The notes below the pieces were generated by a model. It saw nothing but the letters and a program-made list of their open reading frames with translations, had not been told where the DNA came from and ran no database searches. A stretch of DNA of 64,000 bases from Thiomicrorhabdus sp. (GTDB taxonomy: Bacteria > Pseudomonadota > Gammaproteobacteria > Thiomicrospirales > Thiomicrospiraceae), in contig NZ_CAXXLT010000001.1 of assembly GCF_963677875.2 (NCBI RefSeq), positions 139,838-203,837 on the forward strand, read 5' to 3'. Shown here piece by piece: positions 1 to 64,000 of this stretch. Numbering within the stretch: position 1 is the first letter of the stretch; every line of letters starts with the position of its first letter. The translations under genes were made by a program, and so were the position numbers.

Positions 1-188
1 TGAGCATGTCTTTCCCATTGCTGCTGGGCGGCTTCCTGTATTTGTTCAACTTTCACTCGATTCATATTGATAACCCTGCTGGTAAGTTTTTTATTTTTAT
101 AAGAATTCGCATTATAAAATCAGTTGTGGCAAATTACTACTGCAAAACCGTGATGAGAAGGCTTGGCTCTCACCAGCGAACCTTACCG

Positions 189-1679
189 CTAAAATTTGAA
201 TTTATTTAATTTCTTTCGCTCGCTTGATGAGGGCAGATTCAGTGCTTCTCTATATTTTGCGATGGTTCGCCGTGCGACAGAAATCCCTTTATCTTCAAGA
301 AGTTGCATCAGTTTGCTGTCACTCAAAGGTTTTTTGGGGTCTTCTTCATCAATCAGAGCTTTGATATGGGCTTTGATTGCGATGGCCGACTGATCGGCAC
401 TGCCGTATTGACTGACACCGCTTGAGAAGAAATATTTCAATTCAAAGGTACCACGGGGAGTCTGAATGTACTTCTGATTGGTTGCGCGCGAAATGGTTGA
501 TTCATGCAAATCGAGGTGTTCGGCAACTTCACGCAGAACCAAAGGCTGCATTGCCTGTTCGCCTTCCTCAAAAAAACGCTGCTGTTTTTCGACAATGAAT
601 TTTCCGACCTTAAGAAGGGTTTCCCCTCGGCTGTGAATGCTTTTGATTAATCCCTTGGCTTCGGCCAATTGTTCTTTGATTTTTTTGGATTCGTTTGAAT
701 CCTGCACCTGACTGGCAAGATCGACGTAGGCTGCATTGACGGCCAAACGAGGAAAAGCATCGGCATTCAATTCGACAATCCAACCATCCTGTCGGTTGCG
801 TCTCAACCTTAAATCCGGAACGACAACTTCGGTTTGCGTTGATGAAAAAGTTCGACCTGGCCGAGGATTCAACGATTGAATCAATTTTAAAATATGGTGC
901 AGCTCTTCGTCATTCAGAGCGTACATTTTCTTGATTCGCTTGTGATCCTGATAGGTAAGCCAATCAAAATGTTCTTTGATTAACTGCTTTGCTGTGACAA
1001 CGAAAGGCGTGCTTTTAACGGCGGATAGCTGCAAGAGTAGTGATTCCTGAAGATCTCTGGCACCCACACCGGTTGGTTCAAATTGTTGAATGGTTCCAAG
1101 AACCTCTTTCAACTCCTCAAGAGTGATGCCCAGTTCCTCTTCATTCTCCTGAATGGTAGCGAGCAGTTGCGGCAAGGGCGACTCCAGATAACCTTCATCA
1201 TTGATATCATCGATCAGATAGGGGGCAAGAAGCTGTTGTCTTTCCGTCCATGGATAAATATCCGATTGCCAATAAAGGTGGTCGTGCAAAGATTTTTCGG
1301 AAGCCGTGTAGGTATCAGCGCTGACATAATCGGCGGAGCTGCTTTGGCTCGATAAATTTGTATGATCGGCAAACACTTCATCCCATTGGCAGTCGAGCTC
1401 AAGTTCTTCGCTTATTTTGCTGGCCTGTTCAATATCGAGAGGCGCCGTTTCGGCATCATTATCGACAGGGGACTCGGATTCGGATTCTGTATTGCTTTCC
1501 CCAGACAGTTCTTCGTTATCGTCGTAGACCTCAAGCATGAAGTTGGTTTCCAAGGTTGATTCAATGGTCTGCTGAACTTCAAGCGCAGAGTACTGCAATA
1601 TTTTAATAGACTGCTGCAATTGCGGGGTAAGCTTCAACTGCTGGCCGATATTTATTTGTAAACCGGGCATTAAGGCCAT
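189..1679 (-). CDS. rpoN: RNA polymerase sigma-54 factor
   Basis: 496-aa ORF. N-terminal region I LKLTPQLQQSIKILQYS, acidic region II, C-terminal HTH and RpoN box ARRTIAKYRE. Confidence 0.95.
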   Translation of the reverse strand: MALMPGLQINIGQQLKLTPQLQQSIKILQYSALEVQQTIESTLETNFMLEVYDDNEELSGESNTESESESPVDNDAETAPLDIEQASKISEELELDCQWDEVFADHTNLSSQSSSADYVSADTYTASEKSLHDHLYWQSDIYPWTERQQLLAPYLIDDINDEGYLESPLPQLLATIQENEEELGITLEELKEVLGTIQQFEPTGVGARDLQESLLLQLSAVKSTPFVVTAKQLIKEHFDWLTYQDHKRIKKMYALNDEELHHILKLIQSLNPRPGRTFSSTQTEVVVPDLRLRRNRQDGWIVELNADAFPRLAVNAAYVDLASQVQDSNESKKIKEQLAEAKGLIKSIHSRGETLLKVGKFIVEKQQRFFEEGEQAMQPLVLREVAEHLDLHESTISRATNQKYIQTPRGTFELKYFFSSGVSQYGSADQSAIAIKAHIKALIDEEDPKKPLSDSKLMQLLEDKGISVARRTIAKYREALNLPSSSERKKLNKFKF

Positions 1680-1976
1680 TTAACAAAGCTCCACTTAAAT
1701 GGAATAAGATTTTGAAATAGTAAAAAAAAGGAATATCGCTATAATAACCTAAGCCAAACGGGCGGGTCCGATGCGAGCTTTTCCAGGTTGCTGGTCAGCG
1801 TAGAGGTTTAAGAATGGACTTAAAACTTCACAGCGCTAACTTAAAACTTTATTGTAACCTAACGTTACAACATGTTAAATCACCCAGTGGTGCAAAAAAT
1901 GCTTGCAAAAGGGGAAGAGTCGATTATTCAACCCCTGTCGGATGAAAGATAATAGAGAAAATAAGAGAGGAATTTC

Positions 1977-2420
1977 ATGTCGATTAAAGAAACGGCTCAC
2001 GAAATTGTAGATGGTCTGGCAGATGATGCAACGTGGAATGATCTGGTAAGAGCGCTGTATAAAGAGAAAAAAATCACTCTGGGGATGACCGATCTTGAAG
2101 TTGTGAAATCTGAACTCAGTGATGCTGAAATCAGCACGATTGTTGCACGCATTCAGTCTTCAAGCTCACAACCGGATGATATGCGCAATACCCGAAACTA
2201 CAAGCCGGGGAATGCCGCTACGGTTGGAATGGTTGCCGGGGTTATTGCTGTTTTGTTTGCACTGGTATTCCCGCCAATTTCATGGGTAGCCGTTCCGGTG
2301 GCCATTGTAGCCGGGTTTATTGGAATGCAGCGTAAAGAAGAAAAATCCTGGGTGCCGGTGTTGCTGGGTCTGGTTGCGATTATTCCGTTCATTGAACTAA
2401 TTTTGGAAACTGCTCAATAG
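1977..2420 (+). CDS. hypothetical membrane protein (soluble N-terminal domain plus C-terminal hydrophobic helices)
   Basis: 147-aa ORF with GAGAGG upstream of the ATG. Residues ~80-145 form 2-3 hydrophobic helices (AATVGMVAGVIAVLFALVF, VAVPVAIVAGFIGM, WVPVLLGLVAIIPFI). No family recognised with confidence. Confidence 0.6.
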   Translation: MSIKETAHEIVDGLADDATWNDLVRALYKEKKITLGMTDLEVVKSELSDAEISTIVARIQSSSSQPDDMRNTRNYKPGNAATVGMVAGVIAVLFALVFPPISWVAVPVAIVAGFIGMQRKEEKSWVPVLLGLVAIIPFIELILETAQ

Positions 2421-2442
2421 TTCAACAGAGAGCAGGAAAATC

Positions 2443-2468
2443 AAAAAAGCGCAGTCAAGCTGCGCTTT
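2443..2468. terminator. hairpin between convergent genes (Rho-independent terminator)
   Basis: GCGCAG-tcaag-CTGCGC stem, preceded by A6 and followed by TTTCG. On the minus strand it is followed by T6, so it serves at least the 94-aa minus-strand gene. Confidence 0.55.
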
Positions 2469-2527
2469 CGCGTCGAAAAAAATTTGCAAACCTCTTACTT
2501 CTTTCAGAGAAGTTTCTAAAAACCAAA

Positions 2528-2812
2528 TTAAGTCAAATCGGCAATATTTGCGTGACTCTGTTTAAACAGATATTGATCTTTAATTTCATTAGGAATCTCC
2601 TGTTTCCATTCTAAACCATCTTCCTTTACCATCAGTTGCCATTCATCATGGGTAATTTCATGCTCGTCGCCGCTATCTGGATTGTAGATGGTGAGATAGG
2701 TGAAATCGCTTTCCTGGGGATCGGAAACGTCCATGACCAAAATCGCGGCCCCGACATATTCGCCCATAGTTACTTGATAGATTCCTGTTTTGGTATTTGA
2801 TCCCATCGTCAT
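2528..2812 (-). CDS. hypothetical protein (94 aa, acidic)
   Basis: ORF with GGAGG about 9 nt upstream of the ATG at 2812. No recognisable motif. Confidence 0.55.
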   Translation of the reverse strand: MTMGSNTKTGIYQVTMGEYVGAAILVMDVSDPQESDFTYLTIYNPDSGDEHEITHDEWQLMVKEDGLEWKQEIPNEIKDQYLFKQSHANIADLT

Positions 2813-3018
2813 AGCTTCATGCCTCCAGTGTAATTATTGCTGGTGATTAGCTTACCTTAAGGAGCGTTTCAGAGATAGTGATTATTAAAGAGTTAATAAT
2901 TCGTTATTAAGCAATGAGTTTTTATGCGTTTTTGCATTCCGGTCGTTTGCTATCGACGATAAAGGGCCATAATCACTGGTATCGTGATTGGAGATGGCGA
3001 AACTCTCCTTCTTCATTT

Positions 3019-3046
3019 AATTCGCATAATGTATATTATGTTAAAT
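3019..3046 (+). other. dif: dif chromosome dimer resolution site (XerC arm - 6-bp centre - XerD arm)
   Basis: AATTCGCATAA TGTATA TTATGTTAAAT versus E. coli dif GGTGCGCATAA TGTATA TTATGTTAAAT. Matches are 8/11 in the XerC arm, 6/6 in the centre and 11/11 in the XerD arm (25/28). It lies in a 409-bp AT-rich non-coding gap. Confidence 0.85.
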
Positions 3047-3221
3047 TTAGTAAATTATTAATTTACTTTCATAATCTTGGCGCGCGCCTTCTCCATGCCT
3101 CGCCTGTTTCTTTTTAATGCAGGTGGTATCCGTTTCAGGTTTAAGACTAAAGCTGTTCAGATTTTATTGCGGAATAAAGCGCTATGGGATCTATTGTGCG
3201 GTGCTTCTTTTTACTCGTTTT

Positions 3222-3587
3222 CTACTCGTTCAAAAGTTTGTGGATATTTTCAGGTGGTCGTCCCAGGACGGCTTTGCTACCAATCACGATAATTGGTCTT
3301 TCAATCAATTTGGGATTTTGAGTGAGGATTTCCAGCCATTCTTGTTCGTCGATATCGTTTCTCGTATGTAATCCGAGTTCCTTGTACAGAGCTTCTTTTT
3401 TTCTAACCAACTCACTTGGTTGCATTTCGAGCATCTTACAGAGTTGCTGCAGCGTTGCCAGATCAGGAGTTTTCTCCAGATAACGAATTTCTTCGATTTC
3501 ACTGTCTTGAAATTTTTCTTGTAGCAATTTGTAGGATTCCCGGCTTTTTGAACAGCGTGGGTTATGATAGAGCGTAACGGTTTTCAT
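3222..3587 (-). CDS. arsC: arsenate reductase (glutaredoxin-coupled ArsC family)
   Basis: 121 aa. It aligns along its length with R773/E. coli ArsC: YHNPRCSKSR (catalytic Cys), plus Arg residues at the positions corresponding to R60, R94 (ERPII) and R107 (GRPPE). Confidence 0.78.
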   Translation of the reverse strand: MKTVTLYHNPRCSKSRESYKLLQEKFQDSEIEEIRYLEKTPDLATLQQLCKMLEMQPSELVRKKEALYKELGLHTRNDIDEQEWLEILTQNPKLIERPIIVIGSKAVLGRPPENIHKLLNE

Positions 3588-3629
3588 TGTGAATCCTTAG
3601 CTTCAATTCTTTTATTAACTTTTATTAAC

Positions 3630-3848
3630 TTATTGATTTTCTATCTTTTCTTCTGCTTCAGCGTCCAAGCGACTATTGAGTGCTTGTTCAACGGCTTCAA
3701 TTCGCTGCTTGCATAATTGATAGGCTTTGGTGGCTTCGTCTACCATCGGAATCAGCTCGTCGATGTCTATTTCATTGTTGTTGGAGAGTTTTTGCGCGAT
3801 TGTCTGCAAAGTTCGGTAATTTTCTTTAAAGCTTTCCGGTTGACTCAT
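3630..3848 (-). CDS. xseB: exodeoxyribonuclease VII small subunit
   Basis: 72-aa helical protein with a typical XseB N-terminus (SFKENYRTLQTIAQKLSNNNEIDIDELIPMVDEATKAYQLCKQRIE). Its ATG overlaps the xseA stop (ATGA). Confidence 0.9.
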   Translation of the reverse strand: MSQPESFKENYRTLQTIAQKLSNNNEIDIDELIPMVDEATKAYQLCKQRIEAVEQALNSRLDAEAEEKIENQ

Positions 3849-5413
3849 ATCAGTTCCTGTTGTGCTTGAACATCGACTTGAATTTTGCCGTCTACAAACT
3901 CAATGAGCAGGCTTTTTTCTTTCAATGCTTGTTGTTTTTGTGTTATCGGTTGTTGTTTCGAATCGTAAATCAATGCGAATCCCCTTTCAAGCTGGCTTTG
4001 CGGCCCGGCACTAAGGATGAATCGAATCCATTGACGAATGCTTTCTTTATTCTGTTTTAATTGCCATTGGCTTTGCTGGTGAACCCTCAGCAGATGGTCG
4101 TCCAATTGCTGTTTTTTCCACTCCAGTTTTGGTTTGGTTTGGGACGCAATCGACGCGTAGTATTGATTGAGAGCCTGCTTGCGCAATTTGATGCTGATCT
4201 CGGTTTCGTGTTTTACCCGTTCGATCATCGGTTGAAGCCGATTCTTCCATTGCGCCAGTTGCAGTTGGTTATTGCGGCTGATTTGATAGTGAAGTGTTTG
4301 CAGGCTCTGAGTTGTGTGTTTTAATTTCAGTTGGCTTTGAGCGCTGATTTGCTGCCAATTGTATCTGGCTTTTTGAGCCTGTTGCACAATACTTTGTCGT
4401 ATGAATGCGATGACTTTACTTGGGGTGTCAAAGTGTCTGTTGGCAACTTCATCAAGAATTGTCAGATCCCTTTCATGGCCGATTCCGGTCAATACTGGCA
4501 GCGTTGCCAGACAGATCTGCTTTGCGACCGATTCGATATTCAGGTTGTTCAGATCAAGCTTCGAACCACCACCGCGAATGATGACTAATGCATCAAACGG
4601 ATGTTTGTGATGGATGGCTTGCACCGCTTCAAAACTGGTGAGAAGATCCCGCTCGGCATTGCTCCCCTGAAAGCTGCTGTAGAAGTAGGTAAAGTCGCAT
4701 AGATGATGCCGCTGTAACCGTTTTGCATCCGCTCTGAAATCTCCCAGACCCGCTGCTTCTGGCGGTGCGATGACCGCAATTCGAAAAAAATCGTCAGCAA
4801 GCTGAAGCAGGCGATTGTTTTCAAAAATGCCAGCAGTTTTAAGCGCTTGACGAATTTTTTGCTGCTGCTGCTGTAACTCTCCAAGCGTATAACTTGGATC
4901 GATTTCCTGAATATTTAAGGAAAAGCCGTAAATTTCATGGAAATTTACTTCGGCCTGACAGAGTATTTTCAGGCCTTTCTCCAGAGAATTTCCGGTCGCT
5001 TCGTGGAAACGTTTAGCAATCGATTCCGCTTGTGATTTCCAGATAGTTGCTCGGCAACTTGCCAAAACCTTCCCATGCTGGTCGCTCTCGCTTAATTCGA
5101 GGTAAAGATGCCCACGGTTGTTGTTCAGGTTGGCTATTTCCGCCGTCAGCCAAAGTGTTTGAGAAAATTGTTGGCGCAGAGCCAGCTGAACCTTGCGCAT
5201 GACCATAGACAGACTGCTCGCTTCGGGGGTCTGCTGATCCGGCGTAATTTCAAGGGTGTGTTGCGATTGGTTTTTTGGCAGCCATTGTGAAAACTGTTCT
5301 TTTTGATCCGCCAGATGTTCAGGGATATACCAGAGCTTACTCACGGCATCCCAGCGTGCGCCAAGTGATTTAGCCTGATCTTTTTCCGGGAAAGGTACTT
5401 GTAGAAAAATCAC
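3845..5413 (-). CDS. xseA: exodeoxyribonuclease VII large subunit with N-terminal DUF5710-like extension
   Basis: OB-fold plus catalytic core (WLTAEIANLNNNRGHLYLELSE, LVIIRGGGSKLDL, GIGHERD). The start is placed at GTG 5413, which overlaps the dusA stop (GTGA). The ORF-track start at 5524 is a TTG lying 115 nt inside dusA. The start is uncertain. Confidence 0.85.
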   Translation of the reverse strand: MIFLQVPFPEKDQAKSLGARWDAVSKLWYIPEHLADQKEQFSQWLPKNQSQHTLEITPDQQTPEASSLSMVMRKVQLALRQQFSQTLWLTAEIANLNNNRGHLYLELSESDQHGKVLASCRATIWKSQAESIAKRFHEATGNSLEKGLKILCQAEVNFHEIYGFSLNIQEIDPSYTLGELQQQQQKIRQALKTAGIFENNRLLQLADDFFRIAVIAPPEAAGLGDFRADAKRLQRHHLCDFTYFYSSFQGSNAERDLLTSFEAVQAIHHKHPFDALVIIRGGGSKLDLNNLNIESVAKQICLATLPVLTGIGHERDLTILDEVANRHFDTPSKVIAFIRQSIVQQAQKARYNWQQISAQSQLKLKHTTQSLQTLHYQISRNNQLQLAQWKNRLQPMIERVKHETEISIKLRKQALNQYYASIASQTKPKLEWKKQQLDDHLLRVHQQSQWQLKQNKESIRQWIRFILSAGPQSQLERGFALIYDSKQQPITQKQQALKEKSLLIEFVDGKIQVDVQAQQELI

Positions 5414-6444
5414 GCTCTGAGTTCCATTCTTTCCTGTTCTTGACGAACTTTTTGATAGGCCTGCTGAATAACCTCGAGACTCGCATCGCTTTTGTATGCG
5501 TTCTCTGACAGGTGGCGACGCCAAAGTCTGCCTCCGGGTAATCCATGAAACAATCCTAACATATGCCGGGTAATCTGGATCAATTTCCCTCCGGTCTGTA
5601 AATGGTCTTCAATATAAGGAAGCATGTTTTCGATCACCTTCTCTCTGCTGATCGGGGCATGATTTTGCCCGTAATAGAGCGAGTCGACTTCTGACAGAAT
5701 GTAAGGACGTTCATAAGCGGCACGCCCCAGCATAAAACCATCCAAGGCGTCCAAACCGTTGTACTCGTTCAAGTGCAAAAGTCCCTGCTGCAGATTTTGT
5801 AATCCGCCGTTAATTGCAATCGGGATGTGGGGAAAAGCCTGTTTCATGCGATGAACCAGATCGTAATTCAATGGCGGCACTTCACGATTATCTTTCGGGG
5901 ACAAACCTTGCAGCCATGCCTTGCGAGCGTGAATGATTACCCCGTCGACACCGACCTGGTCGACGGTTTGCAACAGCTCGAAAATCGATTCTTCTTCGTT
6001 CTGATCATCGATGCCGATACGGCACTTTACCGTAACCGGAATTTTTACACTCTTTTTCATCGCGTTTACATTTTCGGCAACCAGTTTCGGGTGTGCCATC
6101 AGGCAGGCTCCGATCATATTGTTTTGAACTCTCTCGCTTGGACAGCCGACATTAAGGTTGATTTCGCTATAGCCCCACTCTTCACCAAGGGCAGCGCATT
6201 TGGCCAGATCCGAACTGTTGCTGCCGCCAAGTTGAAGAACCACTGGCGCTTCATCTTTGTTGTGGCCGAGAAAACGTGGCAAATTTTCTCCGTAAATAAT
6301 GGCTCCGGTTGTGACCATTTCGGAATACAGCCAGGCTTTTCGACTTAACTGACGGTGAAAATAACGACAATGGCGGTCGGTCCAGTCGAGCATGGGAGCA
6401 ACTGAAAAATGTTGGGCGCTGGATTCTTGAGAAGGTGTTTGCAT
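5410..6444 (-). CDS. dusA: tRNA-dihydrouridine(20/20a) synthase
   Basis: 344 aa. APMLDWTDRHCRYFHRQLS and NLNVGCPS motifs; full-length DusA-like. Confidence 0.92.
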   Translation of the reverse strand: MQTPSQESSAQHFSVAPMLDWTDRHCRYFHRQLSRKAWLYSEMVTTGAIIYGENLPRFLGHNKDEAPVVLQLGGSNSSDLAKCAALGEEWGYSEINLNVGCPSERVQNNMIGACLMAHPKLVAENVNAMKKSVKIPVTVKCRIGIDDQNEEESIFELLQTVDQVGVDGVIIHARKAWLQGLSPKDNREVPPLNYDLVHRMKQAFPHIPIAINGGLQNLQQGLLHLNEYNGLDALDGFMLGRAAYERPYILSEVDSLYYGQNHAPISREKVIENMLPYIEDHLQTGGKLIQITRHMLGLFHGLPGGRLWRRHLSENAYKSDASLEVIQQAYQKVRQEQERMELRA

Positions 6445-6526
6445 AAAATCGATTTAAAAACGGTTAAAAGTCCCTATTTTAACGATTTTTGCATATTGAA
6501 GCAGTAAGCTTTCAGCGACAACATAA

Positions 6527-6567
6527 TAAAAAAAACCGCTAAACCCGGGGGGCATTAGCGGTTTTTG
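6527..6567 (-). terminator. Rho-independent terminator of the outer-membrane protein gene
   Basis: AACCGCTAA / TTAGCGGTT 9-bp stem followed on the minus strand by T8. Confidence 0.65.
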
Positions 6568-6593
6568 CGGTTAAAATGCTTGGAAGGCAAATT

Positions 6594-7136
6594 TTAGAAA
6601 ACGAATTCGACTCCACCGCCAACACCTGAAATAGAGAGGTCATTTTCGTCGAAAAGGTTGGTGTAATTAACAACAAACGCAAAATTTTTGGTAAATTTCA
6701 GCTTGCCGTCAAATCCCCAGGACATGGATTCATCGGCGTATTTGCTTTTCTGACCGTTTGTTTTGTCTTTTCCCGTTGCATACAGCTTTGAATAGCCGAT
6801 CTTACCGTTAATGGAAAAACGCTCAAAATCGGCAAAAGTTCCAACCAGATAAGCGCTGTAGTACTCATCGATTTTGACGTTTTCGTTAGTGCTGCTTGAA
6901 CTGCCTTCATCGGTTCCTGTACCTGCGGCAAACTCAACACCGAAAAACGGATTTCCGCGGAAACCTAAAGCAACACCTGCAGAAGGTGTCGCAAAAGAAT
7001 TTGCACCTTTTGATTCCCATTCAAAGTGATTGTAAGTTACGTCAAAATAGGCGCTTGGAAAAGTCCCGGCTTGCGCGTTGACGGATGCGGAAAGAACGGC
7101 AGCCGCCGCCAAAGATGTCAAAGCAATTTTCTTCAT
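6594..7136 (-). CDS. small outer-membrane beta-barrel protein
   Basis: 180 aa. Signal peptide MKKIALTSLAAAAVLSASVNAQA, alternating beta-strand pattern, C-terminal GVEFVF with terminal Phe. Confidence 0.75.
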   Translation of the reverse strand: MKKIALTSLAAAAVLSASVNAQAGTFPSAYFDVTYNHFEWESKGANSFATPSAGVALGFRGNPFFGVEFAAGTGTDEGSSSSTNENVKIDEYYSAYLVGTFADFERFSINGKIGYSKLYATGKDKTNGQKSKYADESMSWGFDGKLKFTKNFAFVVNYTNLFDENDLSISGVGGGVEFVF

Positions 7137-7234
7137 GGTGTTTCCCTTAATGATCTAAAACAGTGTAAATATTATTTTAATTCTCGAATATTTCGATTCA
7201 GAATGATGTTTTATAAATCGAAATGATAGGTGTT

Positions 7235-7256
7235 CTGAGTGTAAGGCTTATCCTAA
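7235..7256 (+). repeat. left copy of an imperfect ~22-bp direct repeat
   Basis: CTGAGTGTAAGGCTTATCCTAA. It matches 7741-7762 at 19 of 23 aligned columns (two 1-nt gaps). Confidence 0.35.
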
Positions 7257-7343
7257 GCGATCTGCGTATTTGCCACAATAGGAAAGAAAGCAATTTTATG
7301 ATGCGAGACAGAGAAATGACGGTGTGAAAAAATGACAAGCCAA

Positions 7344-7375
7344 CTCCCAAATCTGCGTCCGGGCAGATTTGGGAG
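7344..7375 (-). terminator. strong hairpin downstream of the 79-aa gene (probable terminator)
   Basis: Perfect 13-bp stem CTCCCAAATCTGC / GCAGATTTGGGAG with a 6-nt loop. On the minus strand the T-run is only distal (TTGGCTTGTCATTTTTT). Confidence 0.45.
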
Positions 7376-7394
7376 TAAAAATGGGAAATTTCGT

Positions 7395-7634
7395 TTAAAT
7401 GATGATTCCTTCAGAACCCTGAAAATCCCCTTCACTCTTGGTTGCGACCGAAGCGCCGGCAGATTCCAGCAATGCACGCGCATAAGCATTACGGGCTGTT
7501 TGCATGATCGACAATTCCGCCTGTAGGTCGGCAATTTTTGCTTCGGTGACCTGCAGTGCTTTTAACTGCCCTTTTGCTTCTTCTGTTAGGTTGTCTGTAT
7601 CCAGTTCGTGACCGGCAAGGGTAAATTTAGCCAT
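7395..7634 (-). CDS. small conserved hypothetical coiled-coil protein (79 aa)
   Basis: ORF with AGAGGTGGAAA upstream of the ATG. Sequence begins MAKFTLAGHELDTDNLTEEAKGQLKALQ, followed by a heptad-like helix. It resembles a small gammaproteobacterial DUF family, but I cannot name it with certainty. Confidence 0.6.
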   Translation of the reverse strand: MAKFTLAGHELDTDNLTEEAKGQLKALQVTEAKIADLQAELSIMQTARNAYARALLESAGASVATKSEGDFQGSEGIII

Positions 7635-7740
7635 TTTCCACCTCTTTATAACTTGAATTATTCATCGTAGGCCTTACATATAGATCGGCCAGACGGGGCG
7701 AGCCTTTAAAATTTTTTTGCTGACTTCATTGTGTAAGGAT

Positions 7741-7762
7741 CTGATGTGTGGGCTTATCTTAA
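7741..7762 (+). repeat. right copy of the imperfect ~22-bp direct repeat
   Basis: CTGATGTGTGGGCTTATCTTAA, immediately preceded by GTGTAAGG (7731-7738), which also occurs in the left copy. Confidence 0.35.
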
Positions 7763-7915
7763 CAGTTCAATAAAAGTAAAAACAAGAATCGAACCGACAA
7801 AAGCGATCCAGATTATTATCCCATCGCATGAAAATCGAGTTTTTACGTTGTTTTATGCACTGAATCTTGATGAAATAAAGAAAATATATAAGTAGCAGAC
7901 AGAGCAAGTCAGGCT

Positions 7916-10111
7916 ATGCAACAGGCCCGTCAGAGGAAGACGACTCAAACAATGACAATACAAGCGTTATACAAACAACTTTTCGGCGACATTCAGCGTG
8001 ATGCAAAGCAGGTCGAACGTTACACCAAAGCCTGCGAACTGGCAATTGAAGCACAGGGGCTGCCTGAAAAAAGCATCGTGAGAAGTACCGATGTCGCCAT
8101 AATCCTGGCCGATCTGAATATTGACGAAGAAACCTTGATCGCAACACTGTTAAGCGATGGTAATCTGGAAGAAGCTTACAGTGACGACTTTATCCGTTCC
8201 GGCTTCGGAGCCTCGACATCCGATCTTGTTCATGGAATTCGTAAACTGAATCAGTTCAAAGAATTTGATGTCGAACGCAAGAGTGATGCCGTGCAAAACG
8301 AGCGATTGCGGCAGATGCTGCTGGCAATGACTTCCGATATTCGAATTATGATCGTCAAACTCGCCTACCGGGTCGCACGATTACGTCATCTGAAATACGA
8401 GGATGAAAATGTTCGCCACCTGATTGCCGCAGAAACCGAGCTGATTTTCTCTCCGCTGGCAAACCGTCTTGGTATTGCGCAGCTGAAATGGGAGCTGGAA
8501 GATCTTTCCTTCCGTTATCTGCATCCACAGAAGTACAAAGAAATTGCCAGTTTATTACAGTCCAAGCGTACCGAACGTGAGCTGTATATTCAGGACATGA
8601 TCAAGCAACTGGAAGCGCTGCTTGCTAAGGAAGGTATCAAAGCTAAAATCAGCGGACGCCCCAAACACATCTACAGCATCTGGAAAAAGATGCAGCGTAA
8701 AAATCTGACGATTGACGAACTCTTCGATCTTCGGGCGGTGCGAATTTATGTGGATAGCGTCACGACCTGTTATGAGGCTCTTGGCTTGATCCACAGCAGC
8801 TGGAATTACGTTAAGCAGGAGTTTGACGATTACATTGCTACCCCGAAAGAAAATGGCTATCAATCCATTCATACGGTTATTATCGGCCCGGGCGGTCAGA
8901 CCGTTGAGATACAGATTCGCACCCATGAAATGCATCATAACGCGGAATACGGTATTGCCGCTCACTGGCGCTATAAGGAAGGCGGCAAAAGCTATGACAG
9001 TAACCTGGAGCGAAGCATTGCAAATGTTCGACAGTTGCTGGAAAACTCCGACGATCCCGATGTGTTCAAAGAGATCAGTACAGAGCTGCAAAGCCAGAAT
9101 ATCTTTGTTATGACGCCGACCAACCAGATCATTACTTTGCGCCAGGGATCCACCCCGCTTGATTTTGCCTACAATATTCATACCGAGCTTGGCCACAGCT
9201 GCCGCGGAGCCAAAGTAAATGGTCGAATTCAGCCGCTGAGTCACCTATTGAAAACCGGCGATAAAGTGGAAATTTTATCGGTTAAAAATGGTCAGCCTTC
9301 GCGAAACTGGCTGAATCCCAACCTTGGATACTTAACCAGCAGTAGCGCGCGCAACAAGGTTCGCAGTTGGTTTAACAAGCAGAATCGTAGTGAAAACATT
9401 GAGGCCGGTGAAGCTCTGTATCATAGAGAAATCAAACGTCTGCATGCCGAGGAAATTCACATTCAGGACGTGGTTGCCCGCTTTAAACTTGAAAACAGCG
9501 AAATACTCTTTGAAGAGCTGGGTAAAGGACGCATCAATGATCGGCAGCTCAATAATGCTATTCAGACGTTACTGAAGCCCGAAAAACACACTTTCGAGCA
9601 AACACAGCGTTCGATCAGGTTCAGAGAACCGAGTCTTGAAGGTGATATGCGGAGCGCTCGTGCCTATGTTGTCGGCGCCAGTAATCTGGCAACCAATCTG
9701 GCGCCCTGCTGTACTCCGCACCCGGGTGACGACATTGTCGGTTATGTCACTCGTGGACGCGGAATTACCGTTCATACACGGGAATGTGCCAATGTTCTTA
9801 ACCTGAATCACAATGAGCAACAAAGACTGATTGAAGTCGTTTGGGATAAAGAGCTGGCGGAGAATCCGCTTTATGATGCCGAGCTGCATGTTCTGGCCTT
9901 TGATCGCAAAGGATTGTTACGTGATGTAATGAGCGTTTTGACCGACATGGACATTAACTTGATTGCTTCGCAGACGGAAACCGATCAGCAGGAACGCAGC
10001 GTCACCATGAAGTTGACCATCGAACTCAGTGCCGGAATGAATCTTGGGGATTTACTGGATCGGATTGAAGTGGTTCAGAACGTGGAATCCGCCAGCATTA
10101 AAACTTTGTAA
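7916..10111 (+). CDS. relA: GTP pyrophosphokinase (RelA, (p)ppGpp synthetase I)
   Basis: 731 aa. Degenerate HD region (ATLLSDGNLEE instead of HD), synthetase motifs (DLRAVRIYV, GYQSIHTVI, EIQIRTHEMH, AAHWRYKEG), and TGS and ACT-like C-terminal domains. An alternative start is Met-13 (7952). Confidence 0.92.
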   Translation: MQQARQRKTTQTMTIQALYKQLFGDIQRDAKQVERYTKACELAIEAQGLPEKSIVRSTDVAIILADLNIDEETLIATLLSDGNLEEAYSDDFIRSGFGASTSDLVHGIRKLNQFKEFDVERKSDAVQNERLRQMLLAMTSDIRIMIVKLAYRVARLRHLKYEDENVRHLIAAETELIFSPLANRLGIAQLKWELEDLSFRYLHPQKYKEIASLLQSKRTERELYIQDMIKQLEALLAKEGIKAKISGRPKHIYSIWKKMQRKNLTIDELFDLRAVRIYVDSVTTCYEALGLIHSSWNYVKQEFDDYIATPKENGYQSIHTVIIGPGGQTVEIQIRTHEMHHNAEYGIAAHWRYKEGGKSYDSNLERSIANVRQLLENSDDPDVFKEISTELQSQNIFVMTPTNQIITLRQGSTPLDFAYNIHTELGHSCRGAKVNGRIQPLSHLLKTGDKVEILSVKNGQPSRNWLNPNLGYLTSSSARNKVRSWFNKQNRSENIEAGEALYHREIKRLHAEEIHIQDVVARFKLENSEILFEELGKGRINDRQLNNAIQTLLKPEKHTFEQTQRSIRFREPSLEGDMRSARAYVVGASNLATNLAPCCTPHPGDDIVGYVTRGRGITVHTRECANVLNLNHNEQQRLIEVVWDKELAENPLYDAELHVLAFDRKGLLRDVMSVLTDMDINLIASQTETDQQERSVTMKLTIELSAGMNLGDLLDRIEVVQNVESASIKTL

Positions 10112-10160
10112 GCGGGGTTCGATGCCCCTTCCCTGGGGCATAAATTTCAGAATACTCAGG

Positions 10161-10196
10161 CGCCGGAGTTCAACTAACTCCGGCGTTTTGTTTTTT
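10161..10196 (+). terminator. Rho-independent terminator of relA
   Basis: CGCCGGAGTT-caact-AACTCCGGCG 10-bp stem followed by TTTTGTTTTTT. Confidence 0.8.
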
Positions 10197-10231
10197 GACA
10201 GACTTGGAAGACGGACAAAATCTTCAGGTAT

Positions 10232-10264
10232 AAAAAAACCCGCTATAACCGAAGGTATAGCGGG
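10232..10264 (-). terminator. Rho-independent terminator of the tRNA operon
   Basis: CCCGCTATA(A)CC / GGTATAGCGGG stem followed on the minus strand by T7, directly after the last tRNA. Confidence 0.75.
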
Positions 10265-10272
10265 TTTTGAAT

Positions 10273-10348
10273 TGGCGTCCCGTAGGGGAGTCGAACCCCT
10301 GTTACAGCCGTGAAAGGGCCGTGTCCTAGGCCTCTAGACGAACGGGAC
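10273..10348 (-). tRNA. tRNA-Glu (UUC)
   Basis: The reverse complement GTCCCGTTCGTCTAGAGGCCTAGGACACGGCCCTTTCACGGCTGTAACAGGGGTTCGACTCCCCTACGGGACGCCA is near-identical to E. coli tRNA-Glu. The CCA end is encoded. Confidence 0.96.
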
Positions 10349-10459
10349 GTTTTTGATAAATCAAAACGACTTTATCGAGATTTGAATGAAAAATCAGAGA
10401 TTTTCATTCCGGCTTGACGATTGATTGTAAATGCCTAGGTCAATCGACACACCAAAATT

Positions 10460-10534
10460 TGGAGCGGGAAACGAGGATCGAACTCGCGACCCCAACCTTG
10501 GCAAGGTTGTGCTCTACCGCTGAGCTATTCCCGC
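10460..10534 (-). tRNA. tRNA-Gly (GCC)
   Basis: Reverse complement GCGGGAATAGCTCAGCGGTAGAGCACAACCTTGCCAAGGTTGGGGTCGCGAGTTCGATCCTCGTTTCCCGCTCCA. Anticodon loop is CTTGCCAAG. Confidence 0.96.
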
Positions 10535-10540
10535 ATAGTG

Positions 10541-10616
10541 TGGCGTCCCGTAGGGGAGTCGAACCCCTGTTACAGCCGTGAAAGGGCCGTGTCCTAGGCC
10601 TCTAGACGAACGGGAC
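10541..10616 (-). tRNA. tRNA-Glu (UUC), second identical copy
   Basis: 76/76 identical to 10273-10348. Confidence 0.96.
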
Positions 10617-10698
10617 ACACATTGTGATTTTAATCTCTTAAAATCGATATTCGGCAATTGAATGATCCGGCCTAGTTTGGATCTTGCCTGTCAGCTTT

Positions 10699-10774
10699 TG
10701 GTGGAGCTAAGCGGGATCGAACCGCTGACCTCAACACTGCCAGTGTTGCGCTCTCCCAGCTGAGCTATAGCCCC
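10699..10774 (-). tRNA. tRNA-Ala (GGC)
   Basis: Reverse complement GGGGCTATAGCTCAGCTGGGAGAGCGCAACACTGGCAGTGTTGAGGTCAGCGGTTCGATCCCGCTTAGCTCCACCA. It carries the G3:U70 identity pair and anticodon GGC. Confidence 0.96.
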
Positions 10775-10792
10775 TCGAGCTGATGGGTGCGT

Positions 10793-10820
10793 ATTATATA
10801 GAGTTGACGACTACCGTCAA
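10793..10820 (-). promoter_or_regulatory. sigma-70 promoter of the tRNA operon
   Basis: The minus strand reads TTGACG-16 nt-TATAAT followed by the GC-rich discriminator ACGCACCC. An A/T-tract UP-like region lies upstream (10821-10860). The predicted TSS is ~10 nt before tRNA-Ala. Confidence 0.65.
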
Positions 10821-10912
10821 GCATTAAATGTAAAAAAATCGTCATTTTTTCGCTTTTTTTCGGCGCTCCGAACATTGGACTTTCTAAGTCCTTGTTTTTG
10901 CAAAAATCGCCG

Positions 10913-10940
10913 ATAAAAAAAGGGGATCACTCCCCTTTTC
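10913..10940 (-). terminator. Rho-independent terminator of gltX
   Basis: AGGGGA-tcac-TCCCCT stem followed on the minus strand by T7. Confidence 0.65.
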
Positions 10941-10992
10941 CTACACAATGCGCCATCTCATTACAGATCGATTTGGCGGCGTTTTAAATTAT

Positions 10993-12402
10993 TTAATTTG
11001 CCGCGCGCGCTGCAATAAAGTCCAGCGCCATATCAATTCTTTGCAGACAGCGGTTCCGACCGATCAGTTGGGCTGTCATATCAATGGCCGGAGACTGGCC
11101 GCCACCGGTAATGGCAACACGCAACGGCATACCCACCTTGCCCATACCGACTTCAAGGCTGTCGGCGGTCTCTTGAATGGCTGTATGGATGCTTTCAGCT
11201 GCCCAGTCATCAAGTGCTTCAAGTTTGGTGCGTAATTGCTGCAAGGGTTCCTGAGCTACCGGGCGCAGATGTTTTTTGGCGGCCCCCGCTTCAAACGCAT
11301 CGAAATCCTTATAGAAATATACGCTGCCTTCGGCCATCTCAACCAAGGTTTTGGCGCGATCTCGCAGTAAATCCGCAACTTCCGCTAAAGCTGGGCCTTG
11401 AGACAGGTCACAACCGTGCTGGGCAACAAATGGGGAAAGGTGACGAGCCAGATGTTCAGCGTCCGCAGCCTTGATGTGTTGTTCGTTAATCCAGGTCAAT
11501 TTAACGGTATCGAAGCTTGACGGCGAACCGTTCACATTATCCAGATCGAAATGTTCGATCATTTCATCGATGCTGAACACTTCCTGATCACCATGCGACC
11601 AGCCAAGGCGAACCAGATAATTCAACAAGGCTTCCGGCAAAAAGCCCTGCTCTTTATATTGCAGAACACTCACGGCACCGTGACGTTTCGATAAACGGCT
11701 GCCGTCTTCTCCCAGCACCATCGGAATATGCGCAAATTTCGGCACATCCGCGCCCATTGCTTTATACATGTTGATCTGACGCGGTGTGTTGTTCAAGTGA
11801 TCATCGCCACGGATAACATGACTGACACCCATATCCCAATCGTCAACCACCACCGTCAGGTTATAGGTCGGCGTACCGTCAGAGCGCGCGATAATCAGAT
11901 CGTCCAGCTCTTTATTGGCAATGACAACTCGACCTTTGACCAGATCTTCAATCACAACCTCGCCGTCCACCGGGTTTTTAAAACGGATAACCGGATCGAT
12001 TCCCTCAGGCGGTGTGCCGTCGAAATCACGATAGCGACCATCGTAGCGAGGTTTTTCTCCGCGGGCTTTTTGCGCTTCACGCATTTCATCCAGCTCTTCC
12101 GGCGTCGCGTAACAATAGTAAGCCAGCCCCTTATCAAACAATTGCTGAATCACTTCTTTATAGCGTTCAAAACGATGGGTCTGGTAAATCGGCCCTTGAT
12201 CGTAATCCAACCCGAGCCAGCTCATGCCTTCCAGAATGGCGTTTACCGATTCTTCGGTTGAGCGTTCCAAATCGGTGTCTTCGATTCGGAGAATGAACTC
12301 TCCACCTAAACGTTTGGCGTATAACCAGGAATAAAGCGCGGTGCGGACACCGCCGATATGCAAATAGCCTGTCGGGCTGGGTGCAAAACGAGTGCGAATC
12401 AC
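10993..12402 (-). CDS. gltX: glutamate--tRNA ligase
   Basis: 469 aa. [14 protein letters not shown] (HIGH) and LSKRHG (KMSKS) motifs. GTG start with GGAG 8 nt upstream. Confidence 0.96.
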
Positions 12403-12482
12403 AAATAGACTCCAAATTTTTGATGACTAGGAAAATAAAGGGCATATTATAAACCCGATGCTTCCCCTGCTCCGGGTTAATT

Positions 12483-13472
12483 TTATTTGCGGCTTTTCAT
12501 CCATACCGGGTGCAGGAACAGCAGAAGAATCAATAGGATGAGAATCAGCAAAAGCAAACTACTCCAGAGCCAAAGCAAGCCGCTGCCGAGCATATCGGCC
12601 ATATACTGCGAGGCCAGACCATAGGCGGCAAGAGGGTAAATATATGACCAGGCCGCACGGGTGATTCCGCTTTGATAGAAGAAACGCAATGACAGAATCC
12701 ACAGCAACAGAAACAGTGTTGCAAAACTGTAAGTTACCCAGATGATCAGCTTCAGGGCGTGCGATGCGGTCTGCGTATCCAATAAAATTGAAGCAACACA
12801 GGCCAGAGAAGCCGGGGCCAGAAAAATAAACAGGCTGGGACGGAACAGGGTTGGTATCGGCAGAAAAAAAATTAAGCGCATCAACAGAGTAACGCTGAAA
12901 CTAAACCAGAACAGTAAACCGACCGCATAGAACAGCCAGCGGAATTCCAGCCAATTGCCGTCGACTTCGCCAAAAAAGTGCAAGCTACTGATGATAACGA
13001 TGAAGTTACCGGACAGTAAAATAAACCAGGTTGGCATATGCTGTGACAGCAGAAGTTCCTTTTCGAAGAGCCAACCCCCCAGTAATATCAGATTCAGACT
13101 CAGGTGAAGCAGGATCAATCCCCATAGAACGACAGAAAGCATCTCGTCCAGACGACTGTCTTGAATGCTCAGACTGACAGCCATTAATGCCAGCATCGCT
13201 GTGAGCGTGACCGAGGGAAAGAAGGATCTCAAAAACGGATCTTGCCATTCGGATCGCAAACGCGCTCCCGGCTCGTTTTGGAAAAAATGCCAGAGATATA
13301 ATACCGAGAGTCCAAGAAGGCTGACGACGCCGAGCAGCCACAACCCAAAGGCAAGATTTTCCGCACCATGGATGTATTCGGCAAAATGGTAGGCATTCAT
13401 CCCGGCACCAATCAAACCCATCGGCATACCGAAATATACAATTGAGGAGGAAAATCGCAACCGCTTGATCAA
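12483..13472 (-). CDS. TehA/SLAC1 (TDT) family anion channel/transporter, paralogue 1
   Basis: 329 aa, ~10 TM helices. It aligns block by block with the neighbouring paralogue (HMPTWFILLSGNFIV / MNPAWFIPVVGNIVV; SLFIFLAPASLA / TLFILIAPPAVG; WSYIYPLAAYGLAS / WAYSFPLAAIMLAS). TTG start with GAGGGGG upstream. Confidence 0.8.
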   Translation of the reverse strand: MIKRLRFSSSIVYFGMPMGLIGAGMNAYHFAEYIHGAENLAFGLWLLGVVSLLGLSVLYLWHFFQNEPGARLRSEWQDPFLRSFFPSVTLTAMLALMAVSLSIQDSRLDEMLSVVLWGLILLHLSLNLILLGGWLFEKELLLSQHMPTWFILLSGNFIVIISSLHFFGEVDGNWLEFRWLFYAVGLLFWFSFSVTLLMRLIFFLPIPTLFRPSLFIFLAPASLACVASILLDTQTASHALKLIIWVTYSFATLFLLLWILSLRFFYQSGITRAAWSYIYPLAAYGLASQYMADMLGSGLLWLWSSLLLLILILLILLLFLHPVWMKSRK

Positions 13473-13645
13473 ACATGCCCCCTCTTCTGGTGGGTGTGAA
13501 ACGTGAGTGTTCCCGGATTTTCTTTATATCGCAATTCCAGTTTCATTTTTACCTGTGCAATGACCGCAACGCTGAAAATGCCGGGATTCAAAACATGATT
13601 AAATAACCTTCGACCTTCAAGGTCAATAACCAAAACCTTCTCTAC

Positions 13646-13658
13646 ACCGATAATCGGT
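13646..13658. promoter_or_regulatory. perfect 13-bp palindrome (candidate operator) abutting a TATAAT box
   Basis: ACCGAT-A-ATCGGT lies in the divergent control region. Its last base is the first T of TATAAT (13658-13663, plus strand). Confidence 0.3.
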
Positions 13659-13786
13659 ATAATAAAAAATCCAAAAAACGAATCCGGCAAGCTGGCCTGT
13701 TCTCAAACGTTGCCAACTTCGGTGACAGCAAGGCCGTCACCAGCCGGAAAATTTCTGCCAACCAGAGAAAATAAAAGGATGTTTTT

Positions 13787-14809
13787 ATGAGTGCAGATTC
13801 GGATTCAGGTTCCAGACTTGCCTATTTCCCCATTAACCTGTTCGGTGCGATTATGGGGTATGCCGGTTTGACACTGGGCTTTTTAAAGGTTCACGAATTG
13901 TTTGGCATTGACTACGGCGCTTTTCTCATCTTGACGGTGCTGACGACGCTGTTTTTCATTTTGATTACCGCGTTTTATGCGATCAAGCTCGTCCGTTTTC
14001 CGGAATCGGTCAAAGAAGATTTTTCTCACCCGGTTGCGCTGCATTTTTTCCCCACTTTCAGCATCAGCCTGCTTCTGCTCAGTTTGATATTTAAAGGGGT
14101 CAACTTCCAGCTTGCCCAGGTCATGTGGTATCTCGGTACGGTTTTACATTTTATTCTGGTTCTGATGATTCTCAACAGCTGGATTCATCACGAAAAATGG
14201 CAGATCACGCATATGAATCCCGCCTGGTTTATCCCGGTTGTCGGAAATATTGTAGTCCCTCTGGGAGCCGTCGAATTTTCCAATATTGAAGTTGGCTGGT
14301 TCTTTTTCAGTGTCGGACTGATTTTCTGGCTGGTGCTGTTCAGCATTGTCATGTATCGGCTGTTCTTTCATCCACCATTATTGAAGCTGTTGGAGCCGAC
14401 GCTGTTTATTTTGATCGCGCCTCCGGCGGTTGGTTTTCTGTCTTACCAGGAACTGAACGGCGGGGTTTTAGACGACTTTTCGCGTATTCTGTTCAATATG
14501 GCGCTGTTCATGACTCTCCTTCTATTCAGCCAGACGCTTCGTTTCATTCGCATTCCATTCGCCTTGTCCTGGTGGGCTTACAGCTTCCCTTTAGCGGCCA
14601 TTATGCTCGCCAGTTTTCATTTCTATGCTTTGACCGATATTGCATTATACGGCTTAATCGGAGCTTTTCTCCTCGCGGTATTGGCCGCATTGATCCTGCA
14701 TTTGACCGCAAAAACATTATGGGCGGCAAAACAGGGTACGCTTTGTCATCCTTTGCCGGGAAGCAAACCGCAAGGGACACCGCCTCCGGCCCCAGCTTCG
14801 GAAAAATGA
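13787..14809 (+). CDS. TehA/SLAC1 (TDT) family anion channel/transporter, paralogue 2
   Basis: 340 aa, ~10 TM helices, AAGGA RBS. Has a Pro-rich C-terminal tail (PGSKPQGTPPPAPASEK). Confidence 0.85.
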   Translation: MSADSDSGSRLAYFPINLFGAIMGYAGLTLGFLKVHELFGIDYGAFLILTVLTTLFFILITAFYAIKLVRFPESVKEDFSHPVALHFFPTFSISLLLLSLIFKGVNFQLAQVMWYLGTVLHFILVLMILNSWIHHEKWQITHMNPAWFIPVVGNIVVPLGAVEFSNIEVGWFFFSVGLIFWLVLFSIVMYRLFFHPPLLKLLEPTLFILIAPPAVGFLSYQELNGGVLDDFSRILFNMALFMTLLLFSQTLRFIRIPFALSWWAYSFPLAAIMLASFHFYALTDIALYGLIGAFLLAVLAALILHLTAKTLWAAKQGTLCHPLPGSKPQGTPPPAPASEK

Positions 14810-14862
14810 TGCCCTGAGCGTAAATATCTGCAAAAATTTAACCGCTAAACGCGATTTACAGA

Positions 14863-14896
14863 GCGGTTCGGTAACAACAGTCCGAACCGCCATTTT
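14863..14896 (+). terminator. Rho-independent terminator
   Basis: GCGGTTCGG-10 nt loop-CCGAACCGC perfect 9-bp stem followed by CATTTTG. Confidence 0.6.
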
Positions 14897-14914
14897 GATC
14901 TACCTGCCTGATAT

Positions 14915-16720
14915 GTGATTTATATGACTTTCGATACGATCCACTACGAACTGGAACTACTTGATCCGCATGCCCACCTTTTTGAAGTGAAATTGACGAT
15001 TGCCCATCCAGAGCAACCTTCGCAAACCGTTTCCCTGCCAAACTGGATTCCCGGCAGCTATCTGATTCGCGATTTTTCCAAACACTTGATCGATCTGCAA
15101 GCCTTCGATGCGCAGGGCAATTCAGTTGATCTGACAGCTTTGGATAAGTCTTCCTGGAAATTCAGTTGTGATCGTGCAACAACACTGACTTATCAAGTAT
15201 ATGCCTGGGATTTGTCGGTGCGCGGGGCTTACTTTGACGATCAAAGAGCTTTTTTTAACGGGACTTCGGTTTTTCTGCAAACCGAGGGGCAGAGCGACCT
15301 GCCTCACACCCTGCACCTGAAGACAAACCGTTTTACCCGGGAAAAATGCTGGTGCGCCGCCAGTGGAATGCCGCAGATCAATGTTGATGCCAGTGGTTTC
15401 GGCAAGTACCAGACCGAAAACTATGCGGCCTTAATTGATTACCCATTTGAAATCGGTACGCATCAAACGCTCGATTTCGAAGCCTGTAATATTCCGCATA
15501 AAATGGTAATTTCCGGAATTTTCGAATGTGACTTCGAACGCCTGAAACAGGATTTAATTAAAATTTGCGAAACCGAAATCAACCTTTTTGGTTCCGCTCC
15601 GATGGACAGCTACCTGTTTCAGCTTTTTGTCACCGGCAACGACTATGGTGGCCTCGAACACCGCAATTCGACCGCGTTGATTTGCAGTCGAGACGACCTC
15701 CCCTATATCGGGATGCAGGAAGCAAGCGATGGCTATGTCCGTTTGCTGGAACTTTGCAGTCACGAGTATTTTCACAGCTGGAATGTCAAGAGCATTCAAC
15801 CGCAAGCGTTTCAGAATGCCGATTTGCAACAGCCGCAATACACGCACCAGCTTTGGTGGTTTGAAGGCGTTACTTCTTATTACGATGCTTTGATTTTACT
15901 GCGAGCAAACGTGATTAATGAAGCACGCTACCTGCAGCTGCTCGGCGAACAGATGACACGAGTCTATCGCATGCCGGGTAGATTCAGGCAATCGGTTGCC
16001 GATTCCAGCTGGTTTACCTGGACCAAATTTTATCAACAGGACGAAAATGCTCCGAATGCAATCATCAGCTATTACACTAAAGGCAGTTTGATCGCTCTCG
16101 CTCTGGACCTGTTTTTGCGCCAACACTCCAATGGCGATTTCACGCTTGATGATATTCTGCGCCACCTTTGGGAACAGTACGGTCGAAACGGCATTTCCCT
16201 GCAGGAAAAACAGATCGAATCGCTATGCTCTGAACTCAGCGGTTACGACTTTCAATCGTTTTTTGACCAATACCTCTATGACACAAAAGACCTGCCTTTT
16301 GAAGAAATACTGCGTGAATTCGGCTATCGTTTTGAGCGACGTCCATACCAAGGGCTGAACGACCTTGGCGGTACTTCCGGAACTTCCCTGCTGAAAATGT
16401 CTCTGGGTATGAATGTGAAAGCAGAAGTTCAAGGGCTTCGGGTAACGCATGTCTGGAATGATTCCGCAGCTCATAAAGCCGGTTTGTCGGCCGGTGACCT
16501 TCTTATTGCTCTGGACAAGCTGAAAATTGACTCAATTGCCCAGCTTGAACAGAAATTGCAACGCGCTCGAAACGGCGTGCAATGGCACTGCCATTATTTC
16601 CGGCGCGATGAATTGAGAGAAGCTCTGTTGCTTCCCGAAGCCTCAGTATCGGATCGAGTCGTCATCAGCCGAATGAATGCGCAGGAAATGTCGGAAAAAG
16701 GAAGCTTATCATGGATTTAA
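14915..16720 (+). CDS. M61 family glycyl aminopeptidase with C-terminal PDZ domain
   Basis: 601 aa. Zinc motif SHEYFHSWN (HExxH) and a C-terminal PDZ-like segment (AAHKAGLSAGDLLIALD). The ORF-track start is GTG; ATG 14924 (MTFDTIHY) is an equally likely start. Confidence 0.88.
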   Translation: MIYMTFDTIHYELELLDPHAHLFEVKLTIAHPEQPSQTVSLPNWIPGSYLIRDFSKHLIDLQAFDAQGNSVDLTALDKSSWKFSCDRATTLTYQVYAWDLSVRGAYFDDQRAFFNGTSVFLQTEGQSDLPHTLHLKTNRFTREKCWCAASGMPQINVDASGFGKYQTENYAALIDYPFEIGTHQTLDFEACNIPHKMVISGIFECDFERLKQDLIKICETEINLFGSAPMDSYLFQLFVTGNDYGGLEHRNSTALICSRDDLPYIGMQEASDGYVRLLELCSHEYFHSWNVKSIQPQAFQNADLQQPQYTHQLWWFEGVTSYYDALILLRANVINEARYLQLLGEQMTRVYRMPGRFRQSVADSSWFTWTKFYQQDENAPNAIISYYTKGSLIALALDLFLRQHSNGDFTLDDILRHLWEQYGRNGISLQEKQIESLCSELSGYDFQSFFDQYLYDTKDLPFEEILREFGYRFERRPYQGLNDLGGTSGTSLLKMSLGMNVKAEVQGLRVTHVWNDSAAHKAGLSAGDLLIALDKLKIDSIAQLEQKLQRARNGVQWHCHYFRRDELREALLLPEASVSDRVVISRMNAQEMSEKGSLSWI

Positions 16721-16972
16721 AGCAATCGGACACCTTGATCACTGAACAGGACAAGCGCTTGCAGGAGCTTCACCAGTTGATTGATTCGATGCAAATCGAG
16801 CAAAGCTATCAAAGCGAATCGCTGCAAGCCATCGAAAAAAACCCTGTTGCAACAGCATCAGCAGATTCAACAATTACAAACGCAGTTAAAGCTATTGTCG
16901 GAATATTTAAAAACTTTGCGTGAGGAAGCTATTCGAAACCCGGCAGACGAAGTTCCACCACCGCATTATTAA
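16711..16972 (+). pseudogene. slyX: slyX homologue split by a +1 frameshift in an A7 run
   Basis: Frame 1 (16711-16923) encodes the N-terminal part (KRLQELHQLID...SLQAIEK). Frame 2 (to 16972) encodes the C-terminal part ending in the SlyX signature PPPHY. The frames join at A7 (16835-16841), and removing one A gives a continuous 86-aa SlyX-like coiled coil. Confidence 0.75.
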
Positions 16973-17021
16973 ACAAAATTACTTTTGGGGTTGCTGGTAT
17001 TTTTCCGTATTTCGAGACAAT

Positions 17022-17050
17022 AAAAAAACCGCAGCTATTGCGGTTTTTTA
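17022..17050. terminator. bidirectional Rho-independent terminator (slyX / rluB)
   Basis: A7-ACCGCA-gctat-TGCGGT-T6. Confidence 0.75.
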
Positions 17051-17093
17051 TGTACTTTTTAACGAAAAGCGAATCTCGCTTTTTTAACTTTTT

Positions 17094-18035
17094 TTAAGAA
17101 TTTCGGCCTTTCTTCTTCCGGTACGGATTGGAAAAATCATTTAAATCGTGGACGGTTTTTTTCCCGTAACGTCCTGATTGGGTCCGCGCCGATTTACTGG
17201 CATCGCGCTTGGATAAAGCCGATTTATCCGCTCTTCCGCTATTGTTGGTACGTAAATCCGGCCGCGATTCTTCTGGCAGATCAACGCTTTTGAGCAGTTG
17301 ATTCACCTGCTTCCAGGTCAGTGCTTCGGTTTTTCCTTTGCGCAGATTCCGGGGGAGACTGAATTGACCATAGCGCACTCGATGCAAACGACTGACTTGC
17401 AGTCCCACCGCTTCCCAGATACGCCGGACTTCTCGATTTCGCCCTTCTTTCAGGACGACGCGATACCAACGATTCATTACCTCATCTTCGCTCGGCATGG
17501 CTTGAACACGATCAAATTTAGCCGGTCCGTCATCCAGTTGTACACCCGCCTGCAGCTGCTTGATTATTTCGTCGCTGACTTCGCCGAAAACACGAACCAG
17601 ATACTCCCGTTCGATTTCATAGGAGGGATGCATCATCCGATTCGCCAGCTCGCCGTTATTCGTCAGAATCAGCAAGCCGCTGGTGTTTAGATCCAGACGC
17701 CCGATACTAATCCAACGACCGTTCGGGATGCGCGGTAACTGTGCGAAAATTGTTTGCCGGTCTTTTTCATCCTTCCGGGTGCAGACGCGCCCTTCCGGCT
17801 TATTGTACAGAATGACTTCAGTCGCTTGTTTTTGCAGCCTTTGCTCTCTTATCAGCTGATCCCGAACTTTAATTTTGTCAGCAGCCGTTGCCCGATCGCC
17901 AAGCTTTGCCGTTTTGCCGTTAACTTTTACGAGACCTTGCTGAATGATCTCCTCAACAGATCGTCGTGATCCAAAACCGGCACGGGCAAGAATTTTCTGC
18001 AGTTTTTCACCCTGGGGGGCGTTTTCTTCGTTCAT
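17094..18035 (-). CDS. rluB: 23S rRNA pseudouridine(2605) synthase
   Basis: 313 aa. N-terminal S4 domain (KLQKILARAGFGSRR), RsuA/RluB catalytic motif GRLDLNTSGLL, and a basic C-terminal tail. Confidence 0.9.
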   Translation of the reverse strand: MNEENAPQGEKLQKILARAGFGSRRSVEEIIQQGLVKVNGKTAKLGDRATAADKIKVRDQLIREQRLQKQATEVILYNKPEGRVCTRKDEKDRQTIFAQLPRIPNGRWISIGRLDLNTSGLLILTNNGELANRMMHPSYEIEREYLVRVFGEVSDEIIKQLQAGVQLDDGPAKFDRVQAMPSEDEVMNRWYRVVLKEGRNREVRRIWEAVGLQVSRLHRVRYGQFSLPRNLRKGKTEALTWKQVNQLLKSVDLPEESRPDLRTNNSGRADKSALSKRDASKSARTQSGRYGKKTVHDLNDFSNPYRKKKGRNS

Positions 18036-18126
18036 AAATAGAGTTCGCTTTTTCTAAGTGTCGTGAAATGTTCTGGAGGACAAATTGTGTTCCGCGATTT
18101 GTCACCATCCGAACAACGTCCGGTGG

Positions 18127-18780
18127 TTATAAACCAACCAGACTGAATATCAGCCCTTTTAAGAGATTATAGGGACCAAAAAGTAATGGTGTCAGAACCC
18201 CCAACAACAACAGCCCTAAGAGAATAAAAAAGCCATAAGGTTCGATCCGGTTATATTGCCAGGCCAGTTTCGGTGATAAAAACGCCGAAAGCACTCGGCT
18301 GCCATCCAACGGCGGGATTGGAATCATATTCAAAACCAGCAGAATCAGGTTGATGCTGATTCCAGCCATGCCGGTATACACCATGAAAACACCGATTTCC
18401 GGCAAAGAATGCTGCAAGGATTCACCAATTTTCATCACCAGAGCCCAGCCGATGGCCATTAATAAATTGGCCGCCGGGCCCGCAATCGCAACCCATGCCA
18501 TATCCTGCCTGGGACGTTTCAAATTCTGCATGGTAACGGGAACCGCTTTGGCCCAGCCAAAGACAATGCCTCCCAGCATCAGAAGGGCCAACGGCACAAT
18601 CACGGTTCCGATCGGATCAATATGCTTGATCGGATTCAACGTCAGGCGTCCGAGCATTTTGGCGGTTGGATCACCGAGTCGGTTTGCCATCCAACCATGC
18701 GCGACTTCGTGAACGGTGATGGCAAAAATCACCGGCAAAGTCCAGATGGCGATGGTTTGCATCAAGCTTAATTCGTTCAT
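18127..18780 (-). CDS. site-2 protease family (M50) membrane metalloprotease
   Basis: 217 aa, polytopic. Has the HEVAH zinc motif in TM1 and a downstream NLxPxxPLDG motif (NMIPIPPLDG). Confidence 0.85.
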   Translation of the reverse strand: MNELSLMQTIAIWTLPVIFAITVHEVAHGWMANRLGDPTAKMLGRLTLNPIKHIDPIGTVIVPLALLMLGGIVFGWAKAVPVTMQNLKRPRQDMAWVAIAGPAANLLMAIGWALVMKIGESLQHSLPEIGVFMVYTGMAGISINLILLVLNMIPIPPLDGSRVLSAFLSPKLAWQYNRIEPYGFFILLGLLLLGVLTPLLFGPYNLLKGLIFSLVGL

Positions 18781-19394
18781 AACTGAAACGATCCTTGTCC
18801 CTGACGGACCAAAATTGGCTCGTCGTCGGTAAAATCAATAATCGTCGTCGGTTCAAATCCGCAGAAGCCCCCGTCCAGAACAGCGTCCAAAGCATGGCCG
18901 ACCGTCTCCTGAATTTCCCAGGCTTCGGTCATCGGATAGTCTTCTCCCGGCAGAATAAGACTCGCTGACAATAAAGGACGGTCAAAACGCGACAATAAGG
19001 CATTGGTGACGGTATTCGGCGAAACCCTGAGACCGATGGTTTTTCGTTTCGGAGATTGCATCCGCTTCGGTACTTCGCGGCTAGCCGGGAGCAGAAACGT
19101 ATAAGGTCCGGGAAGATGAGACTTCAAAAAACGAAATTGGGTATTCCCGACTTTGGCATATTCCGATAGATTGCTCAAGTCTTTGCACATCAATGTCAAT
19201 TCATGCCTTTCATCCAGACGACGAATTGCGCGAATCCGATCGGCGCCCTGCTTGTTATCAAAAAGGCAACCAAGAGCATAGCCGGACTCGGTCGGATAAG
19301 CGATCACTCCGCCTTTCTCGAGAATCGTGGAGACCTGATCCAGCAGGCGATCTTGCGGGTTATCGGGATGGACACTTATAAATTGACTGGACAT
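18777..19394 (-). CDS. yciO: Sua5/YciO/YrdC family (threonylcarbamoyl-AMP synthase-like) protein
   Basis: 205 aa. YciO-like sequence (VIAYPTESGYALGC). It sits downstream of trpH, as in E. coli, and has a 4-nt overlap with the M50 gene. Confidence 0.82.
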   Translation of the reverse strand: MSSQFISVHPDNPQDRLLDQVSTILEKGGVIAYPTESGYALGCLFDNKQGADRIRAIRRLDERHELTLMCKDLSNLSEYAKVGNTQFRFLKSHLPGPYTFLLPASREVPKRMQSPKRKTIGLRVSPNTVTNALLSRFDRPLLSASLILPGEDYPMTEAWEIQETVGHALDAVLDGGFCGFEPTTIIDFTDDEPILVRQGQGSFQL

Positions 19395-19579
19395 AGTTGT
19401 TTTCTAATGAGTTTTTAAGGTTGTTCATACGGAACGGATCAATCGGTCGAGAGACGAAGGACGAGCAGAACATTTGAAGTTAAATCGTGTTTCGCGTTTC
19501 TTCGCAGCGCTTCAATTTGCTTGGACGGCCGACGAAAAATTCCGGATAAATTATACTGCAAAGTACAGAATAAAGCAGA

Positions 19580-20416
19580 TTAAAACAGATGCCATACTGG
19601 TTCGACAGTCGGCGGCAAGGGAGCCAGCCAGCCGAGATCGCGCCAGGAATGCTCTGGACGGTGAAAATCCGACCCGGCGGACGCATAAAGGCCGTAACGT
19701 CTGGCTCTGTCGGCCATCCCGATCATATCCGCGCTGGCTCTTGGCCGATTTACCACTTCAATCGCCTGACCACCGGCTTCGATAAAATCTTCGATCAGCA
19801 AGTTCAATTTACGACTGGTTAATTTGTACAATCCGGGATGGGCAATGACTGCAATGCCGCCGGCATTCCGTATCCAGCCAACGACATCCTGCAGATCGGG
19901 CCATTCCGCCTTGACATAGCCGATACGTCCTTTCTTTAAGAAACGATCAAACGCTTGTTGGGTATTTTTAACTCTTCCTTCACGGATCAGCAATTCTGCA
20001 AAGTGTCCTCTGCCGACAACCCCATCGCCGACCAGCCTATCGAGTTTTTGCGGCATTTCGGGAAGATTGAAATGACGATGTTGCTGGAATTTTTCAAGCA
20101 TGGCTTGCGCCCTTTCCTGTCGCTTTTGGCGGATTTGCGCCAGACCGGTTTGCAGCTCAATCTGCTGAACCTGAAAATTTAAGGCAACGATATGAATCGT
20201 TCGATCTTGCCATGTACAGGAAATTTCGACACCGGGAATCAAATTCAAAGCCGGCAGAGCCTCCGCTTCGCTTTGCAGAATCTCATAACCACGAGTGGTA
20301 TCGTGATCGGTGATCGCCAGGCAATCGATCCGGCGTTCAAGCGCTCGCTGTAAAAGCTCACTAGGAGATAAGCTGCCGTCCGAGGCACTGGTGTGACAAT
20401 GTAAATCCACTTTCAT
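19580..20416 (-). CDS. trpH: PHP-domain phosphoesterase TrpH/YciV (RNase AM)
   Basis: 278 aa. N-terminal DLHCHTSASDG PHP motif; AIAHP and GSDFH motifs. Confidence 0.87.
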   Translation of the reverse strand: MKVDLHCHTSASDGSLSPSELLQRALERRIDCLAITDHDTTRGYEILQSEAEALPALNLIPGVEISCTWQDRTIHIVALNFQVQQIELQTGLAQIRQKRQERAQAMLEKFQQHRHFNLPEMPQKLDRLVGDGVVGRGHFAELLIREGRVKNTQQAFDRFLKKGRIGYVKAEWPDLQDVVGWIRNAGGIAVIAHPGLYKLTSRKLNLLIEDFIEAGGQAIEVVNRPRASADMIGMADRARRYGLYASAGSDFHRPEHSWRDLGWLAPLPPTVEPVWHLF

Positions 20417-20673
20417 CTAAAATTCTTGATCCTCGATTTTCGATTTTTAGGCGCCACGAGGCGACGTTTTCAGCAACCATCTTGATGGTACCGACTAACC
20501 GCCTTTGTACGCTTTCTGTTTAGGGATTATTTTAACAGCCCGGCGGATGTAATATCCAAGTGCGTTCATGCAACATTGATTAAAAAACACTGTAACTATC
20601 GGTTCGACGCTTTTATTCCGAATGAATCCCGGCTAGAATTTGGGCTTGAAAATTAACCTCAAAAGTCGTTTCC

Positions 20674-21261
20674 ATGAAATTTTTATTTGATTTTTTTCCA
20701 ATTGTTCTCTTTTTCATCGCTTATAAAACCTACGATATTTACACTGCCACTGCCGTGATTATTGCCGCGACAGCCGTACAGGTCAGTTATGTGTATCTGA
20801 AACATCGCCGGGTTGAAAAAATGCACCTGATCACTTTGGCATTGATTGTGATTCTTGGCGGTTTGACTCTTGCATTGCAGGATGAGGCGTTTATTAAATG
20901 GAAACCGACCATCGTCAACTGGGGGTTTGCTCTGGTGTTTGCCGGCAGTCATTTCATTGGTCAGAAGCCAATCATCCAGCGCATGATGGATCAGGCCATT
21001 CATTTGCCTCAGGAGATCTGGTTCCGTCTGAGCTGGTTATGGGTCGCCTTCTTTATCCTGTCCGGTATCGTCAACCTGTACGTTGCCTACCAGTACGACA
21101 CCGATACCTGGGTAAACTTCAAACTTTTCGGCCTGATGGGAATGACGCTGATCTTTATTCTTTTGCAGGGTTTATACATCAGCCGCTATTTACAGGAATC
21201 AGATTCCGAAGCCGAAGCGGAATCTCTGATTGAAAACGACGAAAAAGAACCTTCGAAATAA
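20674..21261 (+). CDS. yciB: inner-membrane septation protein YciB
   Basis: 195 aa. MKFLFDFFPIVLFFIAYK N-terminus and 5 TM helices, with an extra acidic C-terminal tail. Confidence 0.9.
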   Translation: MKFLFDFFPIVLFFIAYKTYDIYTATAVIIAATAVQVSYVYLKHRRVEKMHLITLALIVILGGLTLALQDEAFIKWKPTIVNWGFALVFAGSHFIGQKPIIQRMMDQAIHLPQEIWFRLSWLWVAFFILSGIVNLYVAYQYDTDTWVNFKLFGLMGMTLIFILLQGLYISRYLQESDSEAEAESLIENDEKEPSK

Positions 21262-21292
21262 GGTTGTACCATTTTGAAATAAAAGGATTCAC

Positions 21293-21604
21293 ATGCTGTA
21301 CTCAATTTTTGCACACGATGTCGCCGATAGCCTGCCCCTTCGTGTTGAAGCCAGGCCGGCTCATATTGCCCGCCTGCAAGCACTCGATGAAGCTGGCCGT
21401 TTAATTCTTGCAGGACCGAACCCGGCAATCGACAGTATGGAGCCCGGGGAAAAAGGGTTTACCGGCAGTTTGATCGTGGCGGAATTCGATTCCCTTCAAC
21501 AGGCTCAGGAATGGGCGAATCAGGACCCTTACATGGCCGCAGGCGTCTACAGCAAAGTGGAAGTAAAACCCTTTAAGCAGGTCTTTCCAAAAAGCGAAAT
21601 TTAG
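21293..21604 (+). CDS. YciI family protein
   Basis: 103 aa. YciI-like fold signature (RPAHIARL...AGP...[10 protein letters not shown]...A..W...DPY). Confidence 0.8.
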
Positions 21605-21652
21605 GCTATTGTGAGAACTGTTTAATCGATTGTGCATCGCGGAGAATTATTC

Positions 21653-22114
21653 ATGTCCAACCTCGCCTATCTCATTCCGAAACGTCAGCAAAAAAGTGCC
21701 ATGCGGGATATTGAACCTATGGAACTTATGGATACCGATTTCGTTCAGATTCCTCTTCTGGGATGGACCTCCGCCGGTGATCCGGTTCAAATGGAGATGG
21801 ATTACGAGACCGTATCAGTACCTTCCTGTCTGGCGAAAAAAGAGACTTTTGCCTTGAGAGTCAAGGGGTGTTCGATGGTCGACGAAAACATCCATGACGG
21901 CGATATCGTTATCATTGAGCGCAGTGCCTCCGCCGAAAACGGTGAATCGGTTGTGGTACGCATCAACAATGAAGAAGTAACAATGAAACGCCTGTTCATC
22001 GAAAAAGACGGGGTTCGCCTGCAACCGGCCAACGAAGAGATGGAACCGATTTATCTGAAAAACGAAAATATCGACATTCTTGGCATCGTGCGCGGAATCC
22101 TGCGCCAGCCCTGA
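21653..22114 (+). CDS. LexA-type S24 peptidase domain protein lacking the N-terminal DNA-binding domain
   Basis: 153 aa from ATG 21653 (GGAGAA RBS 6 nt upstream). It aligns with E. coli LexA residues ~75-202: IPLLGWTSAGDP (Ala-Gly cleavage site), LRVKGCSM (Ser nucleophile), EEVTMKRL (Lys). Only ~30 residues precede the hinge. Confidence 0.82.
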   Translation: MSNLAYLIPKRQQKSAMRDIEPMELMDTDFVQIPLLGWTSAGDPVQMEMDYETVSVPSCLAKKETFALRVKGCSMVDENIHDGDIVIIERSASAENGESVVVRINNEEVTMKRLFIEKDGVRLQPANEEMEPIYLKNENIDILGIVRGILRQP

Positions 22115-22196
22115 CGAGTCTTCAATACTTTAACACCAATGACTCCGGCAGCGGCTTTGCGGCACACGGACGGAGTATTGCCTTGCGGATTTCAAA

Positions 22197-22694
22197 ATGC
22201 ATTCACAAATTCAACTGCTGATAACCGGCGGGACGCTCGATAAAGACTACCACCCGCAGCGAGGTGAGCTGTATTTCCCAGACTCCCATCTTGAAAAGAT
22301 GCTCCAGCAAGCCAATTGCCGCCTGCCACTTCAATGCGAAGTTCTGATGCAGAAAGACAGCTTGGATATGGAGCCTGCGGACCGTACGCTGATTGCCGAA
22401 GCTTGTCTGAAAAGCGATGCGGCACAGATCGTGATCACCCACGGCACGGATACAATGGTCGAAACGGCCTTGCACTTGCAGAACACACCAGCCTTGCGCG
22501 GAAAGACCATTGTTTTGACCGGAGCCATGCGCCCTTTTGCGCTTGGACATTCGGACGCACTGTTTAATCTCGGCAGCGCACTTTGTGCCGTCCAGCTTAA
22601 AAACGCCGGTGTCTACCTTTGCATGAACGGAAAAGTTTTCTCAGCCGATCATGTCACCAAAAATCGTTCTCTCGGTGTTTTCGAGTCGATTTGA
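22197..22694 (+). CDS. short asparaginase-domain protein
   Basis: 165 aa. LLITGGTLDKDY and ITHGTDTM motifs of the asparaginase/glutaminase N-terminal domain; no C-terminal domain. Confidence 0.75.
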   Translation: MHSQIQLLITGGTLDKDYHPQRGELYFPDSHLEKMLQQANCRLPLQCEVLMQKDSLDMEPADRTLIAEACLKSDAAQIVITHGTDTMVETALHLQNTPALRGKTIVLTGAMRPFALGHSDALFNLGSALCAVQLKNAGVYLCMNGKVFSADHVTKNRSLGVFESI

Positions 22695-22730
22695 CTCGGA
22701 AACCCACTTCCTTTTCGGCCATAAATTTCG

Positions 22731-23624
22731 ATGAATCTTGCCATTTTCTCCGCTTATCTGGGCGTTGTTTTAATTTGGACAACGACCCCTTTGGCTATTG
22801 TCTGGGGTGCGCAGGCGGACTGGTTTTTCGCCGTGGCAACCAGAACGCTGATTGCTGCGGTGATTGCTTTGCCGATCCTGTTCTGGATCAGACCACAATG
22901 GCGCTGGCCGGGAATGCATCGCTGGCGGCTTTGGAGCTATGCAGCCCTGCCGGTATTCGGTGGTATGACGCTGATGTATTGGGCGGGACAGCACTTGAAT
23001 TCCGGATGGATTGCCGTCATTTTTGCCTTAACGCCGATTATCACCGGACTTTTATCTCCCTGGTTGCTGACAGGCTATAAACTAACGACAGTGAAAATGC
23101 TGTCCGTGCTGATCAGTTTCAGTGGACTGGTTATAATTTTTCACTCGAATTTGCACGATTTTCAAAGCACTCAGTGGCTGGCGATTGCAGCAGCCTTACT
23201 TTCGGTTCTGATCCATTCGTTCGGAACTTTATTGGTTAAAAAACATGCAGATAAAGGCTCAAGTCTCGAATTTACCTTAGGGGCATTATGGATGAGTGTT
23301 GCCGGTCTTTTTCTCATATCGCAGATGCCGTGGATCGATTGGAGTCGACCAAACGATTTGTCTCGAATCGCTTTGGCAGCGATTGTTTATGCAGCTACCT
23401 TCGGTTCCCTGATCGGCTTTGTGCTTTATTACTACCTTTTGAAACGCATCGACGCGATGCGCCTGGCACTGATACCGGTAATCACGCCGGTATTTGCTTT
23501 GTTATTGGGACATTATTTGAATGGCGAGGCCCTGAATTCGCAAATTTTACTGGGCGCTGGGCTGGTTTTGGCTGGCTTACTGCTATTCGAAGGACGTTTC
23601 ATCAGAAAAGAACGCCCTTATTGA
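22731..23624 (+). CDS. EamA/DMT family transporter
   Basis: 297 aa, 10 TM helices in two EamA-like halves. Confidence 0.85.
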   Translation: MNLAIFSAYLGVVLIWTTTPLAIVWGAQADWFFAVATRTLIAAVIALPILFWIRPQWRWPGMHRWRLWSYAALPVFGGMTLMYWAGQHLNSGWIAVIFALTPIITGLLSPWLLTGYKLTTVKMLSVLISFSGLVIIFHSNLHDFQSTQWLAIAAALLSVLIHSFGTLLVKKHADKGSSLEFTLGALWMSVAGLFLISQMPWIDWSRPNDLSRIALAAIVYAATFGSLIGFVLYYYLLKRIDAMRLALIPVITPVFALLLGHYLNGEALNSQILLGAGLVLAGLLLFEGRFIRKERPY

Positions 23625-23644
23625 CGAGGTTCGAAACGGCCTGC

Positions 23645-26222
<2,578 letters not shown>

Positions 26223-26273
26223 TCAATTCTGTATCCCGGCTGCATTAAAAATGGAAAGACTTTTATGTGGCGC

Positions 26274-27086
26274 TTATTCGCCCTGTTCGAATTGCTCGGC
26301 TTTCTGCTGCATGGCCATTAAATCCGATTCTTTAACCAGATGGCGTTGCATGTCATAAATACGACCGTTCAAGCGTTGCGATATTTTGCGGGCAATTAAA
26401 ATAAAATCTTTCATCGCCTGAACCGAGTCGATACAGGTCGGCAATTCGAGAATCAGTGCGACACCGGGCGAACTGTGCTGCTCCAACGGATCCGGTGGAA
26501 AAGTTCCAGGTTCCAGCATGTTGGCAACCTTAATGATTTCGTTGCCTTTACCATCTTCGCGGCAATAAATTGCTTTGCTGTGCGAATAACTCAAATCAAC
26601 CGATTGCAAAGCATGATGCAACTGTTGCATTGAAAAATCCTGAGAACCTAGAACCAGCAGGACAAACAATTCGCTCTGCTGTGCCGGTTTCGGTTCAGGC
26701 GGCAACTCGTTATTCAACTCCACCGGTTCCAGTCTGGCTTTCTGCGGTGCCTCTTCACGAAGAGTTATTTCCGGTTGCAATGTTTCGCTTTCTGGCAGAT
26801 CAAAATCTTCTCCAAACGTCAGTGCCTGCTGATTCGGATCAATCTCCGGCAGTTCTTCCCCCATCAGATGAAGTCTTTGTTCGGTTTTCTGAGAAACGGG
26901 TTCGTGAGGCTCGCCGAGGTTATTCAAGGCTTCGGAAGCTTCTTTTTTCGAGTCGACCGGTGTTTCGACGGACGACGACTGTTCGTGCGGTTTTTGTGAA
27001 GAGTGGTTTTTTCGCCGGCTTAGTAAATAAAGTACTAAGATTACGATGACCGCAAATACGACCAATACCTGCTGTAATTCATTCAT
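26274..27086 (-). CDS. zipA: cell division protein ZipA
   Basis: 270 aa. N-terminal TM anchor, P/Q/E-rich linker and a C-terminal FtsZ-binding domain. It sits immediately upstream of ligA, as in other gammaproteobacteria. Confidence 0.85.
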   Translation of the reverse strand: MNELQQVLVVFAVIVILVLYLLSRRKNHSSQKPHEQSSSVETPVDSKKEASEALNNLGEPHEPVSQKTEQRLHLMGEELPEIDPNQQALTFGEDFDLPESETLQPEITLREEAPQKARLEPVELNNELPPEPKPAQQSELFVLLVLGSQDFSMQQLHHALQSVDLSYSHSKAIYCREDGKGNEIIKVANMLEPGTFPPDPLEQHSSPGVALILELPTCIDSVQAMKDFILIARKISQRLNGRIYDMQRHLVKESDLMAMQQKAEQFEQGE

Positions 27087-27350
27087 TTGAACAGTCCTAA
27101 AATCTTGTTACAACACTGCAAAAAGAAAAGTGCATGAGTCTTTCTTCGCCTGCGGCAGCCTGTGCCCTCAAATACATCGCCGATTTTTTTAATCTGATTT
27201 TTCGTGCGACAAAGCGAAATACTTTAACGGGAAATTGTACCTTCATTGCTTTGATCATTTCCACTTTCTTGGAAGAAATTTTGATCTTCAAACAGGATCA
27301 ATCACTTATAATAATTTTCCTTTTTCATTGATCTCCCGGGCCCGAAAAAC

Positions 27351-28826
27351 ATGAATGCTTCGCCAAAGAAAACCCTATCGGTGCCAGCAGATGCTCGACA
27401 AGTTTTGGGGATCGACTTCGGTACATCCGGTGTTAGAGCCTGTCTGATCGAGCGACGAGTGGACGCGCGCGCAACCTCGAAAGCCTCCTTTCCCGCCCCG
27501 AACCAGGATCGGATTCTAGCCAAGGTGCGGGCGAATTACGGACAAGGGGAACAGTGCCCCGATACCTGGCTGAGAGCCTTGGAGTCGGTTCTGAAATCCA
27601 TGTTAGAAGAACACCCGCTTGATGCTCTCGACTTCATTGTTTGTGACGCCACTTCATCCAGCGTCCTTCTAACGGATGCCGCAAACCGACCTCTCAGCGA
27701 AACCATGATGTATTTCCGTCAAGATGCCACCGCCGAAGCCGAAGACGTTGACCGACTCCTAAGTCGCCAGAAAACCGAGAGCGCTGCCCAGGGTGCCGCC
27801 AGCACTCTATGCAAAGTACTTTATCTTTTAAAACAAACCGATAGCACCCTTTCTTCGGTATCAGCTTCGAGCTCTTTGCAGATTCGCCATCAGGTAGACA
27901 TCATTAATTATGCCTTGTGCGGCTCGTCAAAAACCGATTATAACAACGCACTCAAACTGGGATTTGATGCGCAAAGCATGCATTGGCCAGAGTGGATTTT
28001 GCAACTCTTGCGTCAACACCACCCATCGATTTCCCTGCCGGAAGTTGTGGAACCCGGAAGTATTCTAGGCAAAATCTCCTCCCAATGGGTTGAGAATTTT
28101 TCCATTAATCCACATTGTAAAGTCTGTGCCGGAACGACCGATAGCATCGCCGGATTTCTGGCCTCCGGTGCTGAACGCATCGGCGATGCGGTGACCTCTC
28201 TCGGAACCACTCTGGCAGTAAAACTGCTCTCCTCCTGGCCGGTTTTTTCCAGCCGTTATGGCATTTACAGCCACCGGCTTGGAAACCAGTGGTTGGTTGG
28301 CGGTGCCTCAAACACGGGAGGCAATAGCTTACTGGCACACTACTCTCTTGAAGAACTTACCCAGCTACTGCAGTCTATGCAAGCCGTTTACCAATTGCAT
28401 TCCGAGAAATATGCTTTGGAATCTTTAATAAATTGCTTTAAATGCACTTTCAGCCTGAAAAACCTTTATCCTCTGGCATCCAGCGGCGAACGTTTCCCGA
28501 TTTCGGATCCGCAACTCCAACCCAGCTTACCGCCGGCACCGAGAGTCGCTCTGCAAGCTGCCTTGCAAAGCAAAGATCCTGAATTTCTGCGGGAACACTG
28601 CTGCTTTTTGTTCGGATTAATGTATGCTTTGGCAGACGTTGAGCGCATTGCTTACCTTCGCCTGGAAGAAATGGGAGCCTCTTCTCTGGAGACTCTTTTC
28701 AGTGTCGGCGGTGGAAATAAGAATATTCTCTGGACGGCTTTGCGTCACGAGCTGATTTCAGCCAGCCACAAGCCTGCCCGTAATCAGGACGCCGCTTATG
28801 GCGTAACCAGATTAATCAAGCTATGA
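27351..28826 (+). CDS. FGGY-family carbohydrate kinase (substrate unknown)
   Basis: 491 aa. LGIDFGTSGVRACL phosphate-1 motif, GTTDSIAGFLA, GGASNTGG, and a C-terminal VGGGNKN adenosine motif. Confidence 0.85.
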   Translation: MNASPKKTLSVPADARQVLGIDFGTSGVRACLIERRVDARATSKASFPAPNQDRILAKVRANYGQGEQCPDTWLRALESVLKSMLEEHPLDALDFIVCDATSSSVLLTDAANRPLSETMMYFRQDATAEAEDVDRLLSRQKTESAAQGAASTLCKVLYLLKQTDSTLSSVSASSSLQIRHQVDIINYALCGSSKTDYNNALKLGFDAQSMHWPEWILQLLRQHHPSISLPEVVEPGSILGKISSQWVENFSINPHCKVCAGTTDSIAGFLASGAERIGDAVTSLGTTLAVKLLSSWPVFSSRYGIYSHRLGNQWLVGGASNTGGNSLLAHYSLEELTQLLQSMQAVYQLHSEKYALESLINCFKCTFSLKNLYPLASSGERFPISDPQLQPSLPPAPRVALQAALQSKDPEFLREHCCFLFGLMYALADVERIAYLRLEEMGASSLETLFSVGGGNKNILWTALRHELISASHKPARNQDAAYGVTRLIKL

Positions 28827-28898
28827 AGCTGAGAGAAAGAAGCCGGTGAAATGGCTGATTCTCCCTCAACCGATTTAAATAAAAAAGGAAAAACTTTA

Positions 28899-29252
28899 AT
28901 GTCAACTATTCATAACAGTCAGGAATTAATCGCAGCGCTGAAAGATGCACCGGTTGATTTTAAAACCGTCATGCAGGTTATTGATTCGGAATACGAATTT
29001 GCCCCGACAGCCTTCAAAAATGGAGAAACATTCAATGAAGCCGGCAGTAACAACGGTTCATGCAAGGTGTTTGCTTTTGGAGAGTTACATCAGCTTTCGG
29101 AACAGCAGACATTAAACGCTTTCGGAGATTTTTACTGCCAGGATGTGCTGCAACATCCTGAAAACGAAGATCATCAAAACATCCGTAACTTTATGAGTTA
29201 CGGCTGGAAAGGCATCGAGTTTTCCGGCACGGCACTGGTCAAAAAAGAATAA
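28899..29252 (+). CDS. HopJ (HopPmaJ) family protein
   Basis: 117 aa from ATG 28899 (AAGGA RBS). Conserved NNGSCKVFAFG and NFMSYGW segments typical of the family. Confidence 0.78.
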   Translation: MSTIHNSQELIAALKDAPVDFKTVMQVIDSEYEFAPTAFKNGETFNEAGSNNGSCKVFAFGELHQLSEQQTLNAFGDFYCQDVLQHPENEDHQNIRNFMSYGWKGIEFSGTALVKKE

Positions 29253-29265
29253 ATCGCTTCAAGCA

Positions 29266-29312
29266 AAGAAAAACCCCGTTAAGAAAAGGAAACTTAACGG
29301 GGTTTTTCTTTT
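29266..29312. terminator. bidirectional Rho-independent terminator
   Basis: Perfect 13-bp stem AAACCCCGTTAAG / CTTAACGGGGTTT, flanked by an A-run and TTTTTCTTTT. Confidence 0.8.
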
Positions 29313-29338
29313 AAGAATCAATAAAAAATCGTCTTAAA

Positions 29339-30103
29339 TCAATTGCCGGCATGTACTTTCTTGACCAGTTCAAGATCAAGAAATTCATGCCCATGTGCAT
29401 TGCCCGACAGAATTCGGAAAACATTCTCCGGCTCACCCATCTGATCCAAAACAAGATCCGCCGCGGAAAAATCATCGTCCTTGGTATACTCGTTAATGGT
29501 AATGATGGTTTTCAGATTGGCTGCAGTTGAGGATTTAATGCCGTTATCGGAATCCTCAAATGCGATACACTCTTCCGGTTTAAGGTTCATTTTCTCCATC
29601 GCCCAGAAATAGATGTCCGGCGCAGGTTTTTTGGCGGGGACAATGTCGCCGGCCGCAATCACTTCAAACCAGCTCTCCGAATCCGCGCCAAGTGTGTTTG
29701 TCAAAAGTGCCGTGACATTCGCCGGCGTGGTTGTGGTGACCACTGCCATGCGCATTTGGCGATCGCGTGCCTCGTTAATCAAACGCTCGACGCCAGGACG
29801 CAACGGGATTTTACCTTCGGCCATCAGCTGTTTGTAAAATTCGGTTTTTGATGCGTGCAAGCCCTTGACGAATTCTTCAAAATCCTGCGGTTTTTCAAAA
29901 GTGGTATTGAAATTTTCCAGATAGTATTTGATGCGTTCTTTTCCACCGGTCACCGCCAGAAGTTCTCCGTACAGAGCTTCATCCCAGTTCCAGTCCAGAC
30001 CGGCCGCTTCAAAAGCCATGTTAAAAGCCGGACGGTGGCCATCGCGTTCGGTATCCGCCAAAGTGCCGTCTACATCAAACAATAAAGCTTCAAGTTGAGC
30101 CAT
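29339..30103 (-). CDS. cbbY: CbbY-type HAD phosphatase
   Basis: 254 aa. HAD motif I FDVDGTLADTE. ERDGHRPAFNMAFEAAGLDWNWD and VTGGKERIKYY are typical of CbbY proteins of Calvin-cycle autotrophs. Confidence 0.8.
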   Translation of the reverse strand: MAQLEALLFDVDGTLADTERDGHRPAFNMAFEAAGLDWNWDEALYGELLAVTGGKERIKYYLENFNTTFEKPQDFEEFVKGLHASKTEFYKQLMAEGKIPLRPGVERLINEARDRQMRMAVVTTTTPANVTALLTNTLGADSESWFEVIAAGDIVPAKKPAPDIYFWAMEKMNLKPEECIAFEDSDNGIKSSTAANLKTIITINEYTKDDDFSAADLVLDQMGEPENVFRILSGNAHGHEFLDLELVKKVHAGN

Positions 30104-30417
30104 GTGATTCCTCTTATCAATGTTTGCCGGTGACCATCCTGATAAATACGCTGAAAATCAACGCAGGCAACGGGCACCTATTTAAATTTTTTATGGTTGT
30201 AAGATGGCTATGCATTTTGCGGGATATGTATTGCAAATTCAAGCTTATAAGCATTAGGGTTATTTAAGAACAACATAACAAATTTAAAAGTTACTTGAAA
30301 AATATCACTTGTTGCGCGGTAGCAAACCTGATATAAAACACGGTTATAAAAAGTTTGTACTCAATAACAACAACAATTTTTTTCCTAACAAATAATAAAG
30401 AGTACAGGAGAGAGAAA

Positions 30418-30846
30418 ATGGAACTTCAAACTGACTTTATTGAAAACTACCCTCCCTATCAGCCTGCTGAGGGTGAAGAATATATGAGCCAGCAAATGCT
30501 GGAACACTTCAAAAACAAACTTTTGGCGTGGAAACAGCAACTGATTCAGGAAGCGAGCAGCACGGTATCTCATTTGAAATCCGACTCTGACACACCGGCA
30601 GATCCAAATGACCGCGCTTCCCAGGAAGAAGAGTTTGCTTTGGAGTTACGCACACGCGACCGTGAGCGCAAATTGATTTCAAAAATCGATAAATCTCTTA
30701 AGGATATCGAAAACGGTGAATACGGCTTCTGTAAAATGAGCGGCGAAGAGATCGGCTTGGCGCGCATGGAAGCCCGTCCAACAGCGACTTTGACCGTTGA
30801 AATGAAGCGTAAACAGGAAATTCGCGAAAAACAAGGCGTTGCCTGA
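30418..30846 (+). CDS. dksA: RNA polymerase-binding transcription factor DksA (zinc-finger cysteines largely absent)
   Basis: 142 aa from ATG 30418 (AGGAGAG RBS). Coiled-coil tip DPNDRASQEEE (DxxDxA) and C-terminal EYGFCKMSGEEIGLARMEARPTATLTVEMKRKQEIREKQ. Confidence 0.9.
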   Translation: MELQTDFIENYPPYQPAEGEEYMSQQMLEHFKNKLLAWKQQLIQEASSTVSHLKSDSDTPADPNDRASQEEEFALELRTRDRERKLISKIDKSLKDIENGEYGFCKMSGEEIGLARMEARPTATLTVEMKRKQEIREKQGVA

Positions 30847-30945
30847 AGCGCCCCTGTACCCCTCTGGGCTGGCCCTGACTTTTAGGACTGGCCCGGTTTC
30901 ATTCCTTTCTAAGATACGGCTTCACCATTATTTGCTTTAATTTTT

Positions 30946-32544
30946 ATGAACGAAGTCACCCTATCCGATTTAATTCAAGCTTTAAGCCTTCCGGAAACCT
31001 ATCCGCATCCTGTTGAAGTCATAACAACAATCGAAACGCATATTTCAGTGGTTTTTCTCACGGGTGAATTTGCTTATAAACTGAAAAAACCGGTCGATTT
31101 CGGTTTTCTCGACTTCACTCATCTGGATCAACGCCGTCACTATTACCGCATGGAACTGGAACTGAACAAACGCACCGCGCCTCAGCTCTATCTGGATGTT
31201 CTACCCTTTTACCGCCATTCTGACGGTTCGTTTGGATTTGAACCCGAAGCGATGCGAGATCAACCGATCGAATATCTGCTGAAAATGCGCCAGTTTGATC
31301 CCAACAACGTCTTAAGCCGTCTGCTTCAAAAACAAGGGCTAGAGGACCAGCAAGTTGAAGCACTCGCGCTGCAGATTGCCGATTTTCACGCCAATGCAAC
31401 GACGGTTGACGATCAGAGTAATCTGGGGGATCCGCCGGTCATTCTGCAACCGATGTTGGATAATTTTCCAACCCTGCTGGCTGAGTATCGAAAAAGTGCG
31501 GGAGAGGAATTGACTGCCCTGCAAGCCTGGACACAGCAAACCTACCATTGCTTGTTTCAGCGCCTGCAAAGCCGAAAAAACGAGGGCTTCATCCGCGCCT
31601 GTCACGGCGACCTGCATCTGGATAATATTGCGCTGGTCGACGAACGCCCGTTACTCTTTGATGGGATTGAATTCAATGAAAATTTTCGCTGGATCGATGT
31701 TCTCAGCGATCTGGCATTTTTGCTGATTGATCTGGACTTTCGCAAACAGCGTCGTTTGAAAAACCATCTTCTGTCGATTTACCTGAATCAAACTCAGGAC
31801 TATGCAGTTTTTGATCTTCTGAAGTTTTACCGAGTTTATCGAACGCTGGTGCGGGCTAAAATCAGTGGTTTACGCTGCGCTCAACTGGATGAAAAGGACT
31901 ACCGCAAAAAGCAGATGCAGCAGACCACACTTGATTACATCCATCAGGCGCTTGATTACAGTAGAGAAGATGCGCAACCAAAACTGATTTTACTGCAGGG
32001 CGTCTCCGGTTCCGGAAAAAGTTATCTGGCCGCCCATCTGCTTGATTGGTTTGATGCCATCATTCTAAGCTCGGATCGGACTCGCAAACGCCTCTACGGA
32101 ATCCACGCAACCACGCGAATTCAGGAAGCAGACAAACAAGCGCTCTATAGTGAAGAGATGAGCCGACGCACCTACGAGACATTGCTCTCGAATGCCAGCA
32201 CGCTTCTCAAGCAAAGACAAAACGTCATTGTCGATGCAACCTTCCTGAAACGCGAACATCGCCAAGTATTCTATGCTTTGCAAAACGAGATTGATTGCAA
32301 ACCCTTTACCTTGTCGATACAGGTGTCGCAAACACTTGCCGAACAGTCCATCCGTTATCGTCAGCAACTGAATCAAGACCCGTCCGATGCCGATGCCGAA
32401 GTGATGTTGCGTCAGATGGCAATCAATCAGCCGCCCGCAAAAGAAGAACCAGCCCTTTCATTGCCTGCCGATGAATTGAGGCTGCGTCTGCCGGAAAGAG
32501 AAATCCGTCAGTTCCTTAAGATTGAAGAAAACCCGTCGATATAA
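30946..32544 (+). CDS. two-domain protein: APH-like phosphotransferase fold + P-loop (AAA_33-like) kinase
   Basis: 532 aa. HGDLHLDNI catalytic loop in the N-terminal half; Walker A GVSGSGKS in the C-terminal half. Confidence 0.8.
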   Translation: MNEVTLSDLIQALSLPETYPHPVEVITTIETHISVVFLTGEFAYKLKKPVDFGFLDFTHLDQRRHYYRMELELNKRTAPQLYLDVLPFYRHSDGSFGFEPEAMRDQPIEYLLKMRQFDPNNVLSRLLQKQGLEDQQVEALALQIADFHANATTVDDQSNLGDPPVILQPMLDNFPTLLAEYRKSAGEELTALQAWTQQTYHCLFQRLQSRKNEGFIRACHGDLHLDNIALVDERPLLFDGIEFNENFRWIDVLSDLAFLLIDLDFRKQRRLKNHLLSIYLNQTQDYAVFDLLKFYRVYRTLVRAKISGLRCAQLDEKDYRKKQMQQTTLDYIHQALDYSREDAQPKLILLQGVSGSGKSYLAAHLLDWFDAIILSSDRTRKRLYGIHATTRIQEADKQALYSEEMSRRTYETLLSNASTLLKQRQNVIVDATFLKREHRQVFYALQNEIDCKPFTLSIQVSQTLAEQSIRYRQQLNQDPSDADAEVMLRQMAINQPPAKEEPALSLPADELRLRLPEREIRQFLKIEENPSI

Positions 32545-32589
32545 ACCGTATCCTTCTCTTGTTGAGAAAGCGTTATAAGGATTACTGCA

Positions 32590-33255
32590 ATGACGTTCTA
32601 TTTTCGGTTTTTGCCCTGGTTTCTGGTCTTTTGTCTGCTTTTGCCGGCGACAAACCCGGTGGTTGCGCAAGACGCTCCCGCAGCAAACAATGAACAAGTG
32701 CTTAAGAATGAGCAAGGTCTCAAACAGTTTCGTTTTTTAAAAATTCCCCTTTATCTCGCACAAAGGGAAACATTCCGTCAGCAGCTTGCAGAGCTGGGTG
32801 GGTTTGCAGAGTCGAGAGCAACCTGGAGATATCCTTTTAAGGATCGCTTCTACTCGCCCCTTCGCCTGGCGGACAGTCGTTATATTGTTTTTGATTTTGA
32901 CCAGAAAGGTCGAGTCAGCGGCTACACTCGAGTGTTCCGAAATCTTTATTCCGAAAGTTCTCGTGAGCTTTTCCGTCAGCCAGCACTCTGGCGTTCCCTT
33001 GAGAAAATCGCTCTGACAGTAACAGAGCAAACAGGAATAAGCCCGCTGATTCGCAAGCATCAATCGGGCGGATTCCACGCCAGCAAGAGTTACCATTGGG
33101 AAAGTCCGAGTGTTAAAATCGCTTTGTCGCATTCGGGGTATGATCCCTATGCGGAGCCGGTTTTGCGCGTCGAATTTCATTATGAAAATGAGAACGATGG
33201 ACAAAAGCAACCAGACGGATTCCCTGAAGCAGAAAGGCAAACAAATGGAATTTAA
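32590..33255 (+). CDS. hypothetical secreted protein
   Basis: 221 aa. AAGGA RBS and a signal-peptide-like N-terminus (FLPWFLVFCLLLPATNPVVAQD). The 175-aa antisense ORF has an implausible Cys-rich composition. Confidence 0.6.
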   Translation: MTFYFRFLPWFLVFCLLLPATNPVVAQDAPAANNEQVLKNEQGLKQFRFLKIPLYLAQRETFRQQLAELGGFAESRATWRYPFKDRFYSPLRLADSRYIVFDFDQKGRVSGYTRVFRNLYSESSRELFRQPALWRSLEKIALTVTEQTGISPLIRKHQSGGFHASKSYHWESPSVKIALSHSGYDPYAEPVLRVEFHYENENDGQKQPDGFPEAERQTNGI

Positions 33256-33294
33256 TCCAATCACAGTTTGATTCTCTCTTTCTTATACCCTGCT

Positions 33295-33954
33295 TTATTT
33301 TTTCGCTATAAAAATATGATCACTTGACGCTTTCAACTGGATTAACTTTTTAATAAACGCCGTCAATTCAGAAAAAAATGCTTCCAGATGCTGAAAAGCA
33401 TGATTACCTCCCGGATAGGCGGCTAAAAAATGACGATCCGGTTTTGCCTGATATTTCTTTATCGTAGCAGTAATGTTTACCACCTCATCTTCTAGATCCA
33501 CCGCCAGCAGAGAATGCAGAGTATGATCCGGTTTTACAATATCGTATTTTTGCAAAGCTTCAAGATAATGCGGGTTGATACAAATTGTTTCGCCGCTGTG
33601 TGGATTGAAATGCTCGCCCAGATATTCAGGAAACAGTTCCTGAGGGTGCAATGCCGGATTGATCATCACATAAGGAAGCTTATGACGATGAGCAAAATAC
33701 TGAGCATAAAAACCTCCCAGAGAAGAACCGATCAAGACAATTTGCGAGTGAGGATAATCCGCTTTCAGTTTTTGCAAGGCTTCTTCAATTGCAGCGACAC
33801 TTGATTCGGGAGAGCGCAAGGTGTAATTCGGGGTACGAAAGTCCATAATATCAATGTCTTTCCAAGCCTGGCAGCTCTGCTTGATCCATTGAGCTTTAAA
33901 ACTGTTTCCGCTACTTAAAAAGCCATGTAGATAGAGACAAACCACCGTCTGCAT
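33295..33954 (-). CDS. YqiA/YcfP-type alpha/beta hydrolase (esterase)
   Basis: 219 aa. LYLHGFLSS oxyanion segment and GSSLGG nucleophile elbow. Confidence 0.8.
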   Translation of the reverse strand: MQTVVCLYLHGFLSSGNSFKAQWIKQSCQAWKDIDIMDFRTPNYTLRSPESSVAAIEEALQKLKADYPHSQIVLIGSSLGGFYAQYFAHRHKLPYVMINPALHPQELFPEYLGEHFNPHSGETICINPHYLEALQKYDIVKPDHTLHSLLAVDLEDEVVNITATIKKYQAKPDRHFLAAYPGGNHAFQHLEAFFSELTAFIKKLIQLKASSDHIFIAKK

Positions 33955-33972
33955 CTGTTAAAATTCCTCGCT

Positions 33973-35733
33973 ATGATTAAGCCTACCCAAATTTTGGAAC
34001 GTCAACCGAATCCGAAAATTTTCCAAGCAGCCAAACACCTTGGATTAACGGATCTGCAGGCCATGCTGGTTGCCAATCGTCTGGATGACGCCGATAAGCT
34101 TGATGAAATTGTGTTCCCGAAATTAAAACACATTCAGGCGCCGGTAGAGCTGAAGAATGCCGACATGGCGGCAAAATTGATTGCCGATGCCATTCAAAGT
34201 GATCGGATGATCGTGCTGGCAACCGACTATGATACCGACGGAGTCACTTCAGCCTGGGTGGCCACAAGTGCGTTGAGCGATTTTTTCGGGGTTTCTCCCC
34301 ACAGAATTCGACACATCATTGGTGAGCGGAAAAGCGGTTACGGCATCACCGATGAAGTCGTCGATCGCATCTTAGCCATCAAAGAACCGGTAGCGCTGGT
34401 CATTTCCGCCGATCAGGGTTCCAGCGATGAAAAAAGAATTTCGCGTCTCAAAGAGGCCGGTATTCCGGTTTGTGTCACAGACCACCACCAATTACCGATT
34501 GAAGGCCCTCCACCAAGCGCTGCCTGCACGGTCAATCCTCAGCAATCCGGCTGCCGTTACGATAAAACAGTTGCCGGCTGTTTTGTCATTTTTCTGGTTA
34601 TGGCACAAGTCCGTCAGGAACTGATTGCCCGCGGCTATCTTTCCGAGCAATCGCCTTCCCTAAAACCGCTGGCCTTGAATGTTTCTCTGGGTACCGTAGC
34701 CGACAGCGTCAGTTTGAAAAGCCCGAATAATCGAGCTATTGTCCGTACCGGCCTGCAAATGATCAACCGTTTTCAATCGCCGGCATGGCAGGCCATGAAG
34801 GAACTGAACGATAACCAGGGACAGCCGTTCGACGCCGAATTTCTCGGTTTTCAAGTCGCAACTCGTATCAATGCCGCCAGCCGGGTCAGTGACGTTACGA
34901 CAGCATTTCATTTTTTGACGGCGGCGGACTTGAGTCAGGCAAAATCCTATTTGCAGCAACTTGACGAGGATAACTTCAATCGCCGCGAACAGCAGCATGA
35001 GATGCTGCAACAGGCCAAGGAACGCGCGCGCGAACTGTATCACCCTGATCGATACAGCCTGGCAATCAAACTACAAGGCAATGCCGGGATTCAAGGAATC
35101 ATCGCTTCGCGCATCGGAGAACAATACGGTGTGCCGACGGTTGCCATGACCGATCTTCGGGATGGACATCTGGCGGGAAGCGGACGCGGAATTGTCGATG
35201 AAGTCGATTTACGAGCCGCCTTCCAATGGATGTCGGAACAGGATTCGACGCTGTTTACTTCCATGGGCGGACATAAAGGCGCCGCCGGTTGCATGATTCC
35301 GATTGAAAAATACCCATTGTTCAGCGACTTGTTCGAAACCGCTATTCAGGCGCAGTTAGGCAGTGAAGCACCAGCGCCCAGAGTTTTCACCGACGGGCAG
35401 TTGCATCCGTCTCAGTTAACGCCGCCGCTGATTCAGGAAATCAGCGATCTTGAACCTTTCGGCAGAGAATGGCCAAAACCTTTATTCAAAGGGGTTTTTC
35501 AAATTGTTTCGATCAAAAGCGTCGGTCAGACTCAAACCCACCTGTCGCTGAAGCTTGCCAGTGATCAAGGTAGCCAACACAGTGCTATTTTTTTCAACGG
35601 CAAAGAATCCGCCGATGCCCCGCAACCTTTCGACAACGGTGACTGGATTGAATGCGCTTACCAACCGTCGCTGAACCGCTTTTTCGGACGCACGAGCATC
35701 CAGTTAAGAATTCAGGCGGCGCATCGGATTTAA
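33973..35733 (+). CDS. recJ: single-stranded-DNA-specific exonuclease RecJ
   Basis: 586 aa. DHH motifs (DYDTDGVTS, TDHH), DHHA1 GGHKGAAG, and a C-terminal OB-like domain. Confidence 0.94.
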   Translation: MIKPTQILERQPNPKIFQAAKHLGLTDLQAMLVANRLDDADKLDEIVFPKLKHIQAPVELKNADMAAKLIADAIQSDRMIVLATDYDTDGVTSAWVATSALSDFFGVSPHRIRHIIGERKSGYGITDEVVDRILAIKEPVALVISADQGSSDEKRISRLKEAGIPVCVTDHHQLPIEGPPPSAACTVNPQQSGCRYDKTVAGCFVIFLVMAQVRQELIARGYLSEQSPSLKPLALNVSLGTVADSVSLKSPNNRAIVRTGLQMINRFQSPAWQAMKELNDNQGQPFDAEFLGFQVATRINAASRVSDVTTAFHFLTAADLSQAKSYLQQLDEDNFNRREQQHEMLQQAKERARELYHPDRYSLAIKLQGNAGIQGIIASRIGEQYGVPTVAMTDLRDGHLAGSGRGIVDEVDLRAAFQWMSEQDSTLFTSMGGHKGAAGCMIPIEKYPLFSDLFETAIQAQLGSEAPAPRVFTDGQLHPSQLTPPLIQEISDLEPFGREWPKPLFKGVFQIVSIKSVGQTQTHLSLKLASDQGSQHSAIFFNGKESADAPQPFDNGDWIECAYQPSLNRFFGRTSIQLRIQAAHRI

Positions 35734-35749
35734 TACAAGCCCGCAAAAA

Positions 35750-35792
35750 ATAAAAACCGCTTAGACAACCAGTGTTTAAGCGGTTTTTTATT
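35750..35792. terminator. bidirectional Rho-independent terminator (recJ / thrC)
   Basis: AACCGCTTAGAC / GTTTAAGCGGTT stem (1 mismatch), flanked by an A-run and TTTTTTATTTT. Confidence 0.72.
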
Positions 35793-35809
35793 TTCACTCC
35801 ACGAGAAGC

Positions 35810-37282
35810 TTACAGGAAATCCAGAATTTCTTTTTCAATATCAGCTTTGTTAATGACCGTCGTCTGGGCGATTGATTTGTCAAACAGGGCGGCGATCTGC
35901 TGAGGAATCGCAACCTGCGCTTTGGACGCAATCAATTCAAGTGCTTCGATATCATGTTCCGGCTTTTCTCCGGTCAAGGCGTAAGCGATTACTGGAGAGA
36001 ATTTGGTCCATTCTGCAGTCGAATAAGCAATGGTTTTCACCGACTTGTCGCCACGGCAAGTATCGTAGGCCTTAAAGCAGGTCGCGGTATGCGGACACAT
36101 CAGATAACCGACTTCGAATGCCTGCTTGATATATGCCAGCCCCTCTTCATCATTGCAGAAATCGGCTGCAAAAATGGACTGAATTCGTTGCAATTCATCG
36201 GCGTTCAACTCGTAATACTTTTCCTGATCAAGTTGCAGCATTAATTCTTTGGTTCGTTCGGCACCAAACAGGTCAAAGAGGATACGTTCGATGTTAGACG
36301 ATTTCAGAATATCCATCGCAGGAGATGTCGTTGGGATGACGCTGGCGCCACGTAGATCGTACTTGCCGGTTGTGATGAATTTCGTTAAAACATTATTGCT
36401 GTTGGAGGCAATGTGAATTTGCTTGACCGGCAAGCCCATTTTATAGGCATAGTATCCACCCAATGCATTACCGAAGTTCCCGCTCGGCACATTCAGGTAG
36501 ACCTTTTCGCCCAATTCGATTGCGCCCTGGCGTACCAGTTCCAGATAGCTGTAGATGTGATAAATTGTCTGGAAAATAATCCGCCCGAAATTCACCGAGT
36601 TCGCCGCCGACAGCGAAATATTCTTTTCTTTCAAAGCGGCATTGAACTTATCGGAAACCAATAACGTTTTCAAAGCCGACTGTGCGTCATCGAAATCACC
36701 GTGAATTCCAATGACCTTAAGGTTGGCCGCATCTTCGGTTACCATCTGCAAACGCTGCACGTCAGAGGTTCCGCCATCCGGATACAAGCAGGCAACCTGA
36801 ACTTTATCTCGGTTCTTGAACGTTTCCAGAGCCGCCGGCCCGGTATCGCCACTGGTGGCGGCTAAAATCAAATAATTTTCGTCGCGTTCCTGCGCTACCG
36901 CAGACAATACCTTGCCGAACGGCTGCAATGCCATATCCTTAAAAGCACGCGTTGGCCCGTGATACAGTTCGCTGACGTACAGATCGTCGTACACCTTAAC
37001 AACTGGAACCGGATTTTTCGGATCATCAAACTCATCATATAAATCCAGGGCATCATCAATCACCTTCTGATCGATATCGACCTCGAAAGCACGCAACACA
37101 TCACGAGCCAGAACTTTGTAGCCAGACGAGATATGCGATTGTAAGAAAGCTTCATCGAAGGCCGGAAGCGTTTCCGGGGAATAGATGCCGCCAAACGAAG
37201 ACATCGGACTTAAAATCGCTTGGGAAAAAGTGATGCTGGCCGGTCTTTGACCGTCGTTACCGCGCGTTTCGATAAATTTCAT
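35810..37282 (-). CDS. thrC: threonine synthase (long form)
   Basis: 490 aa from ATG 37282 (MKFIETRGNDG). PLP-lysine segment GPTRAFKDMALQ. The 33 extra N-terminal codons in the ORF track begin with GTG directly at the neighbour's stop and are probably not translated. Confidence 0.93.
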   Translation of the reverse strand: MKFIETRGNDGQRPASITFSQAILSPMSSFGGIYSPETLPAFDEAFLQSHISSGYKVLARDVLRAFEVDIDQKVIDDALDLYDEFDDPKNPVPVVKVYDDLYVSELYHGPTRAFKDMALQPFGKVLSAVAQERDENYLILAATSGDTGPAALETFKNRDKVQVACLYPDGGTSDVQRLQMVTEDAANLKVIGIHGDFDDAQSALKTLLVSDKFNAALKEKNISLSAANSVNFGRIIFQTIYHIYSYLELVRQGAIELGEKVYLNVPSGNFGNALGGYYAYKMGLPVKQIHIASNSNNVLTKFITTGKYDLRGASVIPTTSPAMDILKSSNIERILFDLFGAERTKELMLQLDQEKYYELNADELQRIQSIFAADFCNDEEGLAYIKQAFEVGYLMCPHTATCFKAYDTCRGDKSVKTIAYSTAEWTKFSPVIAYALTGEKPEHDIEALELIASKAQVAIPQQIAALFDKSIAQTTVINKADIEKEILDFL

Positions 37283-37381
37283 GTCGAACCTGTTGTCTAT
37301 AAAAGTAAAAGATGGGCGAATTATACCGAAAACGGTCCAAAAGTTCGCCTTGAAATCATTCGCGAAGCTGGCGGAAAACAC

Positions 37382-38398
37382 TCATCCAATCGAATCCAAA
37401 CGCTTTTTACGGCGCCAGAAGCGACGTAAATGCCCGGGATTTACATGAATCAGTTTTTCAGCGCCAAGGTCAATCAGCACGGAATCATACTTCTTCTGCC
37501 GAATGGCATTCAACAGCGGCAAAAACCAGTTCTCTTCCAAATCATTCAGGCTTTGCACTCCGAGAAGGCTTGTCTGCAAGGGAATATGAACCATTTCATG
37601 CCCGATTCCGTCATTTGTGAAACTGCGGCAAGATGCTAAATTATCAGGCGTAGCCTGCCATTCAGCCTGAGTGACAACGGCCAAACCATGCAGATAATCG
37701 TGACTTCCGCTGATGGCGGTTTTCGGACGCAGTCGAATGGCACACTCGCTTAAAACGCCTTCGCCCCAGACCCAAACACTGTTAATTTCCGGATCGCCCC
37801 GTTCTCTTCTTTGCAGATTGACCGGATGATCGAAAAACAGCATCTGAGTTTCATTCATCAATTGTCGCCAGTAAGTCGCCGCATTACCGCTCGGGTAAAG
37901 ACCGTGTAAATTCCGATAAGCCGCCACTTCCAGTGGCACCGAGCCTATATCCACTTTTTGCCGAATCCGCAAATACCACTGGTAAGCACCGCCGTATTCC
38001 AGTTGAATGCCGTCGTCGCCGAAATGCAGATTGAACGCTTCGACCAATGCTTGGGATTCTGCTTCGGTAATAGCCAAGTCTTGCGGAGGAATCAGCACCA
38101 GCGTATCGCGATCAGGAATCATCTGTACCGGATCGATCTTCACCCAGAAAGCGTTTGCATCAAAATCCGGCAACTGCACTGCAGCCTGCACCGCAGCGGC
38201 AGGCAAAGTTTCCGGTTGATGGAACAGGTGACAGGCACGCGCCTGAAAGGATTGCGGTTTCCGGGGCAGAATATCCCCTTTGGACCATAACCCTTGCAGA
38301 GTCGGCAAATGCAGTTCGGCAGCCAAAGGCTTTTCGGCAAGCACTGCCTGCAAAGCCGGATAAAAATCGGGAATCCAAAGTGTTAAAGCACGTCCCAT
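37382..38398 (-). CDS. conserved hypothetical protein (338 aa, soluble, Trp-rich)
   Basis: ORF with GAAGG RBS. Coding-like composition and no TM helix or signal peptide. The motifs WVKIDPVQM..DRD.LVL and NSVWVWGEG remind me of a proteobacterial family often mis-annotated as phosphoglycerate mutase (COG4255-like); this is unverified. Confidence 0.65.
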   Translation of the reverse strand: MGRALTLWIPDFYPALQAVLAEKPLAAELHLPTLQGLWSKGDILPRKPQSFQARACHLFHQPETLPAAAVQAAVQLPDFDANAFWVKIDPVQMIPDRDTLVLIPPQDLAITEAESQALVEAFNLHFGDDGIQLEYGGAYQWYLRIRQKVDIGSVPLEVAAYRNLHGLYPSGNAATYWRQLMNETQMLFFDHPVNLQRRERGDPEINSVWVWGEGVLSECAIRLRPKTAISGSHDYLHGLAVVTQAEWQATPDNLASCRSFTNDGIGHEMVHIPLQTSLLGVQSLNDLEENWFLPLLNAIRQKKYDSVLIDLGAEKLIHVNPGHLRRFWRRKKRLDSIG

Positions 38399-38421
38399 GA
38401 AATACCTTCAGAACTAAGACG

Positions 38422-38446
38422 AAAAAAGCCGGCAAGCCGACTTTTT
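38422..38446 (-). terminator. possible terminator/attenuating hairpin after hom
   Basis: The minus strand reads AAAAAGTCGGCTTGCCGGCTTTTTT, a 6-bp stem with one G-U pair plus T6. Two further weak hairpins lie between it and the hom stop. Confidence 0.4.
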
Positions 38447-38500
38447 ATCTAAAAAAACGAAAACCTTTTCATAATGAAAATGCAGGTTTCCTGCACGAAT

Positions 38501-39811
38501 TTACTGCAAACTCTCAAGACGAATTCGCGCGATTTCTCCGTCAATTTCTTCCAAGCCGGATAAATCCTTTAACGCACAATCCAGGCTGGCCTCTTTGACC
38601 TTGTTTGTCAGCATCACCAGTGTCGCGTCACGAGGCTGGGTTTTGCAAGGTTCCTGAACCACCTGCTCAATACTGATATTGTGCTTGGCCATGATCGATG
38701 TGATTTTCGCAAGCACTCCCGCGTGATCCAAAGCAAAACATCGAATATAGTAGCGGGCTTCAATCTCGGAAATCGAAACCACTGGAGCAGATTGCAAGGC
38801 TTCGCTGGCAAACGCCAAAGCCGGTACTCGTACGTCCTGAGGTTGTTCACGCCAACGAATAACATCGACAATGTCAGCAACCACAGCACTGGCTGTCGGC
38901 CCCGCTCCGGCTCCCGGGCCGTAATACATGGTCGGACCGACATGATCTCCTTTGACTAATACCGAATTCATCACCCCATGAACATTGGCAAGAAGAACCG
39001 AGTTCGGAATCAAGGTCGGATGGACTCGAAGGGAAAAACCGTTTTCGGTACGGCTGGCAATACCAAGATGTTTGATCTGATACCCCAGTTTTTCGGCAAA
39101 CTGGATATCTTCCGCCGTGACCTTACTGATCCCTTCGGTATAAACTTTATTAAACTGCAACTCGATCCCAAACGCGATCGAAGCCAAAATCGTCAATTTA
39201 TGCGCCGCATCGATGCCTTCCACATCAAAAGTCGGATCGGCTTCCGCGTACCCCAGATCCTGAGCAATTTTCAGAACTTCGGCAAAGTCGGCACCTGGCT
39301 TTTTCATCTCGGTCAAAATGTAGTTTCCGGTTCCGTTGATGATCCCGGCCAGCCACTCGATTTTATTGGCGGCCAGACCCTCGCGAACGGCTTTGATGAT
39401 CGGAATTCCTCCGGCTACCGCCGCTTCATAATTGACGATAACATTCTTTTCCGCTGCCAGTGCAAACAACTCATTACCGAATTCGGCTATCAGCGCTTTG
39501 TTGGCGGTTACGACATGTTTACCCTGCCGAATCGCTTCACTCAACAGATCACGCGCTAATCCGGTGCCGCCCATCAATTCAACAACAATTTCGATTTCCG
39601 GGTGGGTTACAACCTGCATCGGGTCGTCAGTCAACTCGATCCCGGTGGTGTCGACCGAACGCGGGCGATTTAAATCGCGCACAGCAATAGCGACCACTTC
39701 GATCTTTTGCCCCAAACGTCCTTCAATTTCAGGCAATGTTGTTTGCAAAATTTCGAGAGTGCCGCCTCCGACGGTTCCTAATCCCAACAAGCCGATTTTG
39801 ACTGATTTCAT
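38501..39811 (-). CDS. hom: homoserine dehydrogenase
   Basis: 436 aa. N-terminal GLLGLGTVGGG Rossmann motif, catalytic domain, and a C-terminal ACT domain. Confidence 0.94.
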   Translation of the reverse strand: MKSVKIGLLGLGTVGGGTLEILQTTLPEIEGRLGQKIEVVAIAVRDLNRPRSVDTTGIELTDDPMQVVTHPEIEIVVELMGGTGLARDLLSEAIRQGKHVVTANKALIAEFGNELFALAAEKNVIVNYEAAVAGGIPIIKAVREGLAANKIEWLAGIINGTGNYILTEMKKPGADFAEVLKIAQDLGYAEADPTFDVEGIDAAHKLTILASIAFGIELQFNKVYTEGISKVTAEDIQFAEKLGYQIKHLGIASRTENGFSLRVHPTLIPNSVLLANVHGVMNSVLVKGDHVGPTMYYGPGAGAGPTASAVVADIVDVIRWREQPQDVRVPALAFASEALQSAPVVSISEIEARYYIRCFALDHAGVLAKITSIMAKHNISIEQVVQEPCKTQPRDATLVMLTNKVKEASLDCALKDLSGLEEIDGEIARIRLESLQ

Positions 39812-39827
39812 TCTGTTCTTATCCTAG

Positions 39828-41024
39828 TTAATCTTGTTTAATCAATCCGTCCTTACGGAACATATCGCGAATGCCGCGAATCGCCTGGCGAGTGCGGTGT
39901 TCATTTTCAATCAAACCAAAACGCACATGGTCATCGCCATAATCTCCAAATCCGATTCCCGGAGCAACCGCAACCTTGGCTTCGGTCAGCAGTTTCTTGG
40001 AGAATTCTAAAGAGCCCATATGGCGATAGGCCTCTGGAATCGGCGCCCAGACAAACATGGTCGCTTTTGGTGGCTCGACTTCCCAGCCGATCGAATTCAG
40101 ACCGTTACACAAAACATCACGGCGCGATTTGTACATGTCGCAAATTTCCTGAACGCAATCCTGAGGCCCCTCAAGTGCCGTAATAGCCGCAACTTGAATC
40201 GGAGTGAAAGTACCGTAATCCAAGTAAGATTTCATACGCTTCAAAGCATGAACCAGCTCGGGATTTCCCACCATGAAGCCAACCCGCCAGCCTGGCATGT
40301 TGTAACTCTTGGAAAGTGTGTAAAACTCAACCGCAATCTCTTTGGCACCTTCCACCTGCATGATTGACGGCGCTTTATAGCCATCAAAGGCAAGATCGGC
40401 ATACGCCAGATCGTGAATGACCCAGATGCTGTGTTCTTTGGCAATTGCGATCACTTTTTCAAAAAATTCCAGATCAACCGTTTGCGTGGTCGGATTTCCC
40501 GGGAAATTGATAACCAGCATTTTAGGTTTTGGCCAAGATTCCTTGATTGCTTTTTCCAGCTCTTCGAAGAAATCAACATCCGGCGTCATACGCACGTGGC
40601 GGATATCGGCGCCGGCGATGACAAAACCGTAAGGGTGAATCGGGTAAGCTGGATTAGGAACCAGAACGGTGTCCCCTTTATCGACCGTCGCAAGCGCAAG
40701 GTGTGCAAGGCCTTCTTTGGAACCAATGGTCACAACCGCTTCGCTGTCCGGATTCAAATCGACGTCGAATTTGGTTTTATACCAGTTACAAATCGCTTTT
40801 CTTAAACGCGGAATACCTTGAGAAACGGAATAACGGTGCGTGCCTTCACGCTGAACCACTTCAATTAATTTGTCGACGATGTGTTTTGGCGTATCCTGGT
40901 CGGGGTTGCCCATCCCGAAATCGATGATGTCTTCACCTCTACGTCTCGCTTCCGCTTTAAGCTCTCCGGTGATGTTGAATACGTAAGGAGGGAGTCTTTT
41001 GATTCTCTGAAAATCGTCTGCCAC
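39828..41024 (-). CDS. alaC: PLP-dependent aminotransferase, AlaC type
   Basis: 398 aa. It is collinear with E. coli AlaC ([32 protein letters not shown] with the PLP lysine). Confidence 0.88.
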
Positions 41025-41273
41025 GAATGTTAGCCTTCTAAAAAGTGCTCTTATGGGTATAATTCTTTGGATTAGCTACCCGCCGAAACACAGAAAAACG
41101 AGGGAATAAAAATAAAGGAATAATGATACAGCATCCAGTTTTTTCGTCAATTGAAAATCGAACGAAAACCGCCTGAATCGTACCTTTGAAATACTGCTGT
41201 TCCTGACTTCTTCAGGGATGTATCCCCTGCCGTTCTTTTGCGGATTTCGTCAAAAAAAGGATAAAACTCAACC

Positions 41274-41645
41274 ATGAAATTCAGCGAGCACCGTGATTCG
41301 AATATCAACACAGTTAAACAATATTCTCCGGGGAGAGTCAAAGTCAACGACCGGGTTCTGGAACGAAGCTGTTTTATTACACAGACGGAAATCGAGGCCG
41401 ATTGGGCTTGCCCGACGATCGATGCTCTGGACGAAGCGACACTGAATGTTCTGTTACAACAGAACCCGGAAGTGATCATCCTTGGAACCGGAGACACTCA
41501 AATTTTCCCCGAGCCGAAACTATTTGCCTACTGCACGCGCAAGGGCATCGGACTGGAGGTAATGGCAAACGACGCCGCCTGCCGGACTTATAACGTCATC
41601 ACCACCGAAGATCGAGAAATTCTACTGGCATTAATCCTTGGCTGA
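41274..41645 (+). CDS. Mth938-like (DUF498) domain protein
   Basis: 123 aa. PEVIILGTGDTQIFP and GIGLEVMANDAACRTYN segments typical of the family. Confidence 0.8.
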   Translation: MKFSEHRDSNINTVKQYSPGRVKVNDRVLERSCFITQTEIEADWACPTIDALDEATLNVLLQQNPEVIILGTGDTQIFPEPKLFAYCTRKGIGLEVMANDAACRTYNVITTEDREILLALILG

Positions 41646-41659
41646 GAAAATGAGAAAGC

Positions 41660-42460
41660 TTAAGGTCGATTACGCAGAACCCTGCTGATATCGACCTTTT
41701 TCCCCCTCAAGCGGGCCTCCAGATACAATTTCGCCGTTTTAGTATTCCCCGTCGCCCCGCTCAAAGCGATTTTTTGACCGCGCTTGACCCTTGACCCTTC
41801 CTGAACCAGAAGACTGCTGTTATGTGCATAGGTCGACAGATAACCATCATCGTGCTTGATCATCAGCATTTGACCGTAATCGACAATTCCATTTCCGGAA
41901 TAAACGACTTCACCCGGCGCCACGGCCAGAACAGCGGTTCCGGGCTTGGCATAAATCTCCAGTGACTTGACTCCGCGCGCATCGCGAATGAATTTATACT
42001 GCAATTTCTGAGCCACCGGCCAACGCCAGGCAACCGGCGTTTTCTGACTGTTGTCACCCAGCTCACTTGACTGCAAACTGGATTTCCTGGCCGAAGCGAC
42101 CTGAATACCTTTGGACGTTGAGGATTCGGAATCCCCTGAATCACTCTCTTCGGAAAACGGCAAAATCAGATTCTGCTTCGGATAAATCGTATAGGGTGGC
42201 GGTAAATCATTCAGATCGGCGATCGCCAGCATATCCACTTCACATTTCTGGGCAATCAAACTCAGGCTGTCGCCTTTGCGAACTTCATAAGGTGAAGCAC
42301 ACTTTCCCGAATTCGCCGAACTTGCAGAGCCGGAAGTCGGGGTATATTTCAGCGGGGACGAACAAGCAGCCAGTGTCACTGCAACAACGGAGAAAGTCAG
42401 TGTTTTCAATCCGCTAATAAAAGTTCTTCCAGTATGCGATTCGGATTTTGACGTCTGCAT
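41660..42460 (-). CDS. nlpD: LysM + degenerate M23 (LytM) lipoprotein NlpD
   Basis: Start at ATG 42460, overlapping the upstream stop (TAATG). Lipobox LAACSS, LysM (YEVRKGDSLSLIAQK), and a C-terminal M23 fold whose HxH metal motif is replaced (KLYLEAR). Confidence 0.85.
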   Translation of the reverse strand: MQTSKSESHTGRTFISGLKTLTFSVVAVTLAACSSPLKYTPTSGSASSANSGKCASPYEVRKGDSLSLIAQKCEVDMLAIADLNDLPPPYTIYPKQNLILPFSEESDSGDSESSTSKGIQVASARKSSLQSSELGDNSQKTPVAWRWPVAQKLQYKFIRDARGVKSLEIYAKPGTAVLAVAPGEVVYSGNGIVDYGQMLMIKHDDGYLSTYAHNSSLLVQEGSRVKRGQKIALSGATGNTKTAKLYLEARLRGKKVDISRVLRNRP

Positions 42461-43041
42461 TAAACCATCCACTTGTATACAAAATAAAGTAACAATAATC
42501 CTACTAATCCCCAACCAATAGCGTCAACCCACTTTCTCAGGGAATCTTCAAAACGCTTTCCACCCCAGCGCATTGCGGCGGCAACCAAAAAAAAGCGTGC
42601 GCCGCGCCCGACAAACGAGGCGATAATAAACGGAAACAACGCCATCGCGCTGGCACCGGCAGTAATCGTAAACACCTTATAGGGAACCGGACTGAAACCG
42701 GCTATAAACACCACCCAGACACCGTACTCATCAAAAAACGCCTGCGCCTGATCCAGTTTAGCACCATAGCCAGCAGACGTCAGGACCGGCAACAGCGCAT
42801 CCATTAACCAGTAGCCTAAAGCATAGCCCAGCAATCCCCCCAACAAGGAAAAAACGGTAGTAATCCAGGCATAAAAAAAGGCCTTCTCAGGCCGGGCCAG
42901 GCTCATCGGCATCAGCATGACGTCCGGCGGTATCGGAAAAAAAGACGATTCGGCAAAACTCATTCCACCGAGATACCATTGTGCCCTTGGATGTTTGGAC
43001 CAGGCCAGAACCCGGTCGTAAAGCGCCGAAAACAGTTTCAA
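42460..43041 (-). CDS. YqaA/DedA-type (VTT domain) membrane protein
   Basis: 193 aa. FAESSFFPIPPDVMLMPM motif and 4-5 TM helices. Confidence 0.8.
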   Translation of the reverse strand: MKLFSALYDRVLAWSKHPRAQWYLGGMSFAESSFFPIPPDVMLMPMSLARPEKAFFYAWITTVFSLLGGLLGYALGYWLMDALLPVLTSAGYGAKLDQAQAFFDEYGVWVVFIAGFSPVPYKVFTITAGASAMALFPFIIASFVGRGARFFLVAAAMRWGGKRFEDSLRKWVDAIGWGLVGLLLLYFVYKWMV

Positions 43042-43715
43042 ACCTCTACCCCTTGTTTCATTGGGACGAATAGAACATCCGCCAACTTTGTTTTTCTGAC
43101 TCCCGAAAGGGTCTTTTCGTAACCGTACAAGCCTTGTCGCTCGTTACCGATCGGCAGGATCAGGCGTCCGCCGACCTTAAGCTGCTCAAGTAATTCCGGC
43201 GGCAATTCATCCGGCGACGCCGCCGAAATAATTGCGTCGAACGGCGCCCGCTCGGCCCAACCCCAATGACCGTCGCTGATGGCGTATTCAATGTTATCCA
43301 GCTGCAGGCTGGATAACGTCTGCCGGGCTTTTTCGGATAAAGGCATGATTCTCTCGACCGTATAAACATGATCAACGAGAAGCGCCAAAATCGCCGTTTG
43401 ATAACCAGAGCCGGTGCCGATTTCCAGAACGCGACTGACAGAGCCCGCTTCAAGAAGCCATTGAGTCATTTTCGCCACGACCCAAGGTTGGGAAATTGTC
43501 TGCCCGTAGCCGATCGGCAGAGCGGTATTCTCATACGAGCGCGAAGCCAGCGCTTCGTCAAGAAACAGATGCCGCGGTACCTGTCGTAAAGCCTCTATGA
43601 CTTGAGGATGCTCGATTCCCTGCTCAATCAAAGCATTCACCATCCGATTACGCGTTCTCTGGGAAGTCATTCCCACACCCTGATATTTGGCAAAAGCGGC
43701 ATTCGGATATTGCAT
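43038..43715 (-). CDS. pcm: protein-L-isoaspartate O-methyltransferase
   Basis: 225 aa. PIGYGQTISQP and the SAM motif VLEIGTGSGYQTA. Confidence 0.93.
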   Translation of the reverse strand: MQYPNAAFAKYQGVGMTSQRTRNRMVNALIEQGIEHPQVIEALRQVPRHLFLDEALASRSYENTALPIGYGQTISQPWVVAKMTQWLLEAGSVSRVLEIGTGSGYQTAILALLVDHVYTVERIMPLSEKARQTLSSLQLDNIEYAISDGHWGWAERAPFDAIISAASPDELPPELLEQLKVGGRLILPIGNERQGLYGYEKTLSGVRKTKLADVLFVPMKQGVEV

Positions 43716-43726
43716 AACGGCTTATC

Positions 43727-44482
43727 TCATTGGCTGTCGGCCCATTTCCGCATCTGCGCCAGCATATCGTAATGGGTCAAATCGATTTTCATCGGCGTAA
43801 TCGAAGCGTAACCTTTTTCAACAGCTTCGAAATCCGTCCCTTCGCCGCTGTCTGCCGCTTCACCCGCCGGCCCTATCCAATAGATCGGCAAGCCTCGCGG
43901 ATCGGTTTGCCTGACGACTGGTTCCGAAGCATGGCGTCTTCCAAGGCGAGTCACCTTGACGCCCTTCAACTCGGCTAAGGGAATGTCGGGAACATTGATA
44001 TTGATAATCGTGTCCTGAGTCAAGGCCAGATCCGGAAGTACCTGCAAAAAATCCAGAACCACCTTGGCAGCCGTCGCAAAATGCACGTTACCACACAGCG
44101 ATACCGCAATCGAGGGTTTACCGAGAAAGCGTCCTTCCGTTGCCGCTGCAACCGTACCGGAATAGAGAACATCGTCGCCCATATTGGCTCCGGCATTAAT
44201 TCCGGAAATAACGATGTCCGGACGATAATCCAATCCGCCGTTAACCCCTAAATGCACGCAGTCAGTTGGCGTACCATTCAGGCTGTAAATCCGTTTTTCC
44301 GCGTCACGGCACTCGATTCGCAAGGGTTCCGAAAGCGTAAGGGAATTACTGGCGGCACTCCGATTGCGATCCGGAGCCATGACGACCAGTTCCCGGTAGG
44401 AAAATTCAGCTTGCAGCGTTGCAAAAAGAATTTGAATGCCCGGCGCCAAATAGCCGTCATCATTGGAGAGAAGGATTTTCAT
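43727..44482 (-). CDS. surE: 5'/3'-nucleotidase SurE
   Basis: 251 aa. [11 protein letters not shown]-terminus and [21 protein letters not shown]. Confidence 0.94.
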
Positions 44483-44568
44483 GGGGTAAACTATCTCATT
44501 ATTCCCGTAGTCAACCGATTGATTACGGGCCCGGTAAACAATCTTTTCAGAATTATATAGTGTTCATT

Positions 44569-45126
44569 ATGACAGATGAAGATAAATCCTTGTTTCTCGC
44601 AGAAATGCGCGACGTACGACCTTTAAAGAGTACGGATCGAATCCGAACCGATGATCCGTCGATACGCAAAAAACGTCAGGGACAAGAACTGCGGCGACTA
44701 CGCCGCAAACAGCAAAACGGCCATCAAGAACGGCTGAATTATCAGCTTGTGGATCGCGATGAATTTGTGGAACCGGTCAGCGCGCATCAATCCTTGATGT
44801 TTGCGCAAAAAGGCGTTCGTCTCCAAGACATCACTGCATTGAAAAAAGGCGAGTTTGCCCTTCAGGCTGAACTCGATCTGCACGGAGAAACACTGGAAAA
44901 TGCCGAAGTCAGGTTATTAGAGTTTATAAAAGCGTGTCTCATCGAAAAATTACGCTATGTCCGCATCATTCACGGCAAAGGGTATCATTCCGACCAGCAA
45001 CAGCCTTTATTAAAGAACATGGTCAATCGCCGCCTGCGATTATCCCCCTGGATACTTGCCTTCAGCAGTGCGCCGCAAAAAGACGGCGGTGCCGGCGCCG
45101 TCAACGCTCTGTTGAAAAAACAATAA
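44569..45126 (+). CDS. Smr domain protein
   Basis: 185 aa from ATG 44569. C-terminal Smr domain (LDLHGETLENA...IIHGKG). Confidence 0.8.
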   Translation: MTDEDKSLFLAEMRDVRPLKSTDRIRTDDPSIRKKRQGQELRRLRRKQQNGHQERLNYQLVDRDEFVEPVSAHQSLMFAQKGVRLQDITALKKGEFALQAELDLHGETLENAEVRLLEFIKACLIEKLRYVRIIHGKGYHSDQQQPLLKNMVNRRLRLSPWILAFSSAPQKDGGAGAVNALLKKQ

Positions 45127-45132
45127 CACCGC

Positions 45133-45468
45133 CTACCGAACTTCGGTACCGGCTTGCTCCAAAGATTCGCTTTGTTCCGGGGGTAATTCCCCCGCCTGCA
45201 ATTCAATGACCTGCACAAATACCTCGTCTCTCTTCACCATGCCAAGAGTTTGTCTGGCAATGGTTTCGATCGCCTGATCATTGTTTTGCAAAGCTTCAAC
45301 CTCAGCCTTTAAACGCGCATTAACCAATCGTTGTTCTTCAAGAGAGGCTTCCAGCTTATTTAGCTGCTCGTTTAACGAAACAAGCTCGCCGACCCCTCCA
45401 TTGGAAGAGAGCAAACGAGCTTCGATCAAAAACAGAATCAGGGCCAAGGCGATAAAAAGCGTTTTCAC
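45133..45468 (-). CDS. ftsB: cell division protein FtsB
   Basis: 111 aa. N-terminal TM helix plus coiled coil (LNARLKAEVEALQNNDQAIETIARQTLGMV). It sits upstream of eno... downstream order as in other gammaproteobacteria. Confidence 0.85.
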   Translation of the reverse strand: MKTLFIALALILFLIEARLLSSNGGVGELVSLNEQLNKLEASLEEQRLVNARLKAEVEALQNNDQAIETIARQTLGMVKRDEVFVQVIELQAGELPPEQSESLEQAGTEVR

Positions 45469-45486
45469 ACCAACCCCTGAAAAAGC

Positions 45487-46809
<1,323 letters not shown>

Positions 46810-46846
46810 CTAAAGACCGCTTATGACATCGGGATGACAAAAGCCT

Positions 46847-47689
46847 TCAGACACCCAGCAATTCGTTTTCAATAAAACCTTGAGATTTCACTGCGCTGTC
46901 AATGGCTTTCAGAGTTTCCAGCAAAGGCTTCAGATTACCCAGCGGCCACATATTCGGCCCGTCACTCAAAGCATTTTGCGGATCAGGGTGCGTTTCCATG
47001 AACAGACCGGAAATACCGGCTGCCACTGCAGCACGAGCCAGAACAGGAACCATTTCTCTTTGTCCACCGGAAGTGCTTCCCTGGCCGCCCGGTTGTTGAA
47101 CCGAATGTGTCGCATCGAACACCACGGGACAACCGGTTTTTCTCATTGAAGCCAGTCCGCGCATATCGGAAATCAAGGTGTTGTAACCGAACGAAGTTCC
47201 ACGATCGCATACCATGATGTTTTCGTTACCGACTTCGTGAGCCTTCGCCACCACCTGATCCATATCCCAAGGAGCCTGGAACTGTCCTTTCTTGATATTG
47301 ACCGGAATTCCCTGACGACAGACATTTTGAATAAAGTTGGTTTGACGAACCAAAAAAGCCGGTGTTTGCATTACATCAACAACCGAAGCGACTTCATCCA
47401 GCGGTGTGTCTTCATGCACATCGGTCAGAACAGGCACGCCGATTTCATCTTTGACCTTTTGCAGAATTCGCAGCCCCTCTTCCAACCCCAAACCGCGGAA
47501 ACTTTTGGTTGAAGAGCGGTTGGCTTTATCAAAAGAGGATTTATAAATGAACGGAATATTCAGCTCATCAGTTAAGGCTTTGAGCTGCGAGGCGGTTTCC
47601 AAAGCCAGCGCTTCCGACTCAATAACGCACGGCCCGGCAATCAGGAAAAACGGCTGATCGATACCGACATCAAAGTGACATAATTTCAT
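46847..47689 (-). CDS. kdsA: 3-deoxy-8-phosphooctulonate synthase
   Basis: 280 aa. [21 protein letters not shown] and DATHSVQ motifs. Confidence 0.96.
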
Positions 47690-47697
47690 ATTCTAAA

Positions 47698-49323
<1,626 letters not shown>

Positions 49324-49420
49324 CTATTCACACTTTTTAATGTTGGGAGATCGAAAGATTCGAGATATCAGAATGGAAGCGCATTATAGCTGATTTACCC
49401 TTTTCCATCAATCAAATTTA

Positions 49421-50899
49421 TCATTCAGTCCCGCTCTGAAAATGCGGCAAGACCCCGGCTTTCCTCTTATGGCTTCCTGTCTTGATCAACCCCATCCAGC
49501 GCCAGTAATCGTCTTGAGTCACCGGTCCGATTTTACTCACCGAAAATTGCCCGGAAAGCGGCGCGGCCGAATCATTCTTGCGCACACACTCCTGACAACC
49601 GAGAACAACAACCGGCATCCCGTTCAAACTGAGAACCGGCCAGTAATCTCGCTCCCACACAGGGATAGATTCACTTTGAAATAAATTCTTTAATCGATTG
49701 TTTTTAAATAATTTTTTATCAAAACTTCCAAGGGGTTCTATTTTGGCATGGGCAAGCAACCCGTTCTTATCCACGTCTGCATTCAAATTAAAATACCAGT
49801 GCTTTTGCTTACAACTCGAAGCAGACAATGCTGCACCATCGTCGCAATGATGATTTTCCGTCTGATGGAAAAAAGCACCAAAAGAGACGGAATAAGCCTT
49901 AGGTGACAAACTCAGGCAATACAGACGCTGGTGATAAAACGCCAATTTGGCCTGCGGTAACTGATATTCCGACTTTGCCGTCGACAAACTGGCGCAACGC
50001 GCCTCTTCGAGCCATCGGTAATGACGATCCGCCAAGGTAATGGAGTGAACGGATTTTAACCAGAACTGAAGAATGTTTTTTAGTTCGATCCAGTCGGTAT
50101 TTGCGTAATCCGTAAAATCAAAATAGAGAAAGTGATGTCCTTTGTCAAGCAGACTGCGTTCCGCCATTCTCTGAAGCAGCTGATCGGCTTCATCAAGATG
50201 AGAACAGGCTTTTTCAACCTGCCTGAAAGCATGGCTGTTGAAATCGGCAAGCTGAGGCAACAATCGGTGTCGCACCCGATTCCGCTCAAATGATAAAGAT
50301 TGATTACTCGGATCTTCAACCCAATTCAAACAATAATGCGCTGCATAAGCCTGCAGAGAGGGATACGGTGTTTTAAGAAGCGGGCGCAATAAACGCATTG
50401 TCACCTGTTCCGCCACAGGCAATTCCACCTGCTCGCGCATTGCAGCCAAACCTTTTACTCCGGCTCCTCTCAGCAATTTCAGAAAAAACGTTTCAACCTG
50501 ATCACGCTGATGATGTGCGGTCAACAGAATGTCTTTCGGTTGTTGCAATAATTCAAAGATCGCCTGATAACGGAGTTCCCGCGCCCGAGCCTCGAGCCCA
50601 ACTCTGCGCCAGGAGCCGAGTCGAATCGAAGCGACTCGACACTCGACAGCGTACTCTTGACATTGCTTCAGGCAATGGGCACGCCATTCATCAGCAGTTT
50701 CAGCAAGACCATGATGGATATGCACTGCATAGAAACGATCGTGGGTAACAGAAGATGAATGCAAAAGGTGTAATAGGACGCTGGAATCCAGACCTCCGCT
50801 ATAGGCAAGAGCAAAACGGGTATCAGCAGGCAGCCGTTTGATAAAATCGGAAAACGACTGCTCAAGGGAAAGAACTTCGGCAGGCTTCAATTCGTCCAC
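49421..50899 (-). CDS. tilS: tRNA(Ile)-lysidine synthetase
   Basis: 492 aa. PP-loop AYSGGLDSS; positioned upstream of accA... typical accA-tilS pairing. Confidence 0.88.
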   Translation of the reverse strand: MDELKPAEVLSLEQSFSDFIKRLPADTRFALAYSGGLDSSVLLHLLHSSSVTHDRFYAVHIHHGLAETADEWRAHCLKQCQEYAVECRVASIRLGSWRRVGLEARARELRYQAIFELLQQPKDILLTAHHQRDQVETFFLKLLRGAGVKGLAAMREQVELPVAEQVTMRLLRPLLKTPYPSLQAYAAHYCLNWVEDPSNQSLSFERNRVRHRLLPQLADFNSHAFRQVEKACSHLDEADQLLQRMAERSLLDKGHHFLYFDFTDYANTDWIELKNILQFWLKSVHSITLADRHYRWLEEARCASLSTAKSEYQLPQAKLAFYHQRLYCLSLSPKAYSVSFGAFFHQTENHHCDDGAALSASSCKQKHWYFNLNADVDKNGLLAHAKIEPLGSFDKKLFKNNRLKNLFQSESIPVWERDYWPVLSLNGMPVVVLGCQECVRKNDSAAPLSGQFSVSKIGPVTQDDYWRWMGLIKTGSHKRKAGVLPHFQSGTE

Positions 50900-50925
50900 G
50901 AGAGAAAGCCTGTATTCAAGAGGAA

Positions 50926-51882
50926 TTACTGGATTTCAAAGTTTCCGTAATCCATATAACGCTGGTATCGATTGCCGACCAATTCTTCGATCGGAGCTTG
51001 CTTCAGGTTATTCAATTGCGCAATCAAAGCGTTTTTAACGTTTTTAGCCGTTTGTTCGGGATTTCTATGGGCTCCACCCAATGGCTCGTCAATAATTTCA
51101 TCAACCAGACCAAGAGATTTTAAGCGAGTGGCGGTAATACCAAGCGCTTCCGCTGCATCCGCTGCATTCGCTGCATTTTTCCATAAAATAGAAGCGCAAC
51201 CTTCCGGGGAAATCACCGAGTAAGTGCTGTATTGCAGCATCATAGTAACGTCGCCGACACCGATGGCCAAAGCCCCTCCCGAACCGCCTTCACCGATAAC
51301 TGTACAGATAATCGGCACTTTCAATTCGGCCATTTCAATCAAGTTACGGGCAATCGCCTCACTTTGTCCGCGTTCTTCCGCATTGATCCCCGGGTAGGCT
51401 CCCGGAGTATCAATAAAGGTCACAATCGGCAAGCCGAAACGTTCCGCCATTTTCATCAGGCGCAAGGCTTTACGGTAGCCTTCCGGTCTCGGCATCCCAA
51501 AATTACGGCGAATCTTCTCTTTGGTATCACGCCCTTTTTCCTGAGAGATTACCATGACTGGCTGCCCTTCAAGACGCGCAAGTCCGGCAACAATAGCTTC
51601 ATCGTCGGCAAAAGCGCGATCCCCGTGCAACTCCTTAAAGTCGGTAAAAATCTGTGCGATATAATCCAATGCATAAGGACGCTGGGGATGACGGGAGACC
51701 CTGGCGATCTGAACATCACTCAATTGACTGAAAATGGTTTTGGTTAGATTTCTACTCTTTTCTTCAAGTGCCGAAATTTCCTGCAACAGATTCATATCTT
51801 CGCCATCCAGATGGCGAAGCTCTTCAATTTTGGCTTCCAACTCCGCAATCGGCTGTTCAAAATCTAAAAAATCCAATTTCAT
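50926..51882 (-). CDS. accA: acetyl-CoA carboxylase carboxyltransferase alpha subunit
   Basis: 318 aa. [10 protein letters not shown] and [10 protein letters not shown] motifs. Confidence 0.97.
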
Positions 51883-52122
51883 TCCGTCTTTCCGTTATTC
51901 TATAGATAGTATTAAAAGTATCGGCTATTCTAGCATTCTTTGCCCGGGTTTGCGGTGAAATTCATCCTTTCCCCGGCTTCTCAAACGAATCCCGACACCC
52001 GAACGGGATTACCGCAAAATCCAGCATTCCTTTAAGAGTCTTGACTTGAGATTTAAGGATGACGGCGTACAATGCGCAGCGAAGATTAAAGCCCAATTTT
52101 TACCAAAAAGAGATATCACAAA

Positions 52123-52863
52123 ATGCAATCAAATTTAACCAAGCTTTTCCTCCTGACCGGCATGACGGCACTTTCTTTTTCCGTATCTGCCGTTGAAACG
52201 GATCTTGATTACGGTTTGAGCGGCTCTGGTGAACTCGGCTTCACCAATAACAGCGGTAACACCGAAAGTACGGTTTTATATGCCGGTTTAAAAGGCAAGT
52301 ACGTTCAGCCCGTTTATGAAATTCGCTCACTTCTGGAAGCGCATTATCAAAGCGAAGACAGCGTACAAACACAGGAACGCTACCTTCTGGATGTTCAGGG
52401 GAATCGCTTCTATTCACGTGACCGCGGTTATTACAGTTACATTGGAGCGCGTTTCGAGAAAAGCCGTTTTGAATTTATTGACCTTGACGCCGTCTACTCT
52501 TTGGGTCTGGGTAAAGACCTTTTCCGCACCGAACAAACCAAAGCAACGGGGGAAGTCGGTATCGGTTATCAAGTGACCGATTACAGCCGCTCGACTACTC
52601 AGAGAGATACGGACCAACTGATCGGCCGGCTGAAAATCGACCTGGACCATCAATTCAATGAAATTTCCGCCTTCCATCAGGACATTACACTGATCACGGG
52701 TTATGATCAATCGAAGGTCGAAAGCAACACCGGCCTGAAGTTCAAACTGGCCGATCAGCTTAAGCTGTCAGCCAGTTACAAATACCGTTATAACAGCAAG
52801 CCGGCATCCGGCAGTAAGGATGTCGACACTCAAACCATCCTGACCTTGATTTACGATTTCTAA
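52123..52863 (+). CDS. DUF481 (YdiY-like) outer-membrane beta-barrel protein
   Basis: 246 aa. Signal peptide, GNT-rich first strands (GFTNNSGNTES), alternating strand pattern, and a C-terminal LIYDF. Confidence 0.75.
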   Translation: MQSNLTKLFLLTGMTALSFSVSAVETDLDYGLSGSGELGFTNNSGNTESTVLYAGLKGKYVQPVYEIRSLLEAHYQSEDSVQTQERYLLDVQGNRFYSRDRGYYSYIGARFEKSRFEFIDLDAVYSLGLGKDLFRTEQTKATGEVGIGYQVTDYSRSTTQRDTDQLIGRLKIDLDHQFNEISAFHQDITLITGYDQSKVESNTGLKFKLADQLKLSASYKYRYNSKPASGSKDVDTQTILTLIYDF

Positions 52864-52900
52864 GCCCGATATCAAATCAAAGATCCAATACTGATGCATG

Positions 52901-52926
52901 CAGGAGTGCTGAATTCAGCACTCCTG
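52901..52926. repeat. 26-bp perfect palindrome between convergent genes
   Basis: CAGGAGTGCTGAA|TTCAGCACTCCTG, i.e. 13 + 13 bp centred on GAATTC. There is no flanking T-run on either strand. Confidence 0.6.
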
Positions 52927-52991
52927 TGCCTAAAGCATCAATCATCGAAACACCGATAATCGAAGTACATCAAATAACCGATAAACACCGG

Positions 52992-54698
52992 TCACATCAG
53001 CATAGATTCCTTATGCCCCTTCAAGCTGCGGTAAATTTCCAACATTGCCTGATGACGCTTGCTATTGGTAAAAATCGCCTCGCCAAGATCTGCCGACCAG
53101 AAGATTTCCTCACCATTCAGATTTTTTAGCGCTTTTGCGCTCAAATCGCTGCCGAATAGAGGCGCCAGACCGCTGTGCAGTTCCTCGCCTTCTTGAGCGC
53201 ATTCCAAGGCATAGACCAATGCCTGATAGACGGGAAACCACTGGCTTTCAGCTGAAATAAAATAACCGATATCACGACCAAGATCGAGTGCGTCTTCCTG
53301 CTCGACAGCCGCAAGACAACACCAGAATTTCAGTTGAATCACATTCAAATGCGCCCAGAAACTTTCTGGATCCGGCATTAAACCGATAATGGAAACAATC
53401 CCCTGATGATCACTGTATCCGACCTCGTCAAGCCAGTCGACCAGTTGCATGAAGTTCTGTTTTTCCGGCAGCTCGATCAGCATCCGGCGCAGATGTCGTC
53501 CCTGATTCTGATTCGAATGCAGCAGTTCGTCGGCAGGATAGACTTCCGACATGCCCGGCACAATGATCCGACAGGTTTCAAAACCGAATTGAGTATAATT
53601 AGCGCTATAGACCTCATAACCCAATTCGTGAACTGTCCGGCATAAAGCCGCCCATTGCTGACCCGTGTCGCCGGAAAAATCCCATGGCGTGAATTCATAA
53701 TCATAACGATCACTGATAAAACGCGCATGGATCCAGCCGCTGGAGTCGATAAAATGGTTCTCAAGATTCTCGGCCGAGGCGACGGCTTCTTCGTCAAATA
53801 CCGGTAACTGAAAACCATCCAATTCACCAAGCTTTCTTCCCTGAAGAGACTCGGTTAAGGTACGCTCCAGAGCGACTTCGAACATCGGATGGGCGCCAAA
53901 CGAAGCAAAGCACCGCCCATATCTCTGCTCAAACAGCGTTACATTCACTACCGGAAAACGACCACCTAGCGAAGCGTCTCTGACAGAGACGTCAATTCCT
54001 TCTTCTTTAAGGGCGCGAATCGCTTCGCAGACATTCGGATATTGTTCAAGCACGGAATCCGGTATTTCGGGCAGACAGAGATTTTCCTGCAAAATGGTGT
54101 TTTTCACCCAGCGTTCGAAGATTTCCGACAAGCCCTGAACCTGAGCTTCCAATGCAGTGTTTCCCGCCGACAAGCCGTTACTGGCATAGAGATTACTCAA
54201 CAGATTCATCGGAAAGTAGACCGTTTCTCCACTGGATTCGGCAAGCATCGGAAGCGCACGAATAAAAGGACTGTGATCATTAAAACTCAGCAGGTCGTCC
54301 CAGTTCAGCTCATGCTGTTCGTCATAAAGCTTCCATAAACCGGGCGTCAGACATAAACGCCAATCGTCTTCATCAAACCGCTTTTCCTGAGGGTAATAGA
54401 GCCACTCATCCTGCTGCTCCATCAACCAGTAGTCGGAGAAAAAATAATTGGTTGATAAGCGCTCAAGAAACTCCCCTAGGGCACTGGCCAGGGTTGCTTT
54501 TTCGCTGGCCCCTTTTCCATTTGTAAACAGACCTGGACAGTGTTCATCGTAAATATGCAATGAATGAATATAAGGCACCGGATTCAGATGTGCTTTGTCA
54601 TTAATGCGGAACCCCAGCCCCTGAAGAATTGACTGCATCCGTGCAATCGAACTTTCCAGACACTCGTCTTTTCCCTTGATATAAGTTAACTCACTCAT
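52992..54698 (-). CDS. ycaO: YcaO protein (E. coli-type, S12 beta-methylthiolation accessory factor)
   Basis: 568 aa. The N-terminus is collinear with E. coli YcaO (IKGKDECLESSIARMQSIL..LGF, FTNGKGASEKATLASALGEFLERLSTNYFF). Confidence 0.9.
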   Translation of the reverse strand: MSELTYIKGKDECLESSIARMQSILQGLGFRINDKAHLNPVPYIHSLHIYDEHCPGLFTNGKGASEKATLASALGEFLERLSTNYFFSDYWLMEQQDEWLYYPQEKRFDEDDWRLCLTPGLWKLYDEQHELNWDDLLSFNDHSPFIRALPMLAESSGETVYFPMNLLSNLYASNGLSAGNTALEAQVQGLSEIFERWVKNTILQENLCLPEIPDSVLEQYPNVCEAIRALKEEGIDVSVRDASLGGRFPVVNVTLFEQRYGRCFASFGAHPMFEVALERTLTESLQGRKLGELDGFQLPVFDEEAVASAENLENHFIDSSGWIHARFISDRYDYEFTPWDFSGDTGQQWAALCRTVHELGYEVYSANYTQFGFETCRIIVPGMSEVYPADELLHSNQNQGRHLRRMLIELPEKQNFMQLVDWLDEVGYSDHQGIVSIIGLMPDPESFWAHLNVIQLKFWCCLAAVEQEDALDLGRDIGYFISAESQWFPVYQALVYALECAQEGEELHSGLAPLFGSDLSAKALKNLNGEEIFWSADLGEAIFTNSKRHQAMLEIYRSLKGHKESMLM

Positions 54699-54873
54699 TT
54701 TTCACTCCGTTATAGCGTCCTGCCCACTTTAGTTCATCAAGGAGCAAACACCTATAAATTTCGATTATGCAATAAATTGGTTCTTCGCATGAACAAGTAA
54801 TTTTTACTCCAATTCATGCGGGAAAATCAGTAGAATCGATTCTGACCCATTCCTTTACTTTGAGGCTATTTTT

Positions 54874-55149
54874 ATGAAAAACAAAACTCTTCCGCTGGTA
54901 TTAGGATTAACACTGATATCCTCCTTAAGCGTTGCGGCCCCTCATCCCGGCAAAGAACTTCATGAAGCTGCCGATTGCATGAAATGCCATACCGCCAAAC
55001 CTTACAGTCCGGAAAAAACCACCAGTTTTCCCAAACTGGTAAAAATGGTCGGATTCTGCAACGATAACCTTAACGTCGGCATGTTCGAAGACGAAGTCGA
55101 ACAGCTTGCTGATTATCTGAACCAGACCTACTATCATTTCCCGAAATAA
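54874..55149 (+). CDS. small periplasmic monohaem cytochrome c-like protein
   Basis: 91 aa. Signal peptide and a single CMKCH haem-binding motif. Confidence 0.72.
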   Translation: MKNKTLPLVLGLTLISSLSVAAPHPGKELHEAADCMKCHTAKPYSPEKTTSFPKLVKMVGFCNDNLNVGMFEDEVEQLADYLNQTYYHFPK

Positions 55150-55180
55150 GGTTGAAAAATTTTCATCCGCACACAAAATT

Positions 55181-55206
55181 AAGGCCCTTTCATCAGGGCC
55201 TTTTCA
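55181..55206. terminator. bidirectional Rho-independent terminator
   Basis: AAGGCCCT-ttcatc-AGGGCCTT stem followed by TTTT; AAAATT precedes it on the other strand. Confidence 0.65.
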
Positions 55207-55240
55207 TTATGCTCGCTTATGGTATTTCAGTACCGTGTTC

Positions 55241-56131
55241 TTATTTATCCCGTTGCAAATTGGCAAGCTGTTGCTTCAGACGGTCGATTTGATCCTGTCC
55301 GGCACGCTCGATGCCTTCTTCGTATAGCTGATTCTGCGCATCGGAGATTGCCTTATCAATCGCATGGATCAAAAAATACTCACGGGTACTTTGATTAATG
55401 CTTTTCCAATCGCGCTCTTTGCTTTTCCAAAGTGTTTGCAGACGTGAATCCTCGGCAAACAGTTCGCGGATATGTGCCAGCAACCGGTTTAAATGCGGTA
55501 TGGTTTCAAACGCATAATACGGTCGACTGTTTTCTCCATAAAAACTCTGTCGATCCAGAATGGCAATATCCAGTGCCGGCCATAAGGCTTCAAGACCAAC
55601 TGCCTTGGCTTCTCGCTTGGCATTTTCCAGGCGATCCACCGTCATCATCGGCGCATCCGATTCCCAGCGCCCGAAAGCAATCGCCAGATTATACCGCTCG
55701 ATGAAGTAGTGCTTGCCATAATCCAGTTTTAGTACATCCTTGGCCTTAACGACATAATCCAGATCAGCATTATCCAAGCTGGTGGTATCTTTCCAGGCTT
55801 GCCAGCCATTGCCCAGCCCCTGATCTTGTCCAGTACCAGGATCACCCTTCAACATCGGAACACAAGACAGACCATAGTCGTGGCCATGAACATATTCAGA
55901 CACGGAAATGCGATAATCCCCATTCGGCATTACCTTCAGGATATTGCCGATAATAAATGCATCACTGTCGATATCGGCCGCGGGAAAGCCCACAAATATC
56001 GTTTCCCCCACCTTGAAATCGGCAGCTTGAAGCGAACCGTGCCAACCCATGCTTAACACGACCAAACCGACATTGAGCGCTTTAAATCCGCGCCATGTTT
56101 CTATAAAAAGCCCACTCATTTTTTTCAGCAT
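55241..56131 (-). CDS. hypothetical secreted protein
   Basis: 296 aa. N-terminal hydrophobic signal-like segment (LNVGLVVLSMGWHGSLQA) and a helical C-terminus. No family recognised. Confidence 0.6.
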   Translation of the reverse strand: MLKKMSGLFIETWRGFKALNVGLVVLSMGWHGSLQAADFKVGETIFVGFPAADIDSDAFIIGNILKVMPNGDYRISVSEYVHGHDYGLSCVPMLKGDPGTGQDQGLGNGWQAWKDTTSLDNADLDYVVKAKDVLKLDYGKHYFIERYNLAIAFGRWESDAPMMTVDRLENAKREAKAVGLEALWPALDIAILDRQSFYGENSRPYYAFETIPHLNRLLAHIRELFAEDSRLQTLWKSKERDWKSINQSTREYFLIHAIDKAISDAQNQLYEEGIERAGQDQIDRLKQQLANLQRDK

Positions 56132-56250
56132 TATTTGTTGTCCTTTAAACCGGGAAGATTATTCCCAAGAGATGCGAATCCATACAATGACCGCTTATGA
56201 TAAAGCAACCACCGATTCGGTGTCTTGAAGAACCTTGACAATCCGCTCGT

Positions 56251-56697
56251 TCAAGCCGGTGTTTTCACCGCCAGCACATCGCATTTAGACTGTTGCATAA
56301 CGGCATTGGTTGTCGAACCAATCAGGCGTTTCCAGCCTGTCACCCCGTGATACCCCATCACGATTAAGTCGGCGGAAGACTGTTCGGCATATTCCAGAAT
56401 TTCAGTCGCCGGATACCCCTCCAGAGTCCGAAAGGCATCCGCCTTGTATCTCCGTGCCAGTTCGGCAAGTTTTTCCTCCGAACGGGAAACCCATTCAGCG
56501 GTAATTTCATCATCCCAGATACCAGGCATGCCCGTGACGGCGATGTCTTCCAGCACCGGATAAGTTGGCGCTTCCACAATATGAACCAAAGTCAATTGAC
56601 TTGCCTCGTTCTGAATCAAAGCTCGGGCACGCATGATTGCCTGAATGCTGGACGGAGAGAAATCAACCGCAACCAGTACCTGTTGATAAAGCGCCAT
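56251..56697 (-). CDS. universal stress protein (UspA family)
   Basis: 148 aa. VLVAVDFS N-terminus and the C-terminal ATP-binding-type segment GYHGVTGWKRLIGSTTNAV. Confidence 0.86.
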   Translation of the reverse strand: MALYQQVLVAVDFSPSSIQAIMRARALIQNEASQLTLVHIVEAPTYPVLEDIAVTGMPGIWDDEITAEWVSRSEEKLAELARRYKADAFRTLEGYPATEILEYAEQSSADLIVMGYHGVTGWKRLIGSTTNAVMQQSKCDVLAVKTPA

Positions 56698-56848
56698 ACT
56701 TACTTCTCCTCTTTAAAAGCGGGCTGTTCCTCTTATTCACAATTACTGTGGATAAGTGTGTGTGTAATAAAATGGTAACCGAAAAAAAGCCAATAAAGTC
56801 TTGAACTTCTCAACACCTGATTACTTTTTAAGCAATCGGGCAGACACC

Positions 56849-57565
56849 TCAGGAAAAGTGCCTTGCCTTGCGCTCTTCAAGGGTTTCAGCGACCTTATTT
56901 CGCAAGTAAACTGGTGCCGGAATCTGCTGTTCAAGCGCTTGAGCCTGATCGAGTTTCTTCAAGGCAAGCCGGCAAATTCCCGAGGCATGTGGTAGGAATT
57001 CGATCCATTCCCGACTCTTTTCCGCCAGCAGAGGATAGGTTTGCGCCACGTCCCCGACACCAATCTCCGAAGAAGATAAAGCCGCTGACGCCGATTCAGG
57101 AGACAGCAACCGAACCTCTTGGGCCTGCCAATCGTTCGATTGCGCATCGAAACACCCCTTCTGCACATAAACTTCATCCATTCTCGCATCCAGCAAAGCA
57201 CACCACTCGATCGCCTCAGAACGCTCTTGAATACTCTTTGAGCGCTCTTCGAGTGCGCTGAAAGCCATCGCTTCAAGAGAGGAAACAGCAATCACCGGGC
57301 ATTGCCAGCCAAGAGCCAACCCCTGAATCACTCCGGCAGCAATGCGAATGCCGGTAAAGGCTCCAGGCCCTTCACCGTAAGCCAAAGCCGTCAGCTGACC
57401 AGGGTCAAGCGCAGATTCAGCCAGGATTTCATCAACCATTTCCAACACCCTGTGCGCATGTTTCTGCGGCAGAATTTCGTGGCGAACATAAAGCCTGTCA
57501 CCATCCAGAAGAGCAACCGAGCAGGCCGCCGTTGAGGTATCAATCCCTAAAATACGGGTTGTCAT
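56849..57565 (-). CDS. tsaB: tRNA t6A biosynthesis protein TsaB
   Basis: 238 aa. ILGIDTSTAACSVAL N-terminus and GPGAFTGIRI motif. A strong AAGGAGAG RBS sits in the 18-nt gap after the frame-corrected helicase stop. Confidence 0.9.
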   Translation of the reverse strand: MTTRILGIDTSTAACSVALLDGDRLYVRHEILPQKHAHRVLEMVDEILAESALDPGQLTALAYGEGPGAFTGIRIAAGVIQGLALGWQCPVIAVSSLEAMAFSALEERSKSIQERSEAIEWCALLDARMDEVYVQKGCFDAQSNDWQAQEVRLLSPESASAALSSSEIGVGDVAQTYPLLAEKSREWIEFLPHASGICRLALKKLDQAQALEQQIPAPVYLRNKVAETLEERKARHFS

Positions 57566-57583
57566 TGCCGTTTCTCTCCTTTC

Positions 57584-59552
57584 TTATTTCACTTTCTCGG
57601 ATGACTTGTTCGTCAGCATTTTCAGAGCCAAATCGGCTTCATATACCCAGGGAAAATCCGGCAGACTGTCACGAATAACATTTCCGTATCCTTTGGTGGA
57701 TAACCGGGGATCGCACAACATCAGCACGCCACTGTCGCCTAGATCGCGAATCAGACGACCAGCCCCCTTGTTTCATGGCAATTACCGCTTCAGGTAATTG
57801 AAAATGCACAAAACCGTTTAAACCTTTTTCCTTCAAATAGGCTTCCCGTGCCTGAACGATCGGATCGTCAGGAGGTGCGAAAGGGATTCGATCTATGACA
57901 ACCAGCTTCAGAGCATCCCCTTTTACATCAACCCCTTCCCAGAAACTGCTGGTTCCAAGGAGAATCGCATGCTCACTCTCCTTGAAACGCTGTAAAAGAC
58001 TCAATTTTGGTAGATCCCCCTGAACCAGCAATTTGCCTTTCCAGTGGGCATGAAGAATCGCTTTTGCTTCCTGCATTGCCTTATGGCTGGTAAACAGCAT
58101 AAAGGCTCGCCCTTGCGCAGCCTTGAGAAGTGGCCAGGCCGCTCTCAAACAGATTTTGATGTAATCCGGATTACGCGGTTCCGGCAAGCCGATCGGATGA
58201 TAGATCAATCCCTGAGTTTGATAGTCAAACGGGCTGGCCCAATTCACGGTCCTGGCATCGTCAAGCCCCAAACGTTTGGCGAAATAGTCGAATTGCCCGC
58301 GGACACTCAGGGTCGCCGAGGTAAACAACCAGGCTCCACCAATTTCTTCTCTCTGTCGACTGAAAGCCGCAGCGACGTTCAATGGGGTTAAAAACAAGCG
58401 AAAGCGGGCTTGGGAAGATTCGATCCAGCGCACATTATTTTCCGACTGGCTGTTGTGCCACTCTTTTAACTGTACGGTAAATTCTTTGCAGCGCTTGTGA
58501 ACCGCACTCAATTGCTTTCCACGCTCCTCAACCGACTTCAAAGCATCGGTTACGGAATCCATGACTGCAAGCATGCGCTTGAACACCTTTTGAAAAGCCG
58601 TTTCGCTTTCCAGCTGCTTCCAGGTCCAGCGTTTTTCCCATTTACCGAGCGCTTGGTTCAGAGCCAGTAACTGATCGGCAATCTTATCCGCCAAATCGGA
58701 CAATTGTTTGGATTCCGGTGCTTCCAGACTTTGTGCCTGTTTGATATCACGCACCAGTTCTTCCAGTTGAGAGCGACTTAGAGAAAACCCCAAAAACTGG
58801 GCGGCAATATCCGGCAATTGATGCGCCTCGTCAAAGACATATACATCCGCTTCGGGAAGCAGCTCACCAAAACCCTGTTCTCGCAAAGCCAGATCCGCAC
58901 AGAACAGGTGATGATTGACTACCAGCACCTGAGCCTCTGCGGCTTTTTGTTTCGCCTGAGGATAAAAGCAACCGCCGTCAGCACTGCATTCGGCCGACTG
59001 GCAGAACTCCATTCTTGCCGAAACCTTGCGCCAGATCGGATCATCTTCAGCCACGGAATCCAGTTCCGAACGATCACCGATCAGGGTTTTGTCTTCAACC
59101 CATTCACGAATGTTCGCGAGCTTTTTCCAGTCCTCTCGGCTGTGCTGCTCGACCGTCTCCGCAATTTCCAAACGCTGCGGGCACACATAATTGTCTCGCC
59201 CTTTGAATAATCGCGCTTTAGCGGTTATGGAACAGGCTTTCATCAAAACCGGCAAATCTTTCTGAATAAGTTGTTCCTGCAAAGTTTTAGTCGCCGTAGA
59301 CAAAATGACTTTTTTTCCGGACAGGAGCGCAGGAATCAAATAGGCGAACGTTTTGCCGGTTCCGGTTCCGGCTTCGGCTAAAAGCGTCGCACCCTGTTCA
59401 ATCGTGTCGACAATCTCCAAAGCCATGTCAATCTGAGCGTCACGTGGTGCATACCCGGAGATGGCTTTCTCCAGAGTACCTCCCGCGCCCAATGCCTTTC
59501 GCACCGATTCCGCCAGCGTTTCACCGGATTTCTTTTTCTTCGCAGACTGCAT
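57584..59552 (-). pseudogene. DinG/YoaA-family Fe-S ATP-dependent DNA helicase interrupted by a 1-nt insertion
   Basis: Walker A AGTGTGKT, DEAH (VFDEAHQL) and four Fe-S cysteines. After ...LPEAVIAMKQG the frame is lost at C5 (57763-57767; G5 on the coding strand) and stops at 57669. Deleting one base restores AGRLIRDLGDSGVLMLCDPRL... down to a TAA at 57584. Confidence 0.85.
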
Positions 59553-59719
59553 GATGCCGTTATAATCTCTTTACTAAACCAGCGCATTATACGCTATTCG
59601 CGGTTTGTCTGGTGTGAGAGGCAGCAAGACTTAACCGCTTCAAATCTTGAAGAACAGGCCGCTTCCGTCCTGTCAAATCTACGGAAATCACACCGCATCA
59701 GACTTTCCACTTAAAAAGC

Positions 59720-59748
59720 TGGACAAAAACAGCCGCTCCGGCTATAAT
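59720..59748 (+). promoter_or_regulatory. sigma-70 promoter upstream of rpmJ
   Basis: TGGACA-17 nt-TATAAT, about 70 nt upstream of the rpmJ ATG. The leader can form a CAGGT...ACCTG hairpin. Confidence 0.5.
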
Positions 59749-59818
59749 CCGCGACTTCAAATATTTGAACCTAAGTCAGGTTGGTGTTGAATACCTGGCC
59801 ACTAAATGGATATATCTA

Positions 59819-59944
59819 ATGAAAATTCTATCTTCTTTGAAATCCGCTAAGACACGTCATAAAGACTGTCAAGTTGTTAAACGTCGCGGAAAAGTATACG
59901 TTATCAACAAAACAAACCCTAAGTTCAAAGCTCGTCAGCGTTAA
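59819..59944 (+). CDS. rpmJ: 50S ribosomal protein L36, zinc-independent (YkgO/type B) form
   Basis: It is missing from the ORF track (41 aa). The translation [41 protein letters not shown] is collinear with E. coli YkgO. It is followed by a strong terminator. Confidence 0.9.
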
Positions 59945-59989
59945 TCTGATGATGCGCCCGGTAGAATCGATACGGGGCAACTAGGAAAA

Positions 59990-60021
59990 GAAAAAGGCGC
60001 ACTGATCATGCGCCTTTTTTA
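59990..60021. terminator. bidirectional Rho-independent terminator (rpmJ / cheV)
   Basis: AGGCGCA-ctgatca-TGCGCCT stem, flanked by A5 and T6. Confidence 0.8.
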
Positions 60022-60071
60022 TTGTCGGCTTTCAAATGATTTTTGAATGCCTCGGTTCTGGTAACCATCGG

Positions 60072-61055
60072 TTATTGATAATACCGCTGGTCTATTTGCT
60101 CGATGACCTGTGAAATCTGATCGGTATCCACCTTGCCGATAAAATAATCCGCGCCCATATCCAACACTTCACGAGTGTTGTTTTCACTGGTCATAGAAGT
60201 ATGCACAACAATTGGGAGATGACGTGTTTGCGGATTGCTTTTCAATTCTTTGATCACCGTATGCCCGGATGCAACCGGCATTTCCAAATCGGTAAAGACT
60301 GCGGAAACGAAATCAAGATTGTCTACAGAATTTATATAATCCAGTAACAAACGGCCATTATCAAAGCTTTTAAACTTCACTCCAAGCTCGGCAAACACCA
60401 TCGACATATACTGCTGGATCGCTTGGCTGTCTTCGGCAAACAGCACCGTTTTTTCCAGCATAACCGGGCTCAGATGAATTTCTTTTCCCTTTAATTCCTC
60501 AGTGCTGCCAAGAATTTTCCTGGCCATAGTCGGCATGGATTCGATCAGCAATTTTTCGATATCCAGTACAAAACACAGCGTTTCACTGTCATCCAGATAG
60601 GTATGATTGACGATTTGATTACGATTTACATCGACATTGTAATTCCCGGCCGGATGAATATCCGACCAGTCCTTTTCTTCAACACCGTGAATATAGGCGA
60701 CCCTCAAACCGACCAGATGATGACTGAAGTCGGAAACGATGATAATCGACTTCTCACGTTCATCGTCCGTCATCGGAAATCCCATCCATTTCGGTAAATC
60801 GATTACCGGAAGATAGGTGCCGCGCAGTTCAATCATCCCCTCGATCAAATCATTGGAATCCGGCACGTGCGATAAGGGATAAGCCCGCCCTTCAAGAACC
60901 TCGCGGACTTTAAACACATTCATACCGTAATAAGCCGGCACACGCCCCACATGAGGAAACTGCACCTGAAAAACCATTAAGCTCATTTGATTGTTTTTGC
61001 TTAATTGAGCTGTTTTTTCAATCTGATCCAGTGAGGAAGACATAGACAATGACAT
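60072..61055 (-). CDS. cheV: chemotaxis protein CheV (CheW domain + receiver domain)
   Basis: 327 aa. The N-terminal CheW-like domain includes YGMNVFKVREV. The C-terminal REC domain has FAEDS..., FTDLEMP (phospho-Asp) and a conserved Lys region. Confidence 0.88.
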   Translation of the reverse strand: MSLSMSSSLDQIEKTAQLSKNNQMSLMVFQVQFPHVGRVPAYYGMNVFKVREVLEGRAYPLSHVPDSNDLIEGMIELRGTYLPVIDLPKWMGFPMTDDEREKSIIIVSDFSHHLVGLRVAYIHGVEEKDWSDIHPAGNYNVDVNRNQIVNHTYLDDSETLCFVLDIEKLLIESMPTMARKILGSTEELKGKEIHLSPVMLEKTVLFAEDSQAIQQYMSMVFAELGVKFKSFDNGRLLLDYINSVDNLDFVSAVFTDLEMPVASGHTVIKELKSNPQTRHLPIVVHTSMTSENNTREVLDMGADYFIGKVDTDQISQVIEQIDQRYYQ

Positions 61056-61122
61056 GAAACTCTCCTTAGCTATTAGCTAAGATAACGGCAGAAAGCCTGA
61101 AACTTAACCACCTTTTATCCGC

Positions 61123-61782
61123 CTATAAAGGCTGAGGCCGTTCTTCCAAAAGAGTCTTCACCGGTTTGAAGCTGCGACGGTAACCATTCAATAAACCATG
61201 TTCTCGGATGGCACGCAAATGCTGGGGGGTAGGATAGCCTTTATGGCTGGCAAAGCCATACTGCGGGTAGGATTCGTGCAAAATCAGCATCTGGCGATCT
61301 CGATGCACTTTTGCGAGAATGGAGGCGGCACTGATTTCCGGGATTTTATCATCCCCCTTCACCACTGCCTGGCAAGGGTGTGCAACATCCGGACAGCGAT
61401 TGCCATCGACATACAAACGTTCAAAATGATGCTTCGATGCAAGCTTGGTAATTGCTCTTTTCATTGCCAGCATCGAGGCGTGCAGAATATTCAGTTGATC
61501 GATTTCTTCCGGAGAAGCAACTTCGATCGCATAGGCAACAGCATGGCGCTTGATCTCTTCCGATAACTGCTCGCGTTTTTTTTCCGACAATTTTTTGGAA
61601 TCACGTAAAGGCAGATCACATCCGGCGGGAAGGATAACGGCAGAGGCGACAACATCGCCAATCAACGGGCCACGACCGACTTCGTCAACCCCAATGGTCA
61701 CCCCATCCAAACAGGGAAAGGGATTCAGCGAATCCAGATCAAAAAGCGTTGCCTGCTTTTTCAGCAGGTCATTTTTTTTCAT
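61123..61782 (-). CDS. rnhB: ribonuclease HII
   Basis: 219 aa. [10 protein letters not shown] and DSKKLS motifs. Confidence 0.94.
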
Positions 61783-62968
61783 TCAATTCAGCCCAGTCCA
61801 GCACAGCTTGAGTGGCCAAGCTTGAGGCATCACAATTCAAAGCCCGATATTGTTTTTCAAACGCCACCAACTGCTTTTCCCGCAAAACATCATCCTCAAT
61901 CAAGCGTTTCAATTCACGATAGATGTTTCCCGCACTGGCTTGATCCTGTATCAATTCGCTCACCAATGTTTCCTGAGCCAGTACATTCGGCAAACCAATC
62001 CAGTTTGTCGTCGACAAACGCTTCATAATCCAGTGGGTAATCGGATGCAATTTGATTGCCAAAAGCAACGGACGCCGCATCAATGCGCATTCAAGCGTCG
62101 CCGTTCCGGAAGTGACCAGTGCCTGATCACACGCTTCCAACGCCAGTTGAGACTGGCCGTCTAAAAAAAGAACAGACAGGTTCGGCGCACATTGACCAAG
62201 GATTTCTTGTAATCGTTTTTTAGCGCCTGCATGCACACAAGGTACAACGAACTGCATCTGCGGAAAATCCTTCTGTAACAGCTCGGCAGCCAAAAAGTAA
62301 GGTTCCGCCATTTGCTCGATTTCGCTCATTCTCGAACCCGGGAGAATTGCGGTTACCTCTGCGGATAAGCCCATTTTCAGCTGCTGTTTTGCCCGCTCTT
62401 TATCGGGAAATTCAGGCACCTGATTTGCCAAAGGATGACCGACAAATCTCGACGCAATTCCATAACGATCGTAATACGGAGTTTCAAACGGGAACAGAAC
62501 CAAGACACCATCAACGGCTTGTTTAATTTTCAGGAGACGCTTTTCGCGCCAGGCCCAGACAGATGGCCCCACATAATGAACGGTCGGAATTCCGACTTCT
62601 TTTAAGCGTTTTTCAACGGTAAAGTTAAAATCCGGGGCATCCACACCGATAAAGACATCCGGACGAGTTTCGATCAATCGCTGAACAAGCTGTCTGCGTA
62701 AACGCAACAATTCCGGCAAACGTTTCAAAACTTCAAAGAACCCCATAACCGACAAGCGCTCCATCGGAAACCAGGAATCCAAGCCCTGCTCTTGCATTTT
62801 CGGTCCGCCGATACCGATAAATCTTGCCTTAGGAAAACGTTTCTTAAGACCCCTTATCAGGTCAGCCCCCAGAGTATCGCCAGAAGCTTCACCCGCAACC
62901 AGAGCGATCACGGGTGAAGGCAATTTTGAAAGGGAAATAGAATGATCCGTGTTATCGGACAATGCCAC
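61769..62968 (-). CDS. lpxB: lipid-A-disaccharide synthase
   Basis: 399 aa. VAGEASGD N-terminal motif. It lies in lpxA-lpxB-rnhB order with overlapping ends. Confidence 0.94.
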
Positions 62969-63722
62969 GTTTGGATTCTTCCAAAAAGTGAATCAGCGGA
63001 GAAAGCGTATGCTTGTCATCCTCAAGAGAACGTAACGCTTCGATTGAATCGCTCAGGCGCATCCCAGAACGATACAGGCTTCGGTAAGCGTTCTTGACCA
63101 GTCGAAGCTGGTCGGAATCAAAACCACGACGTTTCATGCCTTCGAGATTGATGCCGCGTGCCTGAGCCAAATTGCCGGAAACGACTACAAAATTCGGTAC
63201 ATCCTGATTTATCACACTACCCATTCCGCAGAAGCTATGCGCACCGATGCGGCAAAATTGATGAATCAGGCTGTAACCACCCAAGATAGCCCAGTCCTCG
63301 ACAATAACGTGTCCGGCCAAAGCTGCCGCATTGGCGAAAATGCAGTTATTTCCGACAATGCAGTCGTGAGCAATATGAACGCCCGCCATGATCCAGTTTC
63401 CATTACCGATGACGGTTTTTCCGATATCCTGAACGGTACCGCGGTTCACTGTGACATTTTCACGAAATGTATTACCGTCTCCGATAATCAGCAAAGTCGG
63501 CTCGTCACGATATTTTTTATCTTGCGGAGCCGCTCCGATGCAACCGAAAGGATAAAAGCGGTTATTTTTACCAATGACTGTCGGCCCCTGAATAACTACA
63601 TGGGAATCCAGTATGCACCCTTCTCCGAGAGTAACATCGCCTTCAATGACGCAATAAGGACCGATTTTGACCCCCTCGGCGACGTTTGCTTTAGGGTCAA
63701 TGATCGCTGTTGGATGAATCAA
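62952..63722 (-). CDS. lpxA: UDP-N-acetylglucosamine O-acyltransferase
   Basis: 256 aa. MIHPTAIIDP N-terminus and hexapeptide repeats. Confidence 0.96.
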   Translation of the reverse strand: MIHPTAIIDPKANVAEGVKIGPYCVIEGDVTLGEGCILDSHVVIQGPTVIGKNNRFYPFGCIGAAPQDKKYRDEPTLLIIGDGNTFRENVTVNRGTVQDIGKTVIGNGNWIMAGVHIAHDCIVGNNCIFANAAALAGHVIVEDWAILGGYSLIHQFCRIGAHSFCGMGSVINQDVPNFVVVSGNLAQARGINLEGMKRRGFDSDQLRLVKNAYRSLYRSGMRLSDSIEALRSLEDDKHTLSPLIHFLEESKRGIVR

Positions 63723-63725
63723 GAG

Positions 63726-64000
63726 TTACACCTTTCTTTCTGCACACAGAAGATCGGCCGAGGCAATAATTTTACCGTCGACTTTTGTCGTACACTCAAA
63801 CTTCCAGATACCGCGTTTATTTCCCATGGTCTTAACTTCAAAATCCAGACGATCACCCGGAACCGCAGGCTGACGAAAACGGCAGTTGTCAACGGCAGCC
63901 AGATAGTACATTGAAGTGCCATCCGGTTTGACGCCTTGACTGCGGAATGCCAGGATGCCGGTACACTGGGCCATCGCTTCGATAATCATCACACCGGGCA
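63726..64000 (-). CDS. fabZ: 3-hydroxyacyl-ACP dehydratase FabZ (C-terminal part; N-terminus beyond the window edge)
   Basis: It contains IIEAMAQ..GILA and the RFRQPVxPGD hot-dog fold motifs. The ORF runs off the right edge. Confidence 0.93.

Follow-up and report, generated by a model that had tools for sequence, protein, structure and literature searches.

A predicted chromosomal dif site near the replication terminus of a Thiomicrorhabdus-like gammaproteobacterium

Described dif sites and the place of this one among them

A dif site has been predicted in Thiomicrospira (Hydrogenovibrio) crunogena XCL-2 (TGTTCGCATAATGTATATTATGTTAAAT), where the global skew maximum is 6,934 bp away, with a gene annotated as 'arsenate reductase' at 166 bp and a hypothetical protein gene at 168 bp, and the same genome encodes XerC (297 aa) and XerD (317 aa), both of which are located away from dif (Carnoy & Roten 2009, Table S1, PMC2731167). 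The window, by which we mean the whole stretch of 64,000 nucleotides that was analyzed here, carries at positions 3019-3046 a 28-mer that agrees with the T. crunogena site at 26 of 28 positions, the differences being confined to positions 1 and 2, the two outermost bases of the XerC arm. The two organisms are of the same family, and in both the site is intergenic and has an arsenate reductase gene as its neighbor at about 170 bp, with a skew maximum, global in T. crunogena and local in the window, at a distance of about 7 kb. They differ in that the window represents another genus-level lineage, nearest to Thiomicrorhabdus. Specifically, among named organisms it is a Thiomicrorhabdus sp. that has the ArsC protein closest to the one encoded in the window. 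The only match of E. coli genomes to the region is a 58-bp fragment of arsC, and as judged from these sequence matches the region is one without a close enterobacterial relative.

The experimentally characterized XerCD/FtsK site of E. coli K-12, dif (GGTGCGCATAATGTATATTATGTTAAAT), has the same 11-6-11 arrangement with the same center and the same XerD arm, and it too is intergenic. The E. coli site lies at the terminus, with polar motifs that orient FtsK converging on it. One difference lies in these motifs, as strict GGGNAGGG is rare in the window and only the broader GNGNAGGG is clearly polar. To our knowledge, no Tus/Ter system is to be expected in the Thiomicrorhabdus lineage. The published dif sites of Pseudomonas aeruginosa PAO1 (GATTCG...), Neisseria meningitidis MC58 (AGTTCG...) and Thiobacillus denitrificans (ACTTCG...) each agree with the 28-mer at 27 of 28 positions, differing by one outer XerC-arm base each and lying in unrelated gene neighborhoods, and the exact 28-mer of the window is found in several Pseudomonas and Neisseria species. 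The XerC/D sites of plasmids and phages (Acinetobacter pdif, cer/psi, and attP/attL of CTXphi) are used by the same recombinases and have a similar XerD arm, with 80-90% likeness over the core, but these are carried by mobile replicons, are often multi-copy or paired round cargo and have diverged centers, whereas the site in the window is single, chromosomal and syntenic.

Recognition of the site gives an annotation to an AT-rich spacer that would have none otherwise and shows which end of the contig is at the terminus, which is of use in the assignment of replichores, the orientation of the assembly and the reading of strand bias. It brings no new biology, in that prediction of dif by the same logic is routine and the same site was published in 2009 for a member of the family, in the same gene context. 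Mildly useful in addition are the family-wide gene order at the terminus and a small conserved extension outside the XerD arm.

The 28-mer and the spacer that contains it

The site, its parts and the genes on either side of it are as follows.

3019-3046, plus strand: predicted dif site of 28 bp, AATTCGCATAATGTATATTATGTTAAAT, composed as AATTCGCATAA-TGTATA-TTATGTTAAAT; 25 of 28 positions as in E. coli dif
3019-3029, plus strand: predicted XerC-binding arm, AATTCGCATAA, assigned by alignment to E. coli dif
3030-3035, plus strand: central region TGTATA, predicted site of strand exchange, same as in E. coli dif
3036-3046, plus strand: predicted XerD-binding arm, TTATGTTAAAT, same as in E. coli dif and invariant in the lineage
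2813-3221, no strand: AT-rich intergenic region hosting dif, 409 bp, ORF-free, GC 0.37 against 0.476 for the window
2528-2812, minus strand: gene for a 94-aa hypothetical protein (ORF call), flanking dif
3222-3587, minus strand: ArsC-family gene (Pfam PF03960), flanking dif

The original prediction gave the agreement with E. coli dif as 25 of 28 positions, including all six central and all eleven XerD-arm bases, and alignment gives the same result; the reference sequence that it quoted for E. coli is also the right one (Carnoy & Roten 2009, Table 1, PMC2731167). Mismatches occur at positions 1, 2 and 4 alone, all toward the outer end of the XerC arm, such that the 11-6-11 architecture is present at 3019-3046 with a perfect central region and XerD arm. 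When up to three mismatches to E. coli dif are allowed, the window yields this locus alone, none of 100 shuffles of the window gave any such match, and the next-best dif-like sequence in the 64 kb has 10 mismatches, equal to what shuffled sequence yields. The G+C content of the site is 0.179 compared to 0.476 for the window, and 20 of its 28 positions equal those of its own reverse complement, with the inner ends of the arms, ATAA and TTAT, able to pair. Membership was judged by the criteria for dif of Carnoy & Roten (2009, PMC2731167), with which the site agrees in its architecture, non-coding location, low G+C and partly palindromic inner arms, and this supports the original prediction that the 28-mer is a canonical dif. 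We propose that positions 3019-3046 are, almost certainly, the chromosomal dif of a Thiomicrorhabdus-like gammaproteobacterium, with the function assigned by homology. The call is correct but ordinary, as it concerns a known kind of feature in a gene position that was already predicted in a relative.

The site is non-coding, in that it lies between two minus-strand genes and is overlapped only by short, unconserved ORFs on the plus strand. The spacer can be compared with the orthologous gap in a Thiomicrorhabdus sp. locus on a 2.71-Mb contig, herein termed L039, whose GltX, RelA and RpoN proteins are 94%, 90% and 91% identical to those of the window. For the most part the spacer is diverged or deleted between the two, and what is kept is the dif block together with the segment that adjoins the start of the 94-aa gene. 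Three plus-strand ORFs (2914-3117, 3077-3292 and 3117-3371) were considered as genes and rejected, as the corresponding gap of L039 has no gene call and the spacer lacks conservation. An Rfam scan returned the four tRNAs of the window only, with no RNA family in or near the gap, and a promoter and terminator scan of 2700-3300 gave results no better than chance, with one weak promoter-like match near the site, at 2910-2881 on the minus strand.

The spacer had been described as the largest non-coding gap of the window. This is roughly right but cannot be stated with certainty, since the interval 7137-7915 is larger if the 93-aa ORF within it, which has no Pfam hit, is spurious. The stretch 10112-10992 holds the four tRNAs, and two gaps of more than 409 bp in the crude ORF call hold a Smr-like and an L36-like ORF. 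Both of these were missed by the longest-ORF call and were read by eye from the translations: the first (44419-45126, plus strand) is likely a Smr-domain-like ORF between surE and ftsB, and the second (59765-59944, plus strand) is a short ORF that resembles a non-zinc paralogue of ribosomal protein L36 (YkgO-like).

By Pfam, the approximately 60 ORFs of the window have the ordinary housekeeping content of a chromosome. They include an rpoN-like sigma-54 gene, xseA/xseB, dusA, relA/spoT, gltX, ligA, zipA, dksA and recJ, together with hom, thrC, eno, pyrG, tilS, accA, rnhB and lpxA/B. The same Pfam search found no integrase, replication, plasmid or phage genes in the 64-kb window, and no xerC, xerD or ftsK within it.

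Terminus signals in the window, its relatives and other species

At a replication terminus, the GC skew turns from positive to negative whichever strand it is read along. In the window this change is spread over the following zone.

1-10715, no strand: zone in which the GC skew changes sign, with the peak of cumulative G-C at 10715

The cumulative maximum is thus 7.7 kb to the right of the site, and only 3 kb of the window lie to the left of it. The skew is +0.047 in 1-3018, +0.021 in 3047-10000 (65 excess G in 3,147 G+C, which is not significant) and -0.070 in 10001-64000. Among published genomes the distance from dif to the skew peak has a median of 7,277 bp and quartiles of 2,056 and 21,446 bp, with E. 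coli dif at 39 kb from the peak and other genomes reaching 40-200 kb (Carnoy & Roten 2009, PMC2731167), and an offset of 7.7 kb is therefore typical when set against that median. To the right of the site, 41 of 60 ORFs (~68%) in our own call are on the minus strand and so are oriented toward dif, which is close to the 41 of 61 counted in the original prediction, and all four tRNAs are on the minus strand, as had been claimed. The skew itself is about -0.03 to -0.06 near the terminus (10001-36000) and about -0.07 to -0.15 further out (36001-64000), and this steepening follows a shift from mixed gene orientation to genes that are almost all on the minus strand. Since the skew tracks gene orientation, part of it reflects the strand of transcription and not replication alone.

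The occurrence of GGGAAGGG at 10126-10133 on the minus strand had also been offered in support of a terminus. The octamer does exist, as does a second one at 57933-57940, also on the minus strand, but the strict KOPS motif GGGNAGGG is under-represented in the window (2 compared to 4.8 expected by chance) and this item therefore has no weight alone. Better support comes from the broader KOPS-type motif GNGNAGGG, which occurs to the right of the site 15 times on the minus strand, pointing at dif, and once on the plus strand, at 15110, while the 3-kb left arm contains none.

7428, 10126, 11645, 12465, 15309, 25636, 32858 and 34506, minus strand: starts of KOPS-type GNGNAGGG, directed leftward to dif
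43618, 43838, 57368, 57933, 61355, 62784 and 63618, minus strand: remaining starts of the same motif, the whole set spanning 7428-63625

As a control for composition, motifs made of five G and one A are 70% on the minus strand in the right arm, and against this background the 15 of 16 directed toward the site give p = 0.026. The bias of GNGNAGGG in the window is hence supportive, not strong. A further motif, NGGNAGGG, is found to the right of the site 11 times on the minus strand and not at all on the plus strand, and from such counts, together with the scarcity of GGGNAGGG, it may be that the FtsK-orienting motif of this lineage differs from the E. coli consensus at the first positions. A de novo search of the right arm for skewed 6- to 8-mers gave top hits that reflect codon and gene-strand bias; it should be noted that a right arm of 61 kb is too little sequence for the discovery of a lineage-specific KOPS motif.

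The relatives of the window provide more extensive data on both sides of the site. The window genes that are used for this comparison, in addition to those given above, are the following.

189-1679, minus strand: complete sigma-54 (rpoN) gene, adjoining the terminus together with small hypothetical genes
3630-3848, minus strand: xseB, exonuclease VII small subunit, directly after xseA in an operon-like arrangement
3845-5524, minus strand: xseA, exonuclease VII large subunit, with an N-terminal DUF5710 domain

The gene order of L039 is that of the window, namely gltX, relA, an outer membrane protein (OMP) gene, dusA, xseA, xseB, arsC, the gap, a 92-aa gene, a 147-aa gene and rpoN, and the gap between arsC and the 92-aa gene, which is the orthologue of the 94-aa gene, contains the identical 28-mer. 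A scan of metagenomes with the sigma-54 protein gave 11 more orthologous loci, with RpoN proteins that are 60-72% identical, and in 10 of these 11 a dif lies in the interval between arsC and rpoN, making 11 of 12 relatives when L039 is included. The site is 140-370 bp downstream of arsC in nine of the metagenomic loci and about 1.4 kb downstream in one (L049). Hence, the terminus gene order dusA-xseAB-arsC-dif-rpoN is conserved in the family. Within the lineage the site varies only at positions 1, 2 and 7, in the XerC arm, and at position 13, the second central base, which is G or A; the XerD arm is invariant in all 11 site-bearing relatives and in T. crunogena. A site that is kept so strictly throughout the lineage would imply that the proteins that bind it are present as well. 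In published dif sites, differences within species concentrate at the outer positions of the XerC arm, and the second central base is the most variable position of the central region (Carnoy & Roten 2009, PMC2731167), and the variable positions 1-2 and 13 of the lineage are among those published as variable for true dif.

The ten dif-bearing metagenomic loci also extend into the flank that is cut short in the window, by 3-12 kb in general and by 1.8 kb in L045. In all ten, the skew is higher on the arsC side than on the rpoN side, and in seven of the ten the local maximum of the cumulative skew falls within 300-500 bp of dif. When L039 and nine of these loci are pooled, the 2 kb next to dif toward arsC have a skew of +0.034 and the 2 kb toward rpoN one of -0.037, the change of sign falling exactly at dif and the signs holding out to about 10 kb. 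The polarity of GNGNAGGG is likewise inverted in the lineage relatives, with 10 plus and 5 minus copies on one side compared to 8 plus and 28 minus copies on the other (Fisher p = 0.004). We consider it very likely, if somewhat less assured than the identity of the site itself, that the replication terminus is no more than a few kb from the left end of the window. The original prediction that the window spans the terminus is supported mostly by way of the relatives, through the pooled skew flip, the syntenic loci and T. crunogena, as the window has only 3 kb to the left of the site.

The remaining metagenomic locus (L048; Ga0316210_10001, a 1.44-Mb contig, with an RpoN of 63% identity) is devoid of dif-like sites in the 10 kb around rpoN; the block of arsC, xse and dusA is absent near rpoN and the GC skew is monotonic. 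This indicates that a rearrangement separated rpoN from the terminus, and the locus serves as a natural negative control for the association of dif with the skew.

Beyond the family, the exact 28-mer is present as a single copy in the genome of each of 38 other species, the taxa including Pseudomonas, Neisseria, Halomonas, Pasteurellaceae, Thorsellia, Aliidiomarina and methanotrophs. At these loci the similarity to the window is limited to 28-44 bp, with no homology in the flanks, so that it is a site that is conserved rather than a shared gene or element. The skew is higher to the left of the 28-mer than to the right in 21 of the 23 loci that could be used, which are those with at least 1.5 kb on both sides (binomial p = 3e-5). 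Copies of GNGNAGGG converge on it, with 127 directed toward the 28-mer and 18 away (61 plus and 10 minus in the left flanks, 8 plus and 66 minus in the right flanks). The fall in skew together with this convergence shows that the 28-mer marks replichore junctions in other genomes.

Alternative readings, proposed mechanism and features beside the site

The site could be a genuine XerCD-dif in a chromosome whose forks meet elsewhere, as would follow from a recent inversion or large insertion, in which case the window would not span the terminus. The cumulative skew maximum of the window at 10715, with only 3 kb of sequence to the left of the site, is compatible with this, as are the published genomes in which dif and the skew peak are as much as 40-200 kb apart (PMC2731167) and the rearranged neighborhood in L048. 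Nevertheless, in the pool of 10 syntenic relatives, whose gene order the window keeps, the sign of the skew changes exactly at dif, the window itself is positive in 1-10000 and negative in 10001-64000 as expected at a terminus, and in T. crunogena, where dif has the same gene neighborhood, it is 6.9 kb away from the maximum of the global skew (PMC2731167), and we regard a meeting point of the forks elsewhere as improbable. Less probable again is that the 28-mer belongs to a mobile element, be it the remnant of a CTXphi-type attachment site, a plasmid cer/psi site or the border of a pdif module. Sites for XerC/D with 80-90% identity are common on plasmids of Acinetobacter, Klebsiella and others, and also occur on CTXphi records where they are annotated attL/attB, but the center in the window is the chromosomal 6-bp TGTATA, a second dif-like site is absent from the window, where the next-best match has 10 mismatches as in shuffled sequence, and the surroundings are housekeeping genes (gltX, relA, ligA, zipA, eno, pyrG and lpxA/B) with no integrase, replication or phage genes among them. 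Moreover, the site is bordered on both sides by conserved genes of the chromosome, whose order is shared by 11 relatives, which means that nothing has been inserted.

The individual kinds of mobile site were also considered and rejected. A CTXphi-type or pdif arrangement has paired sites that bracket non-syntenic DNA, while here there is one site and its flanks are syntenic with those of 11 relatives. A cer/psi site would lie on a plasmid and have some 180 bp of accessory sequence adjoining the XerC arm; here the neighbors are housekeeping genes of a chromosome, and the flank on the XerC side is unconserved even in the closest relative. That the 28-mer has no relation to Xer at all and is an AT-rich palindromic promoter or operator of the neighboring genes, or a chance match, is scarcely credible. 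It does lie in AT-rich spacer DNA on the upstream side of the 94-aa gene, with the weak promoter-like match at 2910-2881 (minus strand) nearby, but the promoter scan yields no more than chance, 0 of 100 shuffles match, the identical 28 bp recur in 38 unrelated gene contexts where the skew falls (21 of 23 usable loci), and the variation in relatives fits the published pattern for dif, namely the outer XerC arm and the second central base.

We return to the site as the chromosomal dif, for which the mechanism put forward here is inferred by analogy with the E. coli and Vibrio system. XerC would bind the left arm AATTCGCATAA (3019-3029) and XerD the right arm TTATGTTAAAT (3036-3046). When homologous recombination has joined the two sister chromosomes as a dimer, FtsK, the DNA translocase of the septum, would pump the DNA, in a direction set by polar motifs of the GNGNAGGG type, until XerCD bound at dif is met. 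FtsK would then activate XerD, which would carry out the first exchange of strands over the 6-bp TGTATA, and XerC would resolve the Holliday junction such that two monomers are restored. The site would mark the junction of the two replication arms.

There may be some conservation beyond the 28-mer on the XerD side, at the following positions.

3047-3052, plus strand: tentative extension outside the XerD arm, TTAGTA, compared to a cross-species consensus nAnGTA

Among 40 loci with the identical 28-mer, A at position +2 (25 of 40), G at +4 (18 of 40) and T at +5 (27 of 40) exceed the background of the flanks after Bonferroni correction (p = 1e-5, 2.5e-4 and 5e-7, respectively), the counts being not fully independent as some of the loci are phylogenetically related. 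The window matches the consensus at +4 and +5, not at +2, and the flank on the XerC side shows a weak bias only across the same 40 loci. Conservation outside the XerD arm is the sole item that is not textbook knowledge, and it is offered here as a lead rather than a finding. On this alignment of flanks it seems rather unlikely that the functional site extends a few bases past the 28-mer on the XerD side. Such an extension could be an unrecognized contact, either of XerD or, at the point where FtsK halts, of FtsK-gamma, or it could be the scar of repeated Xer-mediated integration and excision. Following the XerD arm there is also an AT-only palindrome, AGTAAATTATTAATTTACT, at 3052-3070, which is partly conserved in L039 as GTAATTTGATTGATTTAC.

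Several features of the adjacent genes may be mentioned. The TTG start listed for xseA overlaps dusA by 115 nt, the protein of the relative has 522 aa, and the listed start is probably too far upstream. The rpoN gene lies about 0.4-1.3 kb from dif, a distance that is kept in 11 of 12 relatives, and in L039 the usual lptB, hpf and ptsN genes are not among the neighbors of rpoN. The two genes that flank dif are more diverged from L039 than those around them, with 65% identity for ArsC and 75% for the 94-aa protein compared to 88% for XseB, 88% for the 147-aa protein, 91% for RpoN, 90% for RelA and 94% for GltX. The low values for ArsC and the 94-aa protein suggest a locally faster divergence, or perhaps the replacement of an allele, right at the terminus.
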